Shown here piece by piece: positions 1 through 64,000 of a DNA stretch of 64,000 nt. The notes under the pieces are model-generated. The model had not been told where the DNA came from, did no database searches, and saw only the letters and a program-made list of their open reading frames with translations. The stretch comes from Clostridiales bacterium. Lineage in GTDB: Bacteria; Bacillota; Clostridia; Oscillospirales; Acutalibacteraceae. The DNA lies in NCBI GenBank assembly GCA_012519975.1, contig JAAYPE010000037.1:5129-69128 (forward strand), written 5' to 3'. The position numbers were made by a program, and so were the translations under genes. Position 1 is the stretch's first letter, and each line of letters opens with the position of its first letter.

Positions 1-126
1 TGTAGCAGTTACCTTAGCCTCTGCCTCATCAGTAAAAAACTTTTCAATCTTGGATAGTTTAAGCTCTGCCCTTTCTTTAAAAGATTCGCGTGGTGTACAC
101 TTACGTCCTACGATTGTAATTTTCAT
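1..126 (-). CDS. hpf: ribosome hibernation promoting factor (HPF/RaiA family); only the N-terminal 42 codons are present, gene runs off the window start
   Basis: Truncated, so not in the ORF track. ATG at 126..124 follows an AGGGGG RBS. Translation MKITIVGRKCTPRESFKERAELKLSKIEKFFTDEAEAKVTAT matches the typical HPF N-terminus. Confidence 0.55.
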   Translation of the reverse strand, partial: MKITIVGRKCTPRESFKERAELKLSKIEKFFTDEAEAKVTAT

Positions 127-242
127 ATTCAGTCCCCCTAATATATAATAACCCCTTGTTTTTAGGGATAGTATATAAAATAACTTTATTTTACAATTTT
201 ATTATAGCACATCGTAATAAAAAAAGAAAGGTTAATAATATA

Positions 243-1085
243 TTAAAGTATAATTTCTGCGTGCCTTGTAACATGGCAACCAACATTAACAGCAACAGGC
301 AAGCCTGCAATATGTGTAGGTGCATATTCAATGTTTACAGCAAGAGCTGTAGTGTTGCCACCAAAACCTTGCGGACCTATATTTAACTCATTTATTCTAT
401 TTAATATTTCAAGCTCTAAGTCGCTATAAAAAGCTTTTTCATTCCTTTGTGATATTGGGCGACATAAGGCTTTTTTTGCAAGATATGCGCAGTGTTCAAA
501 ATCTCCACCAATTCCGACACCAAGAACAATTGGCGGGCAAGGGTTGCTCGCTGCATTCTCAACAGTTTGAGAAATAAAATCAATAATATCTTGCTTAGTA
601 GCTGAAGGGGTAAACATTTTAAGGGCGCTCATATTTTCACTACCAAACCCTTTTGGAGATACCATCAGCTTGATTTTATCACCCTCAACGATTTTTGTAT
701 GTATAACCGCAGGAGTGTTATCACCTGTATTTTCCCTATTAAGTGGGTCATCAACTATTGAGCAACGCAGTAGCCCCTCGGTATACCCTGCTCCAACACC
801 CTCATTAATAGCAGAAACAAAATCGCCACCAACTATGTGAACATCTTGACCAATCTGTGCAAAAACTACCGCCATTCCAGTATCTTGGCAAATCGGTATG
901 CTAAGCTCTTTGGCTACATCTATATTATTTGAAATATCTTGCATTATAGATTTTGGCAATTCTTCTATTTCGTTATGCACACAGTTTTTTATACAAGATT
1001 CTAAGTCATTTGGTAGAACTTTATTTGCACTTATGCATAGCTCTTTAACAGCGTTTTTAATTTCTTTTACATCTATTTCCCGCAT
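243..1085 (-). CDS. Fe-S hydro-lyase alpha subunit (class I fumarate hydratase / L(+)-tartrate dehydratase alpha)
   Basis: 280-aa ORF. The IPICQDTGMAVVF motif and the size are typical of two-subunit class I fumarase alpha chains. Confidence 0.8.
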   Translation of the reverse strand: MREIDVKEIKNAVKELCISANKVLPNDLESCIKNCVHNEIEELPKSIMQDISNNIDVAKELSIPICQDTGMAVVFAQIGQDVHIVGGDFVSAINEGVGAGYTEGLLRCSIVDDPLNRENTGDNTPAVIHTKIVEGDKIKLMVSPKGFGSENMSALKMFTPSATKQDIIDFISQTVENAASNPCPPIVLGVGIGGDFEHCAYLAKKALCRPISQRNEKAFYSDLELEILNRINELNIGPQGFGGNTTALAVNIEYAPTHIAGLPVAVNVGCHVTRHAEIIL

Positions 1086-1106
1086 TTAAATCTCCTTGAA
1101 TACAAA

Positions 1107-1139
1107 GTGCAGAGTAAAACCAATAAAGGTACTCTGCAC
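1107..1139 (-). terminator. 10-bp hairpin between yabR and the hydro-lyase gene (weak terminator or processing hairpin)
   Basis: GTGCAGAGTA (1107..1116) pairs with TACTCTGCAC (1130..1139). Only a short TTTGTA tail follows on the minus strand. Confidence 0.35.
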
Positions 1140-1144
1140 AAAAA

Positions 1145-1630
1145 TTATTTATGTCTATTGTTACCGCCTCTGCGCGAAAAACCACCGCCATGCTTCGACT
1201 CGTTAAAATGCTTTAAATCTGTCATTTTTTCGTCGCTGACTTGCTTAAACTTTTGCATCATATCTTCAAAAGACATATTCTTATTGTTTTGCGTTTTTTG
1301 TCCTTGCCAAACATTTGGATTTGAAGATTGCCTTCCTCTTCCCCCACCAGAATTGTGCGAGTAAGAGGATTTGCTACGCTGAGGTCTTTCTGTTGGCTCT
1401 TGTGCCTTTTTTATAGAAAGACTAATCTTGCCCTCTTCATTAACGCCAATTACCTTTACTTTTACAACTTGACCCTCTGAAAGAAAGTCAGTAATCTCCT
1501 TGACATATGTCGATGCCACCTCAGAGATATGTACCATTCCGGTACCTCCACCAGGTAATTCAACAAAGGCACCAAATTTTGTAAGTCCTGTAATTTTTCC
1601 CTCGACTATTACTCCAACCTCAACTTGCAT
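1145..1630 (-). CDS. yabR: S1 RNA-binding domain protein (YabR-like)
   Basis: N-terminal S1 fold (GKITGLTKFGAFVELPGG..GMVHISEV) with a Gly/Arg-rich tail. It sits next to divIC, as in Bacillus. Confidence 0.8.
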   Translation of the reverse strand: MQVEVGVIVEGKITGLTKFGAFVELPGGGTGMVHISEVASTYVKEITDFLSEGQVVKVKVIGVNEEGKISLSIKKAQEPTERPQRSKSSYSHNSGGGRGRQSSNPNVWQGQKTQNNKNMSFEDMMQKFKQVSDEKMTDLKHFNESKHGGGFSRRGGNNRHK

Positions 1631-1678
1631 ATAAAAGCACAGTCCTCCTTAAAGCTACCATAAACATTTGATATTTAA

Positions 1679-1963
1679 CTAATTTGATGTATCGTAATAA
1701 ACACGCTCACCCGGAAGTACATAACCGAGTACATCGCGTGCAATACGCTCAATATATTTTGATTGATCATCATCATTCAAAATATGTTCAAGCTCCTCTT
1801 TTCTTAACTCTTGTGTTGCATACTGTTGGTTAAGTTGATTTGCCACTTCTTTTTTATCCTTAATTTCGATTTGAAGATGAATGAGTGTAATAATAAAATA
1901 CCCCATAATAGCTATAAGGGATAAGGTAAGAATAAAGCTACGACTGCGTTTTTTTTTACTCAC
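1679..1963 (-). CDS. divIC: septum formation initiator (DivIC/FtsB family)
   Basis: 94 aa with an N-terminal TM helix, a coiled coil and the C-terminal ARDVLGYVLPGE motif. GTG start. Confidence 0.8.
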   Translation of the reverse strand: MSKKKRSRSFILTLSLIAIMGYFIITLIHLQIEIKDKKEVANQLNQQYATQELRKEELEHILNDDDQSKYIERIARDVLGYVLPGERVYYDTSN

Positions 1964-2502
1964 TTATTATCATTCCCCTCATGAGTTACAACATTTTCAC
2001 CTACTATATCCATTTTATTATACACTAACTTGCTATTGGATTTCAAGCTAATTTTGAATTTTCTATTAATTTTTCTAATTTTTTTATAAAAATACAGGTA
2101 AATTCTTAAAATTTGTTTATAAATCTTTGTTAAAATCAGCTTAAATGGTTTTATTATAAGTAAAAATAAATTTTTGATTGTCTTTTTAAATTTATAAATT
2201 GCCTTTGTAGCATAATTTATAACAAAAAAACCTGATGATAAATAGTATATTGCCCACCCGAAAAGCTCACCTAAAAGAACATACCCGCGAACTACACCAT
2301 AATTCAATGCGAGAATATAAAGAAAAGTTATAAAGGAGCAAACTAATAAGTATAAAATATCTTGTATGTAAATTGCGTATTTATTTTTTGTTATCATCAG
2401 CCTTACGATGTAAAAAACATCATAAAGTATTCCGAGTAAAAAACCAAGCCCAATTGATAAAAGAAAAATTCTTGTTTGTAGAGCCATTGTTGGTATATAC
2501 AT
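1960..2502 (-). CDS. yabQ: spore cortex biosynthesis protein YabQ
   Basis: Polytopic small membrane protein directly downstream of yabP, overlapping divIC by 4 nt. Confidence 0.7.
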   Translation of the reverse strand: MYIPTMALQTRIFLLSIGLGFLLGILYDVFYIVRLMITKNKYAIYIQDILYLLVCSFITFLYILALNYGVVRGYVLLGELFGWAIYYLSSGFFVINYATKAIYKFKKTIKNLFLLIIKPFKLILTKIYKQILRIYLYFYKKIRKINRKFKISLKSNSKLVYNKMDIVGENVVTHEGNDNK

Positions 2503-2504
2503 AT

Positions 2505-2795
2505 TTATCTAAACACCTTATTAAAAAAACCTACATTTCTAGGTTGCTGGTCAGAATAAGATAGGGATGAAATGTTTCCCTCCATCATAAGCTCACCTAC
2601 CTCTAAGCTTAGTTTACTAATATGCAACTGCGTCCCTTGTACTGTAAGCTCTCCTAAATCCGTAAAAACCACGACTGTCTGGTCATCAAAGCTGTCAACA
2701 TCCGAAACGCCCGAAATGCTCAAAGACCGCCTATCCTCCATTATAAGATTATGTGGCATAGAAATTATATTTCTATCATCCGTCATAAAAAACAA
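2505..2795 (-). CDS. yabP: sporulation protein YabP
   Basis: 96 aa. The motif SISGVSDVDSFDDQTVVVFTDLGELTVQG..LHISKL is characteristic of YabP. Confidence 0.85.
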   Translation of the reverse strand: MFFMTDDRNIISMPHNLIMEDRRSLSISGVSDVDSFDDQTVVVFTDLGELTVQGTQLHISKLSLEVGELMMEGNISSLSYSDQQPRNVGFFNKVFR

Positions 2796-2901
2796 CCTCC
2801 TTTATTTTATACTCATAAATATGAATAAAATACAGAGGTTATAACTAATATTAAATTAAGTTTAGTAAGAAGCTTGCAGTATAACTACTTTTGCGCATAC
2901 A

Positions 2902-3141
2902 TTAGATAATTTTATACATAAGTGTTGCGTCTTCTTTTGTTGCGTGCTCTTTAACGATCAAAACCTGCGCTTTGATTTTATTTTCTCCCATAGAAATTTC
3001 AATAACATCGTCCTCTTTAATATCATACGATGCCCTTGCAACTTTTCCATTTACACTCACATGTTTTGCATCACAAAGCTCATTTGCTATTGTTCTACGC
3101 TTTACAAGCCTTGAAACTTTAAGGTATTTATCGAGCCTCAT
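2902..3141 (-). CDS. yabO: S4-domain RNA-binding protein (YabO/Hsp15-like)
   Basis: 79 aa. MRLDKYLKVSRLVKRR is an S4 motif. Conserved position upstream of yabP. Confidence 0.8.
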   Translation of the reverse strand: MRLDKYLKVSRLVKRRTIANELCDAKHVSVNGKVARASYDIKEDDVIEISMGENKIKAQVLIVKEHATKEDATLMYKII

Positions 3142-3205
3142 TTTTTACCTCCTAAAAAAATAAGGGGAGAAGTCAAAAAAGCTTCTCCCAAATGCTTATC
3201 TAAAA

Positions 3206-3484
3206 CTATTTGTTTGCAACTGCATCTTTAAGGGCTTTACCTGCCTTAAATGCTGGAAGCTTTGATGCAGGAATTGTCATTGGTTCACCTGTTTTTGGAT
3301 TATGTCCTTGCTTTTCTGCACGGTCACGAACTTCAAATGTACCAAAGCCAACAAGTTGAACTTTATCGCCTTCGATAAGAGCATCAGTAATACTTTCGAT
3401 AACAGCGGCTACAGCCTTATCTGCATCTTTTTTAGAAAATTCTGCTTTTTCTGCTACTGCATTTACAAGATCTGTCTTATTCAT
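3206..3484 (-). CDS. hup: DNA-binding protein HU
   Basis: [53 protein letters not shown] start at the second ATG (3484) because the first ATG lies inside the GGAGG RBS. Confidence 0.95.
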
Positions 3485-3567
3485 TTTTGTTTCCTCCATC
3501 TAAAAAAACAATATATTTTCCATGAAACGCCCCTTAGTTTTATTATTCAAGGTATTTCATTTGGATG

Positions 3568-4365
3568 CTAAATTAGTTTTGCTTCATCCCATAGCTTGTC
3601 CAAAATGTCTATGGAAGATTTTTCAATATCAATGTTTCTTTTTTTTGCTAATTTTTCTACATTTGTAAAACGCTCAATAAATTTGTTGCACGAAGCGCTT
3701 AAAGCTTCCTCGGCATCGCAATCTAAAAATCTCGATACATTAACAGCTGAAAACAAAACATCTCCAAGTTCTTCAAAGCAATTATCTTCATCTTTTTTGT
3801 TGATTGCCGATTTTAGCTCATTTATCTCTTCAATAAGTTTATCAAAAGCTCCATCTACGCTATCCCAATCAAATCCTGCCTTTGATGCTTTTTGTTGTAC
3901 TTTTGTGCTACGCATTAATGCCGGTAATTCTTTTGGTACAGAAATCATACTTTCTGAAGAATTTTTTTGCCCCTTTGATATGCGTTTAATTTCATCCCAA
4001 TTTTTTAGAACTGTATGCGTATCGCTTGCTTTTTCATTTCCGAAAATATGTGGATGCCTTTGTATTAATTTTTTGCAAATACCATCGCAAACATCATTAA
4101 CATTAAAATTGCCCTGTTCATACTCAATTTGCGAGTGGAATACGACTTGTAAAAGGACATCACCTAATTCTTCTTTCAACAAATCAATATCGTTTTTATT
4201 AATTGCTTCAATCACTTCATAAGTTTCTTCAATAAAATTTTTCTTTATGCTTTGATGAGTTTGCTCTTTATCCCAAGGACATCCATCCTTTGACCTCAAC
4301 AACTGCATAATATTTATTAAATCATTAAAACCGTATGATTGCTTAAAAGAAAAATCTTTAATCAC
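3568..4365 (-). CDS. mazG: nucleoside triphosphate pyrophosphohydrolase MazG
   Basis: 265 aa. Tandem MazG domains with EExxEVxE and EELGDVLL / EELGDVLF motifs. Confidence 0.9.
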   Translation of the reverse strand: MIKDFSFKQSYGFNDLINIMQLLRSKDGCPWDKEQTHQSIKKNFIEETYEVIEAINKNDIDLLKEELGDVLLQVVFHSQIEYEQGNFNVNDVCDGICKKLIQRHPHIFGNEKASDTHTVLKNWDEIKRISKGQKNSSESMISVPKELPALMRSTKVQQKASKAGFDWDSVDGAFDKLIEEINELKSAINKKDEDNCFEELGDVLFSAVNVSRFLDCDAEEALSASCNKFIERFTNVEKLAKKRNIDIEKSSIDILDKLWDEAKLI

Positions 4366-4414
4366 TTTTTTAAGACCTCAAATCAAGTGTTATCTTGAAT
4401 ATAACATTGTTATA

Positions 4415-6208
4415 TTAACCTATTAATCCATATTTTTCAAGTGTTTTAGCAATTTTTTCACCTTTTGGTAACATTAAAACATCATTTTTCGATATTGCAC
4501 TGACTAAAAACAGGGAAACAAAGTAGATAAACACTGCAATTATCGACGCTAAAACTAATGCCAGAGTTGACCCATTGAGCCTTGTTGCATAATCGCCAAA
4601 ATTAAAAGCCCTATCAAGCAAACCGTATGATGACCAAGCTGAAAGCCCTGACAAAACAGAGCAAAATAGCGGTTTTAGAAGAATCGCTCTAATATGAAGG
4701 CGAATTTTTGCCTCCCTGACTAAGAAAAAAAGATTGCTTGAAACGATAATAACATAACACAAAACAGTGCCAATTGTAGCACCATAAATGTTGTATTTAG
4801 GATTTCCGACAAAAATATAGTTTGAAATTATCTTTACAGTCGCACCAACCATCAGAGATTTTAAGGGAATATCTGCTCTGCCTATAGCTTGCAGCATATT
4901 TGTTATTGGTGTTGATAATGCAAAAACACACGATGCCAAACCATAAATTATAACTACATTTGAAGTTATTTCTATTGCACTTTCGGCTCTAGTTCCGATA
5001 TACATAAAGGTGAGCATAGGTTTTGCAAGTGCCGCCATACAAAAACCTGTTGGCAAGGCAAGTAGAAGTGACGCTCTTAAAACAGAGTCAACTGTACGGT
5101 AAATCTTTCTTTTATCTTTAACAGCCCAAGCAGACGACAACGCAGGTATTGAGCTAACCCCAAGCGTCATTGTTATAGTTGGTAGCAGATTTTTAAAATC
5201 TAGTGCTGTTGTATAAGCACCATATAAATAGCCTTTAATATCTTCATCAATTGTATGCGAACTAGCAAGTGGGTTTGCATACATATGCTTAATAAAATCG
5301 AGGTTATTTGCTACAGTAAAATCAAGTCTTTTTTGTATTGTAGACACATCTATTAAATTTGTTATGTTAAGAACTAGTGAGCTTGCAACAACCGGGATTG
5401 CAAGACTTATAAGCATTTTTGCTAAATCGTTGCTTGGAATAGGTCTTGGAGAATTAATTAATTGTTCTCTTGTAATTCCATCACCCAGAACCCTGTGCCT
5501 AATTGCAACATATAAAAATGCAAGTATTGTACCTACTGTAACGCCACCGATTGCTGCTGCTGCAGTGTAAGGATAAATTGCACTTAGTGCCTCATCGTGA
5601 TTTGTTACTACAACACCAAAAACAGGGCCACCAGCAAGATATTGTTTCTCCCCATAGCCCATTGCCATTCTAGCAAATATAAGACCAAAAATCAGCTTGC
5701 CTACGGTTTCAATAACTTGCGAAATCGCAGTAGGCATCATATTTCTCATACCCTCATAATATCCCCTGTAAGTTGACATTAAACAGCAAAAGAAAACAGA
5801 AGGAGCAAGTGCTAAAATACTTGGTATCGCATTTGGGTTATTTATATATTTCGTGTACGGAGTAACTAAGATAAAAAGAACTATTGTGCCTAATGTTCCA
5901 GTAATGAGAAATATTTTTTTTACAACTTTAAAGATAACACGAACTTCCCTATATCTACCTGTTGCCATTCTCTCAGACACCATTCTAGACACAGCAACGG
6001 GAAGCCCCGCCATAGAGATTGCATATATAGGTGTGTATAATTCATACGCAGTGTTAAAGTATCCCCTGCCGACAGTCCCAAAATAGGCTGTCAGCGGGAT
6101 TTTATAAAATATTCCAACTATATGAACAATAATCGTAGCAACTAAAAGCACCATTGCCCCACCGAACAACGATTGCCCTTTATTGCGGGGTTTTACCAAT
6201 ATTAACAC
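4415..6208 (-). CDS. MOP-superfamily flippase (SpoVB/YabM/MurJ-like polysaccharide biosynthesis protein)
   Basis: 597 aa, roughly 14 TM helices, in the position of yabM/spoVB next to mazG. GTG start is uncertain. Confidence 0.75.
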   Translation of the reverse strand: MLILVKPRNKGQSLFGGAMVLLVATIIVHIVGIFYKIPLTAYFGTVGRGYFNTAYELYTPIYAISMAGLPVAVSRMVSERMATGRYREVRVIFKVVKKIFLITGTLGTIVLFILVTPYTKYINNPNAIPSILALAPSVFFCCLMSTYRGYYEGMRNMMPTAISQVIETVGKLIFGLIFARMAMGYGEKQYLAGGPVFGVVVTNHDEALSAIYPYTAAAAIGGVTVGTILAFLYVAIRHRVLGDGITREQLINSPRPIPSNDLAKMLISLAIPVVASSLVLNITNLIDVSTIQKRLDFTVANNLDFIKHMYANPLASSHTIDEDIKGYLYGAYTTALDFKNLLPTITMTLGVSSIPALSSAWAVKDKRKIYRTVDSVLRASLLLALPTGFCMAALAKPMLTFMYIGTRAESAIEITSNVVIIYGLASCVFALSTPITNMLQAIGRADIPLKSLMVGATVKIISNYIFVGNPKYNIYGATIGTVLCYVIIVSSNLFFLVREAKIRLHIRAILLKPLFCSVLSGLSAWSSYGLLDRAFNFGDYATRLNGSTLALVLASIIAVFIYFVSLFLVSAISKNDVLMLPKGEKIAKTLEKYGLIG

Positions 6209-6268
6209 GCCCTAAAATTAAAAATAAATACTAATATTTTATTAATATTATACTATTAATGAATTTAG

Positions 6269-6577
6269 TTAAAATTCATTTTCCTCGGAGTTGGGATTAC
6301 TTATTTTATTTTTAATAATCTCAGATAATTCGCTAATTCTCGCATCTATTGTTTCGATTTTATAAATAATGCTTTTACATTTTTCGGTATTGTCAGTGCC
6401 ATTTTTTAAAAAATCCGCATATAATTTTCCAATGCTTTCATAACTGCTTACACGCTCTTTTTCTAAATCTCTTATTTCAAAACGCAATTTTGAAATGTCA
6501 ACAACTTCTTCTGCACGCCTGCCAAAATTCATTGCAACATCCCGTGCCGAAACTAAAAAATCATCAAATGTGCCCAT
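6269..6577 (-). CDS. hypothetical coiled-coil protein
   Basis: 102-aa ORF with coding-like composition. No motif recognised. Confidence 0.5.
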   Translation of the reverse strand: MGTFDDFLVSARDVAMNFGRRAEEVVDISKLRFEIRDLEKERVSSYESIGKLYADFLKNGTDNTEKCKSIIYKIETIDARISELSEIIKNKISNPNSEENEF

Positions 6578-6614
6578 AAATATCCTCCTTAAAAATTAAC
6601 TGAATTATATAAAA

Positions 6615-7538
6615 TCAACCAATAAACTCCCTTAAAAGCGAATCCCTTGGTACTGTATCGATTGGAATTGCCTTGAATTTATCAAGGGTTAAAAGTATTT
6701 TTTCGCAATCTGAATAATACTCGCTTTCTGGATGCAACTCCTGAAATAATTCGGCTGCTATTGTTTTAAAAATACACGGCTCATAAGAGTGAAAAGAGTC
6801 AACTGTAATATCTGCTAATGGTTTGAATGGAAAAAGATATTCATTCTCTCCAAACTGGACACTTTCCCATAATTTATATGTATTTTCAATTGAGCTATTT
6901 CTAAACTGGTGGTCACGCACCGCTCTGCGTAAAAATCGCATATTCCTCTTTGTTAAAAAAACATTGTCATTGTCATCAAATATTCTTGATGCAATGCTTA
7001 TATAAACCTTTAAAAGGTTTTCGTGTGGCAAACAATCAGTAATTACAGGATTTAGTGCGTGCAAACCCTCAACGATAACTATATCATCTTTTTCGAGTCT
7101 TATTATATTTGTCTCTTTTGACCTGCAACCATTATGAAAGTCAAAAACAGGTAGCTCGCTCTCTTTTTCTTTTATAAGTTGATTGAGATTTTTTGATAAA
7201 AGCGGCAAATCTAGAGCATAGACCGTTTCAAAATTAGGTTTACCATTCGGAAATTTTGGAACTTCATTTCTATCCATATAAAAATCGTCAAGTGATATAG
7301 TGTATGCATTTACACCCCTGTTATATATCAATTTTGCAAGTTTTGTAGCACTTGTGGTTTTTCCAGAGGCACTAGGACCTGCAACCATAACTATTTTATT
7401 TTCGTGATTTTCGATTATTTTTTCCGTCAAATCAGAAAGAGTTTTTGTATATAAATCCTCTGATGTTCTTACAAAAGACTCATAGTCATTTGATGCGGCT
7501 TTATTTATTGAAGAAAGTGTATACTTCGTATTTATCAT
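6615..7538 (-). CDS. uridine kinase family nucleoside kinase
   Basis: P-loop GPSASGKTT, followed by the VIVEGLHALNP segment typical of Udk/PRK-family kinases. Confidence 0.7.
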   Translation of the reverse strand: MINTKYTLSSINKAASNDYESFVRTSEDLYTKTLSDLTEKIIENHENKIVMVAGPSASGKTTSATKLAKLIYNRGVNAYTISLDDFYMDRNEVPKFPNGKPNFETVYALDLPLLSKNLNQLIKEKESELPVFDFHNGCRSKETNIIRLEKDDIVIVEGLHALNPVITDCLPHENLLKVYISIASRIFDDNDNVFLTKRNMRFLRRAVRDHQFRNSSIENTYKLWESVQFGENEYLFPFKPLADITVDSFHSYEPCIFKTIAAELFQELHPESEYYSDCEKILLTLDKFKAIPIDTVPRDSLLREFIG

Positions 7539-7539
7539 A

Positions 7540-9024
7540 TTACCCTCCTATTTTATACAATTCGTAAAAGTTATATATTTTATTTTTTCTATCAATTATA
7601 GTTTCAAATTGATTTATATATTCATACGGATACTTATAATTAAATATACGCTCAATATAATTTCCGTGGGGTTCTTTTAACTTTGTTACAGCACCAGCAC
7701 CAACGGCTAAAACAGTGTGACATTCTTCCATCATAAAAATGTTGTAGTACCCCTCAAACCCCTCTTTACACCAACCGACATTTTCAAGATTACCCAGTGA
7801 CTTGCTTTGTCTGTACATATAGTATGGTGTATATTTGTTTTTTGACAGCATTTCTTCTGCAAGCTCTACCATTTCGCAGGTGATTTCACTCTGTTTTGTT
7901 GCAAACTCATCAACAGCGATTTTTGATGATTTTTTTATTGCAAGAGTGTGAACCGTAATACTGCTTGGAGAAAGCTCTAAAAGCGTTTCTAAGGTGTTTT
8001 TAAAGCTTTGAATGTCATCTTTTGGAAGTCCTGCAATTATATCCATATTTATGTCATTAAAATCAAGACTTTTTGCCAAATGATATGCAAAGATTGTTTG
8101 GTCCGCCAAATGATTTCTGCCAATTTCTTTTAGCACATCATCATTAAAGCTTTGCGGGTTAATACTAATTCTACTCACGGGAAATTGTTTTATTGCTTGC
8201 AACTTTTCTTCATCTATTGTATCAGGTCTGCCTGCTTCAAATGTGAACTCTTTTAAACTTTTTATATTAAAATTGTCACAAATTTCTTTTAATATTCTTT
8301 TAATTTGATTTTCATCTAATATTGATGGAGTCCCTCCGCCAATATAAATTGTTTCAAGATTTAATCCAATTTCATTTGCGATTTTTGCCGTCAGTTTTAT
8401 TTCATCGCATAGCAAATCAAGATATTGTGGCAAAAGTTTTTTTGCAGAACTAGAATTAATCGAGTGTGAAACAAAAGAACAATAACTACATCTAGTTGGA
8501 CAAAATGGTATAGAAACATAAAGGCTAAAGGAATTTGGATTTGATTTTTCTATTATTACTTGCTCTTTTTTTGCCACTTGCAATGCAAGGTTTGTTTTTT
8601 GTGGGTTTACAAGTAAAGAATTCTCAAAATACTCTTTTGCATTTTCTTCACCCATAGTTGATACAAGCTTTGTCATAAGCTTAGAGGGCCTAACCCCAGT
8701 TAGTACACCCCATTTTGGTGTGTACTTTGTAAAGCTTGATAAAAGCTCAAACAGCAAAACTGCCATTTTAAGTTCAATATCAATATTATCTTGATTTTTT
8801 GAAACTGTATAATTCAGTTTATTGGATATTTCACCATTAAAAATACCCACGGATATTTTTAGACAATCTTTATCAACTTCGCACATTTTTGTTTTTATTA
8901 TAATTTCATTTTCTGTATTTTCCAAGTCTTCATAAATCACTTTAATGTTTTCACCCGGAAAAAATATTCGGCACAGATTTTCCATTTCATAATGAAATTT
9001 ATGACCGACAACGACTAAAACCAT
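7540..9024 (-). CDS. hemZ: radical SAM protein, HemZ/HemN-like oxygen-independent coproporphyrinogen dehydrogenase family
   Basis: 494 aa. CPTRCSYCSF is the CxxxCxxC radical SAM cluster. GGGTPS motif present. Confidence 0.7.
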   Translation of the reverse strand: MVLVVVGHKFHYEMENLCRIFFPGENIKVIYEDLENTENEIIIKTKMCEVDKDCLKISVGIFNGEISNKLNYTVSKNQDNIDIELKMAVLLFELLSSFTKYTPKWGVLTGVRPSKLMTKLVSTMGEENAKEYFENSLLVNPQKTNLALQVAKKEQVIIEKSNPNSFSLYVSIPFCPTRCSYCSFVSHSINSSSAKKLLPQYLDLLCDEIKLTAKIANEIGLNLETIYIGGGTPSILDENQIKRILKEICDNFNIKSLKEFTFEAGRPDTIDEEKLQAIKQFPVSRISINPQSFNDDVLKEIGRNHLADQTIFAYHLAKSLDFNDINMDIIAGLPKDDIQSFKNTLETLLELSPSSITVHTLAIKKSSKIAVDEFATKQSEITCEMVELAEEMLSKNKYTPYYMYRQSKSLGNLENVGWCKEGFEGYYNIFMMEECHTVLAVGAGAVTKLKEPHGNYIERIFNYKYPYEYINQFETIIDRKNKIYNFYELYKIGG

Positions 9025-9665
9025 TCATTTTTCCTCATATATCTATTATGTTTACGCTCTTCATCCAGTGTTGTTTTTTCGCTATGACCAGGAAAAACAT
9101 TGTAATCCCCTTTTAAGTTCCCTAGTCTATTAACTGATTTTAGCATATCATCCATACTTCCGCCCTCAAAATCAGTGCGCCCAACCGTTTTGCAAAAAAG
9201 TGTATCCCCAGAGAACATTGTATCCCCACAAAGAAAACAAACGCTACCCGGAGTATGACCTGGGGTATGCAAAACCTCAATACTCAAATCGCCTAAATTT
9301 ATTTTATCATTATCATTTAAAATTATGTCTGCATTTACTGGCTTTTGCAAATCTCCAACAATTGATTTTGCTAAGCTTTTTTTAGAGTTACTCAAGCTAT
9401 CAGCGTCCAAAGAATGAATTGCAACTTTGGCGTTTTTGTAAATTCCTTTAAGGTCTGCAACACCTAATATATGGTCAAAGTGACCGTGAGTTAATAATAT
9501 ATATTCTATTTCGGAGATATCGCTAGATTTGATATGATTTAATAACTCTTGGCTACAAATTGCAGGGTCAATTATTGCAGCTTTTTTTGTATTGTCATCA
9601 ATCAAAATATAACAATTTGTTGAAAAAGGTTCTAACTCTATTTTTGTAATTTTCATTTTTCCCAT
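9015..9665 (-). CDS. MBL-fold metallo-hydrolase (glyoxalase II-like)
   Basis: LTHGHFDH metal-binding motif and HTPGHTPGS. Confidence 0.85.
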   Translation of the reverse strand: MGKMKITKIELEPFSTNCYILIDDNTKKAAIIDPAICSQELLNHIKSSDISEIEYILLTHGHFDHILGVADLKGIYKNAKVAIHSLDADSLSNSKKSLAKSIVGDLQKPVNADIILNDNDKINLGDLSIEVLHTPGHTPGSVCFLCGDTMFSGDTLFCKTVGRTDFEGGSMDDMLKSVNRLGNLKGDYNVFPGHSEKTTLDEERKHNRYMRKNEWF

Positions 9666-10108
9666 TCCTTTGTATCATAAATAATCGTTACTGGACCATC
9701 ATTCACAAGTGATATTTTCATATCTGCACCAAAAACACCTTTTTTGACATCAGCAACGCCACATTTTATAAGCTCGTTTATAAAAAACTCATATAGCTCG
9801 TTGGCGATTTTTGGCTGTGCAGCAGAAGAAAACGATGGTCTGTTTCCTTTTTTGCAATCTGCACACAAGGTAAATTGTGACACAACTAGAGCCTCATACC
9901 CTGTATCAATAAGAGATAAATTCATTTTGTCATTTTCATCTGAAAACACTCTAAGCTTTGCAACCTTTGAGGCTAAAACCTGTGCTGAACTTTCTGTGTC
10001 ATTATGCTCTACACCCAATAGAATTAAAAAACCATTTTCTATTTTACTAACAGTATTGTTTTCTACTTCTACGCTTGCATTTAAAACTCTTTGTATAACA
10101 GCTTTCAT
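9653..10108 (-). CDS. dtd: D-aminoacyl-tRNA deacylase
   Basis: MKAVIQRV start, SQFTL and NDGPVT motifs, 151 aa, immediately downstream of relA. Confidence 0.95.
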   Translation of the reverse strand: MKAVIQRVLNASVEVENNTVSKIENGFLILLGVEHNDTESSAQVLASKVAKLRVFSDENDKMNLSLIDTGYEALVVSQFTLCADCKKGNRPSFSSAAQPKIANELYEFFINELIKCGVADVKKGVFGADMKISLVNDGPVTIIYDTKEWEK

Positions 10109-10112
10109 AAAC

Positions 10113-12299
10113 TTATACCCCAGAACGCTCTATATTTAAGACTCCATCTGTCTTTTCTAATTTTTTTATAACACTGTTTAGATGCTCTACACCATTGACA
10201 GTAATTGTCATTGTAATAATACATTTCCCCATTTTGCTCTGCCTAGTATTAAGAGAATGTATCATAACGTGCATTGATGCGAGTTGACTGGATAGGTCAG
10301 CAATTAGCCCTATTCTGTCAATGCAATCAATAGACAGCGTAGATTTAAAGTTTTCTTTCACTTCTTTATCCCATTTAACATTTATCCAACGCTCTGGCTC
10401 ATTTGCAAGTGGAATATATTTAGGTACATTATTGCAGTCACGCTTATGAATTGAAACTCCGTGCCCACGAGTAATAAACCCAATTATATCATCTCCAGGC
10501 AATGGATTACAACACCGTGAAAACTTTACAAGGCAATTGTCAACACCTTCAACAATAACACCCTCACTGCTTCGTGATGGTAACTCTTTTACAATATTAA
10601 TTTCGGGTTTTTCACTAGCTTTTAATATTTTATAGTAATCTTCTTTTATCAATGGCATAAGGCGATTAATTGAAATGCTTCCATAGCCAATTGCAGCGTA
10701 AAAATCATCCATTGATTTGCATTTTTGTCGTTCTGACAATTTCAATAAAAAGTCATCAAGTTCCTCACCAGAAAGCCTAATATTATTACGCCTAAACTCT
10801 CTTTCAAGCTCTGCCTTACCCTCAACAATATTCTCAGCTCTACGCTCTTTTTTAAACCAATTTCTAATTTTTGACCTTGCGCTACTTGTTGTAACAATCT
10901 TTAGCCAATCTCTGCTAGGACCTTTGTTTGCCGATGTAAGTACTTCAACAATCTGGCCAGTTTTCACCTTATAATCTATCGGAACTATTCGCCCGTCAAC
11001 CTTTGCACCAACCATATGGTTGCCAACCTCAGAGTGTATTGCATAAGCAAAGTCAATCACAGTAGCTCCTGCTGGAATATTTATAACATCGCCCTTAGGA
11101 GTGAACACAAAAACATCATCAGGCACAAAATCACTTTTTATCGTCCTTACTATGTCCTCTACATCTTCTGAGTCATTTTGACTCTCTAGCAACTGGCGAA
11201 TCCAAGACAAACGCTCCTCAAATTTAGAGCTGTCATTTGCTCCAAGCTTATACTTCCAGTGGGCTGCGATTCCATATTCTGCTGTGTAATGCATTTCCCA
11301 AGTTCTGATTTGAACCTCAAATGGAACACCACCCTCACCAATAACGGTGGTGTGCAACGACTGATACATATTTGATTTTGGCGTTGATATATAATCTTTA
11401 AATCTGCCCGGCAAAGAATGAAACATATCGTGTATTATTCCAAGACAATTATAGCAATCTATAACTGTTTCAACTATAATTCTGACTGCGTAGATATCAT
11501 ATATCTCGTCAAAATCACGATTTTGAAAATACATTTTTCGATATATTCCGTGTATACTTTTTACCCTTCCATCAATGTGGGCACCTGGCACGGTTTCGTC
11601 AATGCGTGTTTGAATTTTTTGCATTGTATCAGATATAAAATTCTCGTTTGAACTCTTTGATATTTCAAGAGATTCACCGATTTCTTTATAAGCTATTGGG
11701 TCCAAATAGCTAATTGCTAAGTCTTCCAACTCTTCTTTAATTGCACGAATTCCAAGCCTGTGTGCTATTGGGGCATAAATCTCTAAAGTTTCGAGTGCTT
11801 TATCTCTTTGCTTTTGGTCACGCATAAAGTCCAATGTTCGCATATTATGAAGTCTGTCAGCGAGCTTAATAATTATTACCCTTATGTCAACAGACATTGC
11901 AAGCAGCATTTTACGAATATTTTCTGCTTGTTGCTCCTCTTTTGTTGAAAGGGGTACTTTTCCAAGCTTTGTTACACCGTCAACAAGCGTTGCAACCTCT
12001 TCGCCAAACATTTCCTCTATTTTGTTTAACCCTATTGCTGTATCCTCTACGGTATCGTGCAAAAGGGCAACAATTATTGAAACTGAATCCATACCAAGGT
12101 CTAACAATATTTTTGCTACGGCTATCGGATGAACAATATAAGGCTGACCTGAATAACGAAGTTGCCCATAATGTGCATCGTTTGCAACATTATAAGCCTT
12201 GTCAATAGCTTCAACTTCCTGTGCTGAAAATTGCTCTACTATTAATTTTCTCAGTTCAACATAAAAATCATCAAAGTTATTATCTATTTTATTATCCAT
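10113..12299 (-). CDS. relA: bifunctional (p)ppGpp synthetase/hydrolase RelA/SpoT
   Basis: HD domain (HDTVEDT), synthetase, TGS and ACT regions. I prefer the ATG at 12299 (AGAGG RBS) over the TTG at 12323. Confidence 0.95.
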   Translation of the reverse strand: MDNKIDNNFDDFYVELRKLIVEQFSAQEVEAIDKAYNVANDAHYGQLRYSGQPYIVHPIAVAKILLDLGMDSVSIIVALLHDTVEDTAIGLNKIEEMFGEEVATLVDGVTKLGKVPLSTKEEQQAENIRKMLLAMSVDIRVIIIKLADRLHNMRTLDFMRDQKQRDKALETLEIYAPIAHRLGIRAIKEELEDLAISYLDPIAYKEIGESLEISKSSNENFISDTMQKIQTRIDETVPGAHIDGRVKSIHGIYRKMYFQNRDFDEIYDIYAVRIIVETVIDCYNCLGIIHDMFHSLPGRFKDYISTPKSNMYQSLHTTVIGEGGVPFEVQIRTWEMHYTAEYGIAAHWKYKLGANDSSKFEERLSWIRQLLESQNDSEDVEDIVRTIKSDFVPDDVFVFTPKGDVINIPAGATVIDFAYAIHSEVGNHMVGAKVDGRIVPIDYKVKTGQIVEVLTSANKGPSRDWLKIVTTSSARSKIRNWFKKERRAENIVEGKAELEREFRRNNIRLSGEELDDFLLKLSERQKCKSMDDFYAAIGYGSISINRLMPLIKEDYYKILKASEKPEINIVKELPSRSSEGVIVEGVDNCLVKFSRCCNPLPGDDIIGFITRGHGVSIHKRDCNNVPKYIPLANEPERWINVKWDKEVKENFKSTLSIDCIDRIGLIADLSSQLASMHVMIHSLNTRQSKMGKCIITMTITVNGVEHLNSVIKKLEKTDGVLNIERSGV

Positions 12300-12332
12300 A
12301 GCAAAGACCTCTTTCAAAAGCAAACTTATTCA

Positions 12333-14393
12333 TTAACACTGTTTTGATATAGATTTAAGAATTGAAGAGTTATCAAGACTTGTCTTTTGCACATCATCAG
12401 GTATAACTATACTACCTTTTTCGTTTACGCATAAAAGATCAAGTTCTTTAAAAACTTCAACTGCAACAGCGGTTCTACAATAATTGTTATCGTTGTTTTT
12501 TATTCTTTTCCATAAAATCTCTAATGAATATCTCCAGTTACCATTTTGCTTTATAAATTTGTATATATCTGCAAACAATTCTCTTGACGGCAAAGCATAC
12601 ATAGCTTCTTGTTGTGAAAGCTGTTCTTGCCTACAGATTTTTTCAAAAACTCTAATTCCTTTAACCATTTCCTCATCATCAGTTTCAAACAATCTAATAT
12701 CTTTTAAAAACAAAGATACCCTAAGCTCTCCCAAAAATTCGTTTCGCTCTATGCTTACAACGGTGTCAACAATGTCACCTTGTTTGAAAGGAAAATCTAC
12801 TGCAGATATGCCAAATTTCATAACACATACTGACTTTTCTCTGCCGTACTTATGCATATTAATTTTTAGATGTTGCTTTTTGTCTCCAACTGGAACAATC
12901 GAATCAATCACCATTTCATAAAGCCCAAAAACAGGTGCTCTATTGCCTGCCCCAAATGGCTCTAGCATATGTAATGAGTCCAAAATATCAACATCTATAA
13001 ACTCTGGATTAATTTTGCAATCAATATCTAAAACAGGATATGGCATTTCAGTATTTTTTGCATATTCATTTATTGCTTTTCTAAAACTTTCAATATTGTC
13101 CGTCTTTATAGTAAATCCGGCAGCAAGGCTATGTCCACCAAATATTTCTAAATTATCTTTAACAGCATACAACGCATCGTAAAGTGAAAAACCTTCTATA
13201 CTTCTTCCAGAAGCTTTAGAAACATCTCCATCGCTTGATATCACTATGCAAGGTCTTGAATATTTTTCAAGCAATCTTGAGGCTACAATTCCGATGACGC
13301 CATCATGCCAACCCTCACCATTTACAACAAGTATACGGTCATAACGCATTTGTGGACAATCGTTTATTTGTTTCTCAACGCTATCTAAAATATCTTTTTC
13401 TATCTCTTGGCGCAACGCATTTGCGTGGTCAATTTCAAACGCAATATCAGCTGCATTATCTGCATCTTCGCATAAAAGGAGATTTAAAGCTCTATCGGCG
13501 CTCCCCATTCGTCCAGCGGCGTTAATTCTAGGAGCAATTCCGAATGCTATACCGCTTGACAGAATTTGTTTATCTGCAAGGCCTGCAAAATGTGCAATGG
13601 CTTGAACGCCAAATCGTTCTCTGCGGTTAATTAGTCGTAGCCCTTGCTTTACAAGTTTTCGATTCTCACCAACAATTGGAACAACATCGGCTACAGTGCC
13701 AATAGCAACAAAATCAGCAAAATGCATTAACAGTTCATCAGGCCTGCCACCTTCAATAGCACTCACAAGCTTAAAAGCAACTCCAACACCTGCAAAATCT
13801 TTAAATGTGCTTTTACAATCTTTTCTATGTGGGTCAACAACTGCAACTGCATTTGGTAGCACATCGCCCGGTATATGATGGTCGGTAACTATTACATCTA
13901 TTCCAAGCTCGTTTGCATAATCAATTTCATCAATCGCACTAATACCATTGTCAACTGTAACAATAAGCTTAGAGCCATTTTCATTTAGTTCGTCAATAAT
14001 TTGCTTGCTAAGCCCATACCCCTGCGTTCTTCTATTTGGCAAATAATAAAAAACATCAGCACCTTGCGCATCAAGGTATGAATATAAAATTGCTGTGGCA
14101 GTAACACCATCAGCATCATAGTCACCAAATACGGCTATTCGTTCAAAATCAAATATTGCCTTGTTAATTCTATCAACGGCTTTGTCCATATCTTTTATCT
14201 CAAATGGGTCTGATATTGCAGAAACAGAACCAAAAAACTCTTCAACATCTTCATCCTCAAAAATATTTCTTGAGACAAGTAACAAAGCTGCAAATGCATC
14301 TATATTATATTTTTCGGCAATTTGTGCCGCTTTTTCTTTATTAACTTTTGATACACTCCATTTTTTACGGCTCAATATAACCAGTCCCTTCAA
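12333..14393 (-). CDS. recJ: single-stranded-DNA-specific exonuclease RecJ
   Basis: DHH motifs (GDYDADGV, DNGI, TDHH) and a DHHA1 domain. TTG start is uncertain. Confidence 0.9.
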   Translation of the reverse strand: MKGLVILSRKKWSVSKVNKEKAAQIAEKYNIDAFAALLLVSRNIFEDEDVEEFFGSVSAISDPFEIKDMDKAVDRINKAIFDFERIAVFGDYDADGVTATAILYSYLDAQGADVFYYLPNRRTQGYGLSKQIIDELNENGSKLIVTVDNGISAIDEIDYANELGIDVIVTDHHIPGDVLPNAVAVVDPHRKDCKSTFKDFAGVGVAFKLVSAIEGGRPDELLMHFADFVAIGTVADVVPIVGENRKLVKQGLRLINRRERFGVQAIAHFAGLADKQILSSGIAFGIAPRINAAGRMGSADRALNLLLCEDADNAADIAFEIDHANALRQEIEKDILDSVEKQINDCPQMRYDRILVVNGEGWHDGVIGIVASRLLEKYSRPCIVISSDGDVSKASGRSIEGFSLYDALYAVKDNLEIFGGHSLAAGFTIKTDNIESFRKAINEYAKNTEMPYPVLDIDCKINPEFIDVDILDSLHMLEPFGAGNRAPVFGLYEMVIDSIVPVGDKKQHLKINMHKYGREKSVCVMKFGISAVDFPFKQGDIVDTVVSIERNEFLGELRVSLFLKDIRLFETDDEEMVKGIRVFEKICRQEQLSQQEAMYALPSRELFADIYKFIKQNGNWRYSLEILWKRIKNNDNNYCRTAVAVEVFKELDLLCVNEKGSIVIPDDVQKTSLDNSSILKSISKQC

Positions 14394-14547
14394 AAACTAT
14401 AATATTTTATCATTTTTTACAAAGTTATTCAATAGAAATATGGTTAATTAATATATAGACTATATTTATTAACCATATTTTTGCAATACATTTTAATAAT
14501 ATTTTATATTATTATTGCTAATCCTAAATTTTGGAGTGATTAGTAAT

Positions 14548-14979
14548 ATGAAAAAAGTTTATGAATATATTATAATTTTTTCTGCAGGGGCAATTTGCTA
14601 CAGTTTAATTGAGGTTTTGTGGAGAGGTTTTACACACTGGACAATGGCAATTACCGGTGGGGTTGCTCTTTTAACAATATATATATTAAACACTAAAATA
14701 ATTAGCGGTACTCTTTACAAAAGGTGCCTAATCGGTAGCTTTGCGATTACTTTAATTGAATTTGTTGTTGGTTTTTTTGTTAATATAATTTACAAAATGA
14801 ATGTTTGGAATTATTCAAAAATCCCTTTTCATATATTAGGTCAAGTCTGCCCTCGATTTACTTTTTTTTGGTTTTTACTCTGTTTTCCGGCAACATCTTT
14901 TTGCTTATTCATTTATAAAAAAATTTTTAGCAAGCCTAAAAAAGATAACATTTATTCGTTTTATCAAAAAGAGCCATGA
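14548..14979 (+). CDS. small polytopic membrane protein (putative ABC-transporter type IV-like family)
   Basis: Four predicted TM helices. ATG at 14548 with GGAG upstream. Family assignment is tentative. Confidence 0.55.
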   Translation: MKKVYEYIIIFSAGAICYSLIEVLWRGFTHWTMAITGGVALLTIYILNTKIISGTLYKRCLIGSFAITLIEFVVGFFVNIIYKMNVWNYSKIPFHILGQVCPRFTFFWFLLCFPATSFCLFIYKKIFSKPKKDNIYSFYQKEP

Positions 14980-15014
14980 GTAAAACTCACAGCTCTTCTT
15001 TCTGTTTTTAGCGT

Positions 15015-16933
15015 TTAATCGTTTTTCTTCTTTTTAGTTTTAACTTTTTTAACTATAAATACTACAACAACAGTAACAATAGCTATAAACAGAATTACCA
15101 CTGCTAAAACTGCAAAGAAAATTTTGTTTGGATTTTTAACTAATTTTATAATGTTTTTGCTATCATCCACAACTTTTCTATTTTCTGCTTTTGAATATTT
15201 TGCTGGAATTGTTGGAACACCGTCAACCTCATCAAATGACTGCAAGTATGATGCAAATGCATACCAAGCTTTTACTTCGCTTCCTTTTTGATCATAAATT
15301 ACTATCTTATTAAAATCTTTTATCGGATTTCCCTTTGCGTCTTTTGGTATTATCGAAAGAATTCCTTTAGATTGCTCCATTACAGCACCAAGCATTTGTG
15401 CCGAATACAAATCTCCAACAACTCTGTAAAGTTTATCGTCCTCGAGTTGTTTTAGCTCGCCTTTTTCAGTTTTAAGTTTTACATCTGTAACCCTGTTTAA
15501 AATTATTCTATTAGGGTTAAAGGTATATTGAAGTCCTGAACAATATAATTGTGCAGCGGACATAAGTGATGTTATTGATGCATCTACCTCTGCGGTTGTT
15601 TTTAGCTCTTTACCTGTAAGGTAAATGCTTGCTAATGGATAACCTGGAACACCGTCTGGGCCAATTCCAAGAGATAAAACCTCATATGCGTTTGAAATTG
15701 TTATAGGTCCTTTTGCAAAGTTTGAGCGTACAACTCCAACTGGCACTAACGCTACATCAACTGGAACATAGTTTTCTCCCTCTGCTTGCTTTACAGAATA
15801 AATAAATGAGTCTGAAATTAAGTTGCCTAATGCTTGATCAACATGATTTTCATTCATAACACGAATATCCGGGTAGTCATAAGGGCTATTTGCAATGACT
15901 TGTGAATAGTTTTCAAACCCATAGCCTTTTAAGAATTCATCTACCAAAGTTCTGTACTCTTCTACTTTTCCTAGAAACTCTTCATCTGCTTTAATTTTAT
16001 TGTCTACAGGTATAAGTTTATAATCTTTTAAATCCCATGTTCCATCACCATTTTGCTTAAGGTCAATTTTACCCATATTCTGACCATACTCACCACAGCA
16101 ACCAATTATTGTTTTTCCAACAACTATTGGCTCTTTAAGTGTTGAGTGTGTATGTCCACTGATGATAACGTCTATTTGAGGAACAGCTTTAGCTAAAAGC
16201 TCATCTTCTGATTTTTTAGAATCATCTGATATACCGCTATGTGAAAGACAAACAATTATGTCTGGATTTTCTTCTTTTTCAATCTTGCTTACTGTTTCTT
16301 TTGCTGTTTCAATAAAATCTTTCCACGAAACACCACTGTTTGGAGCGCACGCAATTGAATCAATGCCCATTCCGCCGAATATTGCTATTTTTACATTACC
16401 CTTCGTAACAATTGTATAATCATTAACTCCGTAATTATCCATTGCTTTTTTCAAATCAATTGCATGTTCATCTGAGGAGTTGTTCCAATCAATATTTGTA
16501 CTAACTATTTCTGGCAAAGGATCGTTACTTTTTTTTGCAACTGTTAACATTTTTGCAAGACCCTGGCTTGAATAATCAAACTCGTGGTTGCCAAATGTTA
16601 TTGCGTCATATCCTAACTGACCCAGCATTCTAAGCTCTATTGCGGCCTCTGAGAAAACTGTCTGAAACAGTGTACCCATTGAGAAGTCGCCACCATCAAC
16701 AACTAATGTATTCTTGCTATTCGCTTTTACATCATCAATAATGGTTTTGATTTTTGCAAAGCCCCCAACTTCAACAGTTTTTCCATCCGACTTATATTCC
16801 CTAGTGTCAATATAAGAGTGCAAGTCGTGTGAAAAAACAACTGTTAACTCTTTTTGATTTGCGCTCGATGCAGGTAACATAAATATCGAACAAAAAATCA
16901 AAAGTGATAAAAAGATTGATAATTTTTTTTCAT
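15015..16933 (-). CDS. bifunctional metallophosphatase/5'-nucleotidase, C-terminally membrane-anchored; frame broken in the signal-peptide codons by a homopolymer
   Basis: GNHEFD and GHTH metallophosphatase motifs with a C-terminal TM helix and poly-K. The body ORF (15015..16901) starts at a TTG with no RBS. The RBS+ATG at 16933 is out of frame by one nt across the T8 run at 16923..16930. Confidence 0.8.
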
Positions 16934-17340
16934 TTAAATTCTCCTGTTCCTTTTTCTTATCTATCTTTTTTCTATTATATTTTATTGTAATATGTATTTA
17001 TATATCCAAAAAATATAATAAAAAATTTATATAAAGCAGATTTCTCTGCAAATATTACAAACTCCATATTGTTTGTGTGAGTAAAAAACAATATGGAATT
17101 TAAACGCAAATTTATTTTAGATATTTTTCTTCTTTAACTTCCTTATTTTAACACATATTTATTGAAAATTCAAATAAAAAAGTAAAATTGTATATTTATA
17201 TTTATGAAAATAGAAAACTTTTATTGTTTTTACACCTTTTAATACAATATAGCTTGATTTAGTTGTTCGGATGTGTTAACATTTTAATATATTGTGTATA
17301 AAAAAAATAGATAAAATATATTTTAATTGGAGGAATTACA

Positions 17341-18402
17341 ATGCAAAAATATCCTGATTTTATTTCTGAAAAGAGAAGGCCTATTCCTACGCCACCAAGA
17401 CTTGTTGAAAATGGAAGGGCAATTTTTGGAACATTTGATAAGCCTTTTGAGACAATGAACTTTCTTGATTGCGTCAATCCTATAGGTCCTAATGTTCCAA
17501 ATGTTTTTAACAAACTTAGGCTAACACAATGGCAAGCATTTGAAATTATGCTTGATGAAGGTGCACTTGTTTCTGCCGTTTATAATCTTGGTGCTGTTGG
17601 ATTTAGTATTTTTGTTTTTCACGACAAGAGAACCAAAAAAACATATAGCTGGGTAAATCCTTCAACTGGTTCAAAATCTAAAGTTGCTCCAAATTTGATA
17701 AACAGTGTTACAGAGCTTATGACATCTAATTCATACTTGATTTTAGACAATCAATTTCAAGATGGAATATGCCACGGAAAGGGAAAATCACGCAACAAAA
17801 AATCAGGAGAAATTGATTTTGATTTAAAGATTACAAGCCTCGCTCCTCCTGCTGTTGGAGTAATGCCTATGGGTGAGAATAAACCTCTATATTCACAAAA
17901 AGAATTTTTTAAGGCTGAGGGATATTTAAAGATAAATGGTGAAACTTTTAAAACAAACGAAAGGTCAACTGCAATTGTTGATGACCATAGGGGCTTTTAT
18001 TCTTATAAAATGTATTATCATTGGTTGACAACAATGGGAAAAACCACTATTAATGGCAAAGAGCAATATCTAGGTTTTAACCTTACTCGAAATCAAACTA
18101 CATCACAAGATGATTACAACGAAAATGTTTTGTGGCTTGAAAACTATAGTTGCCCACTACCGCCTGTTCATTTTACCCACATTACAAGCACAAAATGGAC
18201 AGTAAAAGATGAATACGGTATGGTTGATATTGAGTTTGATATTGATGACGACTTTCAAATTCAAGTTCATTTAGGACTTATTGACATTGACTATTCGCTA
18301 CCATTTGGAAAAATCAAAGGTTATGTAAAGGATGTTGAAGGCAATAAGTATATCCTTGATGGAATGTCTGGAATTGGTGAAGACAGGTCTCAAAAAATCT
18401 AG
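17341..18402 (+). CDS. hypothetical protein (possibly DUF2804-like)
   Basis: 353-aa ORF with a GGAGG RBS 7 nt upstream. The family call is from memory only. Confidence 0.6.
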   Translation: MQKYPDFISEKRRPIPTPPRLVENGRAIFGTFDKPFETMNFLDCVNPIGPNVPNVFNKLRLTQWQAFEIMLDEGALVSAVYNLGAVGFSIFVFHDKRTKKTYSWVNPSTGSKSKVAPNLINSVTELMTSNSYLILDNQFQDGICHGKGKSRNKKSGEIDFDLKITSLAPPAVGVMPMGENKPLYSQKEFFKAEGYLKINGETFKTNERSTAIVDDHRGFYSYKMYYHWLTTMGKTTINGKEQYLGFNLTRNQTTSQDDYNENVLWLENYSCPLPPVHFTHITSTKWTVKDEYGMVDIEFDIDDDFQIQVHLGLIDIDYSLPFGKIKGYVKDVEGNKYILDGMSGIGEDRSQKI

Positions 18403-18423
18403 TTTTTTGATGTATTAATTTAA

Positions 18424-18459
18424 AAAACTATCCGTGGCATTTGCTGGCGGATAGTTTTT
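18424..18459 (+). terminator. intrinsic terminator
   Basis: AAACTATCCG pairs with CGGATAGTTT and is followed by a T-run. Confidence 0.8.
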
Positions 18460-18665
18460 AGATTCATTTTAATCATTTTTTATATACAATTTAGTTGATC
18501 GTTAAGTTGTTTTAAGTTCATCAAAACATAAACAATGTAGGGTTTTGATATTTTATTTTGTTAAAATTTTAACACCATGTTAAACAAGCAGTGTATCTAT
18601 TTCTGCTTTAAATTTAGAATGAATGTGAGGAGACGAAATGGCACCAAGAAAAAAGATTGTAAAGC

Positions 18666-20291
18666 TTGCTAAAAAAAATTAGTGGAGCTACTGCAATGAT
18701 GTTTAAAATCGATGAAAATGCACCAGAATATTATGTTCTAGAATGCTGTGTCACCGATGAGATGGCTGATGTTGGTCTTGCTATGGAGCTTAGAAAACCA
18801 CAAACCATTGAACAAATTGCAAAAAAATGCGGAAAGCCAGTTGATGAAACACAAAAACTAGCAATGGAACTTGCTGAAGTTGGAGGTTGTATTTTCTATT
18901 CTGAAAACGGAATAGATTTATTTGAGCTAACTGTTTTTATGCCTGGAGTTATGGAAAAGGTTGTAAGTAACAAAGAACTGTGTGAGAAATACCCTCAAAT
19001 CGGAAAGGCTTTTGAAGAATATGCAAGGCTTAGAGGTGGCACACTCTCTCCCAAAATGCCTATAGGTATGGGGCCAATGCGTGTTTTACCTGTTAGCAAG
19101 TCACTTGATGGTGAAACACGAATTGCATCTTACGAAGAAATTGAAGCTATTTTAAACGAGCATACTGTATTTGCCGTTGCTGATTGTTCTTGCCGTAGGT
19201 CAAGGCGAGTTTTAGGCGAAGGTTGCGGTCATCTTGAAAAAGATATATGTATTCAACTTGGAAAAGGCGCAGAATACTATGTTCGCACCGGTAAAGCAAG
19301 ATACATAACACGAGAAGAAACATTTGAAATCATTAAAAACGCTGAAGAAAATAGACTTATGCACTGTGTTCCTAATATTGATGGTGAAGAAACACACGCA
19401 ATTTGCAATTGCTGCTCGTGTTCTTGCTACGCTTTAAGAAACGCTATTTATTTTAATTCTCCTGATATGGTTCGTTCAAATTATGTTGCACAAGTTGACA
19501 AAGATAATTGTGTAGCTTGCGGTCAATGCGTTGAAAATTGTCCAATGAACGCACTAAAGTTAGGACAAAAAATTTGCTCAAAAACTCCAATTACTATCGA
19601 GGACTCCCCTTCTCCTAGGGATTATATTTGGAGCAAAAAGAAATGGAATCCCGATTACCGTGATAACAGGGAAGATGTTGTTGAAACTGGCACTTCCCCG
19701 TGCAAAACAGAATGTCCCGCACATATCGCCGTTCAAGGATACATCAAGCTCGCAGCCCAAGGCAACTATATAAAAGCGTTAGAGCTTATTTTTAAAAAAA
19801 ATCCTTTCCCCGCTGTTTGTGGTAGGATTTGCCCAAGAAAATGTGAGTCTGCTTGTACTCGTGGCGATATTGATGAGCCAGTTGCAATTGATGAAATTAA
19901 AAAGTTTATTGCCGACCAAGAGTTAAAGCTTGAAAACCGTTTTGTTCCTAAAAAGAGGTACGACTACGGAAAGCAAATTGCAGTTATAGGAGCAGGTCCT
20001 GCTGGACTTTCGTGTGCATACTTCCTAGCCATTGACGGTTATAAAGTAACAGTTTTTGAAAAACAAGAAAAGCTCGGCGGAATGCTTACTTTTGGTATCC
20101 CCTCTTTTAGACTTGAAAAAGATGTTATTAATGCAGAAATCGACATTCTAAAAGAGCTTGGTGTTGAGTTTAAAACGGGCGTTGAGGTTGGCAAAGATGT
20201 AACAATTAAAGACCTAAGGGCACAAGGGTTTGAGGCATTTTATGTTGCTATTGGTGCTCAGTGTGGAAAAAAAACTTGGCATACAAGGTGA
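18666..20291 (+). CDS. Fe-S flavoprotein, N-terminal part (Cys-rich domain, 4Fe-4S ferredoxin, GltD-like NAD(P)/FAD oxidoreductase); first half of a frame-split gene
   Basis: CVACGQCVENCP, CGRICPRKCESACTRG and the GAGPAGLSCAY dinucleotide fold. Terminates 4 codons after the A8 run at 20267..20274. Start candidates are ATG 18696 or ATG 18638. Confidence 0.8.
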   Translation: MLKKISGATAMMFKIDENAPEYYVLECCVTDEMADVGLAMELRKPQTIEQIAKKCGKPVDETQKLAMELAEVGGCIFYSENGIDLFELTVFMPGVMEKVVSNKELCEKYPQIGKAFEEYARLRGGTLSPKMPIGMGPMRVLPVSKSLDGETRIASYEEIEAILNEHTVFAVADCSCRRSRRVLGEGCGHLEKDICIQLGKGAEYYVRTGKARYITREETFEIIKNAEENRLMHCVPNIDGEETHAICNCCSCSCYALRNAIYFNSPDMVRSNYVAQVDKDNCVACGQCVENCPMNALKLGQKICSKTPITIEDSPSPRDYIWSKKKWNPDYRDNREDVVETGTSPCKTECPAHIAVQGYIKLAAQGNYIKALELIFKKNPFPAVCGRICPRKCESACTRGDIDEPVAIDEIKKFIADQELKLENRFVPKKRYDYGKQIAVIGAGPAGLSCAYFLAIDGYKVTVFEKQEKLGGMLTFGIPSFRLEKDVINAEIDILKELGVEFKTGVEVGKDVTIKDLRAQGFEAFYVAIGAQCGKKTWHTR

Positions 20292-21309
20292 AGATGCAAA
20301 CGGCGTAATTACTGGAGTTGACTTCCTGCGTGAAGTAAATCTTGGCAATAAAATTAATTTAAAAGGTAATGTGGTTGTAATCGGTGGCGGAAATGTTGCA
20401 ATTGATGTTGCAAGAGCTGCTATAAGGGAAAATGCTGAAAATGTTGAAATGTATTGCCTAGAAAGTCGCGAAGAAATGCCAGCTCTTGGCGAAGAAATTG
20501 ACGAAGCACTAGAAGAAAAAATCGCAATTAATAATTCGTGGGGTCCGAGTAAAATTATTGTAGAAAACGGTAAAGTTTCTGGAGTTGAATTCAAAAAATG
20601 CATTTCTGTTCTTGATTCAACCGGAAAATTCAGTCCAAAATTTGATGATAATGATGTAATTACCGTTAAGGCTGATTATGTATTATTATCCGTTGGGCAA
20701 TCTATCGACTGGTCTAACCTACTTGATGATAGTAATGTTGGGTTAAACAAAAACAACACAGCTATTGCAGACTCTTTAACATATCAAACAAGCGAGCCTG
20801 ATATTTTTGTTGGCGGAGATGTTTACACAGGTCCTAGCTTTGCAATTGATGCAATTGCTGCTGGAAAACAAGGTGCAATTTCGATCCATCGTTTTGTTTG
20901 GGAAGGTCAGAGCCTGACTTTAGGGCGTGACCGCAGACAGTATCATTCTTTTGATAAAGAAGATATAATTGTCGAAGGGTTTGACACAACATCAAGGCAA
21001 AGACCATCTCACTTAAAGGCAAAGACAAAGTCATATACAGATAATCGAGTAACTTTTACCGAAGAGCAGATGAAAAAAGAAACAGAAAGATGTTTGGGCT
21101 GTGGTGCAGTTGTTATTGATACTGAAATGTGCATAGGATGTGGTCAATGCACATTAAGATGCGAGTTCGACGCTATTGGACTTGTTAAAAAATATGATGA
21201 AGTTGGAACAACCTTTGAAAAGCTTCCAATTAAGCTTGCTGTTCACAATATTAAGCGTGCTGGAAACATAACTGCCCGTTCAGTGAAAAATATTTTTGCG
21301 AATAAATAG
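20230..21309 (+). CDS. Fe-S flavoprotein, C-terminal part (second Rossmann fold plus C-terminal 2x[4Fe-4S]); second half of the same gene
   Basis: Continues LGIQGEDANGVITGVDFL, VVVIGGGNVAIDVAR and CLGCG..CIGCGQCTLRC. The real in-frame continuation begins just after 20274. Confidence 0.8.
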   Translation: MRHFMLLLVLSVEKKLGIQGEDANGVITGVDFLREVNLGNKINLKGNVVVIGGGNVAIDVARAAIRENAENVEMYCLESREEMPALGEEIDEALEEKIAINNSWGPSKIIVENGKVSGVEFKKCISVLDSTGKFSPKFDDNDVITVKADYVLLSVGQSIDWSNLLDDSNVGLNKNNTAIADSLTYQTSEPDIFVGGDVYTGPSFAIDAIAAGKQGAISIHRFVWEGQSLTLGRDRRQYHSFDKEDIIVEGFDTTSRQRPSHLKAKTKSYTDNRVTFTEEQMKKETERCLGCGAVVIDTEMCIGCGQCTLRCEFDAIGLVKKYDEVGTTFEKLPIKLAVHNIKRAGNITARSVKNIFANK

Positions 21310-21379
21310 TATTTATTTTAGCAAGTTTAACTAACTGTATTAATTGTTTATATTTTGCAAAAATAAGGAGTTTTTAATT

Positions 21380-22300
21380 ATGTTTTTATTTGAATCTATC
21401 TCCCTTGGCTCGTGGATTGCTTGGGTTATTATTCTAGCAGGGCTAATATTATTTAATGAAATTACACGATATAATAAGCAAACAGGAATTGCATTTTTTA
21501 TAATTTTGCCTATTCTACTTTCAATTCTTGTATGGCCAAAAACATCTGGTACAGATACAGGTGCGCAAACTGCAAACTGGTTTGCGTGGGTTAAAACCTA
21601 TTCCGCATTAATTGGTTGTTGGATTGGTTTGACAATGCGTTTTTCTAAAAAAATGCAAAGCAAAAAATGGTTTTATGTGTTTCCACCTGCAATTCTTGGA
21701 ATTAACATCTTAGAAGCTGTTGCCCGTGAAATTGAAGTAATGGGAATGAATGGTGTAATAGATGATATGTTCTATATGGGTGGACCGTGGAACGCTATGA
21801 ATGCTGCTGCAGGTATTATTAACTTGCTGACTATGAGTGGTTGGTTCAGCATTATTATAAGTAAAGATAAAAGTCGTGATTTTATCTGGCCAGATATGAT
21901 GTGGTTTTGGATAATTGCTTATGACCTTTGGAACTTCGCTTATGTTTATAACTGCCTAACAGATAGAGCATTTTACAGTGCTGCACTATTATTGTCTTGC
22001 ACAATTCCTGCATTCACAATAAAAAAAGGTGCTTGGGCGCAACACAGAGTGCACACATTGGCTCTTTATATGATGCTTATGTTGACAATTCCAAACTTCT
22101 TCGTTAAGGGCGATTATGCAGTGGCTTCAACACATAGTACAGCGGCTTATTATACTGTAAGTATTTTAGCATTGGTATTTAATATTGGTGTTGGTATTTA
22201 TCAAGTTCGAACAATTATCAAGAAAAAGAAAAATCCGCTTAAAGATGACTTGTATGATGATACCAAAGCATACCAAGAGATTAGAAACGCAAATATCTAA
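21380..22300 (+). CDS. hypothetical polytopic membrane protein
   Basis: About 9 TM helices. ATG at 21380 with AAGGAG upstream. Confidence 0.6.
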   Translation: MFLFESISLGSWIAWVIILAGLILFNEITRYNKQTGIAFFIILPILLSILVWPKTSGTDTGAQTANWFAWVKTYSALIGCWIGLTMRFSKKMQSKKWFYVFPPAILGINILEAVAREIEVMGMNGVIDDMFYMGGPWNAMNAAAGIINLLTMSGWFSIIISKDKSRDFIWPDMMWFWIIAYDLWNFAYVYNCLTDRAFYSAALLLSCTIPAFTIKKGAWAQHRVHTLALYMMLMLTIPNFFVKGDYAVASTHSTAAYYTVSILALVFNIGVGIYQVRTIIKKKKNPLKDDLYDDTKAYQEIRNANI

Positions 22301-22332
22301 CTAAATTATTAATGTTTTTCTTATATTGAAAT

Positions 22333-22366
22333 AAAAAAGAAGGTGCTATAACGCGCCTTCTTTTTG
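22333..22366. terminator. bidirectional intrinsic terminator between convergent genes
   Basis: AAGAAGGTGC pairs with GCGCCTTCTT, flanked by an A-run and a T-run. Confidence 0.8.
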
Positions 22367-22388
22367 TTTATCTTTATATTAATAAGAT

Positions 22389-23252
22389 TTAATCATTTGG
22401 ATTTGCAGGTTTTCTCTCCATTTTGATTATTGATTTTCTAATATTTACTCTTTCATAGTATTTTTTAAACTGTATATTCGCACGCATTTTTATATTGCAA
22501 TTTTTACAGACAAAAAACGCACGAAAAGAACCATTTATAAATTTCCAATTATCCAGTCTTTTTGCTATATTACCACAATCGGTACATTTGCAATTCATAA
22601 CACTTTTATCAACCAACGGGTCATTAATATCTGATATTATATATGGTTTGAAAAATAGCTTTTCATAAAATCTATCATCGCACTTTTTAATTTTTTTTTC
22701 AAATTCTTCTTTTTGATATAGCTTTTCAAAACACTTTGCTGAAATTTCGCTATCCGTCAAAGCACGATGAAGAACCAAATAATCCAAATTAATGTTTAGT
22801 ATATCTGCTGCATTATTAAGTCCTAATTGTTGCGATTTAGAAAGCTTTAACATTTCCATAGAATAATCTTGCAAATCAACATAATAATTTATAAAAGGAA
22901 TTTTTGATTGCCCATTAAAATACTTAAAGTTATCAACCATAACTCTAATGTCCATATTTCCCCAAGATAAAAATATGACATCATCACTATTTGCCCATTC
23001 GCTAAAATCACCTATTACCGTTAAAAAGTCCTCCCCTGCCTTAACATCATCATTTGTTATGTTTGTTAAGTTTTTTACACGGGAGCGAAGTTTTTTTTCT
23101 ATCTGTGGTCTTACAAAGCTTGAAAATGTTGACACAACCTTACGATTTTCATCAAGCTTTACAGCTCCAATTTCAATTATCTCATTTATATATCTATCGT
23201 ATTGTTTTGAAAATGCCGTGTTCCACTCTAAATCCATTATTATATACTGCAA
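22389..23252 (-). CDS. DEDDh 3'-5' exonuclease (KapD/ERI-1-like) with a C-terminal zinc-ribbon extension
   Basis: MDLEWN, EIIEIGAV and HRALTDSE exonuclease motifs. C-terminal CKCTDCG...CKNCN. Confidence 0.75.
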   Translation of the reverse strand: MQYIIMDLEWNTAFSKQYDRYINEIIEIGAVKLDENRKVVSTFSSFVRPQIEKKLRSRVKNLTNITNDDVKAGEDFLTVIGDFSEWANSDDVIFLSWGNMDIRVMVDNFKYFNGQSKIPFINYYVDLQDYSMEMLKLSKSQQLGLNNAADILNINLDYLVLHRALTDSEISAKCFEKLYQKEEFEKKIKKCDDRFYEKLFFKPYIISDINDPLVDKSVMNCKCTDCGNIAKRLDNWKFINGSFRAFFVCKNCNIKMRANIQFKKYYERVNIRKSIIKMERKPANPND

Positions 23253-23288
23253 TCAAAATCTCTCCTGTTTTATTGCTGTTGTTTAAAT

Positions 23289-23657
23289 TTATTTTTCGGT
23301 AAGCGCTTCACCTTTAAAATCATTTTCATCATTATCTCTGTTTATAATAACGATATTATCGCTTCCTGTAGCCCGTTGCGAAAAAAACGCATTAATCTTT
23401 TTGTTTATTTTCATAAAGCCACTTCTGTTTGGAAAAGTGTCGGCATAATACTCATCAAAATCCTTAGTTAAATCGCCACTGACAAGACTTATAACACTAA
23501 ACTCAGGCTTTTGTTTTAAGGTTCTATTCTCATCCTTTGATACTGTTTGGTCTTTATCAAAAGCACTAATTGCTCCAATAATAATTATAGGCATAACAAA
23601 AAGGGCAACAGAAATTCTAGCAAATATATTAAAATTCATTCTATATTCCTTTTCCAA
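23289..23657 (-). pseudogene. N-terminal remnant of a DHHW/AlgJ-like O-acetyltransferase partner protein
   Basis: TM helix followed by ENRTL..KP..F....DFDEYYADTFPNR, which is typical of the first ~95 aa. The ORF is 122 aa and ends just before the next gene. Confidence 0.45.
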
Positions 23658-23668
23658 ATAAACTCACC

Positions 23669-25084
23669 TCAAAATCTAAAATATAAAAATGGATTGTAAC
23701 TTGAACCAACAAGAGCAGATGTGCATAAAATTAGCAAAATTAAATTAAAAATAATATTGGTTATATCAACTAAAGACTCACAACGCAAGCTTTTTTCTGA
23801 GAATTTATAAAGCAGCTCCTTTACATATCTTGCTACTGGTGTACAAGCAATTATTGCGATAATAAAGAAGAATAATCTATTAGAAAAATATGCAAAGTCA
23901 GTTACATTTGAAAATGGTATTCCACCAAAACCAAACATAATTGATAGCATTTGTTTCAGTTTTCCTATATCTTCAAAATAGAAAAACACCCATCCAACAA
24001 TTACGACTAAAAGAGTATATAGACGCGAAAAAACTCTTGGAATTTTGTTTAATAATTTTCTAAGGAAAAGATTTTCTAACATAATGAAAACAAAATAATA
24101 AAGTCCCCATATTATAAAATTCCAACTAGCACCGTGCCACATACCCGTCAAAAACCAAACTATAAGAAGATTTAAAGCGTGATTTTTTCGATTTCCACCA
24201 AGAGGGATATAAACATATTCTCTAAAAAATGTCGTTAATGATATGTGCCACCTTTTCCAAAACTCTGAAATCGACTTAGAAATATATGGGTAATTAAAGT
24301 TTTCAACATATTTAAACCCAAACATATGCCCAAGACCTATTGCCATATCAGAATATCCTGAAAAATCAAAATATATTTGGAACGAGTAACCAATTATACC
24401 AATCCAAGCACCAAGCACCGACAGCTTATTTAAGTCGCCTGCGATTAACTCTTTTACAATTTGACCAGCAAAGTTTGCAAGCAAAGCTTTTTTACTAAGA
24501 CCAATTAAAAATCTAGTAACACCATATGAGGCATCTTTAATATTTACTTTTCTATCACGGATTTGCTCATCTATATCGACATATCTTACAATTGGACCGG
24601 CTATAAGCTGTGGGAACATACAAGTATATAGTAGCAAATCGGCAAATGATTTTTGTACTTTTGCACGGCCTCTGTAAACATCAACAGAATATGTTATAGT
24701 TTGGAACGTGTAAAACGAAATACCTATAGGCAATCCAAGTCTTAAAAGTCCAATATCTGTTTTAAAAACACTATTAACAGTGCTTGCAAAGAAATCAAAA
24801 TATTTAAAAATAACAAGGATTGAAAGCGATATCACAACAGATGCAATTAGTGACGCTTTTGCTTTCCAAGTACCTTTGTACTTATCTATTCTAAGTCCGC
24901 CTAAATATTCAACATATGAACTCAGTAATAAAACTACAATCCACCGTGGCTCTCCCCAAGCATAAAAAAACAAGGACATAGAAAGCAACACTATGTTTTT
25001 CATTTTTATACTACTAGCTGAATAATATAATATAAAACAAATTGGTAGAAAAATATATATAAAAGTTAAACTCGAAAAAACCAA
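23669..25084 (-). CDS. MBOAT family O-acyltransferase (AlgI/DltB-like)
   Basis: 471 aa, polytopic, with FWKRWHISL and GMWHGASWNF motifs that include the MBOAT histidine. Confidence 0.9.
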   Translation of the reverse strand: MVFSSLTFIYIFLPICFILYYSASSIKMKNIVLLSMSLFFYAWGEPRWIVVLLLSSYVEYLGGLRIDKYKGTWKAKASLIASVVISLSILVIFKYFDFFASTVNSVFKTDIGLLRLGLPIGISFYTFQTITYSVDVYRGRAKVQKSFADLLLYTCMFPQLIAGPIVRYVDIDEQIRDRKVNIKDASYGVTRFLIGLSKKALLANFAGQIVKELIAGDLNKLSVLGAWIGIIGYSFQIYFDFSGYSDMAIGLGHMFGFKYVENFNYPYISKSISEFWKRWHISLTTFFREYVYIPLGGNRKNHALNLLIVWFLTGMWHGASWNFIIWGLYYFVFIMLENLFLRKLLNKIPRVFSRLYTLLVVIVGWVFFYFEDIGKLKQMLSIMFGFGGIPFSNVTDFAYFSNRLFFFIIAIIACTPVARYVKELLYKFSEKSLRCESLVDITNIIFNLILLILCTSALVGSSYNPFLYFRF

Positions 25085-25100
25085 ACTTCTCTCTCCTAAA

Positions 25101-25559
25101 TTAAACTGTAATTTTGTTTCTTATTTTATCAACAGTCTTTTCACCGATACCCTTAACATTAGTTAATTCATCAACATTATCAAAAAGTCCATTTTCTATT
25201 CTATAATCGACGATAGCATTCGCTTTAACCTCACCAATACCATTTAAAGACATTAATTCTTGAACGCTTGCAGTATTAATATTAACTATTCCCGAATAGT
25301 TCTGTTTGGATTTTTGTGAGTTTGCATCTTCATAATGAATTTGCTCATTCTCACTATTATAAATGGTATCATCAGCACTTGAAATCACTTCAAAACTAGA
25401 AGTACCCGCAGTCTCTTTTACGACTGCAGGACTAAGGCTTGGTGTTTTATATAAGTCGTATAACAGTATTAAAGACAATAAAACCAAAGCAAAAGATACT
25501 AGATAAACTTCCTGCCCTTTTTTCATATAAATCAAACATCCATTAGTATTAAGATTCAT
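25101..25559 (-). CDS. comEA: ComEA family helix-hairpin-helix DNA-binding protein
   Basis: N-terminal TM helix, ININTASVQELMSLNGIGEVKANAIVDYR and a second HhH (VKGIGEKT). Confidence 0.8.
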   Translation of the reverse strand: MNLNTNGCLIYMKKGQEVYLVSFALVLLSLILLYDLYKTPSLSPAVVKETAGTSSFEVISSADDTIYNSENEQIHYEDANSQKSKQNYSGIVNINTASVQELMSLNGIGEVKANAIVDYRIENGLFDNVDELTNVKGIGEKTVDKIRNKITV

Positions 25560-25620
25560 AATAAATATAATAACTTCACGGTAGTTATTATATCACATTT
25601 AGGTCTTAAAAGGTAGAAAT

Positions 25621-26334
25621 TTATAATATTTTTTCCATATCTTTTTTTAACCGCTCGATTATTTTCTTTTCTATTCTAGAAATATAACTTTGTGATATAC
25701 CCAAAATATCTGCGACTTCTTTTTGAGTATGCTCCCTATATCCCCCCATACCAAATCGCATTTGAGTTATTAGTTTTTCCCTGTTCGACAAGTTTTCTAT
25801 AGTTGAATACAAAATTCTTTTTTCGTCCTCATATTCAATTCCCTTATTAACCGTATCAGGTTCACTGCCTAAAATATCCGACAACAACAACTCATTTCCA
25901 TCCCAATCTATATTCAAAGGCTCATCAATAGACACTTCTAGCTTCATTGCATTTGTTTTTCTAAGATGCATAAGTATTTCATTTTCTATACATCTTGAGG
26001 CGTAAGTTGCAAGCTTAATGTTCTTTTCAGGACAAAAAGTGTTAACAGCTTTTATAAGCCCTATCGTTCCAATCGACACCAAATCCTCTACTCCTACACC
26101 AGAACTTTCAAATTTTCTTGCAATATACACAACCAACCTTAAATTATGGGTTATCAGTGGTTCTCTAGCATTTTCATCTCCCATTTGAATTCTTTTCATT
26201 ATTTCGGCTTCTTCTTCTTTTTTTAGTGGCGGTGGTAATGTCTGAGGTCCATTTATATAATTTATTTCGGCTACACCAAAAACTTTTTTTATTTTTATAA
26301 CAAGTGTATTGATTTTTATTTTTATATTACTCAA
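25621..26334 (-). CDS. sigE: RNA polymerase sporulation sigma factor SigE (pro-sigma-E)
   Basis: Pro-sequence followed by [20 protein letters not shown] and GTIGLIKAV. Immediately downstream of spoIIGA and overlapping it. Confidence 0.9.
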
Positions 26335-27232
26335 CTAACAATTCCTCCCTTTCAATGCTATGCAATAATGCAGGGTTTACAATTGCACAATATTCTCCAT
26401 TTGATAACGCAATTTTTTTAACAGCCACATAAACTTTTTTAGTACTAATTATTTTTTTGTCATAATTAATCTTTATCATATCTGGCCTAAATGCTTTTAG
26501 TATTCCTTCCCCACCAATGCTACTGAATGGTATAATTCTTACTTTGTTTTTGTATTTATCACTAATTGAAGATGTTTCAAGGTTTGAAATGTTACTTATG
26601 TAGGTGTCTAACTCTTCGGGCAAAACACTACTTATAAAGCTATATTCCGCAACAACCACTGGATATCCTGTAAATGTATCGCACAAAGAATTTCCTGTAT
26701 CTATTAAGGCTTTTCCTGTTACAACTTTATTTTCAAACTCAATGCTTATGTCTATAATTTTATCTACACTCGATTTTCTACGAGAAAGCTTTGCTAAAAT
26801 TGTTATAATCGCATAACAAAAAATTGTCATAATCGTAAGAGTTAAAATATTAATATCAAAATAAACCGCACCATTATTAAACTGCATTGAATTAGGCTTA
26901 AAGGCTATCCATATTGCAAACATTATTCCTGCAAATATAAAATTTACGATAAAAAATGTTGCAAACAGTCGTAAAAAATGCCTTATATTTTTTATTTTAA
27001 AGGCAGATAAAATAATTGTTATTGAAAATGTTAATTTTAATAATAATGATAGGAAATTATTCATTTTAGGAAAAATTATTATCAGCGAATATAATCCGCC
27101 AAGTGTGCTTGCAAGCAATAGCCTGACTCTATTTGTTTTTTCATTTGTTATAAAAGAGGTTTCAAGCAATAAAAAATAATTAACAAATATATTAAGGGCA
27201 ACCAAGATATCTATGTACACACTTTGTCTCAC
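26327..27232 (-). CDS. spoIIGA: sigma-E processing peptidase SpoIIGA
   Basis: Five N-terminal TM helices and the aspartic protease motif LIDTGNSL. Confidence 0.9.
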
Positions 27233-27253
27233 AACTATCCCCCCTACAAAAAC

Positions 27254-27287
27254 ATTATATTATTACGACCATACAATTTCTGTCGAT
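27254..27287 (-). promoter_or_regulatory. candidate spoIIG promoter: -10 TATAAT plus a Spo0A-box-like TGTCGAT over the -35 region
   Basis: TATAAT on the minus strand at 27259..27254. TGTCGAT (6/7 match to the 0A box TGTCGAA) at 27281..27287, about -34 to -40. Confidence 0.35.
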
Positions 27288-27301
27288 TACAGTACACAAA
27301 T

Positions 27302-27342
27302 AAAAAAAGAAAGATAACACACATAGGTTATCTTTCTTTTTT
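27302..27342 (-). terminator. intrinsic terminator of the oxidoreductase operon
   Basis: AAGAAAGATAAC pairs with GTTATCTTTCTT (12 bp), followed by a T-run on the minus strand. Confidence 0.85.
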
Positions 27343-27355
27343 ATTAAAATAATAA

Positions 27356-27895
27356 TTAATTTTTGTAGTTCATTCCGATGTTAATTGCTTCCATATTTTT
27401 AGGAATTAGGTTCTTTTTTCTTGCTGGAACAACTTCATTAATTGTTTTTTCGATTGTTTCATAAGAACAAAAATTAGTCTGCTCAAGTAACTTGCCAATT
27501 AGTATTATGTTTGCAAGCCCTTTTAGTCCTTTGGATTCAGCAATTTCTGTTGCTGGTATATAACTAACATTCACATCAGTTCTATCGACTTTTTTTGAAA
27601 CCAATGTGCTGTCGATAATTACTGTGCCACCAGGAACTACAGTATCAATAAATTTATCAAAGGACGGCAAATTCATTGCAATTAGCACATTAGGATTGGT
27701 AACGAGTGGAGAGCAAATATCTTCTTCAGAAATACAAACGCTACAATTTGCTGTTCCTCCACGCATTTCTGGCCCGTAAGAAGGTAGCCAAGAAACTTCT
27801 TTTCCGTCAATAAGACCTGCATAAGCAATTGCCTTGCCCATAAAAAGAATTCCTTGCCCCCCAAAGCCGGCTAAAATAGAGTTGAATTCTTGCAT
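27356..27895 (-). CDS. 2-oxoacid:ferredoxin oxidoreductase gamma subunit
   Basis: LAGFGGQGILFMGK motif. ATG at 27895 follows an AGGAGG RBS. Confidence 0.9.
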   Translation of the reverse strand: MQEFNSILAGFGGQGILFMGKAIAYAGLIDGKEVSWLPSYGPEMRGGTANCSVCISEEDICSPLVTNPNVLIAMNLPSFDKFIDTVVPGGTVIIDSTLVSKKVDRTDVNVSYIPATEIAESKGLKGLANIILIGKLLEQTNFCSYETIEKTINEVVPARKKNLIPKNMEAINIGMNYKN

Positions 27896-27896
27896 A

Positions 27897-28652
27897 TTAT
27901 TTCTCCTCCTTATCGCTTGTACTATCCTTATAAACACCAAGCGGATAATAAGGAATCATATTATCACGAAGCCAATCAAGTGCGGCATTTGGTGACAATC
28001 CCCAGTTAGTAGGACAAGTTGAAATTACCTCTACGAGTGAAAATCCCTTGCCATCAATTTGGGTTTGAAACGCTTTTTTAATAGCCCTTTTTGTTGCATT
28101 TACATTTTTTACGCAATCAACAGACACTCTTTCTAGATATGTAGCACCATCAAGAGTTGAGAGCATTTCGCACATTTTGATTGGATATCCAACCTCATTT
28201 ACATTTCTCCCGTATGGTGATGTTTGAGTTACTTGACTTGGCAATGTTGTTGGTGCCATTTGTCCGCCAGTCATTCCATAAATTGCATTATTTATAAATA
28301 TAATTGTAATATTTTCACCTCTTGCAGCTGCGTGAATTGTTTCAGCTGTACCTATAGCTGCAAGGTCACCATCTCCTTGATAGGTGAACACAAAACTGTC
28401 AGGTAATGAACGCTTAACACCAGTAGCAATAGCCGGCGCCCTTCCGTGCGGTGCTTGAATCATATCACAGCTAAAATAATCATAAGCCATAACAGCGCAA
28501 CCGACTGGAGCTACACCAATCGCTTTTCCTTCTATTCCAAGCTCGTCAATGCACTCTGCAACAAGTCGGTGAACTATGCCGTGAGTGCAACCAGGACAAT
28601 AATGGGTTGGCTTGTCTGTTAATGCATTTGGTTTTTTAAAAACTACTGCCAT
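27897..28652 (-). CDS. 2-oxoacid:ferredoxin oxidoreductase beta subunit (TPP-binding)
   Basis: CPGCTHG and GDGD..AIG..NNAIYGMTGGQ TPP motifs. Confidence 0.9.
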   Translation of the reverse strand: MAVVFKKPNALTDKPTHYCPGCTHGIVHRLVAECIDELGIEGKAIGVAPVGCAVMAYDYFSCDMIQAPHGRAPAIATGVKRSLPDSFVFTYQGDGDLAAIGTAETIHAAARGENITIIFINNAIYGMTGGQMAPTTLPSQVTQTSPYGRNVNEVGYPIKMCEMLSTLDGATYLERVSVDCVKNVNATKRAIKKAFQTQIDGKGFSLVEVISTCPTNWGLSPNAALDWLRDNMIPYYPLGVYKDSTSDKEEK

Positions 28653-29728
28653 TACTGCTCACCTCCTGAAAGTTTAACAATTTGCTCTAAAACCTCTGCC
28701 GGTGTTGGAATTACGCCACCTGTGCGTCCAAAAAACTCAACCGGACGACTACAATCAATAGCAAGCTTAACATCCTCAACCATTTGACCCATATTCATTT
28801 CAACGCAGAGAAAAGATTTTGCGTTTACTGCAACTTCTTTTAGCTCCTCTTTTGGGAAAGGCCAAAGGGTTATTGGGCGAACTAGGCCAATTTTAATGCC
28901 TTTTGCGCGTGCATCTTTAACAGCAGCTTTTGCAACTCTTGCTGTTGCACCAAAAGCTACAACTATGTAGTCTGCATCATCTGTCATATATTTTTCGCAC
29001 ATTGTTTCGTTTTCTTCTATAACTTTATATCTTTCAAAACGCTCTCTAACAACTCTTTCAAGCTCGTTTGCTTGTAGGAATAAAGAGTTTACTATATTAT
29101 GCTCTCTCTCGTTATTGTGGCCACAAGTAGCCCACTGCTTTTTAGGTAGCTCAACTTTTTCATCGCTACTTTTTATTTCAACAGGTTCCATCATTTGACC
29201 AAGTAATCCATCGGCTAAAATCATAGCTGGAACTCTGTAATTATCAGATAAATCAAAAGCGTGTGAAACAAGGTCAACCATCTCTTGAACTGAGTTTGGT
29301 GCAAAAACTAAAATATGAAAATCTCCGTGACCCGGTGCTTTTGTTGCCTGCCAATAATCAGCTTGTGATGGCTGAATTCCGCCAAGTCCTGGGCCACCTC
29401 GTTGAACATTTATTATAAGTCCAGGGACATCTGCCCCAGCCATATAAGAAATTCCTTCAGCCTTTAGGCTGATTCCTGGTGATGAAGATGAAGTCATCGC
29501 CCTAACTCCTGCGGCTCCCGCACCTTGCAACATATTTATAGCAGAAACTTCGGACTCCGCTTGTAAGAAAACTCCTCCAATTTTTGGCAGACGCTTCGCC
29601 ATATAGGCCGCAAGCTCTGTTTGAGGTGTTATTGGGTATCCAAAAAAACGAGTACATCCTGCTTGGATAGCAGCTTCAGCAAGAGCTTCGTTTCCCTTCA
29701 TTAAAATTCTTTCCGACACTTTACTCAC
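28652..29728 (-). CDS. 2-oxoacid:ferredoxin oxidoreductase alpha subunit
   Basis: 358 aa. GYPITPQTE motif. Operon context. Confidence 0.9.
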   Translation of the reverse strand: MSKVSERILMKGNEALAEAAIQAGCTRFFGYPITPQTELAAYMAKRLPKIGGVFLQAESEVSAINMLQGAGAAGVRAMTSSSSPGISLKAEGISYMAGADVPGLIINVQRGGPGLGGIQPSQADYWQATKAPGHGDFHILVFAPNSVQEMVDLVSHAFDLSDNYRVPAMILADGLLGQMMEPVEIKSSDEKVELPKKQWATCGHNNEREHNIVNSLFLQANELERVVRERFERYKVIEENETMCEKYMTDDADYIVVAFGATARVAKAAVKDARAKGIKIGLVRPITLWPFPKEELKEVAVNAKSFLCVEMNMGQMVEDVKLAIDCSRPVEFFGRTGGVIPTPAEVLEQIVKLSGGEQ

Positions 29729-29935
29729 TCACCTTTCTACAATGATAGCACAATCTGGACACATAATAGCACAAGCACAGCAACCTATGCATTTTTCAGG
29801 GTCAAAAACTATTGCCGGATGATAACCCTTGCTATTCATTAAATCTTTGCTAAGCTCAATGATATGTTTCGGACAAGCGGTAATGCAAAGTTCACAGCTT
29901 TTACATATATCCGAATTAATCGTAACTTTTGCCAT
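29729..29935 (-). CDS. 2-oxoacid:ferredoxin oxidoreductase delta subunit (2x[4Fe-4S] ferredoxin)
   Basis: CKSCELCITACP and CIGCCACAIMCP. ATG at 29935 follows GGAG. Confidence 0.85.
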   Translation of the reverse strand: MAKVTINSDICKSCELCITACPKHIIELSKDLMNSKGYHPAIVFDPEKCIGCCACAIMCPDCAIIVER

Positions 29936-29936
29936 T

Positions 29937-30626
29937 TCATACATCTCCTTTATCTGCCCACGGCAGCTTAACGATAATTTCAACAGGATAAATTTTTGGC
30001 ACTTTGCCCTCTAATTTATCACTGAGATTTTGTGGAACTGTAGTCGCAAACAAAGGAAGCTTTGATAAAGAACAAACCTCATTTGCATAGTCAATTGATG
30101 ACAATATATCTTCCGTGCTTGTGAGATTTGCAAGGTGGGAGTTGTTAATAATTGCACCCATTTCTAACTTGCTTGCCACTTCAATCTCGCGCATTAACTC
30201 AACTGCCTCGCTCGGCGTTGATATAAATTTTCTATATTTATTAATTACATAAAAGCACTGAAAATTATCAGTAGATTTTATGTTTTTTTCAAATCTCCCA
30301 AGGGCAGTTGCTCCAACATCATCCCCGCCAACATCAATAATAACATAGCCATCTTGTTGCTCAAGAGCTGAGCAAACTTCTGAAGAAATTGATGGTGTAT
30401 CAAGTGTTGTGCCCGCAGCAAGTGGACTAATAACTCTTATGCCTAAACTTTCAAGCTCCTGCCTATAGTCCGATGTTCTAAAATAAGGATTTACAACATC
30501 CATATCAACTATTGTTACTCGTTCTCCACTTTTCTTTAGTTTACTTGCAAGATTTAGAGAGAAGTTTGTTTTGCCACTTCCATAATGTCCACAGATAATA
30601 TTTATTCTCTTTAGCAAGCTTGCCAC
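29937..30626 (-). CDS. P-loop ATP-binding protein (MinD/ParA/CobQ-like fold), function unknown
   Basis: GHYGSGKT Walker A. First gene of the oxidoreductase operon. Confidence 0.6.
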   Translation of the reverse strand: MASLLKRINIICGHYGSGKTNFSLNLASKLKKSGERVTIVDMDVVNPYFRTSDYRQELESLGIRVISPLAAGTTLDTPSISSEVCSALEQQDGYVIIDVGGDDVGATALGRFEKNIKSTDNFQCFYVINKYRKFISTPSEAVELMREIEVASKLEMGAIINNSHLANLTSTEDILSSIDYANEVCSLSKLPLFATTVPQNLSDKLEGKVPKIYPVEIIVKLPWADKGDV

Positions 30627-30734
30627 CCCCTTAAAATTTGTAAAATATTGCTACTAATCATTACAACAACACTGCCCCTTATACAGAGGCAGCGTTATAT
30701 AGTGCATAATTTATATATCTGTTTCCCCTGTAGT

Positions 30735-32732
30735 TTATTCTACAGAATCAGTTAATTCATCCTTAGGTTCAATAAGAGCACGAATAGAAATACTTACTCT
30801 TTTTTTATCATAATCAATTTCTGTAATTTTAGCTGTGACTTCCTCACCAACTGAGAGTATATCTTGTGGTTTTTCAATGTGTCTATCAGCAATTTGAGAA
30901 ATGTGTATGAGTCCATCGATTCCAGGAATTATTTGTGCAAATGCACCAAAGCTAGTCATACCAACAATTTTGGTAGTAATTACATCCCCAACGGAATAAG
31001 TTGTTTTAAGTACTTCCCATGGGTTGTCCTCAGCTTTTTTATAACCAAGAGAAATTTTATTATCGTCTAAAGATTTAATATAAACCTCTACAGTATCACC
31101 GATGTTTAAAATTTCTGATGGGTGCTTTATGCGCTTCCAAGAAAGTTCAGAAATATGAATCATTCCGTCAACGCCACCGATATCAACAAACGCACCATAA
31201 CTTGTCATAGATTTTACAACACCTGTGTACACTTGCCCAACTTGTGCTGTGCTCCAGAACTTTTCTTCTAGTTCTTTGCGTTCATTTTTAATAACCTCTT
31301 TAATCGAACCAACTGCTCTTCTACGAGGCTTATTAACCTCTATAACCTTGAAAGAAACTTTTGTATGCAAAAGACTCTCAAGCGATTCACTTCTTGACAT
31401 AACAGCTAGAGACGCAGGGATAAATACCCTAACTCCACCCTTTGTTGTTGCAAGAACTCCGCCTTTGATAACATCGGTTACAGTTGCTTCAACGATTGTG
31501 CCTTCTTCATGAGCGCTGATAATATCATTCCAAGCATTAGCAGCATCAACACGGCGTTTGGACAGCATAACAGTACCTTCAGCATCATTTGTTTTCATAA
31601 TGATAACTTCGATAACATCGCCAATTTTTGCATCCTTTGCGGGATCCACAGTTGGGTCATAGCTATACTCACTGTATGGAATGTAACCTGCGTGCTTCCT
31701 TTCTATATCAACCTGAATTTCGTTAGGTGAAATACCAACGATAACACCTTTGATTTTCTGGTCTGTGCTCATACTTTTGAGTGATTCTTCAAGGGCTTCA
31801 GCAAAGCTCATTTCCTCAAAATCAGAAGTCGCAAGTTGCTCCCCATTTGCTACTTCTGCCTTTTCATTAAACAAATCAGACATAGTTTTAAGAACCTCCT
31901 TTATTATACCATCGGGAGTCGAGGCTCCCGCAGTAACACCAACACAAGAACAACCAGTAAAGTCAATTTTATCAATATCACTTGCGCTCTCAACTAAATG
32001 AGTTGGGCAGTTTGATTGGCAAACTTCTTTAAGCTTGACTGTATTTGCACTATTATGTGACCCAATTACAATCATCTTATCGCTTTTTTTAGAAATCTCG
32101 ATTGCCTCTTTTTGCTTTTCTTCGGTTGCACCACATATTGTATCAAAAATTGTAGCATTTGTATATACCAAATTTATTATTTTTATACATTCTTGCCACT
32201 CTTTAATACTAAAAGTTGTTTGTGGAACAACAAATATGTGCTTATTCACCAATTCTGGATGTTCATCTATAACCTTTTGTAACTCTTGTGTATTTTTAAA
32301 AGTGTAGTATTCAGAAGTACTATCACTTATAACACCAATGATTTCAGGATGATTTTTATCTCCTGCTATAAAAACAACATAACCTTCCTTAGTTTTTTCA
32401 TCAACAACTTGTTGCAGTTTTCTAACCTTAGGACAGGTTGCATCTTTGCAGTTAATCCCTTTAGAATCTAGCTCCTTTGAAACTGCTTTTGTAACGCCGT
32501 GTGCCCTTATTACAACTGTAGAGTTATCTGGTGCTTGTGAGGGATTGTCAATCACCCTAACACCTTTTTTTTCAAAATGCTCTACAACAGCATTGTTATG
32601 AACAATCGGGCCCAAAGTGCATACACTGTCAGACTCTTTTAAAGCGGTTTCTACAGCGTTAATTGCGCGACGAACACCGAAACAAAACCCAGCAGTTTTT
32701 GCAACAATTATTTCGCATCGCCCATATCCCAT
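30735..32732 (-). CDS. ispH: bifunctional 4-hydroxy-3-methylbut-2-enyl diphosphate reductase (IspH) / ribosomal protein S1 fusion
   Basis: N-terminal AKTAGFCFGVRRA..GPIVHN IspH module followed by four S1 repeats (e.g. GMIHISELS, GLIHISQIA). Confidence 0.9.
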   Translation of the reverse strand: MGYGRCEIIVAKTAGFCFGVRRAINAVETALKESDSVCTLGPIVHNNAVVEHFEKKGVRVIDNPSQAPDNSTVVIRAHGVTKAVSKELDSKGINCKDATCPKVRKLQQVVDEKTKEGYVVFIAGDKNHPEIIGVISDSTSEYYTFKNTQELQKVIDEHPELVNKHIFVVPQTTFSIKEWQECIKIINLVYTNATIFDTICGATEEKQKEAIEISKKSDKMIVIGSHNSANTVKLKEVCQSNCPTHLVESASDIDKIDFTGCSCVGVTAGASTPDGIIKEVLKTMSDLFNEKAEVANGEQLATSDFEEMSFAEALEESLKSMSTDQKIKGVIVGISPNEIQVDIERKHAGYIPYSEYSYDPTVDPAKDAKIGDVIEVIIMKTNDAEGTVMLSKRRVDAANAWNDIISAHEEGTIVEATVTDVIKGGVLATTKGGVRVFIPASLAVMSRSESLESLLHTKVSFKVIEVNKPRRRAVGSIKEVIKNERKELEEKFWSTAQVGQVYTGVVKSMTSYGAFVDIGGVDGMIHISELSWKRIKHPSEILNIGDTVEVYIKSLDDNKISLGYKKAEDNPWEVLKTTYSVGDVITTKIVGMTSFGAFAQIIPGIDGLIHISQIADRHIEKPQDILSVGEEVTAKITEIDYDKKRVSISIRALIEPKDELTDSVE

Positions 32733-33370
32733 AAGTCACCAATTCTTTCCATTATAATTCTTGTTGCTACGCGAATCTCAGAGGTTTTACCCTCTTGCGT
32801 AAATCCTAAATCTTCATATTTAATTATTTCACCAAATCTAACAACAGTTTTAAAACGCTTATCATCAATAGGAATTCTGCGCACTGAAACAGGCATAACA
32901 TCAGCATTTGCCTGCTTTGCAATCATCGCAACACCCGGCTTGCCTTTTTCTGGTCTTTCCTTTGTTTTTGAGCGCGTGCCTTCAGGAAAAACGCAAAGCA
33001 CATGACCTTCATTTACCACTCTGATAGCATAATCAATTGCAGACCTATCAACTGCCCCACGCTTTACAGGAAATCCATTAAAGAATGAAATTATATGCCT
33101 AGTATACCAATGTTGAAAATGCTCTGATTTTGTCATAAAATGCAAATCTCTTACGCCATTTGCGCCAATAGTAATTGGGTCAAAATTGCTAATATGATTG
33201 GGAGACATAATAAATCCCCCCTCTTTTGGAATATTCTCGATACCATAGAATTCAACTTTTTTGCTTTGAAGTGAAATCACAAGCTTTGCAAGGGGCATCC
33301 ATACATTATAAGAAAAGCCTTTTTTGCTTTTTATTTTTTTATCATAATTAAATTCATATTCTTTTGCCAT
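32708..33370 (-). CDS. plsC: 1-acyl-sn-glycerol-3-phosphate acyltransferase
   Basis: NHISNFDP (HX4D) and FPEGTRS motifs. Confidence 0.9.
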   Translation of the reverse strand: MAKEYEFNYDKKIKSKKGFSYNVWMPLAKLVISLQSKKVEFYGIENIPKEGGFIMSPNHISNFDPITIGANGVRDLHFMTKSEHFQHWYTRHIISFFNGFPVKRGAVDRSAIDYAIRVVNEGHVLCVFPEGTRSKTKERPEKGKPGVAMIAKQANADVMPVSVRRIPIDDKRFKTVVRFGEIIKYEDLGFTQEGKTSEIRVATRIIMERIGDLWDMGDAK

Positions 33371-34032
33371 TAAACTCTCTCCTCCACAATATTTTTTATA
33401 TCATTTATAACCTGTGGTAAAGATTTGTTTGTAGTGTCTACTATTATTGCATCATCTGCTGGTTTTAGAGGCGCAATTTCTCTATTAGAATCCTGAAAAT
33501 CCCTTTGCTCCATTTCCTCTAATACACTATTATAATCAATTTCTATGTTTTTTTCCATAAGCTCTTTATATCTTCTGTTTGCTCTCTCTTCCACTGAGGC
33601 TGTTAAAAATATCTTTACTTGTGCATTTGGCAAAACAACAGTACCGATATCCCTGCCATCCATAATGCAATTATTTTTATCTGCTATGTTCTGTTGCAAA
33701 TCAAAAAGATACTCGCGAACTGATGCAATTGCAGAAACATTAGACGCCGCCATTGACGCTTGTGGTGTTCGAATATCTTCAGATACATCCTCATTATTTA
33801 AATAAATCTTTTGAACCCCATTGATAAATTTAAGCTCTACCTTTATTTTGCTTAGGGTGCTAGTTACAAGTTTTTCGTCTTTTGTATCATACCCAAATCT
33901 TAAAGCATTAAGTCCTACAGCTCTATAAAGCGCTCCTGTGTCAACATAAATATAACCAAGACTGTGAGCAAGACTTTTTGCTATTGTACTTTTTCCTGCT
34001 CCTGCTGGCCCATCTATTGCAATGTTTATCAT
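33370..34032 (-). CDS. cmk: cytidylate kinase
   Basis: IAIDGPAGAGKST, YVDTGALYR and DGRDIGT motifs. Confidence 0.95.
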   Translation of the reverse strand: MINIAIDGPAGAGKSTIAKSLAHSLGYIYVDTGALYRAVGLNALRFGYDTKDEKLVTSTLSKIKVELKFINGVQKIYLNNEDVSEDIRTPQASMAASNVSAIASVREYLFDLQQNIADKNNCIMDGRDIGTVVLPNAQVKIFLTASVEERANRRYKELMEKNIEIDYNSVLEEMEQRDFQDSNREIAPLKPADDAIIVDTTNKSLPQVINDIKNIVEERV

Positions 34033-34043
34033 AACAAATCCTC

Positions 34044-35276
34044 CTAGACTGACATTCCTGCAAGATATCCTGTAGAAAATGCAATTTGCAAATTATATCC
34101 ACCAGTGTATGCATCAACATCTATAACCTCACCTGCAAAATATACACTCGGCATAAGTTTTGACTGCATAGTTTTTGGATTAATTTCTGATGTTTTTACG
34201 CCACCTGAAGTAATAACTGCCTCTTCTATTGGCCTAAAACCATCTATTGATATTTTAAATTCTTTTATTATATTGACGAGTTTATGTCGCATTTCACGAG
34301 TTACTTGATTTGTTTTAATATTTGGTGGAATATTTGAAAGCTCTATGATTACAGGAATCATTTTTTGTGGTAATAGTGAACTCAGTGAATTTGCAAAGTC
34401 TTTATTAGAATTTTTAAAAAAATCCCTTTGTATCCTTGCATCTAGTTTTTCAATACTTAGTGCAGGCTTTAAATCAATTACAAGCTCATATTTGCTTTTT
34501 TCAATATCTTTAATATGAGAGCTTGCACTCAAAATCACCGGACCCGTTACACCAAAATGAGTAAAAAGCATTTCTCCAAAATCGGAATACACTCCTTTAT
34601 GATTATTAGTATTTACAACTTTAACGCTAACATTTTTAAGCGAAAGTCCTTGCAACTCTTTGCAAATGCTCATATCACTTTCAAGCGGAACGAGTGAAGC
34701 CTTTGGCTCTACAATAGTATGCCCTACTTGCTTTGCAAGCGTGTATCCATCGCCAGTAGAACCAGTGAGAGGATATGAAACTCCACCTGTCGCAATTACA
34801 ACGCTATCCGCTTTAATTTCGCTTCCACTTTCTAGTTTTACTCCAACTAAGGTATCATTTTCAATAATTAGCTTTTGCACTCTGCCTTTTATTTTTTTTA
34901 CACCATTTTGCTTTATAAATTTATCTAATGCGTCTACAATATCAACAGACTTATCTGACACTGGAAAAACTCTGTTGCCTCTTTCAATTTTCAGTGGAAC
35001 ACCTAGTTGCTCAAAAAAATCTATTGTATCCAGTGGCATAAATTGCGTGAAAGCACTATAAAGAAATCTTCCATTAACTGGCACTGCGTCAATTAATTCA
35101 TTTACCATTGAGCAAGCATTGGTAACATTACATCTGCCTTTTCCTGTAATCATAATTTTTCTGCCTATTCTGTCGTTTCTTTCAATAAGAGTTACATTGT
35201 TTCCCTGACTTGCGGATGTTCCCGCTGCAACTAGCCCTGCAGCACCTGCGCCAATTACAATTACATTCTTAGACAT
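34044..35276 (-). CDS. NAD(P)/FAD-dependent oxidoreductase, HI0933/BaiN family
   Basis: VIVIGAGAAGL fold, GKGRCNVTN motif and C-terminal FAGEVIDVDAYTGGYNLQ. Confidence 0.85.
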   Translation of the reverse strand: MSKNVIVIGAGAAGLVAAGTSASQGNNVTLIERNDRIGRKIMITGKGRCNVTNACSMVNELIDAVPVNGRFLYSAFTQFMPLDTIDFFEQLGVPLKIERGNRVFPVSDKSVDIVDALDKFIKQNGVKKIKGRVQKLIIENDTLVGVKLESGSEIKADSVVIATGGVSYPLTGSTGDGYTLAKQVGHTIVEPKASLVPLESDMSICKELQGLSLKNVSVKVVNTNNHKGVYSDFGEMLFTHFGVTGPVILSASSHIKDIEKSKYELVIDLKPALSIEKLDARIQRDFFKNSNKDFANSLSSLLPQKMIPVIIELSNIPPNIKTNQVTREMRHKLVNIIKEFKISIDGFRPIEEAVITSGGVKTSEINPKTMQSKLMPSVYFAGEVIDVDAYTGGYNLQIAFSTGYLAGMSV

Positions 35277-36156
35277 CTTCTAGTGTTTCCTCCATCTTTT
35301 CATAAACCTCATATTTTTCCCAAACATTTTCAAGTTCACTAAAATTGTTAATTAAATTATCCTTATTTTCTAATGTCACAGCTACAATTAGTGCATTTAT
35401 AACGCTAAGTGGTGCAACAAGTGAATCTACAAATGATGCCATATCGCTCTTTGCTACCAAAACATAATTCGAAAATTTTGCAATAGGCGACGAATTGCTA
35501 TCGGTAATTGCTACAACTTTTGCCCCTTTGTTTTGAATAAATTGCAAAGCATTAATTGTTTGCTTTGAATATCTAGGAAAGCTTATAGCTATGCAAACAT
35601 CATCACTTGTAATTTTAAAAATCTGCTCAAAAATACCACTAGGGCTTGCAGAATCTACAAGCTCTATTTGGTCATACATTAAATTGAAATAAAAGGCAAT
35701 GAAACTTGCAAGGGATGCAGAGCTTCTAACGCCTAAAATGTATATTTTCTTTGCCTTATTTATTGCCTCAACTGCAAGCTTAAAATCCTCTTTTGATATG
35801 TTTTCTAAAGTCGTTTTTATCATATCAACATCGCTTGAAAGCACCTTGTCAAGAACATCGTCACTCGACATTCTAACGCTTGTAACTTCCATTCTTTGAA
35901 CTGCGGTAAGCTTGCTTTTTATCATTTCTTGAAGTGTTTTTTGCAACTCGGGATAACCATCATAGCCCAGATGCGTTGCAAATCTTACAACTGTAGACTC
36001 ACTAATATCCACAGTTTTTCCAAGAGTTGCAGCCGTCATAAATGCCGCTTTATCATAATTTTCTAAAATATATTTTGCAACCTTTTTATGACTCTTAGAA
36101 AGTGTTGGATATAAATTTTCAATTCTTGAAAGCAATTTACTGCTCATAACATCCAC
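35269..36156 (-). CDS. MurR/RpiR family transcriptional regulator (HTH + SIS domain)
   Basis: N-terminal HTH_6-like region and SIS domain (IYILGVRSSASLA). Confidence 0.85.
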   Translation of the reverse strand: MDVMSSKLLSRIENLYPTLSKSHKKVAKYILENYDKAAFMTAATLGKTVDISESTVVRFATHLGYDGYPELQKTLQEMIKSKLTAVQRMEVTSVRMSSDDVLDKVLSSDVDMIKTTLENISKEDFKLAVEAINKAKKIYILGVRSSASLASFIAFYFNLMYDQIELVDSASPSGIFEQIFKITSDDVCIAISFPRYSKQTINALQFIQNKGAKVVAITDSNSSPIAKFSNYVLVAKSDMASFVDSLVAPLSVINALIVAVTLENKDNLINNFSELENVWEKYEVYEKMEETLEDV

Positions 36157-36248
36157 CTAATCACTTTAATTTAAAAACACATATATATTTTATACTCTTA
36201 ATATAAAAAAGGCAATACATAAATGCAAGATTTATTTTATAATCCTTC

Positions 36249-36278
36249 AAAAAAGAACGAGGATAAACACCCTCGTTC
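36249..36278 (-). terminator. intrinsic terminator
   Basis: GAACGAGG pairs with CCTCGTTC, followed by T6 on the minus strand. Confidence 0.8.
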
Positions 36279-36320
36279 GTAATCTTACACCTTTTTGCAA
36301 AAAAAAATATTAACTGACAG

Positions 36321-36848
36321 TCATTTTAAAAAATATTTTTTAAGTTTATTTTTCCAACGCTTATCATAAACAACAGCTAGTGTTGAAAGCGTGTAATCAT
36401 ACACAATAAAAGTTACATTTCCTAAGGCTAGCATTACATATTTGCCGTACTCTTGCAAGTCACCATCTGGGATAGCAAAAATATAAATTAAAATAATAAA
36501 CGCTAAAAATATTGAAATATTAAAAACTGCAAATTTTAAAATCCATTTAACAAATGAAGAAAATCGTTTTTCTATTATATCTTTTAATATTACATAGTAA
36601 CCGAAAAAGAATATATATAAAATTGTAGCTTCTTTGTTTGAAATTAATATAAGTGAAAGAGTGCTAACGGACAAATAAACCATAAAAGGCCATTTTTTAT
36701 CTACCTCTTTTACAAATATTAATAATAAGACACCTGCTAGTGCAGGCAAAGTATACGAAAGTGTTGGAAAAACATTTGCAAGAAACAATATAAGAATAGA
36801 CAATGCCGTAATTATTCCACCAAAAGCCGTAAGTAATGTGTTATTCAA
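36321..36848 (-). CDS. hypothetical polytopic membrane protein
   Basis: 175 aa, 5 predicted TM helices. No motif recognised. Confidence 0.55.
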   Translation of the reverse strand: MNNTLLTAFGGIITALSILILFLANVFPTLSYTLPALAGVLLLIFVKEVDKKWPFMVYLSVSTLSLILISNKEATILYIFFFGYYVILKDIIEKRFSSFVKWILKFAVFNISIFLAFIILIYIFAIPDGDLQEYGKYVMLALGNVTFIVYDYTLSTLAVVYDKRWKNKLKKYFLK

Positions 36849-36871
36849 CTATACAGCCTCCTATTTTTTAG

Positions 36872-37513
36872 TTAACAACATTTACTACCTAAGCAACCGC
36901 AACAAGAGTCTAAGCAAACAAGCCCCATACAAATATTGCATAGATCACAATTATCAGAACAAGCGTGTGAATTACGAAACCGCCCGTTGTTTCCATAATA
37001 TTCTTGCGATTTTCTTTTAGGATTTTTGAGTTCATTTAAAGCGTCTTGATATTCTTTATTATATGGGTCCATATCAAGTGCAACTACATAGTTGTTATAC
37101 GCTTCTTCAATCCACCCTCTTTTTTGCTGTATAGAACCTTTTAAATAAAACCATTCAGCCGTTCTTACATTTGCTGGAATTCCCTGAAGTATAGTAAGAG
37201 CATCATCATATCTTCCCTGACTTATGCACTTTCTAACATCTGGATACTGGGTTGTTGTTCCATAATAAGAGGTATCCTCGTTCTCTCCTTTTGCATAATA
37301 TGTTGCATTAGAATCTGATGTCCCACGGCGTTTGGACATAATTTCATCATACGCATTGTCAAGCTCTTCCATCTTACTTTTTGCAATATCCGAAAGAGGA
37401 CTTCCATCAAAATTGCTACTATGATATTTCCTAGCAATTTGCTTATATGCTCTTTTTATTTCTTCATCAGTTGCATTAACCGAAATGCCCAAAACTTCAT
37501 AAGGATTGTCCAT
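36872..37513 (-). CDS. J-like domain / TPR protein with a C-terminal cysteine string
   Basis: NPYEVLGIS..EEIKRAYKQIARKYH resembles a J domain but reads HSS where HPD is expected. TPR-like middle. 10 Cys in the last 29 aa. Confidence 0.75.
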   Translation of the reverse strand: MDNPYEVLGISVNATDEEIKRAYKQIARKYHSSNFDGSPLSDIAKSKMEELDNAYDEIMSKRRGTSDSNATYYAKGENEDTSYYGTTTQYPDVRKCISQGRYDDALTILQGIPANVRTAEWFYLKGSIQQKRGWIEEAYNNYVVALDMDPYNKEYQDALNELKNPKRKSQEYYGNNGRFRNSHACSDNCDLCNICMGLVCLDSCCGCLGSKCC

Positions 37514-38427
37514 TATATCGCCCCTTTATTTACAACTCTTTCCTTTTCTTTGTAAAGCCCCTCATAAAAAATATTATCAAAAACATTACCAAATCTGTTT
37601 ACTGTCAAAAGCTCATAAGTATTAATTATTTCTGATATAGTCCTGTCAATAATTTCGCCCGCTTCAAGCTTTATATTTTTTGTATCATCACCTTTTAAAA
37701 GTCTATATGAAATTGCAAAAGTATTGTACTCACCTGTTTTCAAATCTTCGTCTAAATCGTCTATAGCATCAATTATATAAACATATCTGCCAACACAATA
37801 CCCTAGATGCTGTATAATTCTTTTTTGCTGTTCATCAGTTTCACCATAAGCAAAAATTTCGCTCAAAGCTGTCGCCGTAGGGTTTGCTGCAACATCTATT
37901 TTTTCACATTTTTTATTTTCAAGTTCTTTTTGTTGTTTCATTAATTCTTCAATAGCACAATCAAGCTCTGCATACTTTTTCTTTGCTTTTTTGTGAAAAA
38001 GCGTGGCTATTGGAAGCATTAAAAGACTAGCTATTTTTTTGAAAAATCCGCTATCCTCTATATCGTCTTTAATCTTATAATACATCATTATCATTGCAAT
38101 ATAAGCAGAAAATCTAATCCATTTATTATCTTTTTCAAAACAATTACATTTATGAAAAGGATTAAAACTACAATGCCCCTTTTTTACTTTTGGGCATTTA
38201 TCGTCAAGAGCCATTTTCATAAGTGCAAGAAATGCAAAATCATAACTCAAAGCAAGCCTTGAAACAAATCCAAAGCTTCTTCCCATCTCTTTACAAAGAG
38301 AGCAATATACGCCTTTATATATTTCATAATCTTTTATTTTAAGTTCTGGTTTACAAATTTTTACATAACCAAACACCACATCACCCAATATTAATGTTAT
38401 CAAATATAGGCAAAAATAGGTTAACAT
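37513..38427 (-). CDS. hypothetical protein (DUF5685-like) with two DDxxD motifs and an N-terminal Cys cluster
   Basis: 304 aa with DDIED and DDLDED motifs about 100 aa apart. Its stop overlaps the ATG of the J-like gene (TAATG). Confidence 0.65.
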   Translation of the reverse strand: MLTYFCLYLITLILGDVVFGYVKICKPELKIKDYEIYKGVYCSLCKEMGRSFGFVSRLALSYDFAFLALMKMALDDKCPKVKKGHCSFNPFHKCNCFEKDNKWIRFSAYIAMIMMYYKIKDDIEDSGFFKKIASLLMLPIATLFHKKAKKKYAELDCAIEELMKQQKELENKKCEKIDVAANPTATALSEIFAYGETDEQQKRIIQHLGYCVGRYVYIIDAIDDLDEDLKTGEYNTFAISYRLLKGDDTKNIKLEAGEIIDRTISEIINTYELLTVNRFGNVFDNIFYEGLYKEKERVVNKGAI

Positions 38428-38493
38428 ATTGTAAATTTTTAATTAAAAGTTATAAGTTTAATGTTGTTTTACTGCCAAATTGTTATTTAGGAA

Positions 38494-39366
38494 TTATTTT
38501 AGAATTTCCGATATGTTTTCCATTATTTTTTCTGCAACTTCTGGTTTGTTCATCGTGTATAAATGTATACCCTTAACTCCATTCGCTACAAGGTCTATAA
38601 TCTGTTCAGTTGCGTATGCAATGCCCGCTTGCTTTAGTGCCAGCGGATTATCTCCAAACTTATCAACAATGGATTTAAATCTTGGTGTTAGATTTGTTCC
38701 AGACAACTCGCAAATGCGCTTAATTTGCCTACTGTTTGTTACAGGCATAACTCCGGCAAAAACCGGCAAATTAATATCGTTTGCAAGCGCCCTATATAAA
38801 AAATTGTACATAACATTATTATCAAAGAACATTTGAGTAACTAAAAAATCAACTCCACAATCAACCTTTTGTTTTAAAAACTCAATATCCTTTTCTTTAT
38901 TATTCGACTCAATATGCCCCTCTGGATAGCAAGCTGCACCAATGCAAAAATCGCCATCGTCTTTGCTTTTTATATCTTCAATAAGTTGGTATGCATATTT
39001 ATAATACCCTGCATTTGGAAACTCCATGTCTTTTGGTATATCACCTCGCAAGGCTAAGATGTTATTTATATTCTTGCTCTTTAGTTTGTTAACAGTATCT
39101 GAGATTTCATCTTGTGACGATGACACACAGGTAAGGTGAGCAAGTGCCATTGTATCCAGGTCATTTTCTATGTATGATGCAATATCAATTGTATTGTTAG
39201 AAACTCCGCCACCTGCACCATAGGTCACGCTCATAAAGCTAGGGTTTAATTCTGACAATTTTGAAACCGCATTTTTAACTGGCTCAAAAGGTGCATCATT
39301 TTTCGGTGGAAAAACCTCGAATGATACAACAAAATCTTCCTCTTTTAGCTTATCTGTAATTTTCAT
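38494..39366 (-). CDS. metF: methylenetetrahydrofolate reductase
   Basis: SFEVFPPK, SVTYGAGG and LRGD motifs. 290 aa. Confidence 0.9.
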   Translation of the reverse strand: MKITDKLKEEDFVVSFEVFPPKNDAPFEPVKNAVSKLSELNPSFMSVTYGAGGGVSNNTIDIASYIENDLDTMALAHLTCVSSSQDEISDTVNKLKSKNINNILALRGDIPKDMEFPNAGYYKYAYQLIEDIKSKDDGDFCIGAACYPEGHIESNNKEKDIEFLKQKVDCGVDFLVTQMFFDNNVMYNFLYRALANDINLPVFAGVMPVTNSRQIKRICELSGTNLTPRFKSIVDKFGDNPLALKQAGIAYATEQIIDLVANGVKGIHLYTMNKPEVAEKIMENISEILK

Positions 39367-39466
39367 TATATGTCACACATCCCAAACCATAATTAAACTA
39401 TTTTAATTATGTTATCACAATTACCCAAGTTTTTGCAAGAAAATTGTATATTCCAAACTTTTTTCA

Positions 39467-39495
39467 TTGAATTTTTATAATTTTTGCTGTATAAT
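39467..39495 (+). promoter_or_regulatory. sigma-A type promoter for the antiporter gene
   Basis: TTGAAT, 17-nt spacer, TATAAT. Confidence 0.55.
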
Positions 39496-39556
39496 CTCAA
39501 CATACTTAATATCAAGTAAGTTAATTTTAATAATTCAAATTTAGGGGGCTTCTTAA

Positions 39557-40804
39557 ATGGAATCAAATAATTATTTGTTATCCCTTGCTATTATTTTGAT
39601 TTCGACAAAGTTATTCAGTCTTGCTTCAAGAAAAGTTAATATGCCACAAGTTTTGGGAACTCTTATAGCGGGTTTAATACTCGGGCCTAGCGTTCTTGGA
39701 ATGCTTACGGAAAGTGAGTTTCTTATCAAGATTTCTGAGATTGGCGTTATTATGCTTATGTTTATCGCAGGTCTTGACACTGACTTAAAACAGCTAAAAC
39801 AAACTGGCGGTGCTTCTGTCGTTGTTGCTATTTTAGGTGTAATACTACCTTTAGCAGGCGGTTTTTTATCGTACCATTTCTTTTTTCACGATGCTACCGA
39901 TGAAATCGGTATGCTAAAAGCACTCTTTATCGGCGTTGTTTTAACTGCAACTTCTGTTAGTATTACCGTTGAAACACTTCGAGAACTTGGCAAACTCAAC
40001 GGTAAAGTCGGAACTACCATCGTTAGTGCTGCCGTAATTGATGACATACTTGGAATTATAATTTTAACAACAATTACAAGCCTTACAGATAACAAAGTTA
40101 AATTATCTGTAGCGCTCGGAAAAATAGCTTTGTTTTTTGTATTTCTTGCCGTATTTGGAACAGCAATTCACTACTTATTTAGATGTCTTGAAAAGAAATA
40201 TGGTCAAAAAAGGCGTATAGCAGTTTATGCTTTTGCTTTTTGCTTGTTTATGGCTTATGCAGCAACAACTTGGTTCGGTGTTGCAGATATTGCAGGTGCA
40301 TACTTTGCAGGTTTATTCCTTTGCAACATTGCAAAAACCCAAAAGTATGTTGCTAAAAAATTAAATGTTGCATCTTATCTGATTTTCTCACCAGTATTTT
40401 TTGCAAGTATCGGTATTAAAACAGATTTAAGAGGTATGAATAAAGAATTATTGATTTTTTCTTCAATTCTACTTGTTGTAGCTATTGCAACTAAAGTTAT
40501 TGGTTGTGGTCTTGGTGCAAAAATTTGCAAATTTTCTAACAAAGAATCTTTAAATGTTGGTATTGGAATGGTCACTAGAGGTGAGGTTGTACTGGTCGTT
40601 GCCCAACAAGGAGCACAAATAGGGCTAATTTCACCTACCCTGTTCCCTGCCGTAATTTTAATAGTTATCGTTACAACTCTTATAACTCCTGTTATGCTTA
40701 AATTTTCTATGAAAGATAAAGACGATAATAATAAAGATGATAGCGTGGATAAAAATCCGCTACTTGAGACACAATCTACTTTTATGGAAGTTGAGGATAG
40801 TTAG
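39557..40804 (+). CDS. cation:proton antiporter (CPA2 / Na+/H+ exchanger family)
   Basis: 415 aa, about 12 TM helices, with an N-terminus typical of NapA/KefB-like exchangers. Confidence 0.85.
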   Translation: MESNNYLLSLAIILISTKLFSLASRKVNMPQVLGTLIAGLILGPSVLGMLTESEFLIKISEIGVIMLMFIAGLDTDLKQLKQTGGASVVVAILGVILPLAGGFLSYHFFFHDATDEIGMLKALFIGVVLTATSVSITVETLRELGKLNGKVGTTIVSAAVIDDILGIIILTTITSLTDNKVKLSVALGKIALFFVFLAVFGTAIHYLFRCLEKKYGQKRRIAVYAFAFCLFMAYAATTWFGVADIAGAYFAGLFLCNIAKTQKYVAKKLNVASYLIFSPVFFASIGIKTDLRGMNKELLIFSSILLVVAIATKVIGCGLGAKICKFSNKESLNVGIGMVTRGEVVLVVAQQGAQIGLISPTLFPAVILIVIVTTLITPVMLKFSMKDKDDNNKDDSVDKNPLLETQSTFMEVEDS

Positions 40805-40865
40805 CTATAAAATGCAGCGCAATTGTTTTTAAAAACAATGTAATATAATAAATTTAGATTTTAAA

Positions 40866-40901
40866 AGGCAATAGACGACAAATTTCTATTGCCTTTTTTT
40901 T
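40866..40901 (+). terminator. intrinsic terminator
   Basis: AGGCAATAGA pairs with TCTATTGCCT, followed by T8. Confidence 0.9.
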
Positions 40902-40968
40902 CATATCGTTATAGAATATAAGTGTTGGCTGTAGCAATCGCATCGCTTTAAGGAGGATTTTTAAAAAT

Positions 40969-42246
40969 ATGGATATTAACAATAGACTTTTTTCAATACA
41001 ATCTAACGGATATAATATTGAAGAAGTTGATGACTATGTAAGCTTTATTCAAACCGAGCTTACAAAAAATATGAAACTCAGCAGAGATGTTCAACTGCAA
41101 AAAAATTCTCTTCTTGAAACGATAGACAAGCTTAAAATTGAAAACAAGTCGCTAGACAAAAAAAATCAAAAACTATACAGAGATTGCGTTGCGTTTGCAA
41201 AACGACTAAAAGCGCTAGAGATATATGATAATTCTCCAGAGTTTGAAAACGAATCAATTGACAAAGCAACATCTAAAATGATTGCTGAAATAAGAGAGTC
41301 TTACGAATTATTACTAGAGGAAAACAAAGAATTAAAAGCCACTCTTGCACAGCTTACAGATAATTCTAATGATTTTCGTATAATTGATGACAAGTTGGAA
41401 CCAAAATATAATTCCCGATATAACTCTTGTAATAAAGCAAGTGATGTGATTGATGAAAAGTTGGCTGTTGAAAATGAGGTTTCATCGTTCTCAAAACCTG
41501 ATTTTCAAAATGATATTTCTTCAAGTAAAAAAGATGATATATTTATTTCTAAAAACAACGCATTAAAAGATGATAATATTTCTGATTTTAAACTTATACC
41601 TCCTGAAAAAGAGCAGACAAAAAATAAAAAAATATCAAAAGATAATGTTATTCATTCTAAAAGTAAAAACAAATTTTCTCGCTCTGTTTTAAATTTTTTC
41701 TCAACGCTTCTGTTGATTTCTTCTATAATTGTTGGGGTTATAAGCTTAGCCGTTTTCGTGTTTATAAAAAATCCCGAGCTTACAATTGGCGGATTTAGAG
41801 CGTACACAATACATAATGACTCGCCAGCTTTTAACTATTCTGATAATGACATTATTATCACAAAAAAGATTTCTCCAAATGAGGTTAAGGTAGACAATAT
41901 CATTTTGTTTAAAACAGATAAATCCTCACCTCGCAATATAAAAAGAGTTTCTTCTGTAGAAACTGTAGATGGTAACCTTTGCTATAAAACAAAAAAATAT
42001 CCCGATGATTTGAAGGTTGAAATAGTGCCACAGCAATCTTTAATAGGAGTTGTTACTTATAAAATTGATTACATCGGTAAAATTTCTAACTACGCTTTTG
42101 CACAGCCTTATGATTATATTGCAATAGTAATGTGCGTGTTTTTCTTGAGCCTTTTCTTTAAAATAATGGTATCACTTAATAAAACTAAAGAGTATAAAAT
42201 CAAGTTTGATGACTACGATATTTCCGATTTTTCTTTGGAAATATAA
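40969..42246 (+). CDS. DivIVA-domain membrane protein with an extracytoplasmic signal-peptidase-like (S26 fold, apparently non-catalytic) domain
   Basis: N-terminal F.....GYN.EEVDDYV DivIVA motif plus coiled coil, a TM helix near residue 240, then a SipW-like region lacking the SGSM serine motif, then a C-terminal TM helix. Confidence 0.6.
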   Translation: MDINNRLFSIQSNGYNIEEVDDYVSFIQTELTKNMKLSRDVQLQKNSLLETIDKLKIENKSLDKKNQKLYRDCVAFAKRLKALEIYDNSPEFENESIDKATSKMIAEIRESYELLLEENKELKATLAQLTDNSNDFRIIDDKLEPKYNSRYNSCNKASDVIDEKLAVENEVSSFSKPDFQNDISSSKKDDIFISKNNALKDDNISDFKLIPPEKEQTKNKKISKDNVIHSKSKNKFSRSVLNFFSTLLLISSIIVGVISLAVFVFIKNPELTIGGFRAYTIHNDSPAFNYSDNDIIITKKISPNEVKVDNIILFKTDKSSPRNIKRVSSVETVDGNLCYKTKKYPDDLKVEIVPQQSLIGVVTYKIDYIGKISNYAFAQPYDYIAIVMCVFFLSLFFKIMVSLNKTKEYKIKFDDYDISDFSLEI

Positions 42247-42372
42247 AATAAACATTTTTTATTAAAAACATAGTTGATGTGTTGAAATCTTGCCAATAAA
42301 ATGATATCATATCATTTGTCTCATTTGTCGAAAATAATTTTGTTAAAATTAAAAATTGGAGGAAAAAAACGT

Positions 42373-43872
42373 ATGGCTAACAAAAAGGTATTTCTTACTG
42401 GCGCTTCTGGTACTATGGGCTGGGCTGGCTTCAAGGAGATTTATGACAAAGGCAATCTCGACATCGTTGTTCTTCTTAGAGACAGTGAGAAGAACAGGGA
42501 ACAATTCAAACAATATCTTGGGGATCCAAGGGTAAGAATCGTCTGGGGCGATCTTACAAGTTATGAAAGCATTCTTGATTGTGTAAATGGCGCAGACTAC
42601 GTTTTACACGTCGGTGGTATGGTTTCACCTTCTGCTGACTACTATCCAAAAAAGACAATCAAAACAAATGTTACAGCTGCTGAAAACATTGTTAAAGCTG
42701 TTAAAGCACAGCCAAATCCTGACGATGTTAAAGTTTTGTACATAGGTACAGTTGCACAAACTGGCGACAGAAACGAGCCAATACATTGGGGTAGAACTGG
42801 TGACCCCATAAAAATTAGTATATACGACCACTATGCTATCAGTAAAACAATGGCAGAGGCTATATTTGCTGAGTCAGGTCTTAAGCACTGGGTATCAATG
42901 CGTCAAACTGGCATAATGTACCCTGGTATCCTTAAAAATATGGATCCAATTATGTTCCACGTTGTTCTTCGCGGTGTTCTTGAGTGGGCTACTGTTGAAG
43001 ATTCTGCAACACTACTTGCAAACTTCTGCACAACTGACCTTCCTGAAGATTTTTGGAGAAGATTTTACAACATTGGTAGTGGTAAAGAATACAGACTTAC
43101 TAACTACGAGTTTGAGGACTTGCTACTAAGTTCTATCGGTATGGGCAAAGGTGCTGCTAAAAAACTCTTTGAGCCAAACTGGTTTATAACACGCAACTTC
43201 CACGGTCAATGGTACACAGACTCTGATGTGCTTGATGATTATCTCCACTTCAGACACAATGTTCCTGTTAACGAGTACTTTGCTGGACTTTCAAAAACAA
43301 TTCCTTCCTACTTTAAGCTTTCATTTGTTGCTGCAAATAGGATTGGAAAGTACTTTATGAAAAAAATTGCAAAAGATGAAAGATTCGGTACACTAACCTG
43401 GATTGAAAATAACGATAAAGAGAGAATGTCTGCATTCTTTGGTTCAAAAGAAGAATGGGCAAAACTCCCTTCAGACTGGTCAATGGTTGACCTTTCAAGA
43501 CCTACAGATGTTCCATCATATCTCGATCACGGTTATGATGAGTCTAAGGACATTTCTGAACTTGACTTTGCTGATATGCAAAAGGCTGCTGAATTTAGAG
43601 GTGGCGCTTGTCTCTCAGAGAAAATGAAAAAGGGCGATGTGTACTCCCCTGCAAAATGGAGATGTGCTCACGGTCACGAATTTACTATGACTCCAAACCT
43701 TGTTCTCAAAGGTGGTCACTGGTGTCCTGAGTGTCTTCCAATGCCTTGGAACTATGATGCAATTGCAAAGGCAAACCCATTTTTCAATCAAGTTTGGGCA
43801 CCACTCCATGATCCTTCTGAAAATAATTTCTATGATGAGAGTATTTACAGAGATTATGACGAGTATAAATAA
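42373..43872 (+). CDS. NAD-dependent epimerase/dehydratase family (extended SDR) protein with a C-terminal zinc-ribbon-like extension
   Basis: VFLTGASGTMG Rossmann motif and YAISK (YxxxK). C-terminal CAHGHEF...HWCPEC. ATG at 42373 follows GGAGG. Confidence 0.8.
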   Translation: MANKKVFLTGASGTMGWAGFKEIYDKGNLDIVVLLRDSEKNREQFKQYLGDPRVRIVWGDLTSYESILDCVNGADYVLHVGGMVSPSADYYPKKTIKTNVTAAENIVKAVKAQPNPDDVKVLYIGTVAQTGDRNEPIHWGRTGDPIKISIYDHYAISKTMAEAIFAESGLKHWVSMRQTGIMYPGILKNMDPIMFHVVLRGVLEWATVEDSATLLANFCTTDLPEDFWRRFYNIGSGKEYRLTNYEFEDLLLSSIGMGKGAAKKLFEPNWFITRNFHGQWYTDSDVLDDYLHFRHNVPVNEYFAGLSKTIPSYFKLSFVAANRIGKYFMKKIAKDERFGTLTWIENNDKERMSAFFGSKEEWAKLPSDWSMVDLSRPTDVPSYLDHGYDESKDISELDFADMQKAAEFRGGACLSEKMKKGDVYSPAKWRCAHGHEFTMTPNLVLKGGHWCPECLPMPWNYDAIAKANPFFNQVWAPLHDPSENNFYDESIYRDYDEYK

Positions 43873-43888
43873 TAGGTTAATTTTTTTA

Positions 43889-43918
43889 GGAGATGCAGTT
43901 TACTGCGTCTCCTTTTTT
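43889..43918 (+). terminator. intrinsic terminator
   Basis: GGAGATGCAG pairs with CTGCGTCTCC, followed by T6. Confidence 0.85.
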
Positions 43919-43925
43919 AGCCTAT

Positions 43926-43970
43926 TTAAAATAGTAATAGCTACCACCTATAATAAAGTGGTAGCTATTA
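43926..43970 (-). terminator. intrinsic terminator of the hydrolase gene
   Basis: TAATAGCTACCAC pairs with GTGGTAGCTATTA (13 bp), followed by ATTTTAAAT on the minus strand. Confidence 0.65.
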
Positions 43971-43984
43971 TTCTGTAACGGAAA

Positions 43985-44953
43985 TTATATTAATTTATCT
44001 TCTTTTATATTTTGACAACTATTTAAAGCTAAAAAACTCCAATTAAGAATATCAAAGTAAACTTGCTCCCTTGTATCTTTATCTTCATTTAAAATCTCGT
44101 GTCTTGCATTTGGATATAAAATCATAGATGGGCTATGCCCTGCTGTTTCAAGATTAGTACAAGTTGCTTGCACTCCAACGCCAAATAATCCCACGGGGTC
44201 GTTTGCACCTGAAATTAGCAAAATAGGTAGTTGCGTTGGCACTTTATATGCCCAATCCCTTGCGCACGCATCAACTGCAAAAGAAAGTATTGTGCTGCAT
44301 TTCCCAAGTGAAAAAGGGTTGCCACACATTGGGTCATTGTTGTAGTTTTTGATGTTTTCTTCATTAAAACTAATCCAATCATTTTCAGTTTTTGGATTAT
44401 CTATTCCAATGCATTTTACTTTTGAAAAAAGTTTAGTTATTGTTTTTGCTGTTTTATCGGCACCCATTTTATCGGTAATTAAATTAAATGGTTTGTCAAG
44501 GAAAGTTAGAGAGGTTGGCACCTCCCCTGTTCCACAAAAAACAGCACCTGCAAGCTCTTCGCCAAATAAAGAAACATAAATCCTAGCACACAAAGAACCA
44601 ATGCTATGCCCAAACATAAAGTATGGCAGCTCTGGATATCTCTTAGACATTATGTTATATAACTTATGCATATCATCAATTACTCTTACCCTACCGTCTT
44701 TAGGCATTAAACTTAACTCTTCCAAACTTCCCGCAGATTTGCCGTGCCCAAGATGGTCGTTTCCGCAAACTATAAAACCGTTTGCCGCTAAAAAACGGGC
44801 GAATTCATCATATCTCCCTATATGTTCTGAAACACCGTGGGCAATTTGAAAAATTCCTACTGGAATAATTTCATCATCTTGCCAAATTAAACATCTTATC
44901 TTATGCTCACCTGTAGAAGACATAAAATAAGCCTCTTTGCGAATAATCGACAT
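43985..44953 (-). CDS. alpha/beta hydrolase (lysophospholipase / monoacylglycerol lipase-like)
   Basis: HGVSEH..GHGKS and the nucleophile elbow GHSIGS. ATG at 44953 is preferred for its GGAGG spacing. Confidence 0.85.
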   Translation of the reverse strand: MSIIRKEAYFMSSTGEHKIRCLIWQDDEIIPVGIFQIAHGVSEHIGRYDEFARFLAANGFIVCGNDHLGHGKSAGSLEELSLMPKDGRVRVIDDMHKLYNIMSKRYPELPYFMFGHSIGSLCARIYVSLFGEELAGAVFCGTGEVPTSLTFLDKPFNLITDKMGADKTAKTITKLFSKVKCIGIDNPKTENDWISFNEENIKNYNNDPMCGNPFSLGKCSTILSFAVDACARDWAYKVPTQLPILLISGANDPVGLFGVGVQATCTNLETAGHSPSMILYPNARHEILNEDKDTREQVYFDILNWSFLALNSCQNIKEDKLI

Positions 44954-45105
44954 TTGCATAACCTCCATAAAATAAGGAATTTAAAAAATCACATTATTGT
45001 ATCGCCAATTAGGCGGGACATAAGTTGAATATAATAATCGCTTGCGGTTATTATATCATATTTATTTATCGCTTGTAAACAAACATTCCCAGATAAAATT
45101 TACTA

Positions 45106-45145
45106 ATAAAAAACAAAGCTTACACCAACTATTGATGTAAGCTTT
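45106..45145 (-). terminator. intrinsic terminator of the permease gene
   Basis: AAAGCTTACA pairs with TGTAAGCTTT, followed by a T-run on the minus strand. Confidence 0.8.
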
Positions 45146-45153
45146 TATTTTTT

Positions 45154-46482
45154 TTAAATAGCAAATCCTTTTGATTTATCTTCTACTTCGCCATCTTTTT
45201 CAAAAACATATTCATTTCCAGGTAAAACAGCATTTAAAACAATACCTGCAATGGCCGCTATCGCAAGACCTGAAAGGCTTACTGGCACACTACCAATTTT
45301 AAAGGAAATAGAATCAATTCCTATTGCTGATACCAAAATTATAGCAGCAATTATAAGGTTTCTGCTGTTTGTAAAATCCACCTTATTTTCTACCAAATTT
45401 CTAGCGCCTATAGCTGAAATCATACCATAAAGTATAAATGAAACTCCACCTATTACAGCACTTGGTATTGTACCTATTAAAGCTGCAACCTTTGGTGAAA
45501 AAGAAAGAATAATCGACACGCCAGCTGCAATACGAACAACTACAGGGTCATAAACTTTTGTAAGTGCCAAAACACCTGTGTTCTCTCCATAAGTTGTATT
45601 TGCAGGGCCACCAAAACACGCTGAAAAAGTCGTTGCAAGACCATCACCTAAAAGTGTTCTGTGAATTCCTGGGTCTTTTATAAAGTTTTTTCCGGTTGTT
45701 GCACTAATTGCTGATACATCACCGATATGCTCCATCATAGTAGCAAGGGAAATAGGGACAATTGCAATTATCGCTGTAACTGCAAGTGATTTATCAGAAA
45801 ATGCGTTAGTAATAAATACGCTTTTATTCAGTGGTATACCTAACATATCTGCCTGTGCAACTTGCGAAAAATCTACCTCTTTAAGAAAAATTGCAAGTAT
45901 GTATGAAACTGCAATTCCAATAATTATTGGTACAATTTTTATCATACCCCTGCCGAAAATATTGCATATTATTATTGTTAAGAGTGCTACAATTGCAATC
46001 AACCAGTTTTCTCTACAATTATCCACTGCTGTTGGGGCAAGGATTAATCCAATTGAGATAATTATCGGGCCTGTAACTACTGGTGGAAAATATTTCATTA
46101 CCTTGTTTACGCCAAATGCCTTTATAAAGCCTGACAATATAACATAGACAAGCCCAGCAACTGCAACTCCAAGACAAGCGTACGGAAGCATTTCTTTGTT
46201 TGCTTCTCCATTTGCAAGCTTTGGTGCAACAGCTGCATATCCCCCTAAAAATGCAAATGATGAACCAAGAAAAACTGGAACCTTACCTTTGGTAATTAAG
46301 TGGAACATTAGTGTTCCAAGACCTGCCATCAAAAGTGTTGTAGCAATATCAAGCCCTGTTATAATTGGTACAAGGATTGTTGCTCCGAACATTGCAAAAG
46401 TGTGTTGGATACCAAGCAAAAGCATTTTTGGAGTGCCCAGTGTTTTCGCATCATAGATACCCTCATTTTTCATTTCTCCCAT
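45154..46482 (-). CDS. uraA: uracil permease (NCS2 family, UraA/PyrP-like)
   Basis: LGIQHTFAMFGATILVP and KVPVFLGSSFAF closely resemble UraA signature regions. Confidence 0.8.
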   Translation of the reverse strand: MGEMKNEGIYDAKTLGTPKMLLLGIQHTFAMFGATILVPIITGLDIATTLLMAGLGTLMFHLITKGKVPVFLGSSFAFLGGYAAVAPKLANGEANKEMLPYACLGVAVAGLVYVILSGFIKAFGVNKVMKYFPPVVTGPIIISIGLILAPTAVDNCRENWLIAIVALLTIIICNIFGRGMIKIVPIIIGIAVSYILAIFLKEVDFSQVAQADMLGIPLNKSVFITNAFSDKSLAVTAIIAIVPISLATMMEHIGDVSAISATTGKNFIKDPGIHRTLLGDGLATTFSACFGGPANTTYGENTGVLALTKVYDPVVVRIAAGVSIILSFSPKVAALIGTIPSAVIGGVSFILYGMISAIGARNLVENKVDFTNSRNLIIAAIILVSAIGIDSISFKIGSVPVSLSGLAIAAIAGIVLNAVLPGNEYVFEKDGEVEDKSKGFAI

Positions 46483-46510
46483 TTTAAAACTCCTTTACAT
46501 TTTATCATAT

Positions 46511-46552
46511 AAAAAAATAGCAACTCATTTTCAAAACGAAAATGAAGCTGCT
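46511..46552 (-). terminator. strong intrinsic terminator inside the permease 5' leader (candidate attenuator)
   Basis: AGCAGCUUCAUUUUC pairs with GAAAAUGAGUUGCU, followed by U7. It lies about 20 nt upstream of the AAAGGAG RBS and downstream of a TTGAAT-18-TATTAT promoter (46701..46672). Confidence 0.7.
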
Positions 46553-46734
46553 AAATTATTATAAAAAGCATTGTTAATAAAAATATTAGATATGTAATTT
46601 ATTTTTGTTTTATACCCAAAAGCCGAAAACACAAATAACACTCTCCATACCTACAAATTTAATTCCAAGATATAATATCATATTAAGCTACATAAATTCA
46701 AGCTTAAAACTTGTTAAAATAATTTTTGGTAGTT

Positions 46735-48063
46735 CTATGCATTAAAAATTACTTCTACCCTTGTTCCTTTGTTAATCTCACTAAAAACAGAAATCTTTGC
46801 ATCGTGATGTATTGCAACATGCTTTACTATTGCAAGCCCTAGACCTGTTCCGCCAGTCTCCTTACTTCTGCTTTTATCAACTCTATAAAATCTTTCAAAA
46901 ATTCTAACTTTATACTTTTCCGGTATACCAATGCCTGTATCCTCAACACAAATTTTTACTTTTTTTGCATCTGTATCATTTGATAGCGATATTTTAACCT
47001 CGCCACCATTTTTGTTATATTTTATAGCATTGTCACACAGGTTATATACAAGCTCATTTATCATCATTTTATTTGCAAAAACATTGCAAGGGCTTTCACC
47101 CTCTACAGTGATTTTTATATCATTTTGACGGGCGTTGAAATCCAACAGTTCTTTTATTTCAGTTGATATTTCATAAAGGTCAACTGCCTCAAAATTATGT
47201 TCACTATTTATAGGTTCATCAAGTTCTGACAGTTTTATAATATCTCCAATAAGATTTAAAAGTCTTTGTGCTTCTGTATGTATTTTTCCTGCAAATTCTT
47301 TAATGTCTTCTTTTTTAGCCATACCATTATCTATCATTTCTGCGTAACCTAAAATTGATGTGAGTGGTGTTTTAAGTTCGTGAGATACATTTGCTGTAAA
47401 CTCTTGCCTTATTTTTTCATTTTCTCTTTTTTTGTTTTTAAATTGGCTTACAGCATCAACAAGTGGCTCTAACTCTTTATAAGGCACATTTTTATCTATT
47501 TCATCGATATTTTTTCCCATTTCTTCGATTGGTTTTGTAATGTTTTTAGTAAGCTCTTTAGAAACAAATAAAGAGGCTAAAAATATAGCAAGTCCAATAG
47601 CTATAAAAATCTGAATAGGTGGGTTAAAAACTGAATAAGCATTTTCAACATCTTTAGATACACATAAAACACTGTTATTATCCAGTTTATTCACATAGTA
47701 AAAAGATTTGTAGCCTAGTTTTTTTGAAACCTTTACAACCTCGTATTTACCTTCACTTAGGGCTTTTTGTATTTCAAAGCTTTGAAGGACATTTTCAGCG
47801 TTTTTATTTTCAGAGTTTTCAAATATTATTTTTCCGTTTTTATCCACAATCATAACATTGAAATTATCAAAAGATAATTTACTATATTTTTGAACATCAT
47901 CGTATTCTTCATACACTTCAACAGCTACTTTTGACACCATTCTTATTCCATTTTTAATGCGGTTATTATAGTATTGATTGATAATAATCATAGTGCATAT
48001 CCACGTAATGAGCATAGAAGAAATACCAATTAAAAGCAATCTTGAATTAATTTTTTCTTCCAA
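46735..48063 (-). CDS. sensor histidine kinase (PhoR-like)
   Basis: Two TM helices, H-box SHELKTPLTSI and G-boxes DTGIGI / GGTGLGLAIVK. Confidence 0.85.
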   Translation of the reverse strand: MEEKINSRLLLIGISSMLITWICTMIIINQYYNNRIKNGIRMVSKVAVEVYEEYDDVQKYSKLSFDNFNVMIVDKNGKIIFENSENKNAENVLQSFEIQKALSEGKYEVVKVSKKLGYKSFYYVNKLDNNSVLCVSKDVENAYSVFNPPIQIFIAIGLAIFLASLFVSKELTKNITKPIEEMGKNIDEIDKNVPYKELEPLVDAVSQFKNKKRENEKIRQEFTANVSHELKTPLTSILGYAEMIDNGMAKKEDIKEFAGKIHTEAQRLLNLIGDIIKLSELDEPINSEHNFEAVDLYEISTEIKELLDFNARQNDIKITVEGESPCNVFANKMMINELVYNLCDNAIKYNKNGGEVKISLSNDTDAKKVKICVEDTGIGIPEKYKVRIFERFYRVDKSRSKETGGTGLGLAIVKHVAIHHDAKISVFSEINKGTRVEVIFNA

Positions 48064-48079
48064 TTAAGCTCCCCCACTT

Positions 48080-48751
48080 TTATTCTTTATCAATTTTATA
48101 CCCTACATTGCGAACAGTTTTAATCGCTGAACCACACTCGCCAAGTTTTTGACGCAAAGTTTTAATATGCATATCAACCGTTCTGCTCTCGCCCTCAAAA
48201 TCTGTATCCCAAACTTTAGACATTATTTTTTCTCTTGAAAGAACAATTCCCTTATTTACAAGCAAATATTTTAAAAGCTCATATTCTTTGTATGTACATT
48301 CACACACATTTCCGTTGGCTAAAACTAAATGCTTTTCATCGTCAAGCTCTATTCCCGACGCTTTATATATCAAAGGTTGAGCAGTGCTACCAGTGCGACG
48401 CAACACTGCTTTTACCCGGGAAATAAACTCCATTACGCCAAAGGGCTTTGACAAATAGTCGTCTGCCCCTGCATCAAGACCTTTTACAGTGTCAAGCTCG
48501 GATGATTTTGCAGTAACCATCACAACAGGTACATCCTTTGTTTTGTGGTCAGACTTTAAGCGTTTAAGAATAGAGATTCCGTCTTGGTCTGGTAGCATAA
48601 TGTCAAGCACAATTAACCGTGGTATTCTTTCTTCGCAAAGTGCAAACAGCTGTTTTGCATTATCACATTCAGCAACCTCATATCCACTATTTTTAAGTGC
48701 ATACGCCTGAAGCTGTCTTATATTTATATCATCTTCTACAATATATATCAT
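48080..48751 (-). CDS. OmpR/PhoB-family response regulator
   Basis: Receiver domain (VLDIMLPDQDG) plus winged-helix output (VDMHIKTLRQKL, TVRNVGYK). ATG at 48751 follows AGGTG. Confidence 0.9.
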   Translation of the reverse strand: MIYIVEDDINIRQLQAYALKNSGYEVAECDNAKQLFALCEERIPRLIVLDIMLPDQDGISILKRLKSDHKTKDVPVVMVTAKSSELDTVKGLDAGADDYLSKPFGVMEFISRVKAVLRRTGSTAQPLIYKASGIELDDEKHLVLANGNVCECTYKEYELLKYLLVNKGIVLSREKIMSKVWDTDFEGESRTVDMHIKTLRQKLGECGSAIKTVRNVGYKIDKE

Positions 48752-48778
48752 AGTAATCACCTATTACAGTATAAGCAA

Positions 48779-50542
48779 TTATATGTTTTTAGACAAGCTA
48801 TATTTTTCATAAAACTCTTTGTATTCGGCTGCAAAGACTTCATCATCCGAACTTTTAAGTTCTTTAATATATTCGTGCGTATCAAAATTATCTTGTTGCA
48901 CTTGAATTAAACAAAGAGCGATGTTTGAGCAATGGTCTGCTATTCTCTCATAATTCGTTATAAGGTCTGAGAAAATAAAGCCAATTTCTGTTGTGCATCC
49001 GCCTTTTCTTAGTCTTTCAATATGCCTTGCTTTTAGTTTTGATTTTAATTTATTTACCACCTGTTCAAGCGGTTCTACCCTTTTTGCAAGCCCCACATCA
49101 TCTTTTAAAAATGCGTCAAAAGCAATATTAATAATTTCTTTAACAGCAGAATGCATAACATTCAAATCGTCTGCTGCTTCTTTAGAAAAAGAAATCTCTT
49201 TGTCATTTATTTCTTTTGAAACTTTCATAATATTAACAGCGTGATCACTTACTCTTTCAAAATCACCTATACAGTGTAGCATTTTAAAGGTCTGCCTACT
49301 ATCATTTACAGACAAATCTTTGTTTGATAATTTAACTAGATATGTCCCAATTCTGTCTTCATACAGGTCGACTAAATCTTCTCCCGTTTTAACTTCTTCT
49401 GCTCTAGTGCTACTATACACTTTAGTCAGCGACATAGCATTAAACAATGTATCCCTTGCAATCTCAGCCATTTGACAGGTAGTTGCATAACACTGGCTTA
49501 CTGCCACTGATGGAGATGCTAGCAAACGGTCATCAAGAAGTCTGAACTCTTCTTCTATTGATGTCTCACTACTCTTAAAAGTTATGCAAGCGAGTTTTTC
49601 AAGTTGCTTGGTAAATGGTAAGAATATTATTGTTGCAAATAAATTGAAAATCGTATGAACTGCCGCGATTCCCATAGCGTTTATAGAATCATTTATAAAA
49701 GGAAACTTCAGTATTGCATTCAAAGAATAATAAACAACTAAAAATACTGTTGTTCCAATAATATTAAAATATAGATGTGCAACTGCAGCACGCTTTGCAT
49801 TTTTGTTTGTACCGATAGATGAAATCATTGCAGTTACGCAAGTTCCAATATTTTGACCCATTATTATGGGAACTGCAGACGCATAAGTTATGCTTCCGGT
49901 AGCTGATAGTGCCTGCAATATACCAACTGCTGCAGATGAGCTTTGAATAATTCCAGTAACTAAAGCTCCTGTTAAGATGCCAATTATTGGATTTGAAAAT
50001 AGGGTTAAAATGCTTGTAAACTCAGGAACATTTGCAAGCGGTTGAACTGCGTTGGACATTGTTTCCATTCCAAACATCAATACTGCAAATCCAAGCATAA
50101 TTCCGCCAATATCTTGTTTCTTTGTGCTTTTTGAAAACATAGAAAGAACGATACCAATTGCCGCTAAAACCGGTGAAAAAGATGAAGGTTTCATCATTTG
50201 CAATAACAAATTGTCACCCTGAATTCCAGTAAGGCTGATAAGCCAAGCTGTTATTGTTGTTCCTACATTGGCACCCATTATTATGCTAATTGCTTGACTT
50301 AGTTGCATAACTCCAGAGTTTACAAAGCCTACAACCATAACTGTTGTTGCAGATGAACTTTGAATAAGCGCTGTAACTCCTGCCCCGAGCAAAACGCCTT
50401 TTATTGGGTTTGATGTTAGTCTTTCTAGCACTGATTTAAATCTTCCGCCAGAGTGTTTTTCAAGTCCCTTCCCCATTACATCCATACCATAGAGAAAAAG
50501 TGCTAGTCCGCCAATAAATGTGAGTATTGAAAAAATATCCAT
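48779..50542 (-). CDS. Na/Pi cotransporter family protein with C-terminal PhoU-like domains
   Basis: 587 aa. Duplicated Na_Pi_cotrans repeats (QSSSATT / QSSSAAV). Confidence 0.9.
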   Translation of the reverse strand: MDIFSILTFIGGLALFLYGMDVMGKGLEKHSGGRFKSVLERLTSNPIKGVLLGAGVTALIQSSSATTVMVVGFVNSGVMQLSQAISIIMGANVGTTITAWLISLTGIQGDNLLLQMMKPSSFSPVLAAIGIVLSMFSKSTKKQDIGGIMLGFAVLMFGMETMSNAVQPLANVPEFTSILTLFSNPIIGILTGALVTGIIQSSSAAVGILQALSATGSITYASAVPIIMGQNIGTCVTAMISSIGTNKNAKRAAVAHLYFNIIGTTVFLVVYYSLNAILKFPFINDSINAMGIAAVHTIFNLFATIIFLPFTKQLEKLACITFKSSETSIEEEFRLLDDRLLASPSVAVSQCYATTCQMAEIARDTLFNAMSLTKVYSSTRAEEVKTGEDLVDLYEDRIGTYLVKLSNKDLSVNDSRQTFKMLHCIGDFERVSDHAVNIMKVSKEINDKEISFSKEAADDLNVMHSAVKEIINIAFDAFLKDDVGLAKRVEPLEQVVNKLKSKLKARHIERLRKGGCTTEIGFIFSDLITNYERIADHCSNIALCLIQVQQDNFDTHEYIKELKSSDDEVFAAEYKEFYEKYSLSKNI

Positions 50543-50612
50543 ACAATCGCCTCTGTTTTATTAAAAATAATATTTTACTAGGTATTTGCTTGTTTACATA
50601 ATATATTTTTAA

Positions 50613-50651
50613 AGTAAAAACCATAGCAAGTTAATGTAAAATCTATGTAAA
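50613..50651 (-). promoter_or_regulatory. Pho-box-like array: four TT(T/G)(A/C)(C/T)(A/T) hexamers phased every 11 bp
   Basis: The minus strand reads TTTACA-N5-TTTACA-N5-TTGCTA-N5-TTTACT, followed by TATATT as a -10 candidate, about 60-110 nt upstream of the Na/Pi gene. Confidence 0.5.
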
Positions 50652-50725
50652 TTTTAACAAAAAGTTATATACATCTATCTTTTGTTACATAAAAGCAATT
50701 AATCTTTACATTTTTTACCATATAC

Positions 50726-50759
50726 AGTTAATTCTAAATAATAGTTAATTCTAAATAAT
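50726..50759. repeat. perfect 17-bp tandem duplication (AGTTAATTCTAAATAAT x2)
   Basis: Direct reading gives 50726..50742 identical to 50743..50759. Confidence 0.95.
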
Positions 50760-50761
50760 AA

Positions 50762-50810
50762 TTAAAAATAAAATATGCCTGTAGCTTTAATTTTATAAGC
50801 ATACAGGCAT
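50762..50810 (-). terminator. intrinsic terminator of the FAD-dependent dehydrogenase gene
   Basis: ATGCCTGTA pairs with TACAGGCAT (extended imperfectly), followed by ATTTTATTTTT on the minus strand. Confidence 0.75.
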
Positions 50811-50817
50811 TTAATTA

Positions 50818-52209
50818 TTATTTCGACAAATCTCTTCCTTTAAGCACTCCCATAGCAGATGCCATCATAAGCCCTCTAGTCCAACCACTAGAGTCACCAA
50901 GACAACTAAGACCTTCTACGCTTGTGTTAAAATTCGCATCCATTTTTACGCGATTGCTATAAAATTTTAATTCTGGTGAATACAAAAGTGTTTCAATTGA
51001 AGCGAACCCTGGCACAACATTGTCTACAGCCTCTATAAAATTGATTATGTTTATCATCGCTCTATAGGGCATTGCCGCTGTTATATCTCCTGCTATGGCA
51101 TCGGGTAGCGTTGGTTTTATATTTGACCTTACAAGCTCTTTTTGCCAAGTTCTTTTACCGTCCAAAATATCTCCAAAGCGTTGAACAAGTATGTGCCCCG
51201 AGCCTAGCATATTAGTTAGCTCTCCAATTTTTTGCGCATATTCAATAGGTTGGTTAAAAGGCTCATTAAAGTTATGAGAACATAGTATTGCCAGATTTGT
51301 GTTATCCGATTTTTTCCCTTTATACGAATGGCCATTAACAACGGCTAAATCGTTATCATAATTTTCTTGACTTACAAATCCACCTGGGTTTTGGCAAAAT
51401 GTTCTAACTTTATTTTTAAAAGGTTTTGGATAACCAATAAGCTTTGATTCGTAAAGAACATTGTTTACTTTTTCCATAACTTCGTTTCTAACCTCTACAC
51501 GAACACCTATATCAACTGTTCCCGGCTCGTGGGCTATATTATGCTCTTGGCAAATTTTTTCAAACCAATCCGCACCTCTTCGACCTGTTGCTATGACTGT
51601 ATGCCTTGCCAATATTTCTAATGTTTCTTTATTATTTTTTATATTAACACCAAGGCATTTTTTATCCTTTAATATAATACTAGTGCATTCATATCCAAAT
51701 AAAATTTCTACACCGTTTTCAATCAAATACTGCTCAATTGCATAATAAATATCTTGAGCTTTCTCTGTTCCTAAGTGTCTTATTGGGCAATCAACAAGCT
51801 TTAAGCCTGCCTGTATCGCACGCTTTCTTATCTCTTTTACTTCCTCATCATTATGTATTCCTTCTATATGCTCGTCAGCACCAAAATCAAGATAGATTTG
51901 GTCAGTATAGTTAATCATTTCCTGAGCTAACTCTTCACCTATTAGCTGTGGCAAATCTCCTCCAACCTCGTGGCTTAAAGATAACTTTCCATCAGAAAAT
52001 GCTCCCGCACCTGAAAATCCAGTTGTTATATGACAATACGGTTTGCAATTAACGCAATATTTTGTTTTGCTTTTTGGACAACTTCTTTTTTCAATAGACT
52101 GCCCTTTTTCAACAATCAAAATATTTTTATTACTACCGTTTCTAATCATTTCGAGTGCCGTAAAAATACCCGCAGGTCCTGCCCCTACTATTACTACATC
52201 TTTATTCAT
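50818..52209 (-). CDS. uncharacterised FAD-dependent dehydrogenase (COG2509-like NAD(FAD)-utilising oxidoreductase)
   Basis: VVIVGAGPAGIF dinucleotide fold. 463 aa. No substrate-specific motif recognised. Confidence 0.8.
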   Translation of the reverse strand: MNKDVVIVGAGPAGIFTALEMIRNGSNKNILIVEKGQSIEKRSCPKSKTKYCVNCKPYCHITTGFSGAGAFSDGKLSLSHEVGGDLPQLIGEELAQEMINYTDQIYLDFGADEHIEGIHNDEEVKEIRKRAIQAGLKLVDCPIRHLGTEKAQDIYYAIEQYLIENGVEILFGYECTSIILKDKKCLGVNIKNNKETLEILARHTVIATGRRGADWFEKICQEHNIAHEPGTVDIGVRVEVRNEVMEKVNNVLYESKLIGYPKPFKNKVRTFCQNPGGFVSQENYDNDLAVVNGHSYKGKKSDNTNLAILCSHNFNEPFNQPIEYAQKIGELTNMLGSGHILVQRFGDILDGKRTWQKELVRSNIKPTLPDAIAGDITAAMPYRAMINIINFIEAVDNVVPGFASIETLLYSPELKFYSNRVKMDANFNTSVEGLSCLGDSSGWTRGLMMASAMGVLKGRDLSK

Positions 52210-52281
52210 TTTAATACCCCCTGATATTTGGGCATAAAAAAAGCCACCTAATTTTAACTACAACAATCCCTTTAACTAAAA

Positions 52282-52351
52282 GATTGTTATAGTCAACTGT
52301 AAGGCAGTTGGTAGAAACATTCATCCAAATAATGAATTTATATAATCAATC
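52282..52351 (-). promoter_or_regulatory. purine riboswitch aptamer, guanine-type (C at the specificity position)
   Basis: The reverse complement folds as P1/J1-2 UAA/P2-L2 (..UGG)/J2-3 GUUUCUAC/P3-L3 (CC..)/J3-1 AC/P1'. It starts a few nt after a predicted TSS. Confidence 0.75.
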
Positions 52352-52361
52352 GACAGATTAA

Positions 52362-52390
52362 TTATTACATTATTTTTATTAAAATGTCAA
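52362..52390 (-). promoter_or_regulatory. sigma-A type promoter driving the riboswitch leader
   Basis: TTGACA (52390..52385), 17-nt spacer ending in TG, then TAATAA. Confidence 0.5.
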
Positions 52391-52465
52391 TGCTTATTTA
52401 AAATAATTAACAATCTATTGTTTAATTATAGGTTTAAAACTAAAATTACTAGACTAATTTATTTT

Positions 52466-52493
52466 AACATATATATACAAGCTACATAAAATA
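52466..52493 (+). promoter_or_regulatory. candidate mother-cell (SigK-like) promoter for the collagen-like gene
   Basis: AC (52467..52468), 16-nt spacer, CATAAAATA (52485..52493), matching AC-16/17-CATAnnnTA. A chance match is plausible in AT-rich DNA. Confidence 0.3.
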
Positions 52494-52536
52494 TACTAAG
52501 GACTACTGCTCTAGTAGTTTTGAAGGGAGATATTTT

Positions 52537-53340
52537 ATGTGGAATAAATTTTGCTTAGAAACTATGGATACAAATGTTACGAATTTTAATGATTGCTATA
52601 ATTCTTATGGCTCTTATTGCTGTTGCAAATGCAGGTGCCATCATCGTCCCCCAAGACCACCCGTTCCTGTAATATATTGTAAAGACGGTAGGGATGGCAG
52701 AGATGGTAGAGACGGCCGTAATGGCCTGAATGGACGAAATGGTGAAAATGGGTTAAATGGTATTGACGGAGTAGATGGTAAAGACGGTATTGACGGTGTC
52801 GACGGTAAAGATGGTGTTGACGGTAAAGACGGTACACCTGGAAATGTGGTTGAGTGTGCTTGTATTTCCCAAATGACTAATTTAATCGAGCAAATAATAA
52901 ATCTTTATCCAATTTCAAACATTGATGTTACTACTGCAAGCGGAGATGTTAATACCGGAGTTCCTAACGCATTAGTGCCAAACTCAGCAACTAATGCTGG
53001 ATTGTTTGAATTAAAAACTGGAACAGGCGTTGTTACTGGCGCATTATCTATATGTAAAATTGCCGGAATACAAATCCCTGGAGTAACTTATAATGATAAC
53101 ATCACCTATTTGCCAGCACCTACCCCAAGCCCAGATGATTGCAGTGCTAATTGCCTCAATGCAATACAGGACTATCTACCAATTGGAACCGAAGATGTAA
53201 CAATCGAAGTCGGTGGCGTTCAAATTGCAAACGGAGCAGTTATAAGGAACGAATATGGAGTAATTGTTATATTTGACGATGTTAATGACACTCTCAGTTT
53301 TGTTTCCGCCTGCAAAGCTGAAGTAATTCAAAAAGGATAA
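52537..53340 (+). CDS. collagen-like triple-helix repeat protein with a Cys-rich N-terminus (BclA-like spore surface protein candidate)
   Basis: 17 consecutive G-X-Y triplets (GRD GRD GRD GRN GLN ... GKD GTP). 9 Cys in the first 48 aa. GGGAG RBS. Confidence 0.85.
   Translation: MWNKFCLETMDTNVTNFNDCYNSYGSYCCCKCRCHHRPPRPPVPVIYCKDGRDGRDGRDGRNGLNGRNGENGLNGIDGVDGKDGIDGVDGKDGVDGKDGTPGNVVECACISQMTNLIEQIINLYPISNIDVTTASGDVNTGVPNALVPNSATNAGLFELKTGTGVVTGALSICKIAGIQIPGVTYNDNITYLPAPTPSPDDCSANCLNAIQDYLPIGTEDVTIEVGGVQIANGAVIRNEYGVIVIFDDVNDTLSFVSACKAEVIQKG
52687..52842 (+). repeat. in-frame 9-nt periodic (GGN-NNN-GAY/AAY) collagen repeat tract
   Basis: Direct reading. The tract also creates a spurious antisense ORF at 52586..52837. 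Confidence 0.9.
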
Positions 53341-53371
53341 CAGTTTATACAAATATCATTTTTTATTATAA

Positions 53372-53401
53372 CGAGACTATGAGATTCATAGTCTTGTTTT
53401 T
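53372..53401 (+). terminator. intrinsic terminator
   Basis: CGAGACTATGA pairs with TCATAGTCTTG, followed by T5. Confidence 0.8.
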
Positions 53402-53474
53402 ATTTAACAAAATATACTTATAAAATTGCTAAATCTGTTAATACTATTTTTAAGTAATTTTAGGAGTGATTTTT

Positions 53475-53648
53475 ATGGCTAAAGCTGGAATGAAACGACC
53501 AGACCCAAAACAACCACACGGCACAGAAAGCAACAAGAAAACTCACTTGTCAAAAAATAGTGTTCCACCCGTTCCCGAAATTCAAGGCAAAGCAAAAAGC
53601 GGAAAAGAAAAAGCAAATCCAATCTTTAAAAACAATGACCACAAGTAA
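53475..53648 (+). CDS. small lysine-rich hypothetical protein (57 aa)
   Basis: ATG at 53475 lies 8 nt after an AGGAG RBS. MAKAGMKRPDPKQPHGTESNKK... No family recognised. Confidence 0.5.
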   Translation: MAKAGMKRPDPKQPHGTESNKKTHLSKNSVPPVPEIQGKAKSGKEKANPIFKNNDHK

Positions 53649-53685
53649 AGTAGCCACGATAAAATTGTATCACGGCTACAAATTG

Positions 53686-54153
53686 TTATTTATTTTCGTT
53701 ACTAATTATATGCTCTAAAAGTGCTTGACATCCCTCATAAACATCATTATAAGTTATGTCAAAATCACCTGTGTACCAAGGGTCAGCAATATCCCCTTTT
53801 CTTTTTGTAAAATCAAGTAGCATAAACACCTTGTTTTCTTTATCATTATCAAACAACTTGTTTAAATTTGTTATGTTTTTGTTGTCCATTCCAATTATAT
53901 AATCATATTTATCATAATCAGATTTTTTTATCTGAACCGAGATTTTTCCGTCTGTAGATATGTTAAACTCATTTAACTTATCCCTTGTTCCATAGTGAAC
54001 TTTGCTTCCTATAGCATCTGTGCTAGTTGCAGATGATGCTATAAGAAACGAAGACTCTAGCCCTCTCTTTTTCACTATATCCTTAAACACAAATTCAGCC
54101 ATTGGTGACCTGCAAATATTGCCGTGGCACACAAACATTACTTTAATCATCAT
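53686..54153 (-). CDS. low-molecular-weight protein-tyrosine phosphatase
   Basis: VCHGNICRSP (CX5R-S) P-loop and DPWY motif. Confidence 0.9.
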   Translation of the reverse strand: MMIKVMFVCHGNICRSPMAEFVFKDIVKKRGLESSFLIASSATSTDAIGSKVHYGTRDKLNEFNISTDGKISVQIKKSDYDKYDYIIGMDNKNITNLNKLFDNDKENKVFMLLDFTKRKGDIADPWYTGDFDITYNDVYEGCQALLEHIISNENK

Positions 54154-54274
54154 AGCTCTCCTTTAATTTAATATAATATTTTTTATAATGAACAGTACAG
54201 ATACATAGTTATATTTTAACATATTCTTTTATTATTTCAACATATATTTGTTTAAGATTTATATCGTTAAATTA

Positions 54275-54303
54275 TTGACAATCATAAACTTATATACTAT
54301 AAT
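54275..54303 (+). promoter_or_regulatory. consensus sigma-A promoter for the alcohol dehydrogenase gene
   Basis: TTGACA, 17-nt spacer, TATAAT. Confidence 0.6.
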
Positions 54304-54369
54304 GTCATTGTAATCTTTTAAACGGGCATCTTTTTTAGATTGCAAAATTAAAAATTGGAGGAATTATAA

Positions 54370-55545
54370 ATGGCAAGATTTACATTACCAAGAGATTTAT
54401 ATCACGGAAAAGGTTCAATCGACGCATTAAAAGATTTAATAGGTAAAAAGGCTTTTGTAGTCGTTGGTGGCGGAAGTATGAAAAAATTTGGTTTTCTTGA
54501 CAAAGTTGTAGCAAACCTTGAAGAAGCAGGAATGCAAGTCGAGCTTTTTGAGGGAGTTGAACCAGACCCATCAGTTGAAACTGTAAAAAAAGGTGCAAAA
54601 GCAATGCAGCAATTTGAGCCTGACTGGATTGTATCTATTGGCGGTGGCTCACCTATTGACGCTGCAAAAGCAATGTGGGCATTTTATGAGTACCCAGACA
54701 CAACTTTTGAAGACTTGTGTATACCATTTAACTTCCCAAGACTTCGCACAAAAGCACATTTCTGCGCAATTCCTTCAACATCTGGAACAGCAACAGAAGT
54801 TACTGCTTTCTCTGTTATAACTGATTATGAAAAGGGCATTAAATATCCGCTTGCAGACTTTAATATTACACCTGATGTTGCAATTGTTGACCCTGACCTT
54901 GCAGAAACAATGCCAAAAAAACTTACAGCACACACTGGTATGGATGCTATGACGCACGCAATAGAGGCTTATGTTTCCACCCTTAATTGTGATTACACAG
55001 ACCCACTTGCCCTGCACGCAATTAAAATGGTTAGTGAATTTTTAATTGATTCTTACAACGGTGACAGCACCGCAAGAGAAAGAATGCACAACGCACAATG
55101 CCTTGCTGGAATGGCATTTTCTAACGCTTTGCTTGGTATTGTCCACTCAATGGCTCACAAAACTGGTGCAGCTTATAGTGGCGGGCATATTGTTCACGGT
55201 TGTGCAAACGCTATGTATTTACCAAAAGTTATAAAGTTTAATGCCGTTAATGAAACTGCAAATAAAAGATATTGTGATATTGCAAAATTCATTGGACTAG
55301 AACCAACAGTTGATGCTCTTATTTCTCATATAAACGAGCTTAACAAAAAGCTTGATATTCCGAGTTGTATTAAAGACTATGAGGGTGGAATAATCGACGA
55401 AAAAGAATTCCTTGATAAACTTCCAAATGTTGCAAAATTAGCAGTTGGTGACGCTTGCACTGGTTCAAACCCTAGAGAAATCACACCAGAGCAAATGGAA
55501 AAGCTCCTTACTTGTTGTTATTATGATACAGAAGTTAACTTTTAA
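54370..55545 (+). CDS. iron-containing (group III) alcohol dehydrogenase
   Basis: GGGSPIDAAKAMW and the His-rich metal site (HxxxH: HSMAHKTG). Confidence 0.9.
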   Translation: MARFTLPRDLYHGKGSIDALKDLIGKKAFVVVGGGSMKKFGFLDKVVANLEEAGMQVELFEGVEPDPSVETVKKGAKAMQQFEPDWIVSIGGGSPIDAAKAMWAFYEYPDTTFEDLCIPFNFPRLRTKAHFCAIPSTSGTATEVTAFSVITDYEKGIKYPLADFNITPDVAIVDPDLAETMPKKLTAHTGMDAMTHAIEAYVSTLNCDYTDPLALHAIKMVSEFLIDSYNGDSTARERMHNAQCLAGMAFSNALLGIVHSMAHKTGAAYSGGHIVHGCANAMYLPKVIKFNAVNETANKRYCDIAKFIGLEPTVDALISHINELNKKLDIPSCIKDYEGGIIDEKEFLDKLPNVAKLAVGDACTGSNPREITPEQMEKLLTCCYYDTEVNF

Positions 55546-55591
55546 ATATATCTTAAAAAAGAACCATAGATATGGTTCTTTTTTTATACCA

Positions 55592-56491
55592 TTATTCAGT
55601 TACAATATCATCATTTTCAACCAATGCTTTGAAAGATGTTGCAAGACCAGCAAAACCTTGAATTTCAGATGGAATAATAATTTTTGTAGCCTTTCCATCT
55701 GCCACTTTTGCAAATGCCTCAAGTGCCTTTAATCTAATAACATCATCATTAGGTGCAGCTTTATTCAAAAACTCAATCGAATCGGCCAACGCTTTTTGAA
55801 CAGTTGTCAATGCCTCTGCCTCACCTTGCGCCTCTTTTATCTGTGACAAACGCTTTGCGTCTGCTCTAAGAACCATTGCCTCTTTTTCTCCTTGAGCTAC
55901 TAAAATTGAGGATTGCTTTTTACCTTCAGCAACTAGAATCGATTCTCTTCTCTCTCGCTCAGCTTTCATTTGCTTTTCCATTGATTCTTGAATTTCTCGT
56001 GGTGGTATAATATTTTTAAGCTCAACCCTATTAACCTTAATTCCCCACGGGTCTGTCGCTTCATCTAATATTGTACGCATTTTGGTGTTAATAATATCCC
56101 TCGATGTAAGAGTTTGGTCTAGCTCTAAATCTCCTATAATGTTACGCAAAGTTGTTGCTGTTAAGTTCTCAATCGCAGACATAGGATTTTCGATTCCGTA
56201 TGTATACAGCTTAGCGTCTGTGATTTGAAAATAAATAACCGTATCAATTTGCATTGTAACATTATCTGCAGTGATAACTGGCTGTGGCGGAAAATCTGCT
56301 ACCTGCTCTTTTAATGAAACTTTTTTTGCAATCTTTTCAAAAAGAGGTATTTTAACATGTAAACCTGTTTCCCATGTTACTTTATACGCACCTAAACGCT
56401 CAATTGTATAAGCTTTTGCTTGTGGAACAATAACAATGTTCGTACCGATAAAAAATACAGCTAAAATAATTAGAAAAATTAACCAATGCAT
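55592..56491 (-). CDS. SPFH/band-7 (stomatin-like) membrane protein
   Basis: N-terminal TM helix, PHB domain, Ala/Glu-rich coiled coil. Paired with nfeD. Confidence 0.9.
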   Translation of the reverse strand: MHWLIFLIILAVFFIGTNIVIVPQAKAYTIERLGAYKVTWETGLHVKIPLFEKIAKKVSLKEQVADFPPQPVITADNVTMQIDTVIYFQITDAKLYTYGIENPMSAIENLTATTLRNIIGDLELDQTLTSRDIINTKMRTILDEATDPWGIKVNRVELKNIIPPREIQESMEKQMKAERERRESILVAEGKKQSSILVAQGEKEAMVLRADAKRLSQIKEAQGEAEALTTVQKALADSIEFLNKAAPNDDVIRLKALEAFAKVADGKATKIIIPSEIQGFAGLATSFKALVENDDIVTE

Positions 56492-56517
56492 AATAAGACA
56501 CTCTCCCTACAAAAATA

Positions 56518-57003
56518 TTATTTATTACAAACTTGCACATCATTGCACAATTGTACAATCGCTTTTACCCCAGAAATAGAGCGAACAATAACCTCGCTCC
56601 CCTCCTCGATAATTTGGTTATCTAAACTTCTCGCAGACCAAAATTGCCCCATAAGTTTTACTTGACCTGTTTCCTTTGAATTGTCAATTGTTTCAATTAC
56701 AATTGCTTTTTGGTCAATTATTCTATCCGCATTTGTACTTTGCTTTTTAACTTTTAAAACATTTTTTGTAAAGGGGCGAAGAACTACCAAAAGCAAAACA
56801 GAACTAAGAGCAAAAACTGCCCATTGAAGAGCAACAGAGCCACCTAAAGCACAAACAATAAGTGCAAACAAAGCTCCGGTTGCAAACCAAATTGTTGTTA
56901 AAGATACTGTTGTTGCCTCTAAAAAAATCATTGCAACTAGAACAATTATCCAAAAATAAATACCCGTAGAATTAATTAATTCAATCACAAATAACCCCTC
57001 CAA
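56518..57003 (-). CDS. NfeD family membrane protein
   Basis: Three or four TM helices plus a C-terminal OB-fold. Directly upstream of the SPFH gene. Confidence 0.85.
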   Translation of the reverse strand: MEGLFVIELINSTGIYFWIIVLVAMIFLEATTVSLTTIWFATGALFALIVCALGGSVALQWAVFALSSVLLLVVLRPFTKNVLKVKKQSTNADRIIDQKAIVIETIDNSKETGQVKLMGQFWSARSLDNQIIEEGSEVIVRSISGVKAIVQLCNDVQVCNK

Positions 57004-57142
57004 AAAAATTTCCCCTCAAATTAATTTATATTATAGCATAAATCCAAGAATAAGTATACAAAAACACCAAATTGGCAAATTGTTTTTTTCACCATTATAA
57101 TGTATTATATTAATTAAATTATAAACATAACGAGGGAAAACT

Positions 57143-58573
57143 ATGCAAAGCATTTTAGAAAAACTAAAAAGATATCAGAAATTAAACTTTACACCTATGC
57201 ATATGCCGGGACATAAAAGAAATATAGATTGCGGTGACTATCTAGGCGAACTTTGCGCCAGTTTAGACATTACCGAAATTGATGGTTTTGACAATTTACA
57301 CAAACCGCAAGGAATTTTAGCAGAGTCGATGAAAAAAGCATCTGAGCTGTGGGAAAGCCACGAGTCCTTCTTTTTAGTGGGTGGCAGCACTTGTGGAATT
57401 CTTGCATCTATTCGCAGTGCCGTTTGTAATGGTGACGAAATTATTGTTGCTCGAAATTGCCACAAATCTGTTTATAATGCAATAGAACTTCTGGAGCTAA
57501 ACGCCCATTTTGTGCTACCAACAATTGATGAGGATTTTGGAATTTATGGTAGTATTGCTCCCGAACAAATAAATTTTGCTTTGAAAAAATTTCCAAATTC
57601 AAAACTTGTTATTTTAACTAGCCCAACATATGAAGGTATAATTAGTGACATAAAAGGCATTTGTAAAATTGCCCACAATTATGGTATTCCTGTTCTTGTT
57701 GACGAGGCACACGGCGCACACCTTAGCTTTTATAATTTTCCAAAAGGTGCTATAAAATCAGGTGCTGATATTGTTGTCCAAAGCTTGCACAAAACATTGC
57801 CAAGCCTTACACAAACTGCAATTGCACATTTAAATAGTGATTTGATATCTTGTGATAGTTTAGCAAATGAGCTTTCAATTTTTCAAACAAGTAGCCCATC
57901 GTATTTATTACTAGCCTCAATTGATGGTTGTGTAAATCTAATAAAAAAGCAAGGTGAAATTTTATTTAATCAATGGGAAATGGCTCTTAATCTTTTTTGT
58001 GAAACTGCAAAAGAACTAAAAAATTTATCTGTTTTAGGATACGGTTTTGATAATATTAAAAACCATAAATGTATATTTGATTTTGACAATAGCAAGATTG
58101 TAATTTCAACAATAAACACTAATTTATCAGGAACAAGTGTTGCAAAAATGCTTAGAGAAAATTATAAAATTGAAGTTGAAATGGCATCAGCTCAATATTT
58201 AATTGCAATGACAGGACTTGGCGACAAACCTGAAAATATTTTAAAGCTTGCAAGCGCAGTTTTAGAAATAGATAAAAGGTGTGAGCACAAAAAAGTAAAA
58301 GGCCCATCCCCTATTATTTCAACTTTACCAAAAATAAATTATAAGGCTAGCAAAGCCTTGAAATTGCCAAACCAAAACATCAGCATAGACAAAGCTTGCA
58401 ATAAAACATCGGCAGAATATGTGTGGGCTTATCCCCCAGGAATTCCAATTATAGTGCCTGGTGAAAAAATAAATCAAGAAATTATCAACGATTTGCAAAC
58501 CTTGAAAAATTGCGGTGTTGATATTTTTAAAACTAATGGATATGATGTAAATTCAATAAAAATTTTGCTATAA
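57143..58573 (+). CDS. Orn/Lys/Arg decarboxylase family PLP-dependent enzyme
   Basis: MPGHK start region and SLHKTLPSLTQ (PLP lysine). Confidence 0.85.
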   Translation: MQSILEKLKRYQKLNFTPMHMPGHKRNIDCGDYLGELCASLDITEIDGFDNLHKPQGILAESMKKASELWESHESFFLVGGSTCGILASIRSAVCNGDEIIVARNCHKSVYNAIELLELNAHFVLPTIDEDFGIYGSIAPEQINFALKKFPNSKLVILTSPTYEGIISDIKGICKIAHNYGIPVLVDEAHGAHLSFYNFPKGAIKSGADIVVQSLHKTLPSLTQTAIAHLNSDLISCDSLANELSIFQTSSPSYLLLASIDGCVNLIKKQGEILFNQWEMALNLFCETAKELKNLSVLGYGFDNIKNHKCIFDFDNSKIVISTINTNLSGTSVAKMLRENYKIEVEMASAQYLIAMTGLGDKPENILKLASAVLEIDKRCEHKKVKGPSPIISTLPKINYKASKALKLPNQNISIDKACNKTSAEYVWAYPPGIPIIVPGEKINQEIINDLQTLKNCGVDIFKTNGYDVNSIKILL

Positions 58574-58598
58574 AACTACATAAAAACTGCATTTGCTA

Positions 58599-58627
58599 TT
58601 TACAATATACATATTTTGTTGTATAGT
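58599..58627 (+). promoter_or_regulatory. candidate sigma-A promoter of the SCIFF operon
   Basis: TTTACA, 17-nt spacer, TATAGT, about 40 nt upstream of the peptide ATG. Confidence 0.45.
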
Positions 58628-58668
58628 ATTACTCATTAATAATACATTTATAAAAGGAGATTTTTATA

Positions 58669-58824
58669 ATGAAAAGAATAAATACTCTTAACACTCGCGA
58701 CCTTGCTAAAAGCGTGAAAAATGGTGGCTGTGGCGAATGTCAAACTTCTTGCCAATCTGCTTGTAAAACTTCTTGCGGTGTTGCTAACCAACCTTGCGAA
58801 AACAAAAACAGCAAAGAACAGTAA
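58669..58824 (+). CDS. six-cysteine peptide SCIFF (ranthipeptide-class RiPP precursor), 51 aa
   Basis: Below the ORF-track size cut-off. AAGGAG RBS 8 nt upstream. MKRINTLNTRDLAKSVKNGGCGECQTSCQSACKTSCGVANQPCENKNSKEQ carries the conserved GGCGECQTSCQSACKTSC core. Confidence 0.9.
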   Translation: MKRINTLNTRDLAKSVKNGGCGECQTSCQSACKTSCGVANQPCENKNSKEQ

Positions 58825-58903
58825 TTATTAGTCAAAAATTTGCCGCCTGTTTCACAAAAGTGTGAGCGAGCGGCAATTTCATTGCAGAAAAGGACGATTG
58901 TTT

Positions 58904-60286
58904 ATGATTCACCAGTATAAAATGAATGGGTATAACATTGTTGTTGATACTTTTAGTGGTTCCATTCATTCAGTTGATGATGTTGCTTATGATATTATAG
59001 GTCTTTATGGAAATACAAAAAAAGAAGATATTGTATCTCATATTTTAGATAAATACAAAAACAACGCATCTATTAATAGAGAAGAAATTTTAGAATGTAT
59101 TGAAGATATTGAATTTTTAAAAGATAATGGCAAATTATATTCTGAAGATATTTATTCAAATAAAGCTTTCGACCTTAAAAATCGAAACACAGATATAAAG
59201 GCGTTATGCCTCCATGTTGCTCATACTTGCAACTTAAATTGTGAGTATTGTTTTGCAAGACAAGGCAATTATAATGGTGAAAATTCCTTGATGAGTTTTG
59301 AAGTTGGAAAACAAGCTTTAGATTTTTTAATTGCAAATTCTGGTAATCGCGTTAACCTAGAAGTAGACTTTTTTGGCGGAGAACCACTGATGAACTGGGA
59401 AGTTGTAAAACAGCTAGTTGGATATGCTCGAAGCCAAGAAAAAAAATACAATAAAAAGTTTCGTTTTACGCTTACAACAAACGGAATGTTAATAAATGAT
59501 GATGTTATAGATTTTTCGAATAAAGAAATGTATAATGTTGTTTTAAGTCTTGACGGACGAAAAGAAATTCACGATAAACTTAGAAAAAATCTTGCTGGCG
59601 ACGGCAGTTATGATATTATTGTTCCTAAATTTAAAGAGTTTGTTGAAAAAAGAAATGGCAAAAACTATTATATGCGTGGAACTTTTACTCACAATAATGT
59701 TGAATTTACAAAAGATATTTTTCATATGGCCGATTTAGGGTTTTATGAGCTTAGTATGGAACCTGTTGTTTGCTCTCCGTCTGACCCATACGCTTTGACC
59801 AAGGAAGATTTGCCGATTTTGTTCGAGCAATATGAACTCCTTGCAAAAGAAATGATTAAACGAAAAAACAAGGAAAATGATTTTACCTTTTATCACTACA
59901 CCATAGATTTAAATAACGGTCCTTGCATATACAAAAGGATTTCGGGTTGTGGCTCTGGCACTGAATATTTGGCTGTTACACCGCAAGGCGAGCTTTTTCC
60001 TTGTCATCAATTCGTTGACTCACCTAAATACAATATGGGTAATGTTTGGGACGGTGTCACTAAAACTAATATTAGGGACGAATTCAAACTATGCAATGTT
60101 TATTCTAGGTCTGAGTGTGACGACTGTTGGGCAAAACTTTATTGCTCTGGTGGCTGTGCTGCGAATGCCTATCATTCAACTGGAAATATATCGGGAACAT
60201 ATGAATATGGATGTGAGCTGTTTCGCAAGCGTATAGAGTGCGCAATTATGATTAAAGTAGCCGAGTTGGAAGATGATAAAAACTAA
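58904..60286 (+). CDS. SCIFF radical SAM maturase (SPASM-domain thioether-forming enzyme)
   Basis: CNLNCEYC radical SAM cluster and C-terminal SPASM cysteines (CGSG..C..., CDDCWAKLYCSGGCAA). ATG at 58904 is preferred to the GTG at 58862. Confidence 0.9.
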   Translation: MIHQYKMNGYNIVVDTFSGSIHSVDDVAYDIIGLYGNTKKEDIVSHILDKYKNNASINREEILECIEDIEFLKDNGKLYSEDIYSNKAFDLKNRNTDIKALCLHVAHTCNLNCEYCFARQGNYNGENSLMSFEVGKQALDFLIANSGNRVNLEVDFFGGEPLMNWEVVKQLVGYARSQEKKYNKKFRFTLTTNGMLINDDVIDFSNKEMYNVVLSLDGRKEIHDKLRKNLAGDGSYDIIVPKFKEFVEKRNGKNYYMRGTFTHNNVEFTKDIFHMADLGFYELSMEPVVCSPSDPYALTKEDLPILFEQYELLAKEMIKRKNKENDFTFYHYTIDLNNGPCIYKRISGCGSGTEYLAVTPQGELFPCHQFVDSPKYNMGNVWDGVTKTNIRDEFKLCNVYSRSECDDCWAKLYCSGGCAANAYHSTGNISGTYEYGCELFRKRIECAIMIKVAELEDDKN

Positions 60287-60290
60287 ACAT

Positions 60291-60327
60291 AAAAACTCGA
60301 GTATTATATAATGCTCGAGTTTTTTTA
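60291..60327. terminator. bidirectional intrinsic terminator between the maturase gene and larC
   Basis: AAAAACTCGAG pairs with CTCGAGTTTTT, with flanking A and T runs. Confidence 0.85.
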
Positions 60328-60331
60328 TCGA

Positions 60332-61474
60332 CTAATAATTTTTATAAATATCCAAAATACTGCAATTGTTTTTTTGTGCAATCTCTTTTGCCGATTCATA
60401 TTCTATACAGGTTTTTTCAATATCGTTCCAATAAAATATATTTGCATCCACTTTGCCGTATTTTGTATCAATTTTTGTGCTTTCCCTTTTCATTATAACA
60501 CGCTCCAAACTTTGCCTGCGAACTCCAACGGCAGTAGTTTGCTTGAATATTACCCCTATAACTTCACTTTCAATATTTGGATTGCACATAACAGATAGTT
60601 GCCACGCGGGACGATTTTTTTTCATATAAACAGGAGAAAAAAAAGCGTCGCTAACTCCGATTTCAAAAAGCTTTTCAAGGCAAAAAGCAAGCTGTTCTGG
60701 TGTACTATCATCAATGGCGGTTTGAATAAAAATTATGTTGTCTTTATCTTCTTGAACATCTTCAAAAATAAATGCTCGCAAAATATTTGGATGGGAAAAC
60801 TCTTTTTTCCCTGCTCCAATTCCAGTTTTTTGAATTACAATATTCTTTGGGTTTTCAAATTTATCTGCAATTGCACCAACAATAGCAGCACCCGTCGGTG
60901 TAATCATTTCGCTATTATTTTCTGTGATTTTTATAGGGATTTTTTTCGCTTTTGCAATTTCAACCACTGCTGGAACAGGAATTGGAATTTTTCCGTGAGC
61001 GCAGTTTACAAAGCCAAATCCATCACTTATTGGCGAGCAAATAACCCTGCTTATTTTTAAATTATCAAGACAAAAAGCCACAGCACAAATATCAACAATA
61101 GAATCTAGAGCCCCGACCTCGTGAAAGTGAACCTCTTCACGACTTTTTTTATGCACTATCGCCTCTGCATCTGCAACAACATCAAATATTTTTTTTGCTA
61201 TATTTTTTGCATTATCTGTTAAGGTTGACTTGTTTATAATTTCATAAATATCATTAATGCCTCTGCAACATTCATCCTTTTTTATAGTCTTAACATCAAA
61301 AAAACAGGAGGAAATGCCGTTCTTTTCAGATTTTCCTATATATAATTCGCAACCGAGGTTCATTAAATCTATAACACTTGCAAGCTCTTTTTGATTTGCC
61401 CCTAAATCAAGAAGTGCCGCAACAGTCATATCTCCACTTATTCCTGAAAGACATTCGAGGTATAATGTTTTCAC
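60332..61474 (-). CDS. larC: nickel-pincer cofactor biosynthesis protein LarC (nickel insertion, CTP-dependent)
   Basis: LYLECLSGISGDM N-terminus (DUF111). Single uninterrupted 380-aa ORF. Confidence 0.85.
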   Translation of the reverse strand: MKTLYLECLSGISGDMTVAALLDLGANQKELASVIDLMNLGCELYIGKSEKNGISSCFFDVKTIKKDECCRGINDIYEIINKSTLTDNAKNIAKKIFDVVADAEAIVHKKSREEVHFHEVGALDSIVDICAVAFCLDNLKISRVICSPISDGFGFVNCAHGKIPIPVPAVVEIAKAKKIPIKITENNSEMITPTGAAIVGAIADKFENPKNIVIQKTGIGAGKKEFSHPNILRAFIFEDVQEDKDNIIFIQTAIDDSTPEQLAFCLEKLFEIGVSDAFFSPVYMKKNRPAWQLSVMCNPNIESEVIGVIFKQTTAVGVRRQSLERVIMKRESTKIDTKYGKVDANIFYWNDIEKTCIEYESAKEIAQKNNCSILDIYKNY

Positions 61475-62217
61475 TAAATTTGACCCCCTAATGAATTTAT
61501 TTGAGCTGCTATATATCCTGCACCAAATCCATTATCAATGTTTACAACGCTAATGCCTGCTGAACAAGAATTTAGCATTGCAAGCAAAGCTGAAACCCCA
61601 CCAAAATTTGCTCCATATCCAATACTTGTTGGCACAGCTATTACAGGAACTCTAACAAGTCCTGCAACTACGCTTGCAAGGGCACCCTCCATCCCCGCAC
61701 AAGCAATAATTGCGTTTGCGTCTTGCAATTCATCAAGTCTGCTCATCAATCTATGAAGTCCCGCTACCCCAACATCATACATCTTTGTTACATTTGAGCC
61801 ACACATCTGTGCAGTGATAGCAGCCTCTTGAGCAACCGGAATGTCTGTTGTACCACCTGTGCAAATTGCAATTTTTCCGCTTGTCTTTTCTGGCGAGCCT
61901 ACTGTTATGCACTTTGATATTTCGCAATATTTTGCATCAGGCAACACTTTTAAAACACTGTCAAAATGCTCCTTTGAGGCTCTTGTGCCTAAAACTAAGC
62001 CATTCATATCATACAATCTTTCAAAAATATTAGCCGTTTGTTCTGGCACCTTACCTTGACAAAACACAACCTCTGGAAAGCCTGTCCTTATTTTTCTGTG
62101 ATGGTCAAGACAAGCATACTCCATATTTTCAAACGGTAACTTTTTGAGTTTTTCATAAGCTGTTTGCGTATCTAAATCACCATTTGCAACTTCTTCTAAA
62201 AGAGTCTTTACATCCAT
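61474..62217 (-). CDS. larB: nickel-pincer cofactor biosynthesis protein LarB (NaAD carboxylase/hydrolase)
   Basis: GFPEVVFCQGK motif and a PurE-like C-terminal domain. Confidence 0.85.
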   Translation of the reverse strand: MDVKTLLEEVANGDLDTQTAYEKLKKLPFENMEYACLDHHRKIRTGFPEVVFCQGKVPEQTANIFERLYDMNGLVLGTRASKEHFDSVLKVLPDAKYCEISKCITVGSPEKTSGKIAICTGGTTDIPVAQEAAITAQMCGSNVTKMYDVGVAGLHRLMSRLDELQDANAIIACAGMEGALASVVAGLVRVPVIAVPTSIGYGANFGGVSALLAMLNSCSAGISVVNIDNGFGAGYIAAQINSLGGQI

Positions 62218-62219
62218 TG

Positions 62220-63032
62220 CTATTCCTCTTTTCTTAAATTTAAATCCATACTTCCAGTTTTTAGACCTTCTAAATCTAAAGTTATATACAAAAACCCGAG
62301 GTGTTTAAGCTTGTTTATAATTTCGTCTTTATATTTAAAAAAGTTTTCAAATTCCGATTTTGGTATTTCTATTCTTGCTATTTCAAAGTGAACACGCAAC
62401 CTACAGTCTTCAAAGCCATATGATTTGAGTATATTTTCTCCATCCTGTGTCTTTAAAATTAAATTATTTGTAATCCTTGTGTTATATGGAAATCTAGTAA
62501 GAATACACGGTGATGACGGTTTTGTTGCAACACTAAGCGATAGCTCTTTTGCAATATTTCTCACATCATTTTTAGATAAGTTGCACTGCGCAAGTGGGCT
62601 ATGTATTTTGTTTTCAGATTTAGCTCTAAGCCCTGGCCTATACTCTTTTAAATCATCAAAATTAGTACCATCGCAGACTGCTAAAAAATCATTTTTATAT
62701 GCCGTTTCTTTAATTTTAGAAAACATTTTGTCTTTACAATAATAGCAACGAAGCTCACTGTTGCTTGAAATCCTCTCATCATTTAACATATTAATATCAA
62801 TCGTTTTATAAACCGCATTCATAGATTCTGCTATTATTTTTGCTTTTTCAATATCTGATTTGTTCGCGGTGAGCTGTGTATTCACAGTTATTGCCAAAAC
62901 ATCAAGCCCTGCAATTGTTGCAACTTTTAACAACACGGTTGAATCAACACCGTTTGAAAAGGCAATGCAAAGCTTATTGTCTATTGCTATTTTTTTAAGT
63001 TCTGTTATCAGCTTTTTCAGATTATCGCTCAT
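62220..63032 (-). CDS. larE: ATP-dependent sacrificial sulfur transferase LarE
   Basis: PP-loop AFSNGVDST, EYRPGLRAKSE, the cysteine-containing PSSPCILTRFPY, and RLRVHFEIARIEIP. Confidence 0.9.
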   Translation of the reverse strand: MSDNLKKLITELKKIAIDNKLCIAFSNGVDSTVLLKVATIAGLDVLAITVNTQLTANKSDIEKAKIIAESMNAVYKTIDINMLNDERISSNSELRCYYCKDKMFSKIKETAYKNDFLAVCDGTNFDDLKEYRPGLRAKSENKIHSPLAQCNLSKNDVRNIAKELSLSVATKPSSPCILTRFPYNTRITNNLILKTQDGENILKSYGFEDCRLRVHFEIARIEIPKSEFENFFKYKDEIINKLKHLGFLYITLDLEGLKTGSMDLNLRKEE

Positions 63033-63061
63033 ACAAACCTCTTAACTGCATTTTAAAAACA

Positions 63062-64000
63062 CTAATTCAATGAAGAAATATCAAGACTTTCATATTTTTG
63101 AAGAATATTTTTTATCTTCTCTTTTATTTTATCTACCCCACCACTAACATTACTTTCAATATTAAGCGGCAAAATTGGGTCGTGAACACTAAGTCTTAAC
63201 AAAAACCAGCCATCATATTTATCAATTGATGCACGCACTCCTTCATAGCTATCTTGCGCTTTTTCAAATATTTCACTGCTATCCATCAACTGTTCTATTT
63301 CACTTATAACTTTATTTCCATATTCTTTAAAATTTGATGCTAAAATTTTAATACGCATTTCCTGTGCCTCTAAAGGCTCTACTAAATCTTCTATTAAGCT
63401 TTCAAGGGTTTTACCCTCTTTTGCAAGCTGTGCCATTTTAATTATTATTCTTGTAATCAGATAAGCCCCATCGTCGAGGAAATAATTCTCACGCATTGCA
63501 GCGTGCCCTGATGTTTCAATAGCTAGTGGAGCATTAATGCAACACTCTCTATTCAATCTTAGCGCCTCATTTATTACATTCTTGTATCCACGTTTAAATC
63601 TATGGTGCTTTGCCCCCAATGTTGTTTCTAAAAAATCTTTGAGTCCACTTGATGTGACTGAATCTGTAACAATCGTTGCGCCCTCATTATTTTCAAGTGC
63701 AATACAAGATGCCAGAGCTATTAGTGCGTTTCGATTTATTTCTTTTCCGCTCTTGCCCACACAAGCTGCCCTGTCAACATCCGTATCAAAAATAACGCCT
63801 AAGTCTGCCCCGTTTGCAACTGTTGCTTTTGCAATAAAGTCCATAGCTTGAGCATTTTCTGGGTTTGGCGTATGGTTTGGAAAAAGTCCGTCTGGTTCTA
63901 AAAACTGGCTCCCTGTGATGTCTGCTCCAAGTGGCTCTAATACTTTTTGTGCATAAAAACCGCCAGCACCATTGCCAGCATCAACAACTATCTTAAATCC
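63062..64000 (-). CDS. phosphoglucomutase/phosphomannomutase family protein (C-terminal ~312 codons; gene continues past window end)
   Basis: GVIFDTDVDR metal-binding loop. The frame stays open through to position 64000 (GFKIVVDAGNGAGG...). Confidence 0.85.
   Translation of the reverse strand, partial: GFKIVVDAGNGAGGFYAQKVLEPLGADITGSQFLEPDGLFPNHTPNPENAQAMDFIAKATVANGADLGVIFDTDVDRAACVGKSGKEINRNALIALASCIALENNEGATIVTDSVTSSGLKDFLETTLGAKHHRFKRGYKNVINEALRLNRECCINAPLAIETSGHAAMRENYFLDDGAYLITRIIIKMAQLAKEGKTLESLIEDLVEPLEAQEMRIKILASNFKEYGNKVISEIEQLMDSSEIFEKAQDSYEGVRASIDKYDGWFLLRLSVHDPILPLNIESNVSGGVDKIKEKIKNILQKYESLDISSLN

Follow-up and report, generated by a model that had tools for sequence, protein, structure and literature searches.

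A guanine-type purine riboswitch aptamer with a five-nucleotide L3 loop, placed in front of an uncharacterised FAD-dependent protein, raises the question of whether the RNA works as a switch, which ligand it would sense and in which direction it would control its gene. We addressed this within a stretch of 64,000 nucleotides (the window), in orthologous loci and in metagenome sequences. We judge it probable, at roughly 0.7, that the element is a functional purine riboswitch of the guanine class, which under kinetic control switches on transcription of a unit consisting of one gene, that of an uncharacterised Cys4 flavoprotein.

Aptamer architecture and conservation

The minus-strand sequence agreed with that quoted in the first-pass annotation, and the layout of elements proposed there (P1, J1/2, P2, L2, J2/3, P3, L3 and J3/1) was borne out as follows.

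52282..52351, minus strand: purine (guanine-class) riboswitch aptamer, identified by Rfam RF00167, the minimum-energy fold, covariation and our own covariance model (75.8 bits)
52351-52341 / 52291-52282, minus strand: P1, GAUUGAUUAUA / UAUAACAAUC, 10 bp with one bulged A
52340-52338, minus strand: J1/2, UAA
52337-52332 / 52324-52319, minus strand: P2, AUUCAU/AUGAAU
52331-52325, minus strand: L2, UAUUUGG, 7 nt
52325..52326, minus strand: L2 GG, predicted from solved structures to form two Watson-Crick kissing pairs with L3 CC at 52304-52303 (PMC12282948)
52318-52311, minus strand: J2/3, GUUUCUAC, 8 nt, exactly canonical
52310-52305 / 52299-52294, minus strand: P3, CAACUG/CAGUUG
52304-52300, minus strand: L3, CCUUA, 5 nt with one adenine
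52293-52292, minus strand: J3/1, AC, the C at 52292 being C74

The earlier assignment to RF00167, guanine type, was upheld by a covariance-model score of 49.5 bits, above the gathering score of 37 and with E = 2.5e-5 over the full 64 kb, and by the C at position 74. The match was full-length (model positions 1-102) and spanned 52365-52270 on the minus strand; relative to the model, the window sequence was without two positions in the P2 arm, one base pair in P3 and two nucleotides in L3. RF00167 was the sole Rfam family observed in the 64-kb window, and also the sole one at a permissive E-value in 44500-54500. When folded in isolation, the aptamer adopted the three-way junction as its minimum-energy structure (-15.3 kcal/mol, z = -3.2). 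The ligand-pocket nucleotides U22, U47, U51 and C74 were all canonical for the guanine class, and the conserved junction set (U22, A23; G46-U47-U48-U49-C50-U51-A52-C53; A73) was exact. Judged from its sequence, the window RNA, which lies upstream of an uncharacterised FAD protein, is a genuine guanine-type purine riboswitch aptamer whose L3 is shortened. Its pocket nucleotides point to a ligand of the guanine class, and the pairing of L2 GG with L3 CC would follow by analogy with the solved structures.

A familiar comparison is the guanine-I aptamer of Bacillus subtilis xpt-pbuX (RF00167), in which the P2 arm is 21 nt, the P3 arm 19 nt and L3 7 nt; the corresponding lengths in the window were 19, 17 and 5 nt. 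The two share the three-way junction, the GUUUCUAC J2/3, U22-A23 in J1/2 and A73-C74 in J3/1, and the top two P1 pairs match, as do L2 GG and L3 CC. They differ in their platforms (predicted to be ON in the window, OFF in xpt) and in their genes, a flavoprotein in the window and salvage, transport or biosynthesis genes for xpt.

A total of 80 species-representative orthologous loci (protein identity 80% or higher) were compared, and the aptamer was observed in five (L001, L002, L003, L027, L030), 60-80 nt before the start codon. With the aptamer carried by only five of these 80 close orthologues, the regulation is dispensable for the gene. The source genomes of the aptamer-bearing leaders ranged from 34 to 68% GC. 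The five were found without imposing junction nucleotides beyond TTTCTA and without imposing GG/CC, and in all five J1/2, J2/3 and J3/1 were exactly canonical and GG/CC was kept. This intact junction agrees with the first-pass reading. The window aptamer and these five orthologues all carry C at position 74, which places them in the guanine rather than the adenine class. A C at this position marks guanine-type aptamers and a U adenine-type aptamers, an established rule restated in PMC12282948. Our own covariance model retrieved exactly the window and these five and nothing else in 736 kb; divergent purine aptamers were detected with it in none of the 80 loci. Upstream of 34 orthologues lacking the switch, no other Rfam element was found on the gene strand; the orthologues without it lay in varied operons or had short leaders.

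Among orthologues, RF00167 scores were 62.9 bits for L001, 55.5 for L002, 51.3 for L003, 56.8 for L097 and 42.4 for L103, while L027, L030 and L154 did not reach the gathering score. Since it is the members with the shortest L3 that score below it, standard annotation would miss them. With our own covariance model, L027 (3861-3929) and L030 (3867-3934) each scored about 70 bits. The L154 aptamer, at about 2244-2280, is a clear homologue of the window aptamer.

Covariation was measured on 25 distinct aptamers in front of homologues of the gene, both orthologous and more distant, and it was strong in P1, P2 and P3. Paired cells amounted to 91%; shuffling lowered this to 77% and sliding the partners to 30-44%, and the observed covariation score was reached by none of 500 shuffles. 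Changes on both sides were seen in 15 of the 21 pairs (P2 6/6, P3 4/6, P1 5/7). L2 GG and L3 CC were present in 24-25 of the 25 aligned aptamers, although the search pattern had imposed them on the metagenome members.

The short L3 loop and ligand specificity

L2 and L3 of the solved purine aptamers are 7 nt each and interact through two G-C pairs and three non-canonical pairs, and the L3 adenines, paired with L2 nucleotides, build quadruples upon both G-C pairs (PMC12282948). The first-pass annotation was right that L3 is 5 nt rather than 7 in the window, but imprecise in letting the lost adenosines dock into P2, as their partners are in L2 (PMC12282948). The window RNA has a 7-nt L2 with GG and the CC of L3, and its L3 is too short for the full canonical loop-loop interaction. 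An L3 of 5 nt would leave room for no more than one of the three non-canonical pairs between L2 and L3, so affinity or Mg2+ dependence may be poor. The described exception among purine aptamers is 2'-dG-I of Mesoplasma florum, where L3 is 4 nt and only the two G-C loop-loop pairs are kept (PMC12282948). This class provides a structural precedent for a short L3, though without the guanine-I junction: its junction is altered and its ligand is a nucleoside, whereas the junction in the window is an unaltered guanine-I junction. A guanine-I pocket coexists in nature with an L3 of 4-5 nt.

A metagenome scan that required an exact J2/3, C74, GG, CC and 17-19 nt for the P3 arm returned at least 120 loci. 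These counts are a sample and not a census, and because the search pattern fixes J2/3, C74, GG and CC they are silent on variation at those positions, for which the independent evidence comes only from the window and the five genome orthologues. Some species were sampled more than once, which inflates the counts: of the listed metagenome aptamers that precede the gene, only 19 were distinct. Arm lengths among the loci listed, and in relation to protein identity, were as follows.

P3 arm of 19 nt: 75 of the 120 metagenome loci listed
P3 arm of 18 nt: 37 of the 120 metagenome loci listed
P3 arm of 17 nt: 8 of the 120 metagenome loci listed
P2 3' strand of 6 nt: 84 of the 120 metagenome loci listed
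P2 3' strand of 7 nt: 36 of the 120 metagenome loci listed
Protein identity to the window of 70% or more: P3 arm 16-18 nt, mostly 17 (one partial match 19)
Protein identity to the window of 48-52%: P3 arm 18 nt
Protein identity to the window of 37-45%: P3 arm 18-19 nt

A 6-bp P2 is the commoner form among the matches listed, which are largely from the gut, and the window is unusual in L3 length only; an L3 of 6 nt was frequent and one of 5 nt rare among these matches. The short L3, 4-6 nt long, marks the lineage of riboswitches that precede close orthologues of the gene, those with at least 70% identity. The more distant homologues had an ordinary L3 of 6-7 nt upstream, e.g. CCGUAA(A) or CCGGAA(A), and the link to the gene is thus independent of the short loop.

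A shortened loop in front of an unexpected gene could also mean that the ligand has changed, the RNA being a variant for 2'-deoxyguanosine, 8-oxoguanine, xanthine, urate or the flavoprotein's own substrate. We consider this improbable. Earlier specificity variants were recognised by their atypical gene associations (PMC9295807), 2'-dG-I is the one described class whose L3 is very short, at 4 nt (PMC12282948), and L027, L030 and L154 combine the shortest loops with scores below the Rfam threshold; however, the described variants (xanthine-II, guanine-II, 2'-dG-I/II/III and 8-oxoG) alter J2/3 or J3/1, for example by U51G, a 1-2-nt insertion in J2/3 or an insertion in J3/1 (PMC9295807, PMC12282948). 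Neither junction carries a substitution or an insertion in the window, the three joining segments (J1/2, GUUUCUAC and the AC of J3/1) being canonical there as in the five genome orthologues, and the distant homologues with an ordinary L3 likewise argue against a ligand change tied to this gene. Xanthine-II, guanine-II, 2'-dG-III and 8-oxoG aptamers do resemble the window RNA in having ON-type platforms that overlap P1/P3 and catabolic or atypical genes, but the J2/3 and J3/1 substitutions or insertions that distinguish them are absent from it. The variant aptamer with altered specificity put forward in the first-pass annotation was left without support, as every pocket and junction nucleotide is canonical when set against the described variants (PMC9295807).

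Expression platform and switch direction

The leader and its gene contained the following features.

52385..52390, minus strand: -35 hexamer TTGACA, an 11/12 match together with the -10 and the best site in 50000-53500
52361..52369, minus strand: extended -10, with TG at 52369-52368, one base, and AATAAT at 52366-52361
52236..52307, minus strand: predicted composite intrinsic terminator, from the minimum-energy fold of the full leader
52307-52302 / 52249-52244, minus strand: outer terminator stem, CUGCCU / AGGUGG, its 5' arm combining the final four nucleotides of the P3 5' strand with the first two of L3
52296-52278 / 52272-52254, minus strand: inner 19-bp helix, UUGACUAUAACAAUCUUUU / AAGGGAUUGUUGUAGUUAA, its 5' arm being the P3 3' end, J3/1 and the whole P1 3' strand
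52277-52273, minus strand: loop of the inner helix, AGUUA
52243-52236, minus strand: C+U7 directly after the hairpin (U7 at 52242-52236)
52217..52221, minus strand: Shine-Dalgarno GGGGG, 7 nt upstream of the start codon (ATG at 52209)
50818..52209, minus strand: regulated gene, a 463-aa FAD-dependent protein with PF21688 FAD-depend_C and a Rossmann FAD domain
50763..50810, minus strand: intrinsic terminator just 3' of the stop codon of the gene, ATGCCTGTA at 50810-50802 / TACAGGCAT at 50783-50775, with a T-rich run at 50774-50763

The promoter is the best sigma-70-like site in 50000-53500. It is the same site that the first-pass annotation gave as TTGACA-17-TAATAA, which had been read one base off: the spacing is 18 nt and the -10 is AATAAT. 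From this spacing, transcription would start near 52354, about 3 nt 5' of P1. The terminator after the stop codon was read from the sequence, having been missed by a simple scan, and its position directly after the stop codon makes the riboswitch-controlled unit a single gene. Divergent from the riboswitch promoter is a gene at 52537..53340 (plus strand) for a 267-aa protein with a Cys/His-rich N-terminus (CCCKCRCHH) and Gly-X-Asp/Asn collagen-like triplets (Pfam Collagen, E = 6e-10); a terminator was observed after it at 53370-53398.

The first-pass claim that no canonical terminator follows the aptamer was not sustained. A simple hairpin scan found no stand-alone hairpin terminator downstream of the aptamer, because the terminator is not a separate hairpin but is built from aptamer strands: the composite hairpin overlaps P3, L3 and the P1 3' strand and ends at C+U7. 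The full leader adopts this hairpin in its minimum-energy structure (-40.8 kcal/mol, z = -4.1). The terminator state reached -31.9 kcal/mol and the aptamer-constrained state -16.9 kcal/mol, a difference of 15 kcal/mol in favour of the terminator, and with the aptamer enforced the rest of the leader folded weakly (about -4 kcal/mol) and formed no alternative terminator. Because aptamer and terminator share strands they are mutually exclusive, and such exclusive folds would amount to an ON-switch design. With so large a stability gap in favour of the terminator, control would have to be kinetic.

Under this model transcription would begin near 52354 and the aptamer (52351-52282) would be made first. 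Guanine, hypoxanthine or xanthine in the junction would pair with C74 at 52292 and lock P1 and P3, the kiss between L2 GG and L3 CC holding P2 and P3 together. The strands at 52272-52254 and 52249-52244 would then be left without partners, the U7 tract would have no abutting hairpin, and polymerase would read into the gene. Without ligand, the downstream strands would invade P1 and P3/L3 to form the far more stable composite hairpin (52307-52244), and transcription would stop at U7 (52242-52236).

In B. subtilis, the adenine riboswitch of pbuE (ydhL) turns transcription on, and its terminator is made from the 3' half of the aptamer and downstream sequence. The window RNA resembles it in its predicted ON logic and in the far more stable terminator formed from the P3 and P1 3' strands, and sharing of P1/P3 strands by the terminator stem, the mark of a pbuE-type ON riboswitch, was found in the predicted folds. 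It differs in carrying C where pbuE carries U at position 74, and in its gene, that of pbuE encoding a purine efflux pump. ON switching under kinetic control has also been proposed for the xanthine-II, 2'-dG-III and 8-oxoG variants.

The same terminator design was observed in all five orthologous leaders, mostly with stronger outer stems. The stem in the window has only 6 bp, two of them G-U pairs, and is weaker than that of L002 or L030. The outer stems noted were:

L002: CAACUGCCUUA / UAAGGCAGUUG, then U7
L003: GCCUUAC / GUGUAAGGC, then U4
L027: GCUGCCUU / AAGGGCGGC, then U4
L030: CUGCCCUCA / UGAGGGCAG, then UUUUUUAUUU

Across the orthologous leaders L3 covaried with the terminator 3' arm (CCUUA/UAAGG, CCCUCA/UGAGGG, CCUUU/AAGGG), and L3 would thus be under a double constraint, the kiss with L2 and pairing in the terminator. 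Two further loci with 97% protein identity (L201 and L203) had an aptamer identical to that of the window and differed from it at several positions of the downstream platform (compared over window 52205-52395). Their few substitutions fell in the spacers and in the loop and 3' arm of the inner terminator helix, where the change from GGGAUUG to GGAAUUG gives an A-C mismatch.

These observations bear on whether the element is a decaying relic, in which the truncated L3 has destroyed the loop-loop contact and the leader has become a constitutive attenuator or an ordinary 5' UTR. The reduced canonical L2-L3 contacts, the absence of the aptamer from 75 of the 80 close orthologues and the drop in Rfam scores as L3 shortens are what decay would leave behind. 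Yet the helices covary and the junctions are intact in genomes of 34-68% GC, GG/CC is kept in the window and in the five genome orthologues, whose detection did not require it, strains share an unchanged aptamer but differ at flanking platform positions, and the mutually exclusive terminator is kept by compensatory changes that involve L3 itself. Moreover, 2'-dG-I binds its ligand with a 4-nt L3 (PMC12282948). Decay is in our view unlikely, and a functional ON switch is the better account of the leader.

An OFF switch or translational control, in which bound purine would turn the flavoprotein gene down in the manner of xpt or purE, is the least probable alternative: most characterised guanine riboswitches are OFF switches, the xpt and purE leaders among the matches listed have OFF-type platforms and a weak hairpin can take in sequence just ahead of the Shine-Dalgarno, but the sole hairpin abutting a U-tract uses the P1 3' strand and P3/L3 and is incompatible with a bound aptamer, the enforced aptamer leaves no terminator, and the Shine-Dalgarno pairs with no aptamer strand in the leader fold.

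The regulated flavoprotein and its proposed link to purines

The 463-aa protein matched PF21688 with 47.6 bits (cut-off 27) and carried a GxGxxG motif at residues 9-14, while no NCBIfam model reached its cut-off. This agrees with the first-pass description of an uncharacterised FAD protein, COG2509-like by description, and of a gene outside purine biosynthesis, salvage and transport. Its sole solved relative was the uncharacterised Vibrio protein 3NLC (E = 4e-24). An AlphaFold2 model from a shallow 33-sequence alignment (82-88% identity) had a mean pLDDT of 51, with the whole C-terminal domain below 50. Four cysteines (Cys44-x7-Cys52-x2-Cys55-x3-Cys59) were invariant in 33 orthologues and suggest a metal or Fe-S site. 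The PF21688 flavoprotein family comprised 715 representative clusters at E<=1e-30, and proteins of 80-88% identity were distributed across Clostridia MAGs (Oscillospiraceae, Acutalibacteraceae and Christensenella-like genomes).

No conserved operon partner emerged, as no neighbour family occurred in more than 6-7 of the 80 orthologous loci; the neighbours seen included folB/folP, U32 peptidase, nucleoside-type ABC transporter parts, upp and rluD. In the riboswitch-bearing loci the gene was mostly monocistronic, with neighbours that were unrelated or on the opposite strand. Operon partners were dropped as a functional clue, none being general across the family. In six loci of Oscillibacter and Dysosmobacter type (L020, L023, L028, L056, L058, L065) the flavoprotein gene began 16-40 nt downstream of a same-strand gene of the peptidase U32 family, and the two are probably co-transcribed given this arrangement; folB/folP lay upstream of it in another 5-6 loci. 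On the minus strand 3' of the flavoprotein unit, the window carried a Na/Pi-cotransporter with two fused PhoU domains (48779..50542), a PhoP/PhoR-like two-component pair (48080..48760 and 46735..48063) and an NCS2 uracil/xanthine-type permease (45154..46482). In about 250 nt upstream of the permease, no Rfam family was found even at E<=1.

Homologues of the flavoprotein were the commonest downstream gene among the 120 metagenome loci listed (25 by clustering, 29 by tblastn). They had 36-77% identity to the window protein and fell into three subfamilies, and PF21688 was confirmed in members at 39% and 52% identity. Taking metagenome loci and orthologues together, the riboswitch-gene link recurred across three protein subfamilies at 37-88% identity. 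The other downstream genes among the loci listed were:

Amidohydrolase: 21 of 120, mostly ON
AzgA/PbuG-type permease: 17 of 120, mixed platforms
xpt: 14 of 120, mostly OFF
purE: 8 of 120, mostly OFF
guaB: 5 of 120

The terminator 5' arm lay inside P3/L3 or the P1 3' strand in 28 of the 31 flavoprotein-associated leaders listed, while a terminator placed fully downstream (OFF design) was observed in 10 of the 14 xpt leaders listed and also in purE leaders. The automatic ON/OFF classifier was noisy, with values below -40 being artefacts of P1 closing before a chance U-run, and it picked the wrong hairpin in some leaders (L102); the flavoprotein set was inspected by eye.

Guanine-I-type aptamers with the exact GUUUCUAC J2/3 and C74, mostly ON-type, also preceded amidohydrolases (L121, with its aptamer at about 276-314 on the minus strand, L118, L123, L138, L145, L180, L182, L187, L198 and others). 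The L121 amidohydrolase passed the NCBIfam 8-oxoguanine deaminase equivalog NF006055 (552.5 bits against 532). The published 8-oxoG class is a pocket variant restricted to Paenibacillaceae, and the aptamers of these gut amidohydrolases therefore look like ordinary guanine sensors that precede a related deaminase. The flavoprotein gene and a riboswitch-controlled amidohydrolase were co-located in one locus only (L022).

Among the papers searched, none linked a purine or guanine riboswitch to a FAD-dependent, COG2509, K07137 or PF21688 protein, and the repeated pairing of guanine-class ON switches with this abundant gut-Clostridia flavoprotein family is apparently unreported. The anaerobic urate and purine pathways described in two recent papers (XdhD/DOPDH, YgfK/UacX, SsnA and others) likewise include no PF21688 enzyme.

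The RNA itself belongs to a textbook family and adds little to riboswitch chemistry; the interest lies in the regulated gene. The ON logic would suit an enzyme wanted when purines are abundant, for example in purine catabolism or detoxification, and the first-pass proposal that the flavoprotein may act on a purine-derived substrate is much strengthened by a riboswitch-gene link spanning three subfamilies. Going further, it is possible, though we offer this tentatively, that the Cys4 PF21688 (COG2509-like) flavoproteins of gut Clostridia are purine-induced enzymes acting on guanine, hypoxanthine, xanthine or a direct derivative. They might then catalyse a redox reaction, so far unrecognised, in the anaerobic catabolism or detoxification of purines, separate from the XdhD/YgfK 2,8-dioxopurine pathway, with the guanine ON-riboswitch as their native inducer and the short-L3 aptamers as a natural minimal-kissing-loop form of guanine-I. 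The occurrence of ON switches in front of three flavoprotein subfamilies and of guanine-deaminase-like amidohydrolases leads to the testable hypothesis that the enzyme handles excess purines, which is topical because purine and urate degradation by gut bacteria has only just been worked out, in published pathways without such an enzyme. For a widespread flavoprotein family, the link to purines would be the first functional clue.

Follow-up and report, generated by a model that had tools for sequence, protein, structure and literature searches.

A six-cysteine peptide of 51 residues, encoded directly upstream of a radical-SAM/SPASM enzyme in a 64-kb stretch of DNA (the window, by which we mean the whole stretch analyzed), raises the question of whether this pair is a further copy of the SCIFF precursor/maturase system, how such a cassette would be expressed, and what its product might do. 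We read the host as an uncultured low-GC member of the Clostridia whose habitat is an anaerobic digester or a gut. The SCIFF/ScfB pair is present in essentially all Clostridia and is reported to be the class's best-conserved biosynthetic cluster; it was defined in 2011, and curated HMMs and a crystal structure exist.

The pair in the window is a textbook copy of this system, and although its identification as such is right, it is no novelty. The two genes themselves contribute nothing further, and an identical sequence is already present in public assemblies; what the analysis yields of use is comparative and concerns the expression architecture, the acceptor residue and a conserved neighbor. 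Taken together, we consider it very probable (roughly 85%) that the locus is a canonical SCIFF (scfA/scfB) ranthipeptide system with a promoter, an attenuating hairpin, one thioether and a regulatory or signaling product.

The SCIFF precursor and its maturase

The scfA gene (58669..58824, plus strand) encodes the SCIFF precursor peptide MKRINTLNTRDLAKSVKNGGCGECQTSCQSACKTSCGVANQPCENKNSKEQ, which as read from the window is 51 aa long with Cys at positions 21, 24, 28, 32, 36 and 43. Residues 1 to about 20 form the leader and C21 to C43 the core, which is followed by the polar tail ENKNSKEQ. The first-pass annotation had described a 51-aa six-cysteine ORF starting at 58669 with AAGGAG 8 nt before the ATG, which agrees with the window base for base. 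Profile searches matched the peptide to TIGR03973 with 86.4 bits (cut-off 50, E = 8.5e-25), with residues 2-44 aligned to the whole model (positions 1-43 of 43), and to PF13165 with 84.9 bits (cut-off 27, E 3.4e-24). Relative to the scfA of L007, a 95%-identical relative, there are four nucleotide differences, all of them third-position and all synonymous. These family-model E-values and the synonymous-only changes indicate that the ORF is not due to chance. The cysteine spacing, C-x2-C-x3-C-x3-C-x3-C-x6-C, is the same in CteA (sequence taken from the Acetivibrio thermocellus locus L087) and in 147 of the 150 representatives compared.

The same annotation had called the peptide unlisted, which is true insofar as it was missed by the first-stage ORF length cut-off, but public metagenome assemblies already call it as a 51-aa gene with a PF13165 label. 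The same contig is found in biogas-fermenter assemblies, and the closest genomes, whether MAGs or isolates, all belong to the Clostridia. No second SCIFF-like ORF was found within the 64-kb window. A PDB search with the peptide returned no CteA chain, only a non-significant match (E 0.39) to a part of QueG that resembles a ferredoxin. The eight-residue tail, which had been put forward as a distinguishing feature, was rejected as one by comparison with relatives; these span 45-53 aa and carry C-terminal tails of 2-10 residues (mode 5-6) of the E-N/K-K type, with eight residues also seen in at least three other species. Given this length distribution the tail is ordinary.

The scfB gene (58904..60286, plus strand) encodes a 460-aa protein that its TIGR03974 match, its similarity to CteB and its invariant cysteines predict to be the radical-SAM/SPASM thioether-forming SCIFF maturase. 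Its start codon is the ATG at 58904, leaving an intergenic gap of 79 nt. A GTG start at 58862, which would give 474 aa, lies inside the intergenic hairpin described below and was rejected in favor of this ATG, as the 460-aa form aligns with CteB from residue 1 and agrees with public gene calls. A published SCIFF criterion asks for a radical-SAM maturase gene within 500 bp of the precursor (PMC5300114), and the scfB start is found 79 nt past the scfA stop codon.

ScfB scored 752.3 bits in the TIGR03974 profile search against an equivalog cut-off of 425, with the ‘not_ScfB’ exception model NF040492 reaching 557.7 bits, under its cut-off of 855. The radical-SAM motif is C109-x3-C113-x2-C116 (CNLNCEYC), and the SPASM model TIGR04085 gave 62.5 bits (cut-off 27), with Pfam SPASM alone at 19.9, just below its threshold of 21.5. 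Cysteines 102, 109, 113, 116, 341, 349, 367, 405, 408, 414, 418, 437 and 446 do not vary among 84 ScfB sequences, and the nine C-terminal ones among them were aligned to CteB, in keeping with the Cys ligands that a SPASM domain of this family provides for two auxiliary [4Fe-4S] clusters. The proposed reading of the gene following scfA as a radical-SAM enzyme with a C-terminal SPASM cysteine set is thus borne out. Specifically, ScfB is 54% identical to crystallized CteB (PDB 5WGG/5WHY) over residues 1-455 (E 7.7e-168), and in the sequence alignment its residues 1-100 run unbroken along the N-terminal domain of CteB, crystallographically an RRE (PMC8326336). The HMM check suggested for the SCIFF assignment put both TIGR03973 and TIGR03974 far over their cut-offs, and at the level of sequence the assignment of the two genes as a SCIFF precursor and a ScfB-type maturase is supported.

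Promoter-like element and hairpins of the cassette

The cassette had been said to have its own promoter-like element and its own terminator, and both are found. A sigma-A/sigma-70-type promoter-like element, TTTACA-17 nt-TATAGT, occupies 58599..58627 on the plus strand with 10/12 matches, its -10 hexamer ending 42 nt before the scfA ATG. Matches of this kind arise often in AT-rich DNA such as this, and their number in the region (12 found vs 9.5 expected) is not above that in shuffles by count alone; the support is comparative. A promoter-like site is found upstream of scfA in 75 of 78 distinct related loci, ending ~22-84 nt upstream, with about 90% of the sites ending 25-67 nt upstream and most combining an exact TTGACA with 17-nt spacing. 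In L007, where scfB is 92.6% identical, the 95-nt spacer upstream of scfA is identical at 94 of 95 positions. Between this element and scfA is the ribosome-binding site AAGGAG (58655..58660, plus strand), read directly 8 nt before the start codon, and 71/78 related loci have a GGAG-type site within the 20 nt that precede scfA. At the far end, a bidirectional intrinsic terminator (60291..60331), made up of an A-tract, a CTCGAG-containing stem and a T7 run, is common to scfB and the convergent larC. Folding gave dG -17.4 (z -6.8) on the plus strand and dG -14.6 (z -3.95) on the minus strand, where the stem is followed by UUUUUAUGUUU.

A third element lies between the two genes. This is an intergenic stem-loop (58840-58876) followed by UUUCAUU, together spanning 58840..58883 on the plus strand, which folding and an 80-locus comparison mark as a terminator-like or attenuator candidate. 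The hairpin has a dG of -18.8 kcal/mol and a z of -4.1, and none of 200 shuffled sequences folded as stably. A test anchored on the terminator and controlled by shuffling found a hairpin and T-rich tract in 80/80 distinct scfA-scfB spacers, including that of CteA-CteB, as opposed to 25% of the shuffled controls; this replaces an earlier survey that scored U-tracts after an over-long ‘best hairpin’ and counted 22/77. The stem sequences differ from clade to clade and cannot be aligned across them, for which reason RNAalifold on 35 of the spacers gave no consensus structure. Note that a pattern scanner missed both this hairpin and the scfB terminator, which were revealed by folding, and that an Rfam search of the cassette matched no known RNA.

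The bicistronic picture initially proposed for the pair holds in that scfB follows directly (79 nt downstream), but with a terminator-like hairpin between the genes the simple version is incomplete. In the scheme that we favor, the conserved sigma-A-type promoter would drive scfA, and the hairpin after scfA probably passes only some transcripts into scfB, so that mRNA for the peptide would be plentiful and that for the enzyme scarce. The order of strong promoter, terminator-like hairpin and enzyme gene that is shared by the 80 loci predicts a large excess of precursor mRNA, a prediction that can guide transcript mapping. The weak U-tract in the window (UUUCAUU) means that the element could instead stabilize or process the mRNA.

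The cross-link, the neighboring genes and the role of the product

The thioether chemistry of ScfB can be proposed by homology to CteB and Tte1186. The N-terminal RRE-like domain would bind the conserved leader (MKRINTLNTRDL...), SAM would be cleaved at the [4Fe-4S] cluster held by C109/C113/C116, the resulting 5'-deoxyadenosyl radical would abstract a side-chain hydrogen, and a Cys thiolate held on the auxiliary SPASM cluster would be joined to the radical-bearing carbon. That the characterized maturases install Cys-derived thioethers, as the first-pass annotation had it, is right as to the bond, but one cross-link is made and not one per Cys; Tte1186a and CteA each receive a single thioether (PMC8326336, PMC8172795). 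Published work disagrees on the acceptor, with Thr37 reported in vitro for Tte1186a and CteA versus Thr34 in E. coli (PMC8326336), where co-expression of CteA and CteB gave a Cys32-Thr34 C-gamma link (PMC8326336, PMC8172795).

The window peptide and its relatives bear on this disagreement. At position 37 the window peptide and 144 of the 147 nearest representatives have Gly, and CteA and its relatives have Thr, so that the Cys32-Thr37 link reported in vitro is impossible in the window peptide. The segment C32-K33-T34-S35-C36 is present in the window and invariant in 147/147 representatives. By analogy with CteB in vivo, the product most likely carries one Cys32-S-C-gamma-Thr34 thioether, in both number and position. 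An invariant Thr34 together with Gly37 in a very large clade would, if the pattern reflects the chemistry, decide the discrepancy in favor of Thr34 as the family-wide acceptor. It is doubtful, however, that Thr34 serves family-wide and that the neighboring decarboxylase gene is a functional member of the SCIFF unit as well.

This neighbor (57143..58573, plus strand), upstream of scfA, encodes a 476-aa PLP-dependent protein of the Orn/Lys/Arg-decarboxylase family (OKR_DC_1, AAT-fold; PF01276/PF03711). Its best PDB match is 2X3L (E 7.9e-56), and no specific NCBIfam equivalog matched it. The decarboxylase-family gene is the only conserved neighbor of the SCIFF pair in the clade and is absent from Acetivibrio-type loci. 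By Pfam content, the genes within ~8 kb of the pair include this decarboxylase, NfeD/Band7, Fe-ADH, LarCBE and PGM, among others.

In Oscillospirales-type Clostridia the pair and this enzyme might form a three-gene unit, with the decarboxylase either tailoring the peptide or carrying out a co-regulated polyamine or amino-acid decarboxylation. Of 80 related loci, 67 have a same-strand homologue next to the pair, whereas the other window neighbors (LarC, LarB, NfeD) are shared only with the near-identical L007. Folding detected no terminator between the decarboxylase gene and scfA in the window (z +0.3), and a clade of 31 loci has a divergent homologue (28-31% identity) after scfB at operon-like spacing, from a 3-nt overlap to a 45-nt gap. 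A targeted full-text literature search found no paper linking the SCIFF pair with a decarboxylase. Against such a unit, scfA has its own conserved promoter, and several related genomes with adequate flanks lack a decarboxylase homologue. The association is also missing from the CteB-type loci of Acetivibrio, Ruminiclostridium and Pseudoclostridium, where the pair sits between queA-tgt-yajC-DUF3792 and secDF; these loci rule out a family-wide synteny. The downstream arrangement forms a single clade on the ScfB tree, so that few evolutionary events are needed, and many independent origins of the adjacency were likewise ruled out by this tree. Characterized OKR_DC_1 enzymes, moreover, act on free basic amino acids. 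We thus regard a functional three-gene unit as unlikely, although it would, if real, connect SCIFF with the metabolism of polyamines or basic amino acids or with tailoring by a PLP-dependent enzyme, and a lineage-specific partnership of this kind offers a cheap, testable lead on a poorly understood physiology.

As to the product itself, its role had been described as not established. This is partly right, but a quorum-sensing-type regulation by the SCIFF system is already claimed in print by Chen et al. 2020, as summarized in PMC8326336 and PMC8102284, and the intracellular or signaling role proposed for the window peptide is for this reason not new. The role so claimed comes from one study in solventogenic clostridia, in which, according to the summary in PMC8102284, a C. 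beijerinckii SCIFF mutant had sporulation genes down and agr up. The absence of a dedicated protease, exporter or immunity gene beside the pair, noted at first pass, is upheld, as Pfam content of every called gene revealed none within ~8 kb on either side; the nearby NfeD is a short form without the protease domain, and an M14 peptidase 8 kb away has cell-wall-binding domains. The lack of a nearby protease or exporter, and a core that is near-invariant across orders of Clostridia, point to a housekeeping regulatory or signaling peptide, and not a competitive bacteriocin, as the most likely product.

A somewhat less probable alternative than the three-gene unit, and one we consider improbable, is that the mature peptide, instead of being a signal, acts inside the cell in redox chemistry, in metal binding (Fe-S-like) or as a cofactor-type molecule. 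This would account for the five of six invariant cysteines left free after the single known cross-link, given that one thioether is formed in the characterized cases (PMC8326336, PMC8172795). It would also suit the lack of export genes nearby, the strong, constitutive-looking promoter, the universal occurrence in an anaerobic class, and the relationship of ScfB to QhpD (TIGR03906, 280.8 bits), which matures a protein-bound cofactor environment. However, the sole genetic study, in the summaries cited above, indicates regulatory effects, and the ferredoxin-like QueG match of the peptide is weak and not significant. Least probable by far is a classical secreted antimicrobial RiPP that would draw its protease, exporter and immunity functions from genes elsewhere or from general cell machinery; sactipeptides, which are related thioether peptides made by radical-SAM enzymes, have antimicrobial activity (PMC8326336) and the pair adjoins yajC and secDF in other Clostridia, but the window has no transporter, protease or immunity gene within ~8 kb, the leader is hydrophilic with neither a double-glycine site nor a Sec-type signal, the core is near-invariant from Acetivibrio to the window organism and species across the clostridial orders are reported in a 2026 preprint to have no more than one SCIFF cluster each, the opposite of bacteriocin diversification, and the ubiquity of SCIFF is held to count against an antimicrobial role in the review literature as well (PMC8326336, PMC8172795). 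A housekeeping regulatory or signaling peptide thus remains our reading of the product.

Comparison with known systems

The more distant relatives are PapA/PapB (freyrasin) and QhpD, homologous radical-SAM/SPASM thioether synthases whose models score under their cut-offs on ScfB (NF047865 at 274 bits; TIGR03906 as its third-best match). PapA/PapB forms six Cys-Asp C-beta links in CX3D repeats, motifs that the window peptide lacks, and the QhpD links lie in a protein subunit, unlike the peptide substrate of SCIFF. The system of solventogenic clostridia (Chen et al. 2020, as summarized in the reviews cited above) is a two-gene SCIFF system like that in the window and the only one with genetic data, though its organisms are Clostridiales sensu stricto, another order than that of the window organism. 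Tte1186a/Tte1186 of Caldanaerobacter subterraneus belongs to the same TIGR03973/TIGR03974 family as the window pair and forms a single Cys-Thr thioether with an enzyme that has three [4Fe-4S] clusters, the substrate Cys binding auxiliary cluster 1 (PMC10177961); its reported acceptor, Thr37, is absent from the window peptide (Tte1186a being compared here by its published description).

The other characterized pair is CteA/CteB (thermocellin) of Acetivibrio (Clostridium) thermocellus. CteB and ScfB share 54% identity from end to end and align at every cluster-binding cysteine, and the CteA core from C21 to C43 is identical to that of the window peptide at 22 of 23 positions with equal Cys spacing, the window having Gly in place of Thr at position 37 and keeping Thr34. 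The leaders differ (TRDLAKSV in the window versus GSTLKDSL in CteA), as do the tails (eight versus three residues) and the flanks; the window has the decarboxylase-family gene upstream and a convergent larC downstream, whereas Acetivibrio has rluD-type/yajC upstream and HD-secDF downstream. The CteA-CteB spacer (L087), as in the window, also contains a terminator-like hairpin.

Identity of the scfA-scfB pair

The scfA ORF (58669-58824, + strand) encodes the 51-residue peptide MKRINTLNTRDLAKSVKNGGCGECQTSCQSACKTSCGVANQPCENKNSKEQ and is preceded by an AAGGAG ribosome-binding site (58655-58660, + strand) located 8 nt 5' of its start codon. After a 79-nt spacer it is followed on the same strand by scfB (ATG at 58904 to 60286), which codes for a radical-SAM maturase with a C109-x3-C113-x2-C116 motif (CNLNCEYC) and a Cys-rich C-terminus. 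On re-reading, the first-pass annotation's description of the ORF, its AAGGAG spacing and the downstream gene proved an exact match. The 460-residue form of ScfB is preferred because it aligns from residue 1 with CteB, the SCIFF maturase of Acetivibrio thermocellus, and is called this way in public assemblies. A longer form starting at GTG 58862, present in a mechanical ORF list, was rejected since this codon falls within the intergenic hairpin.

The proposal that these genes code for a SCIFF precursor and its maturase was addressed by TIGR03973 and TIGR03974 searches, which were unambiguous. Specifically, the peptide scored 86.4 bits over the entire TIGR03973 model (cut-off 50) and ScfB scored 752.3 bits against TIGR03974 (cut-off 425). 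The peptide also scored 84.9 bits against Pfam PF13165 (cut-off 27) and ScfB 62.5 bits against the SPASM model TIGR04085 (cut-off 27), while NF040492, an exception model for ScfB-like orphans, gave ScfB 557.7 bits, under its cut-off of 855. The best solved relative of ScfB is CteB (5WGG/5WHY; E 7.7e-168, 54% identity over residues 1-455), and across 84 aligned ScfB sequences, CteB among them, Cys 102, 109, 113, 116, 341, 349, 367, 405, 408, 414, 418, 437 and 446 are invariant. In the public assembly collection an identical ScfB is indexed in 44 blocks, biogas-fermenter metagenomes among these, and in all six of the loci shown it adjoins a 51-aa gene already labelled PF13165. The two genes form a canonical SCIFF/ScfB pair that had been catalogued before and is not new; the original observation is confirmed and its interpretation supported, with minor corrections needed.

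For comparison we used 80 genome loci with ScfB relatives at 69-95% identity, to which three CteB-type loci (L087, L088 and L089) were added. The genomes closest to the window come from uncultured Clostridia and bear the labels Eubacteriales, Acutalibacteraceae, Ca. Fimenecus, Ruminococcus or Oscillospiraceae. Relative to L007, a 95%-related genome, scfA has four nucleotide differences, all third-position and synonymous, and the peptide is under purifying selection. The 8-residue tail after Cys43, which had been singled out as a special feature, lies at the long end of the normal range and is not distinguishing. In the 120 nearest peptides a tail length of 5-7 residues predominates, and lengths of 8 to 10 are found as well; the mode is 6 (range 2-8) across the 80 loci and 5 among 50%-identity representatives. 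Three other species (L041, L059, L077) also have 8-residue tails, and an E-N/K-K-x type of composition is seen throughout the relatives.

Several precursor variants were also observed. A seventh Cys, absent from the window peptide, is found in the C-terminal tail (ENCESK, EKCLSEK, EKCMSEK) of many relatives (L014, L019, L021, L024-L026, L029, L031-L033, L039, L042 and others). Two complete SCIFF modules, each with leader and six-Cys core, occur in tandem within single 87-92-aa ORFs at L010-L013, L018 and L053 (just upstream of position 6001) and in proteins P0001 and P0241; these genomes are MAGs labelled Lachnospiraceae or Clostridia. Finally, scfA at L048 (5718-5943) is apparently frameshifted, with leader and core in different frames next to an intact scfB, which reflects either misassembly or a pseudogene.

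Transcription signals of the cassette

The promoter-like element proposed upstream of scfA, TTTACA-17-TATAGT (58599-58627, + strand), is a hexamer/spacer pattern that would not be convincing taken alone in AT-rich DNA (the window has a G+C of 34%). Its support is comparative: in 75 of 78 distinct loci a promoter-like site ends ~22-84 nt 5' of scfA (~90% within 25-67 nt), and most of these sites have a perfect TTGACA with a 17-nt spacer. The 95-nt spacer upstream of scfA is identical to that of L007 at 94 of 95 positions, with scfB less conserved at 92.6%.

Between the two genes there is a hairpin (58840-58876, + strand; dG -18.8, z -4.1) followed by UUUCAUU (to 58883). A hairpin with an immediate T-rich tract is present in all 80 distinct scfA-scfB spacers, CteA-CteB included, relative to 25% of shuffled controls passing the same test. 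RNAalifold on the spacer alignment returned no consensus structure because the stem sequences are unrelated from clade to clade. A targeted full-text search aimed at other features brought up no description of this hairpin. We infer that the hairpin acts as a leaky terminator or attenuator, which would keep the precursor transcript more abundant than that of the enzyme; a comparable arrangement is familiar from lantibiotic operons. The terminator assigned to the cassette holds up as a strong A5-stem-T7 hairpin after scfB (60291-60331, both strands; z -6.8 and -3.95) that is common to scfB and the convergent larC and folds strongly on both strands. This universal promoter-hairpin architecture may merit a short follow-up.

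Gene neighbourhood and function

In line with the first-pass annotation, no protease, exporter or immunity gene is found within ~8 kb either side of scfA-scfB. One flank contains an Orn/Lys/Arg-decarboxylase-family gene, short NfeD plus Band7, Fe-ADH and low-molecular-weight phosphatase genes, and the other contains larC-larB-larE, a phosphomutase, a Met-gamma-lyase-family gene and an acetyltransferase. The short NfeD (161 aa) and SPFH/Band7 pair (55592-57003, - strand) is divergent from the decarboxylase gene; this NfeD has no protease domain and is therefore no candidate leader peptidase. The larC-larB-larE genes for nickel-pincer cofactor biosynthesis (60332-63032, - strand) are convergent with scfB and each exceed their NCBIfam cut-off; no LarA-type gene adjoins them, the next gene being the phosphomutase. 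Further away, a purine riboswitch aptamer (RF00167; 52270-52365, - strand; 49.5 bits, cut-off 37) lies upstream of an ORF in the public gene call (50818-52209, - strand) that matches Pyr_redox_2/FAD-dependent oxidoreductase families, not purine transport or salvage.

The intracellular or signalling role suggested earlier agrees with published opinion and is not new. The ubiquity of SCIFF in Clostridia has been argued to count against an antibiotic role (PMC8326336), and a 2026 preprint ranks SCIFF clusters above all other biosynthetic clusters in conservation across the clostridial orders and finds no more than one in any species. For the SCIFF role, 'not established' is somewhat too strong a wording, and 'one report, mechanism unknown' fits better: as relayed in PMC8326336 and PMC8102284, the sole genetic study (Chen et al., 2020) points to a quorum-sensing-type role, and disruption in C. 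beijerinckii reduced sporulation-gene expression and increased agr expression.

The only conserved neighbour in the window's lineage is the PLP-dependent decarboxylase-family gene (57143-58573, + strand; PF01276/PF03711; best structure 2X3L), the remaining neighbours being common to L007 only. Of the 80 loci, 67 have a same-strand homologue next to the pair. It is upstream of scfA in 36 (39-49% identical to the window protein; 88% in near-identical L007), directly adjoining scfA in most of these and lying 2-4.5 kb from scfB in L010, L013, L018, L041 and L077. The downstream form, which is more divergent (31 loci, 28-31% identity), starts from a 3-nt overlap to 45 nt 3' of scfB. This recurrence could reflect functional coupling with the SCIFF pair, but we consider that unlikely given that the downstream arrangement is a single clade on the ScfB tree, that the gene is missing in a few genomes with adequate flanks, and that CteB-type loci lack it and have a different conserved context. 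Unlike in the window, the pair in Acetivibrio, Ruminiclostridium and Pseudoclostridium (L087 4710-9498, L088, L089) lies within a conserved block near Sec accessory genes, in the order queA-tgt-yajC-DUF3792-scfA-scfB-(HD or hexapeptide protein)-secD-secF. A targeted full-text search returned no papers in which SCIFF appears alongside terms for decarboxylase, secDF or yajC. The decarboxylase partnership seen in this lineage may merit a short follow-up.

Cross-link topology relative to CteA

Tte1186a, the Caldanaerobacter subterraneus SCIFF peptide, and CteA each contain a single thioether, mapped in vitro as Cys32-Thr37 and, upon co-expression of CteA with CteB in E. coli, as Cys32-Thr34 via the Thr C-gamma, which is a standing discrepancy (reviewed in PMC8326336 and PMC8172795). 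Family representatives were ranked by similarity to the window peptide; of the nearest 150, 147 match the Cys pattern. All 147 share an invariant Cys32-K-T-S-Cys36 stretch; at position 37, 144 of them have Gly and 3 have Thr. This Thr34/Gly37 pattern is a comparative by-product that may also merit a short follow-up. CteA, as read from the A. thermocellus locus, is MKHIKILNGSTLKDSLKKGGCGECQTSCQSACKTSCTVANQSCEKR. The window peptide is the same at 22 of 23 core positions, the sole difference being Gly37 where CteA has Thr37, and therefore a Cys32-Thr37 link is impossible in the window peptide. The universal retention of Thr34 among these representatives, together with the absence of Thr37 from the window peptide, would favour Thr34 as the conserved acceptor.
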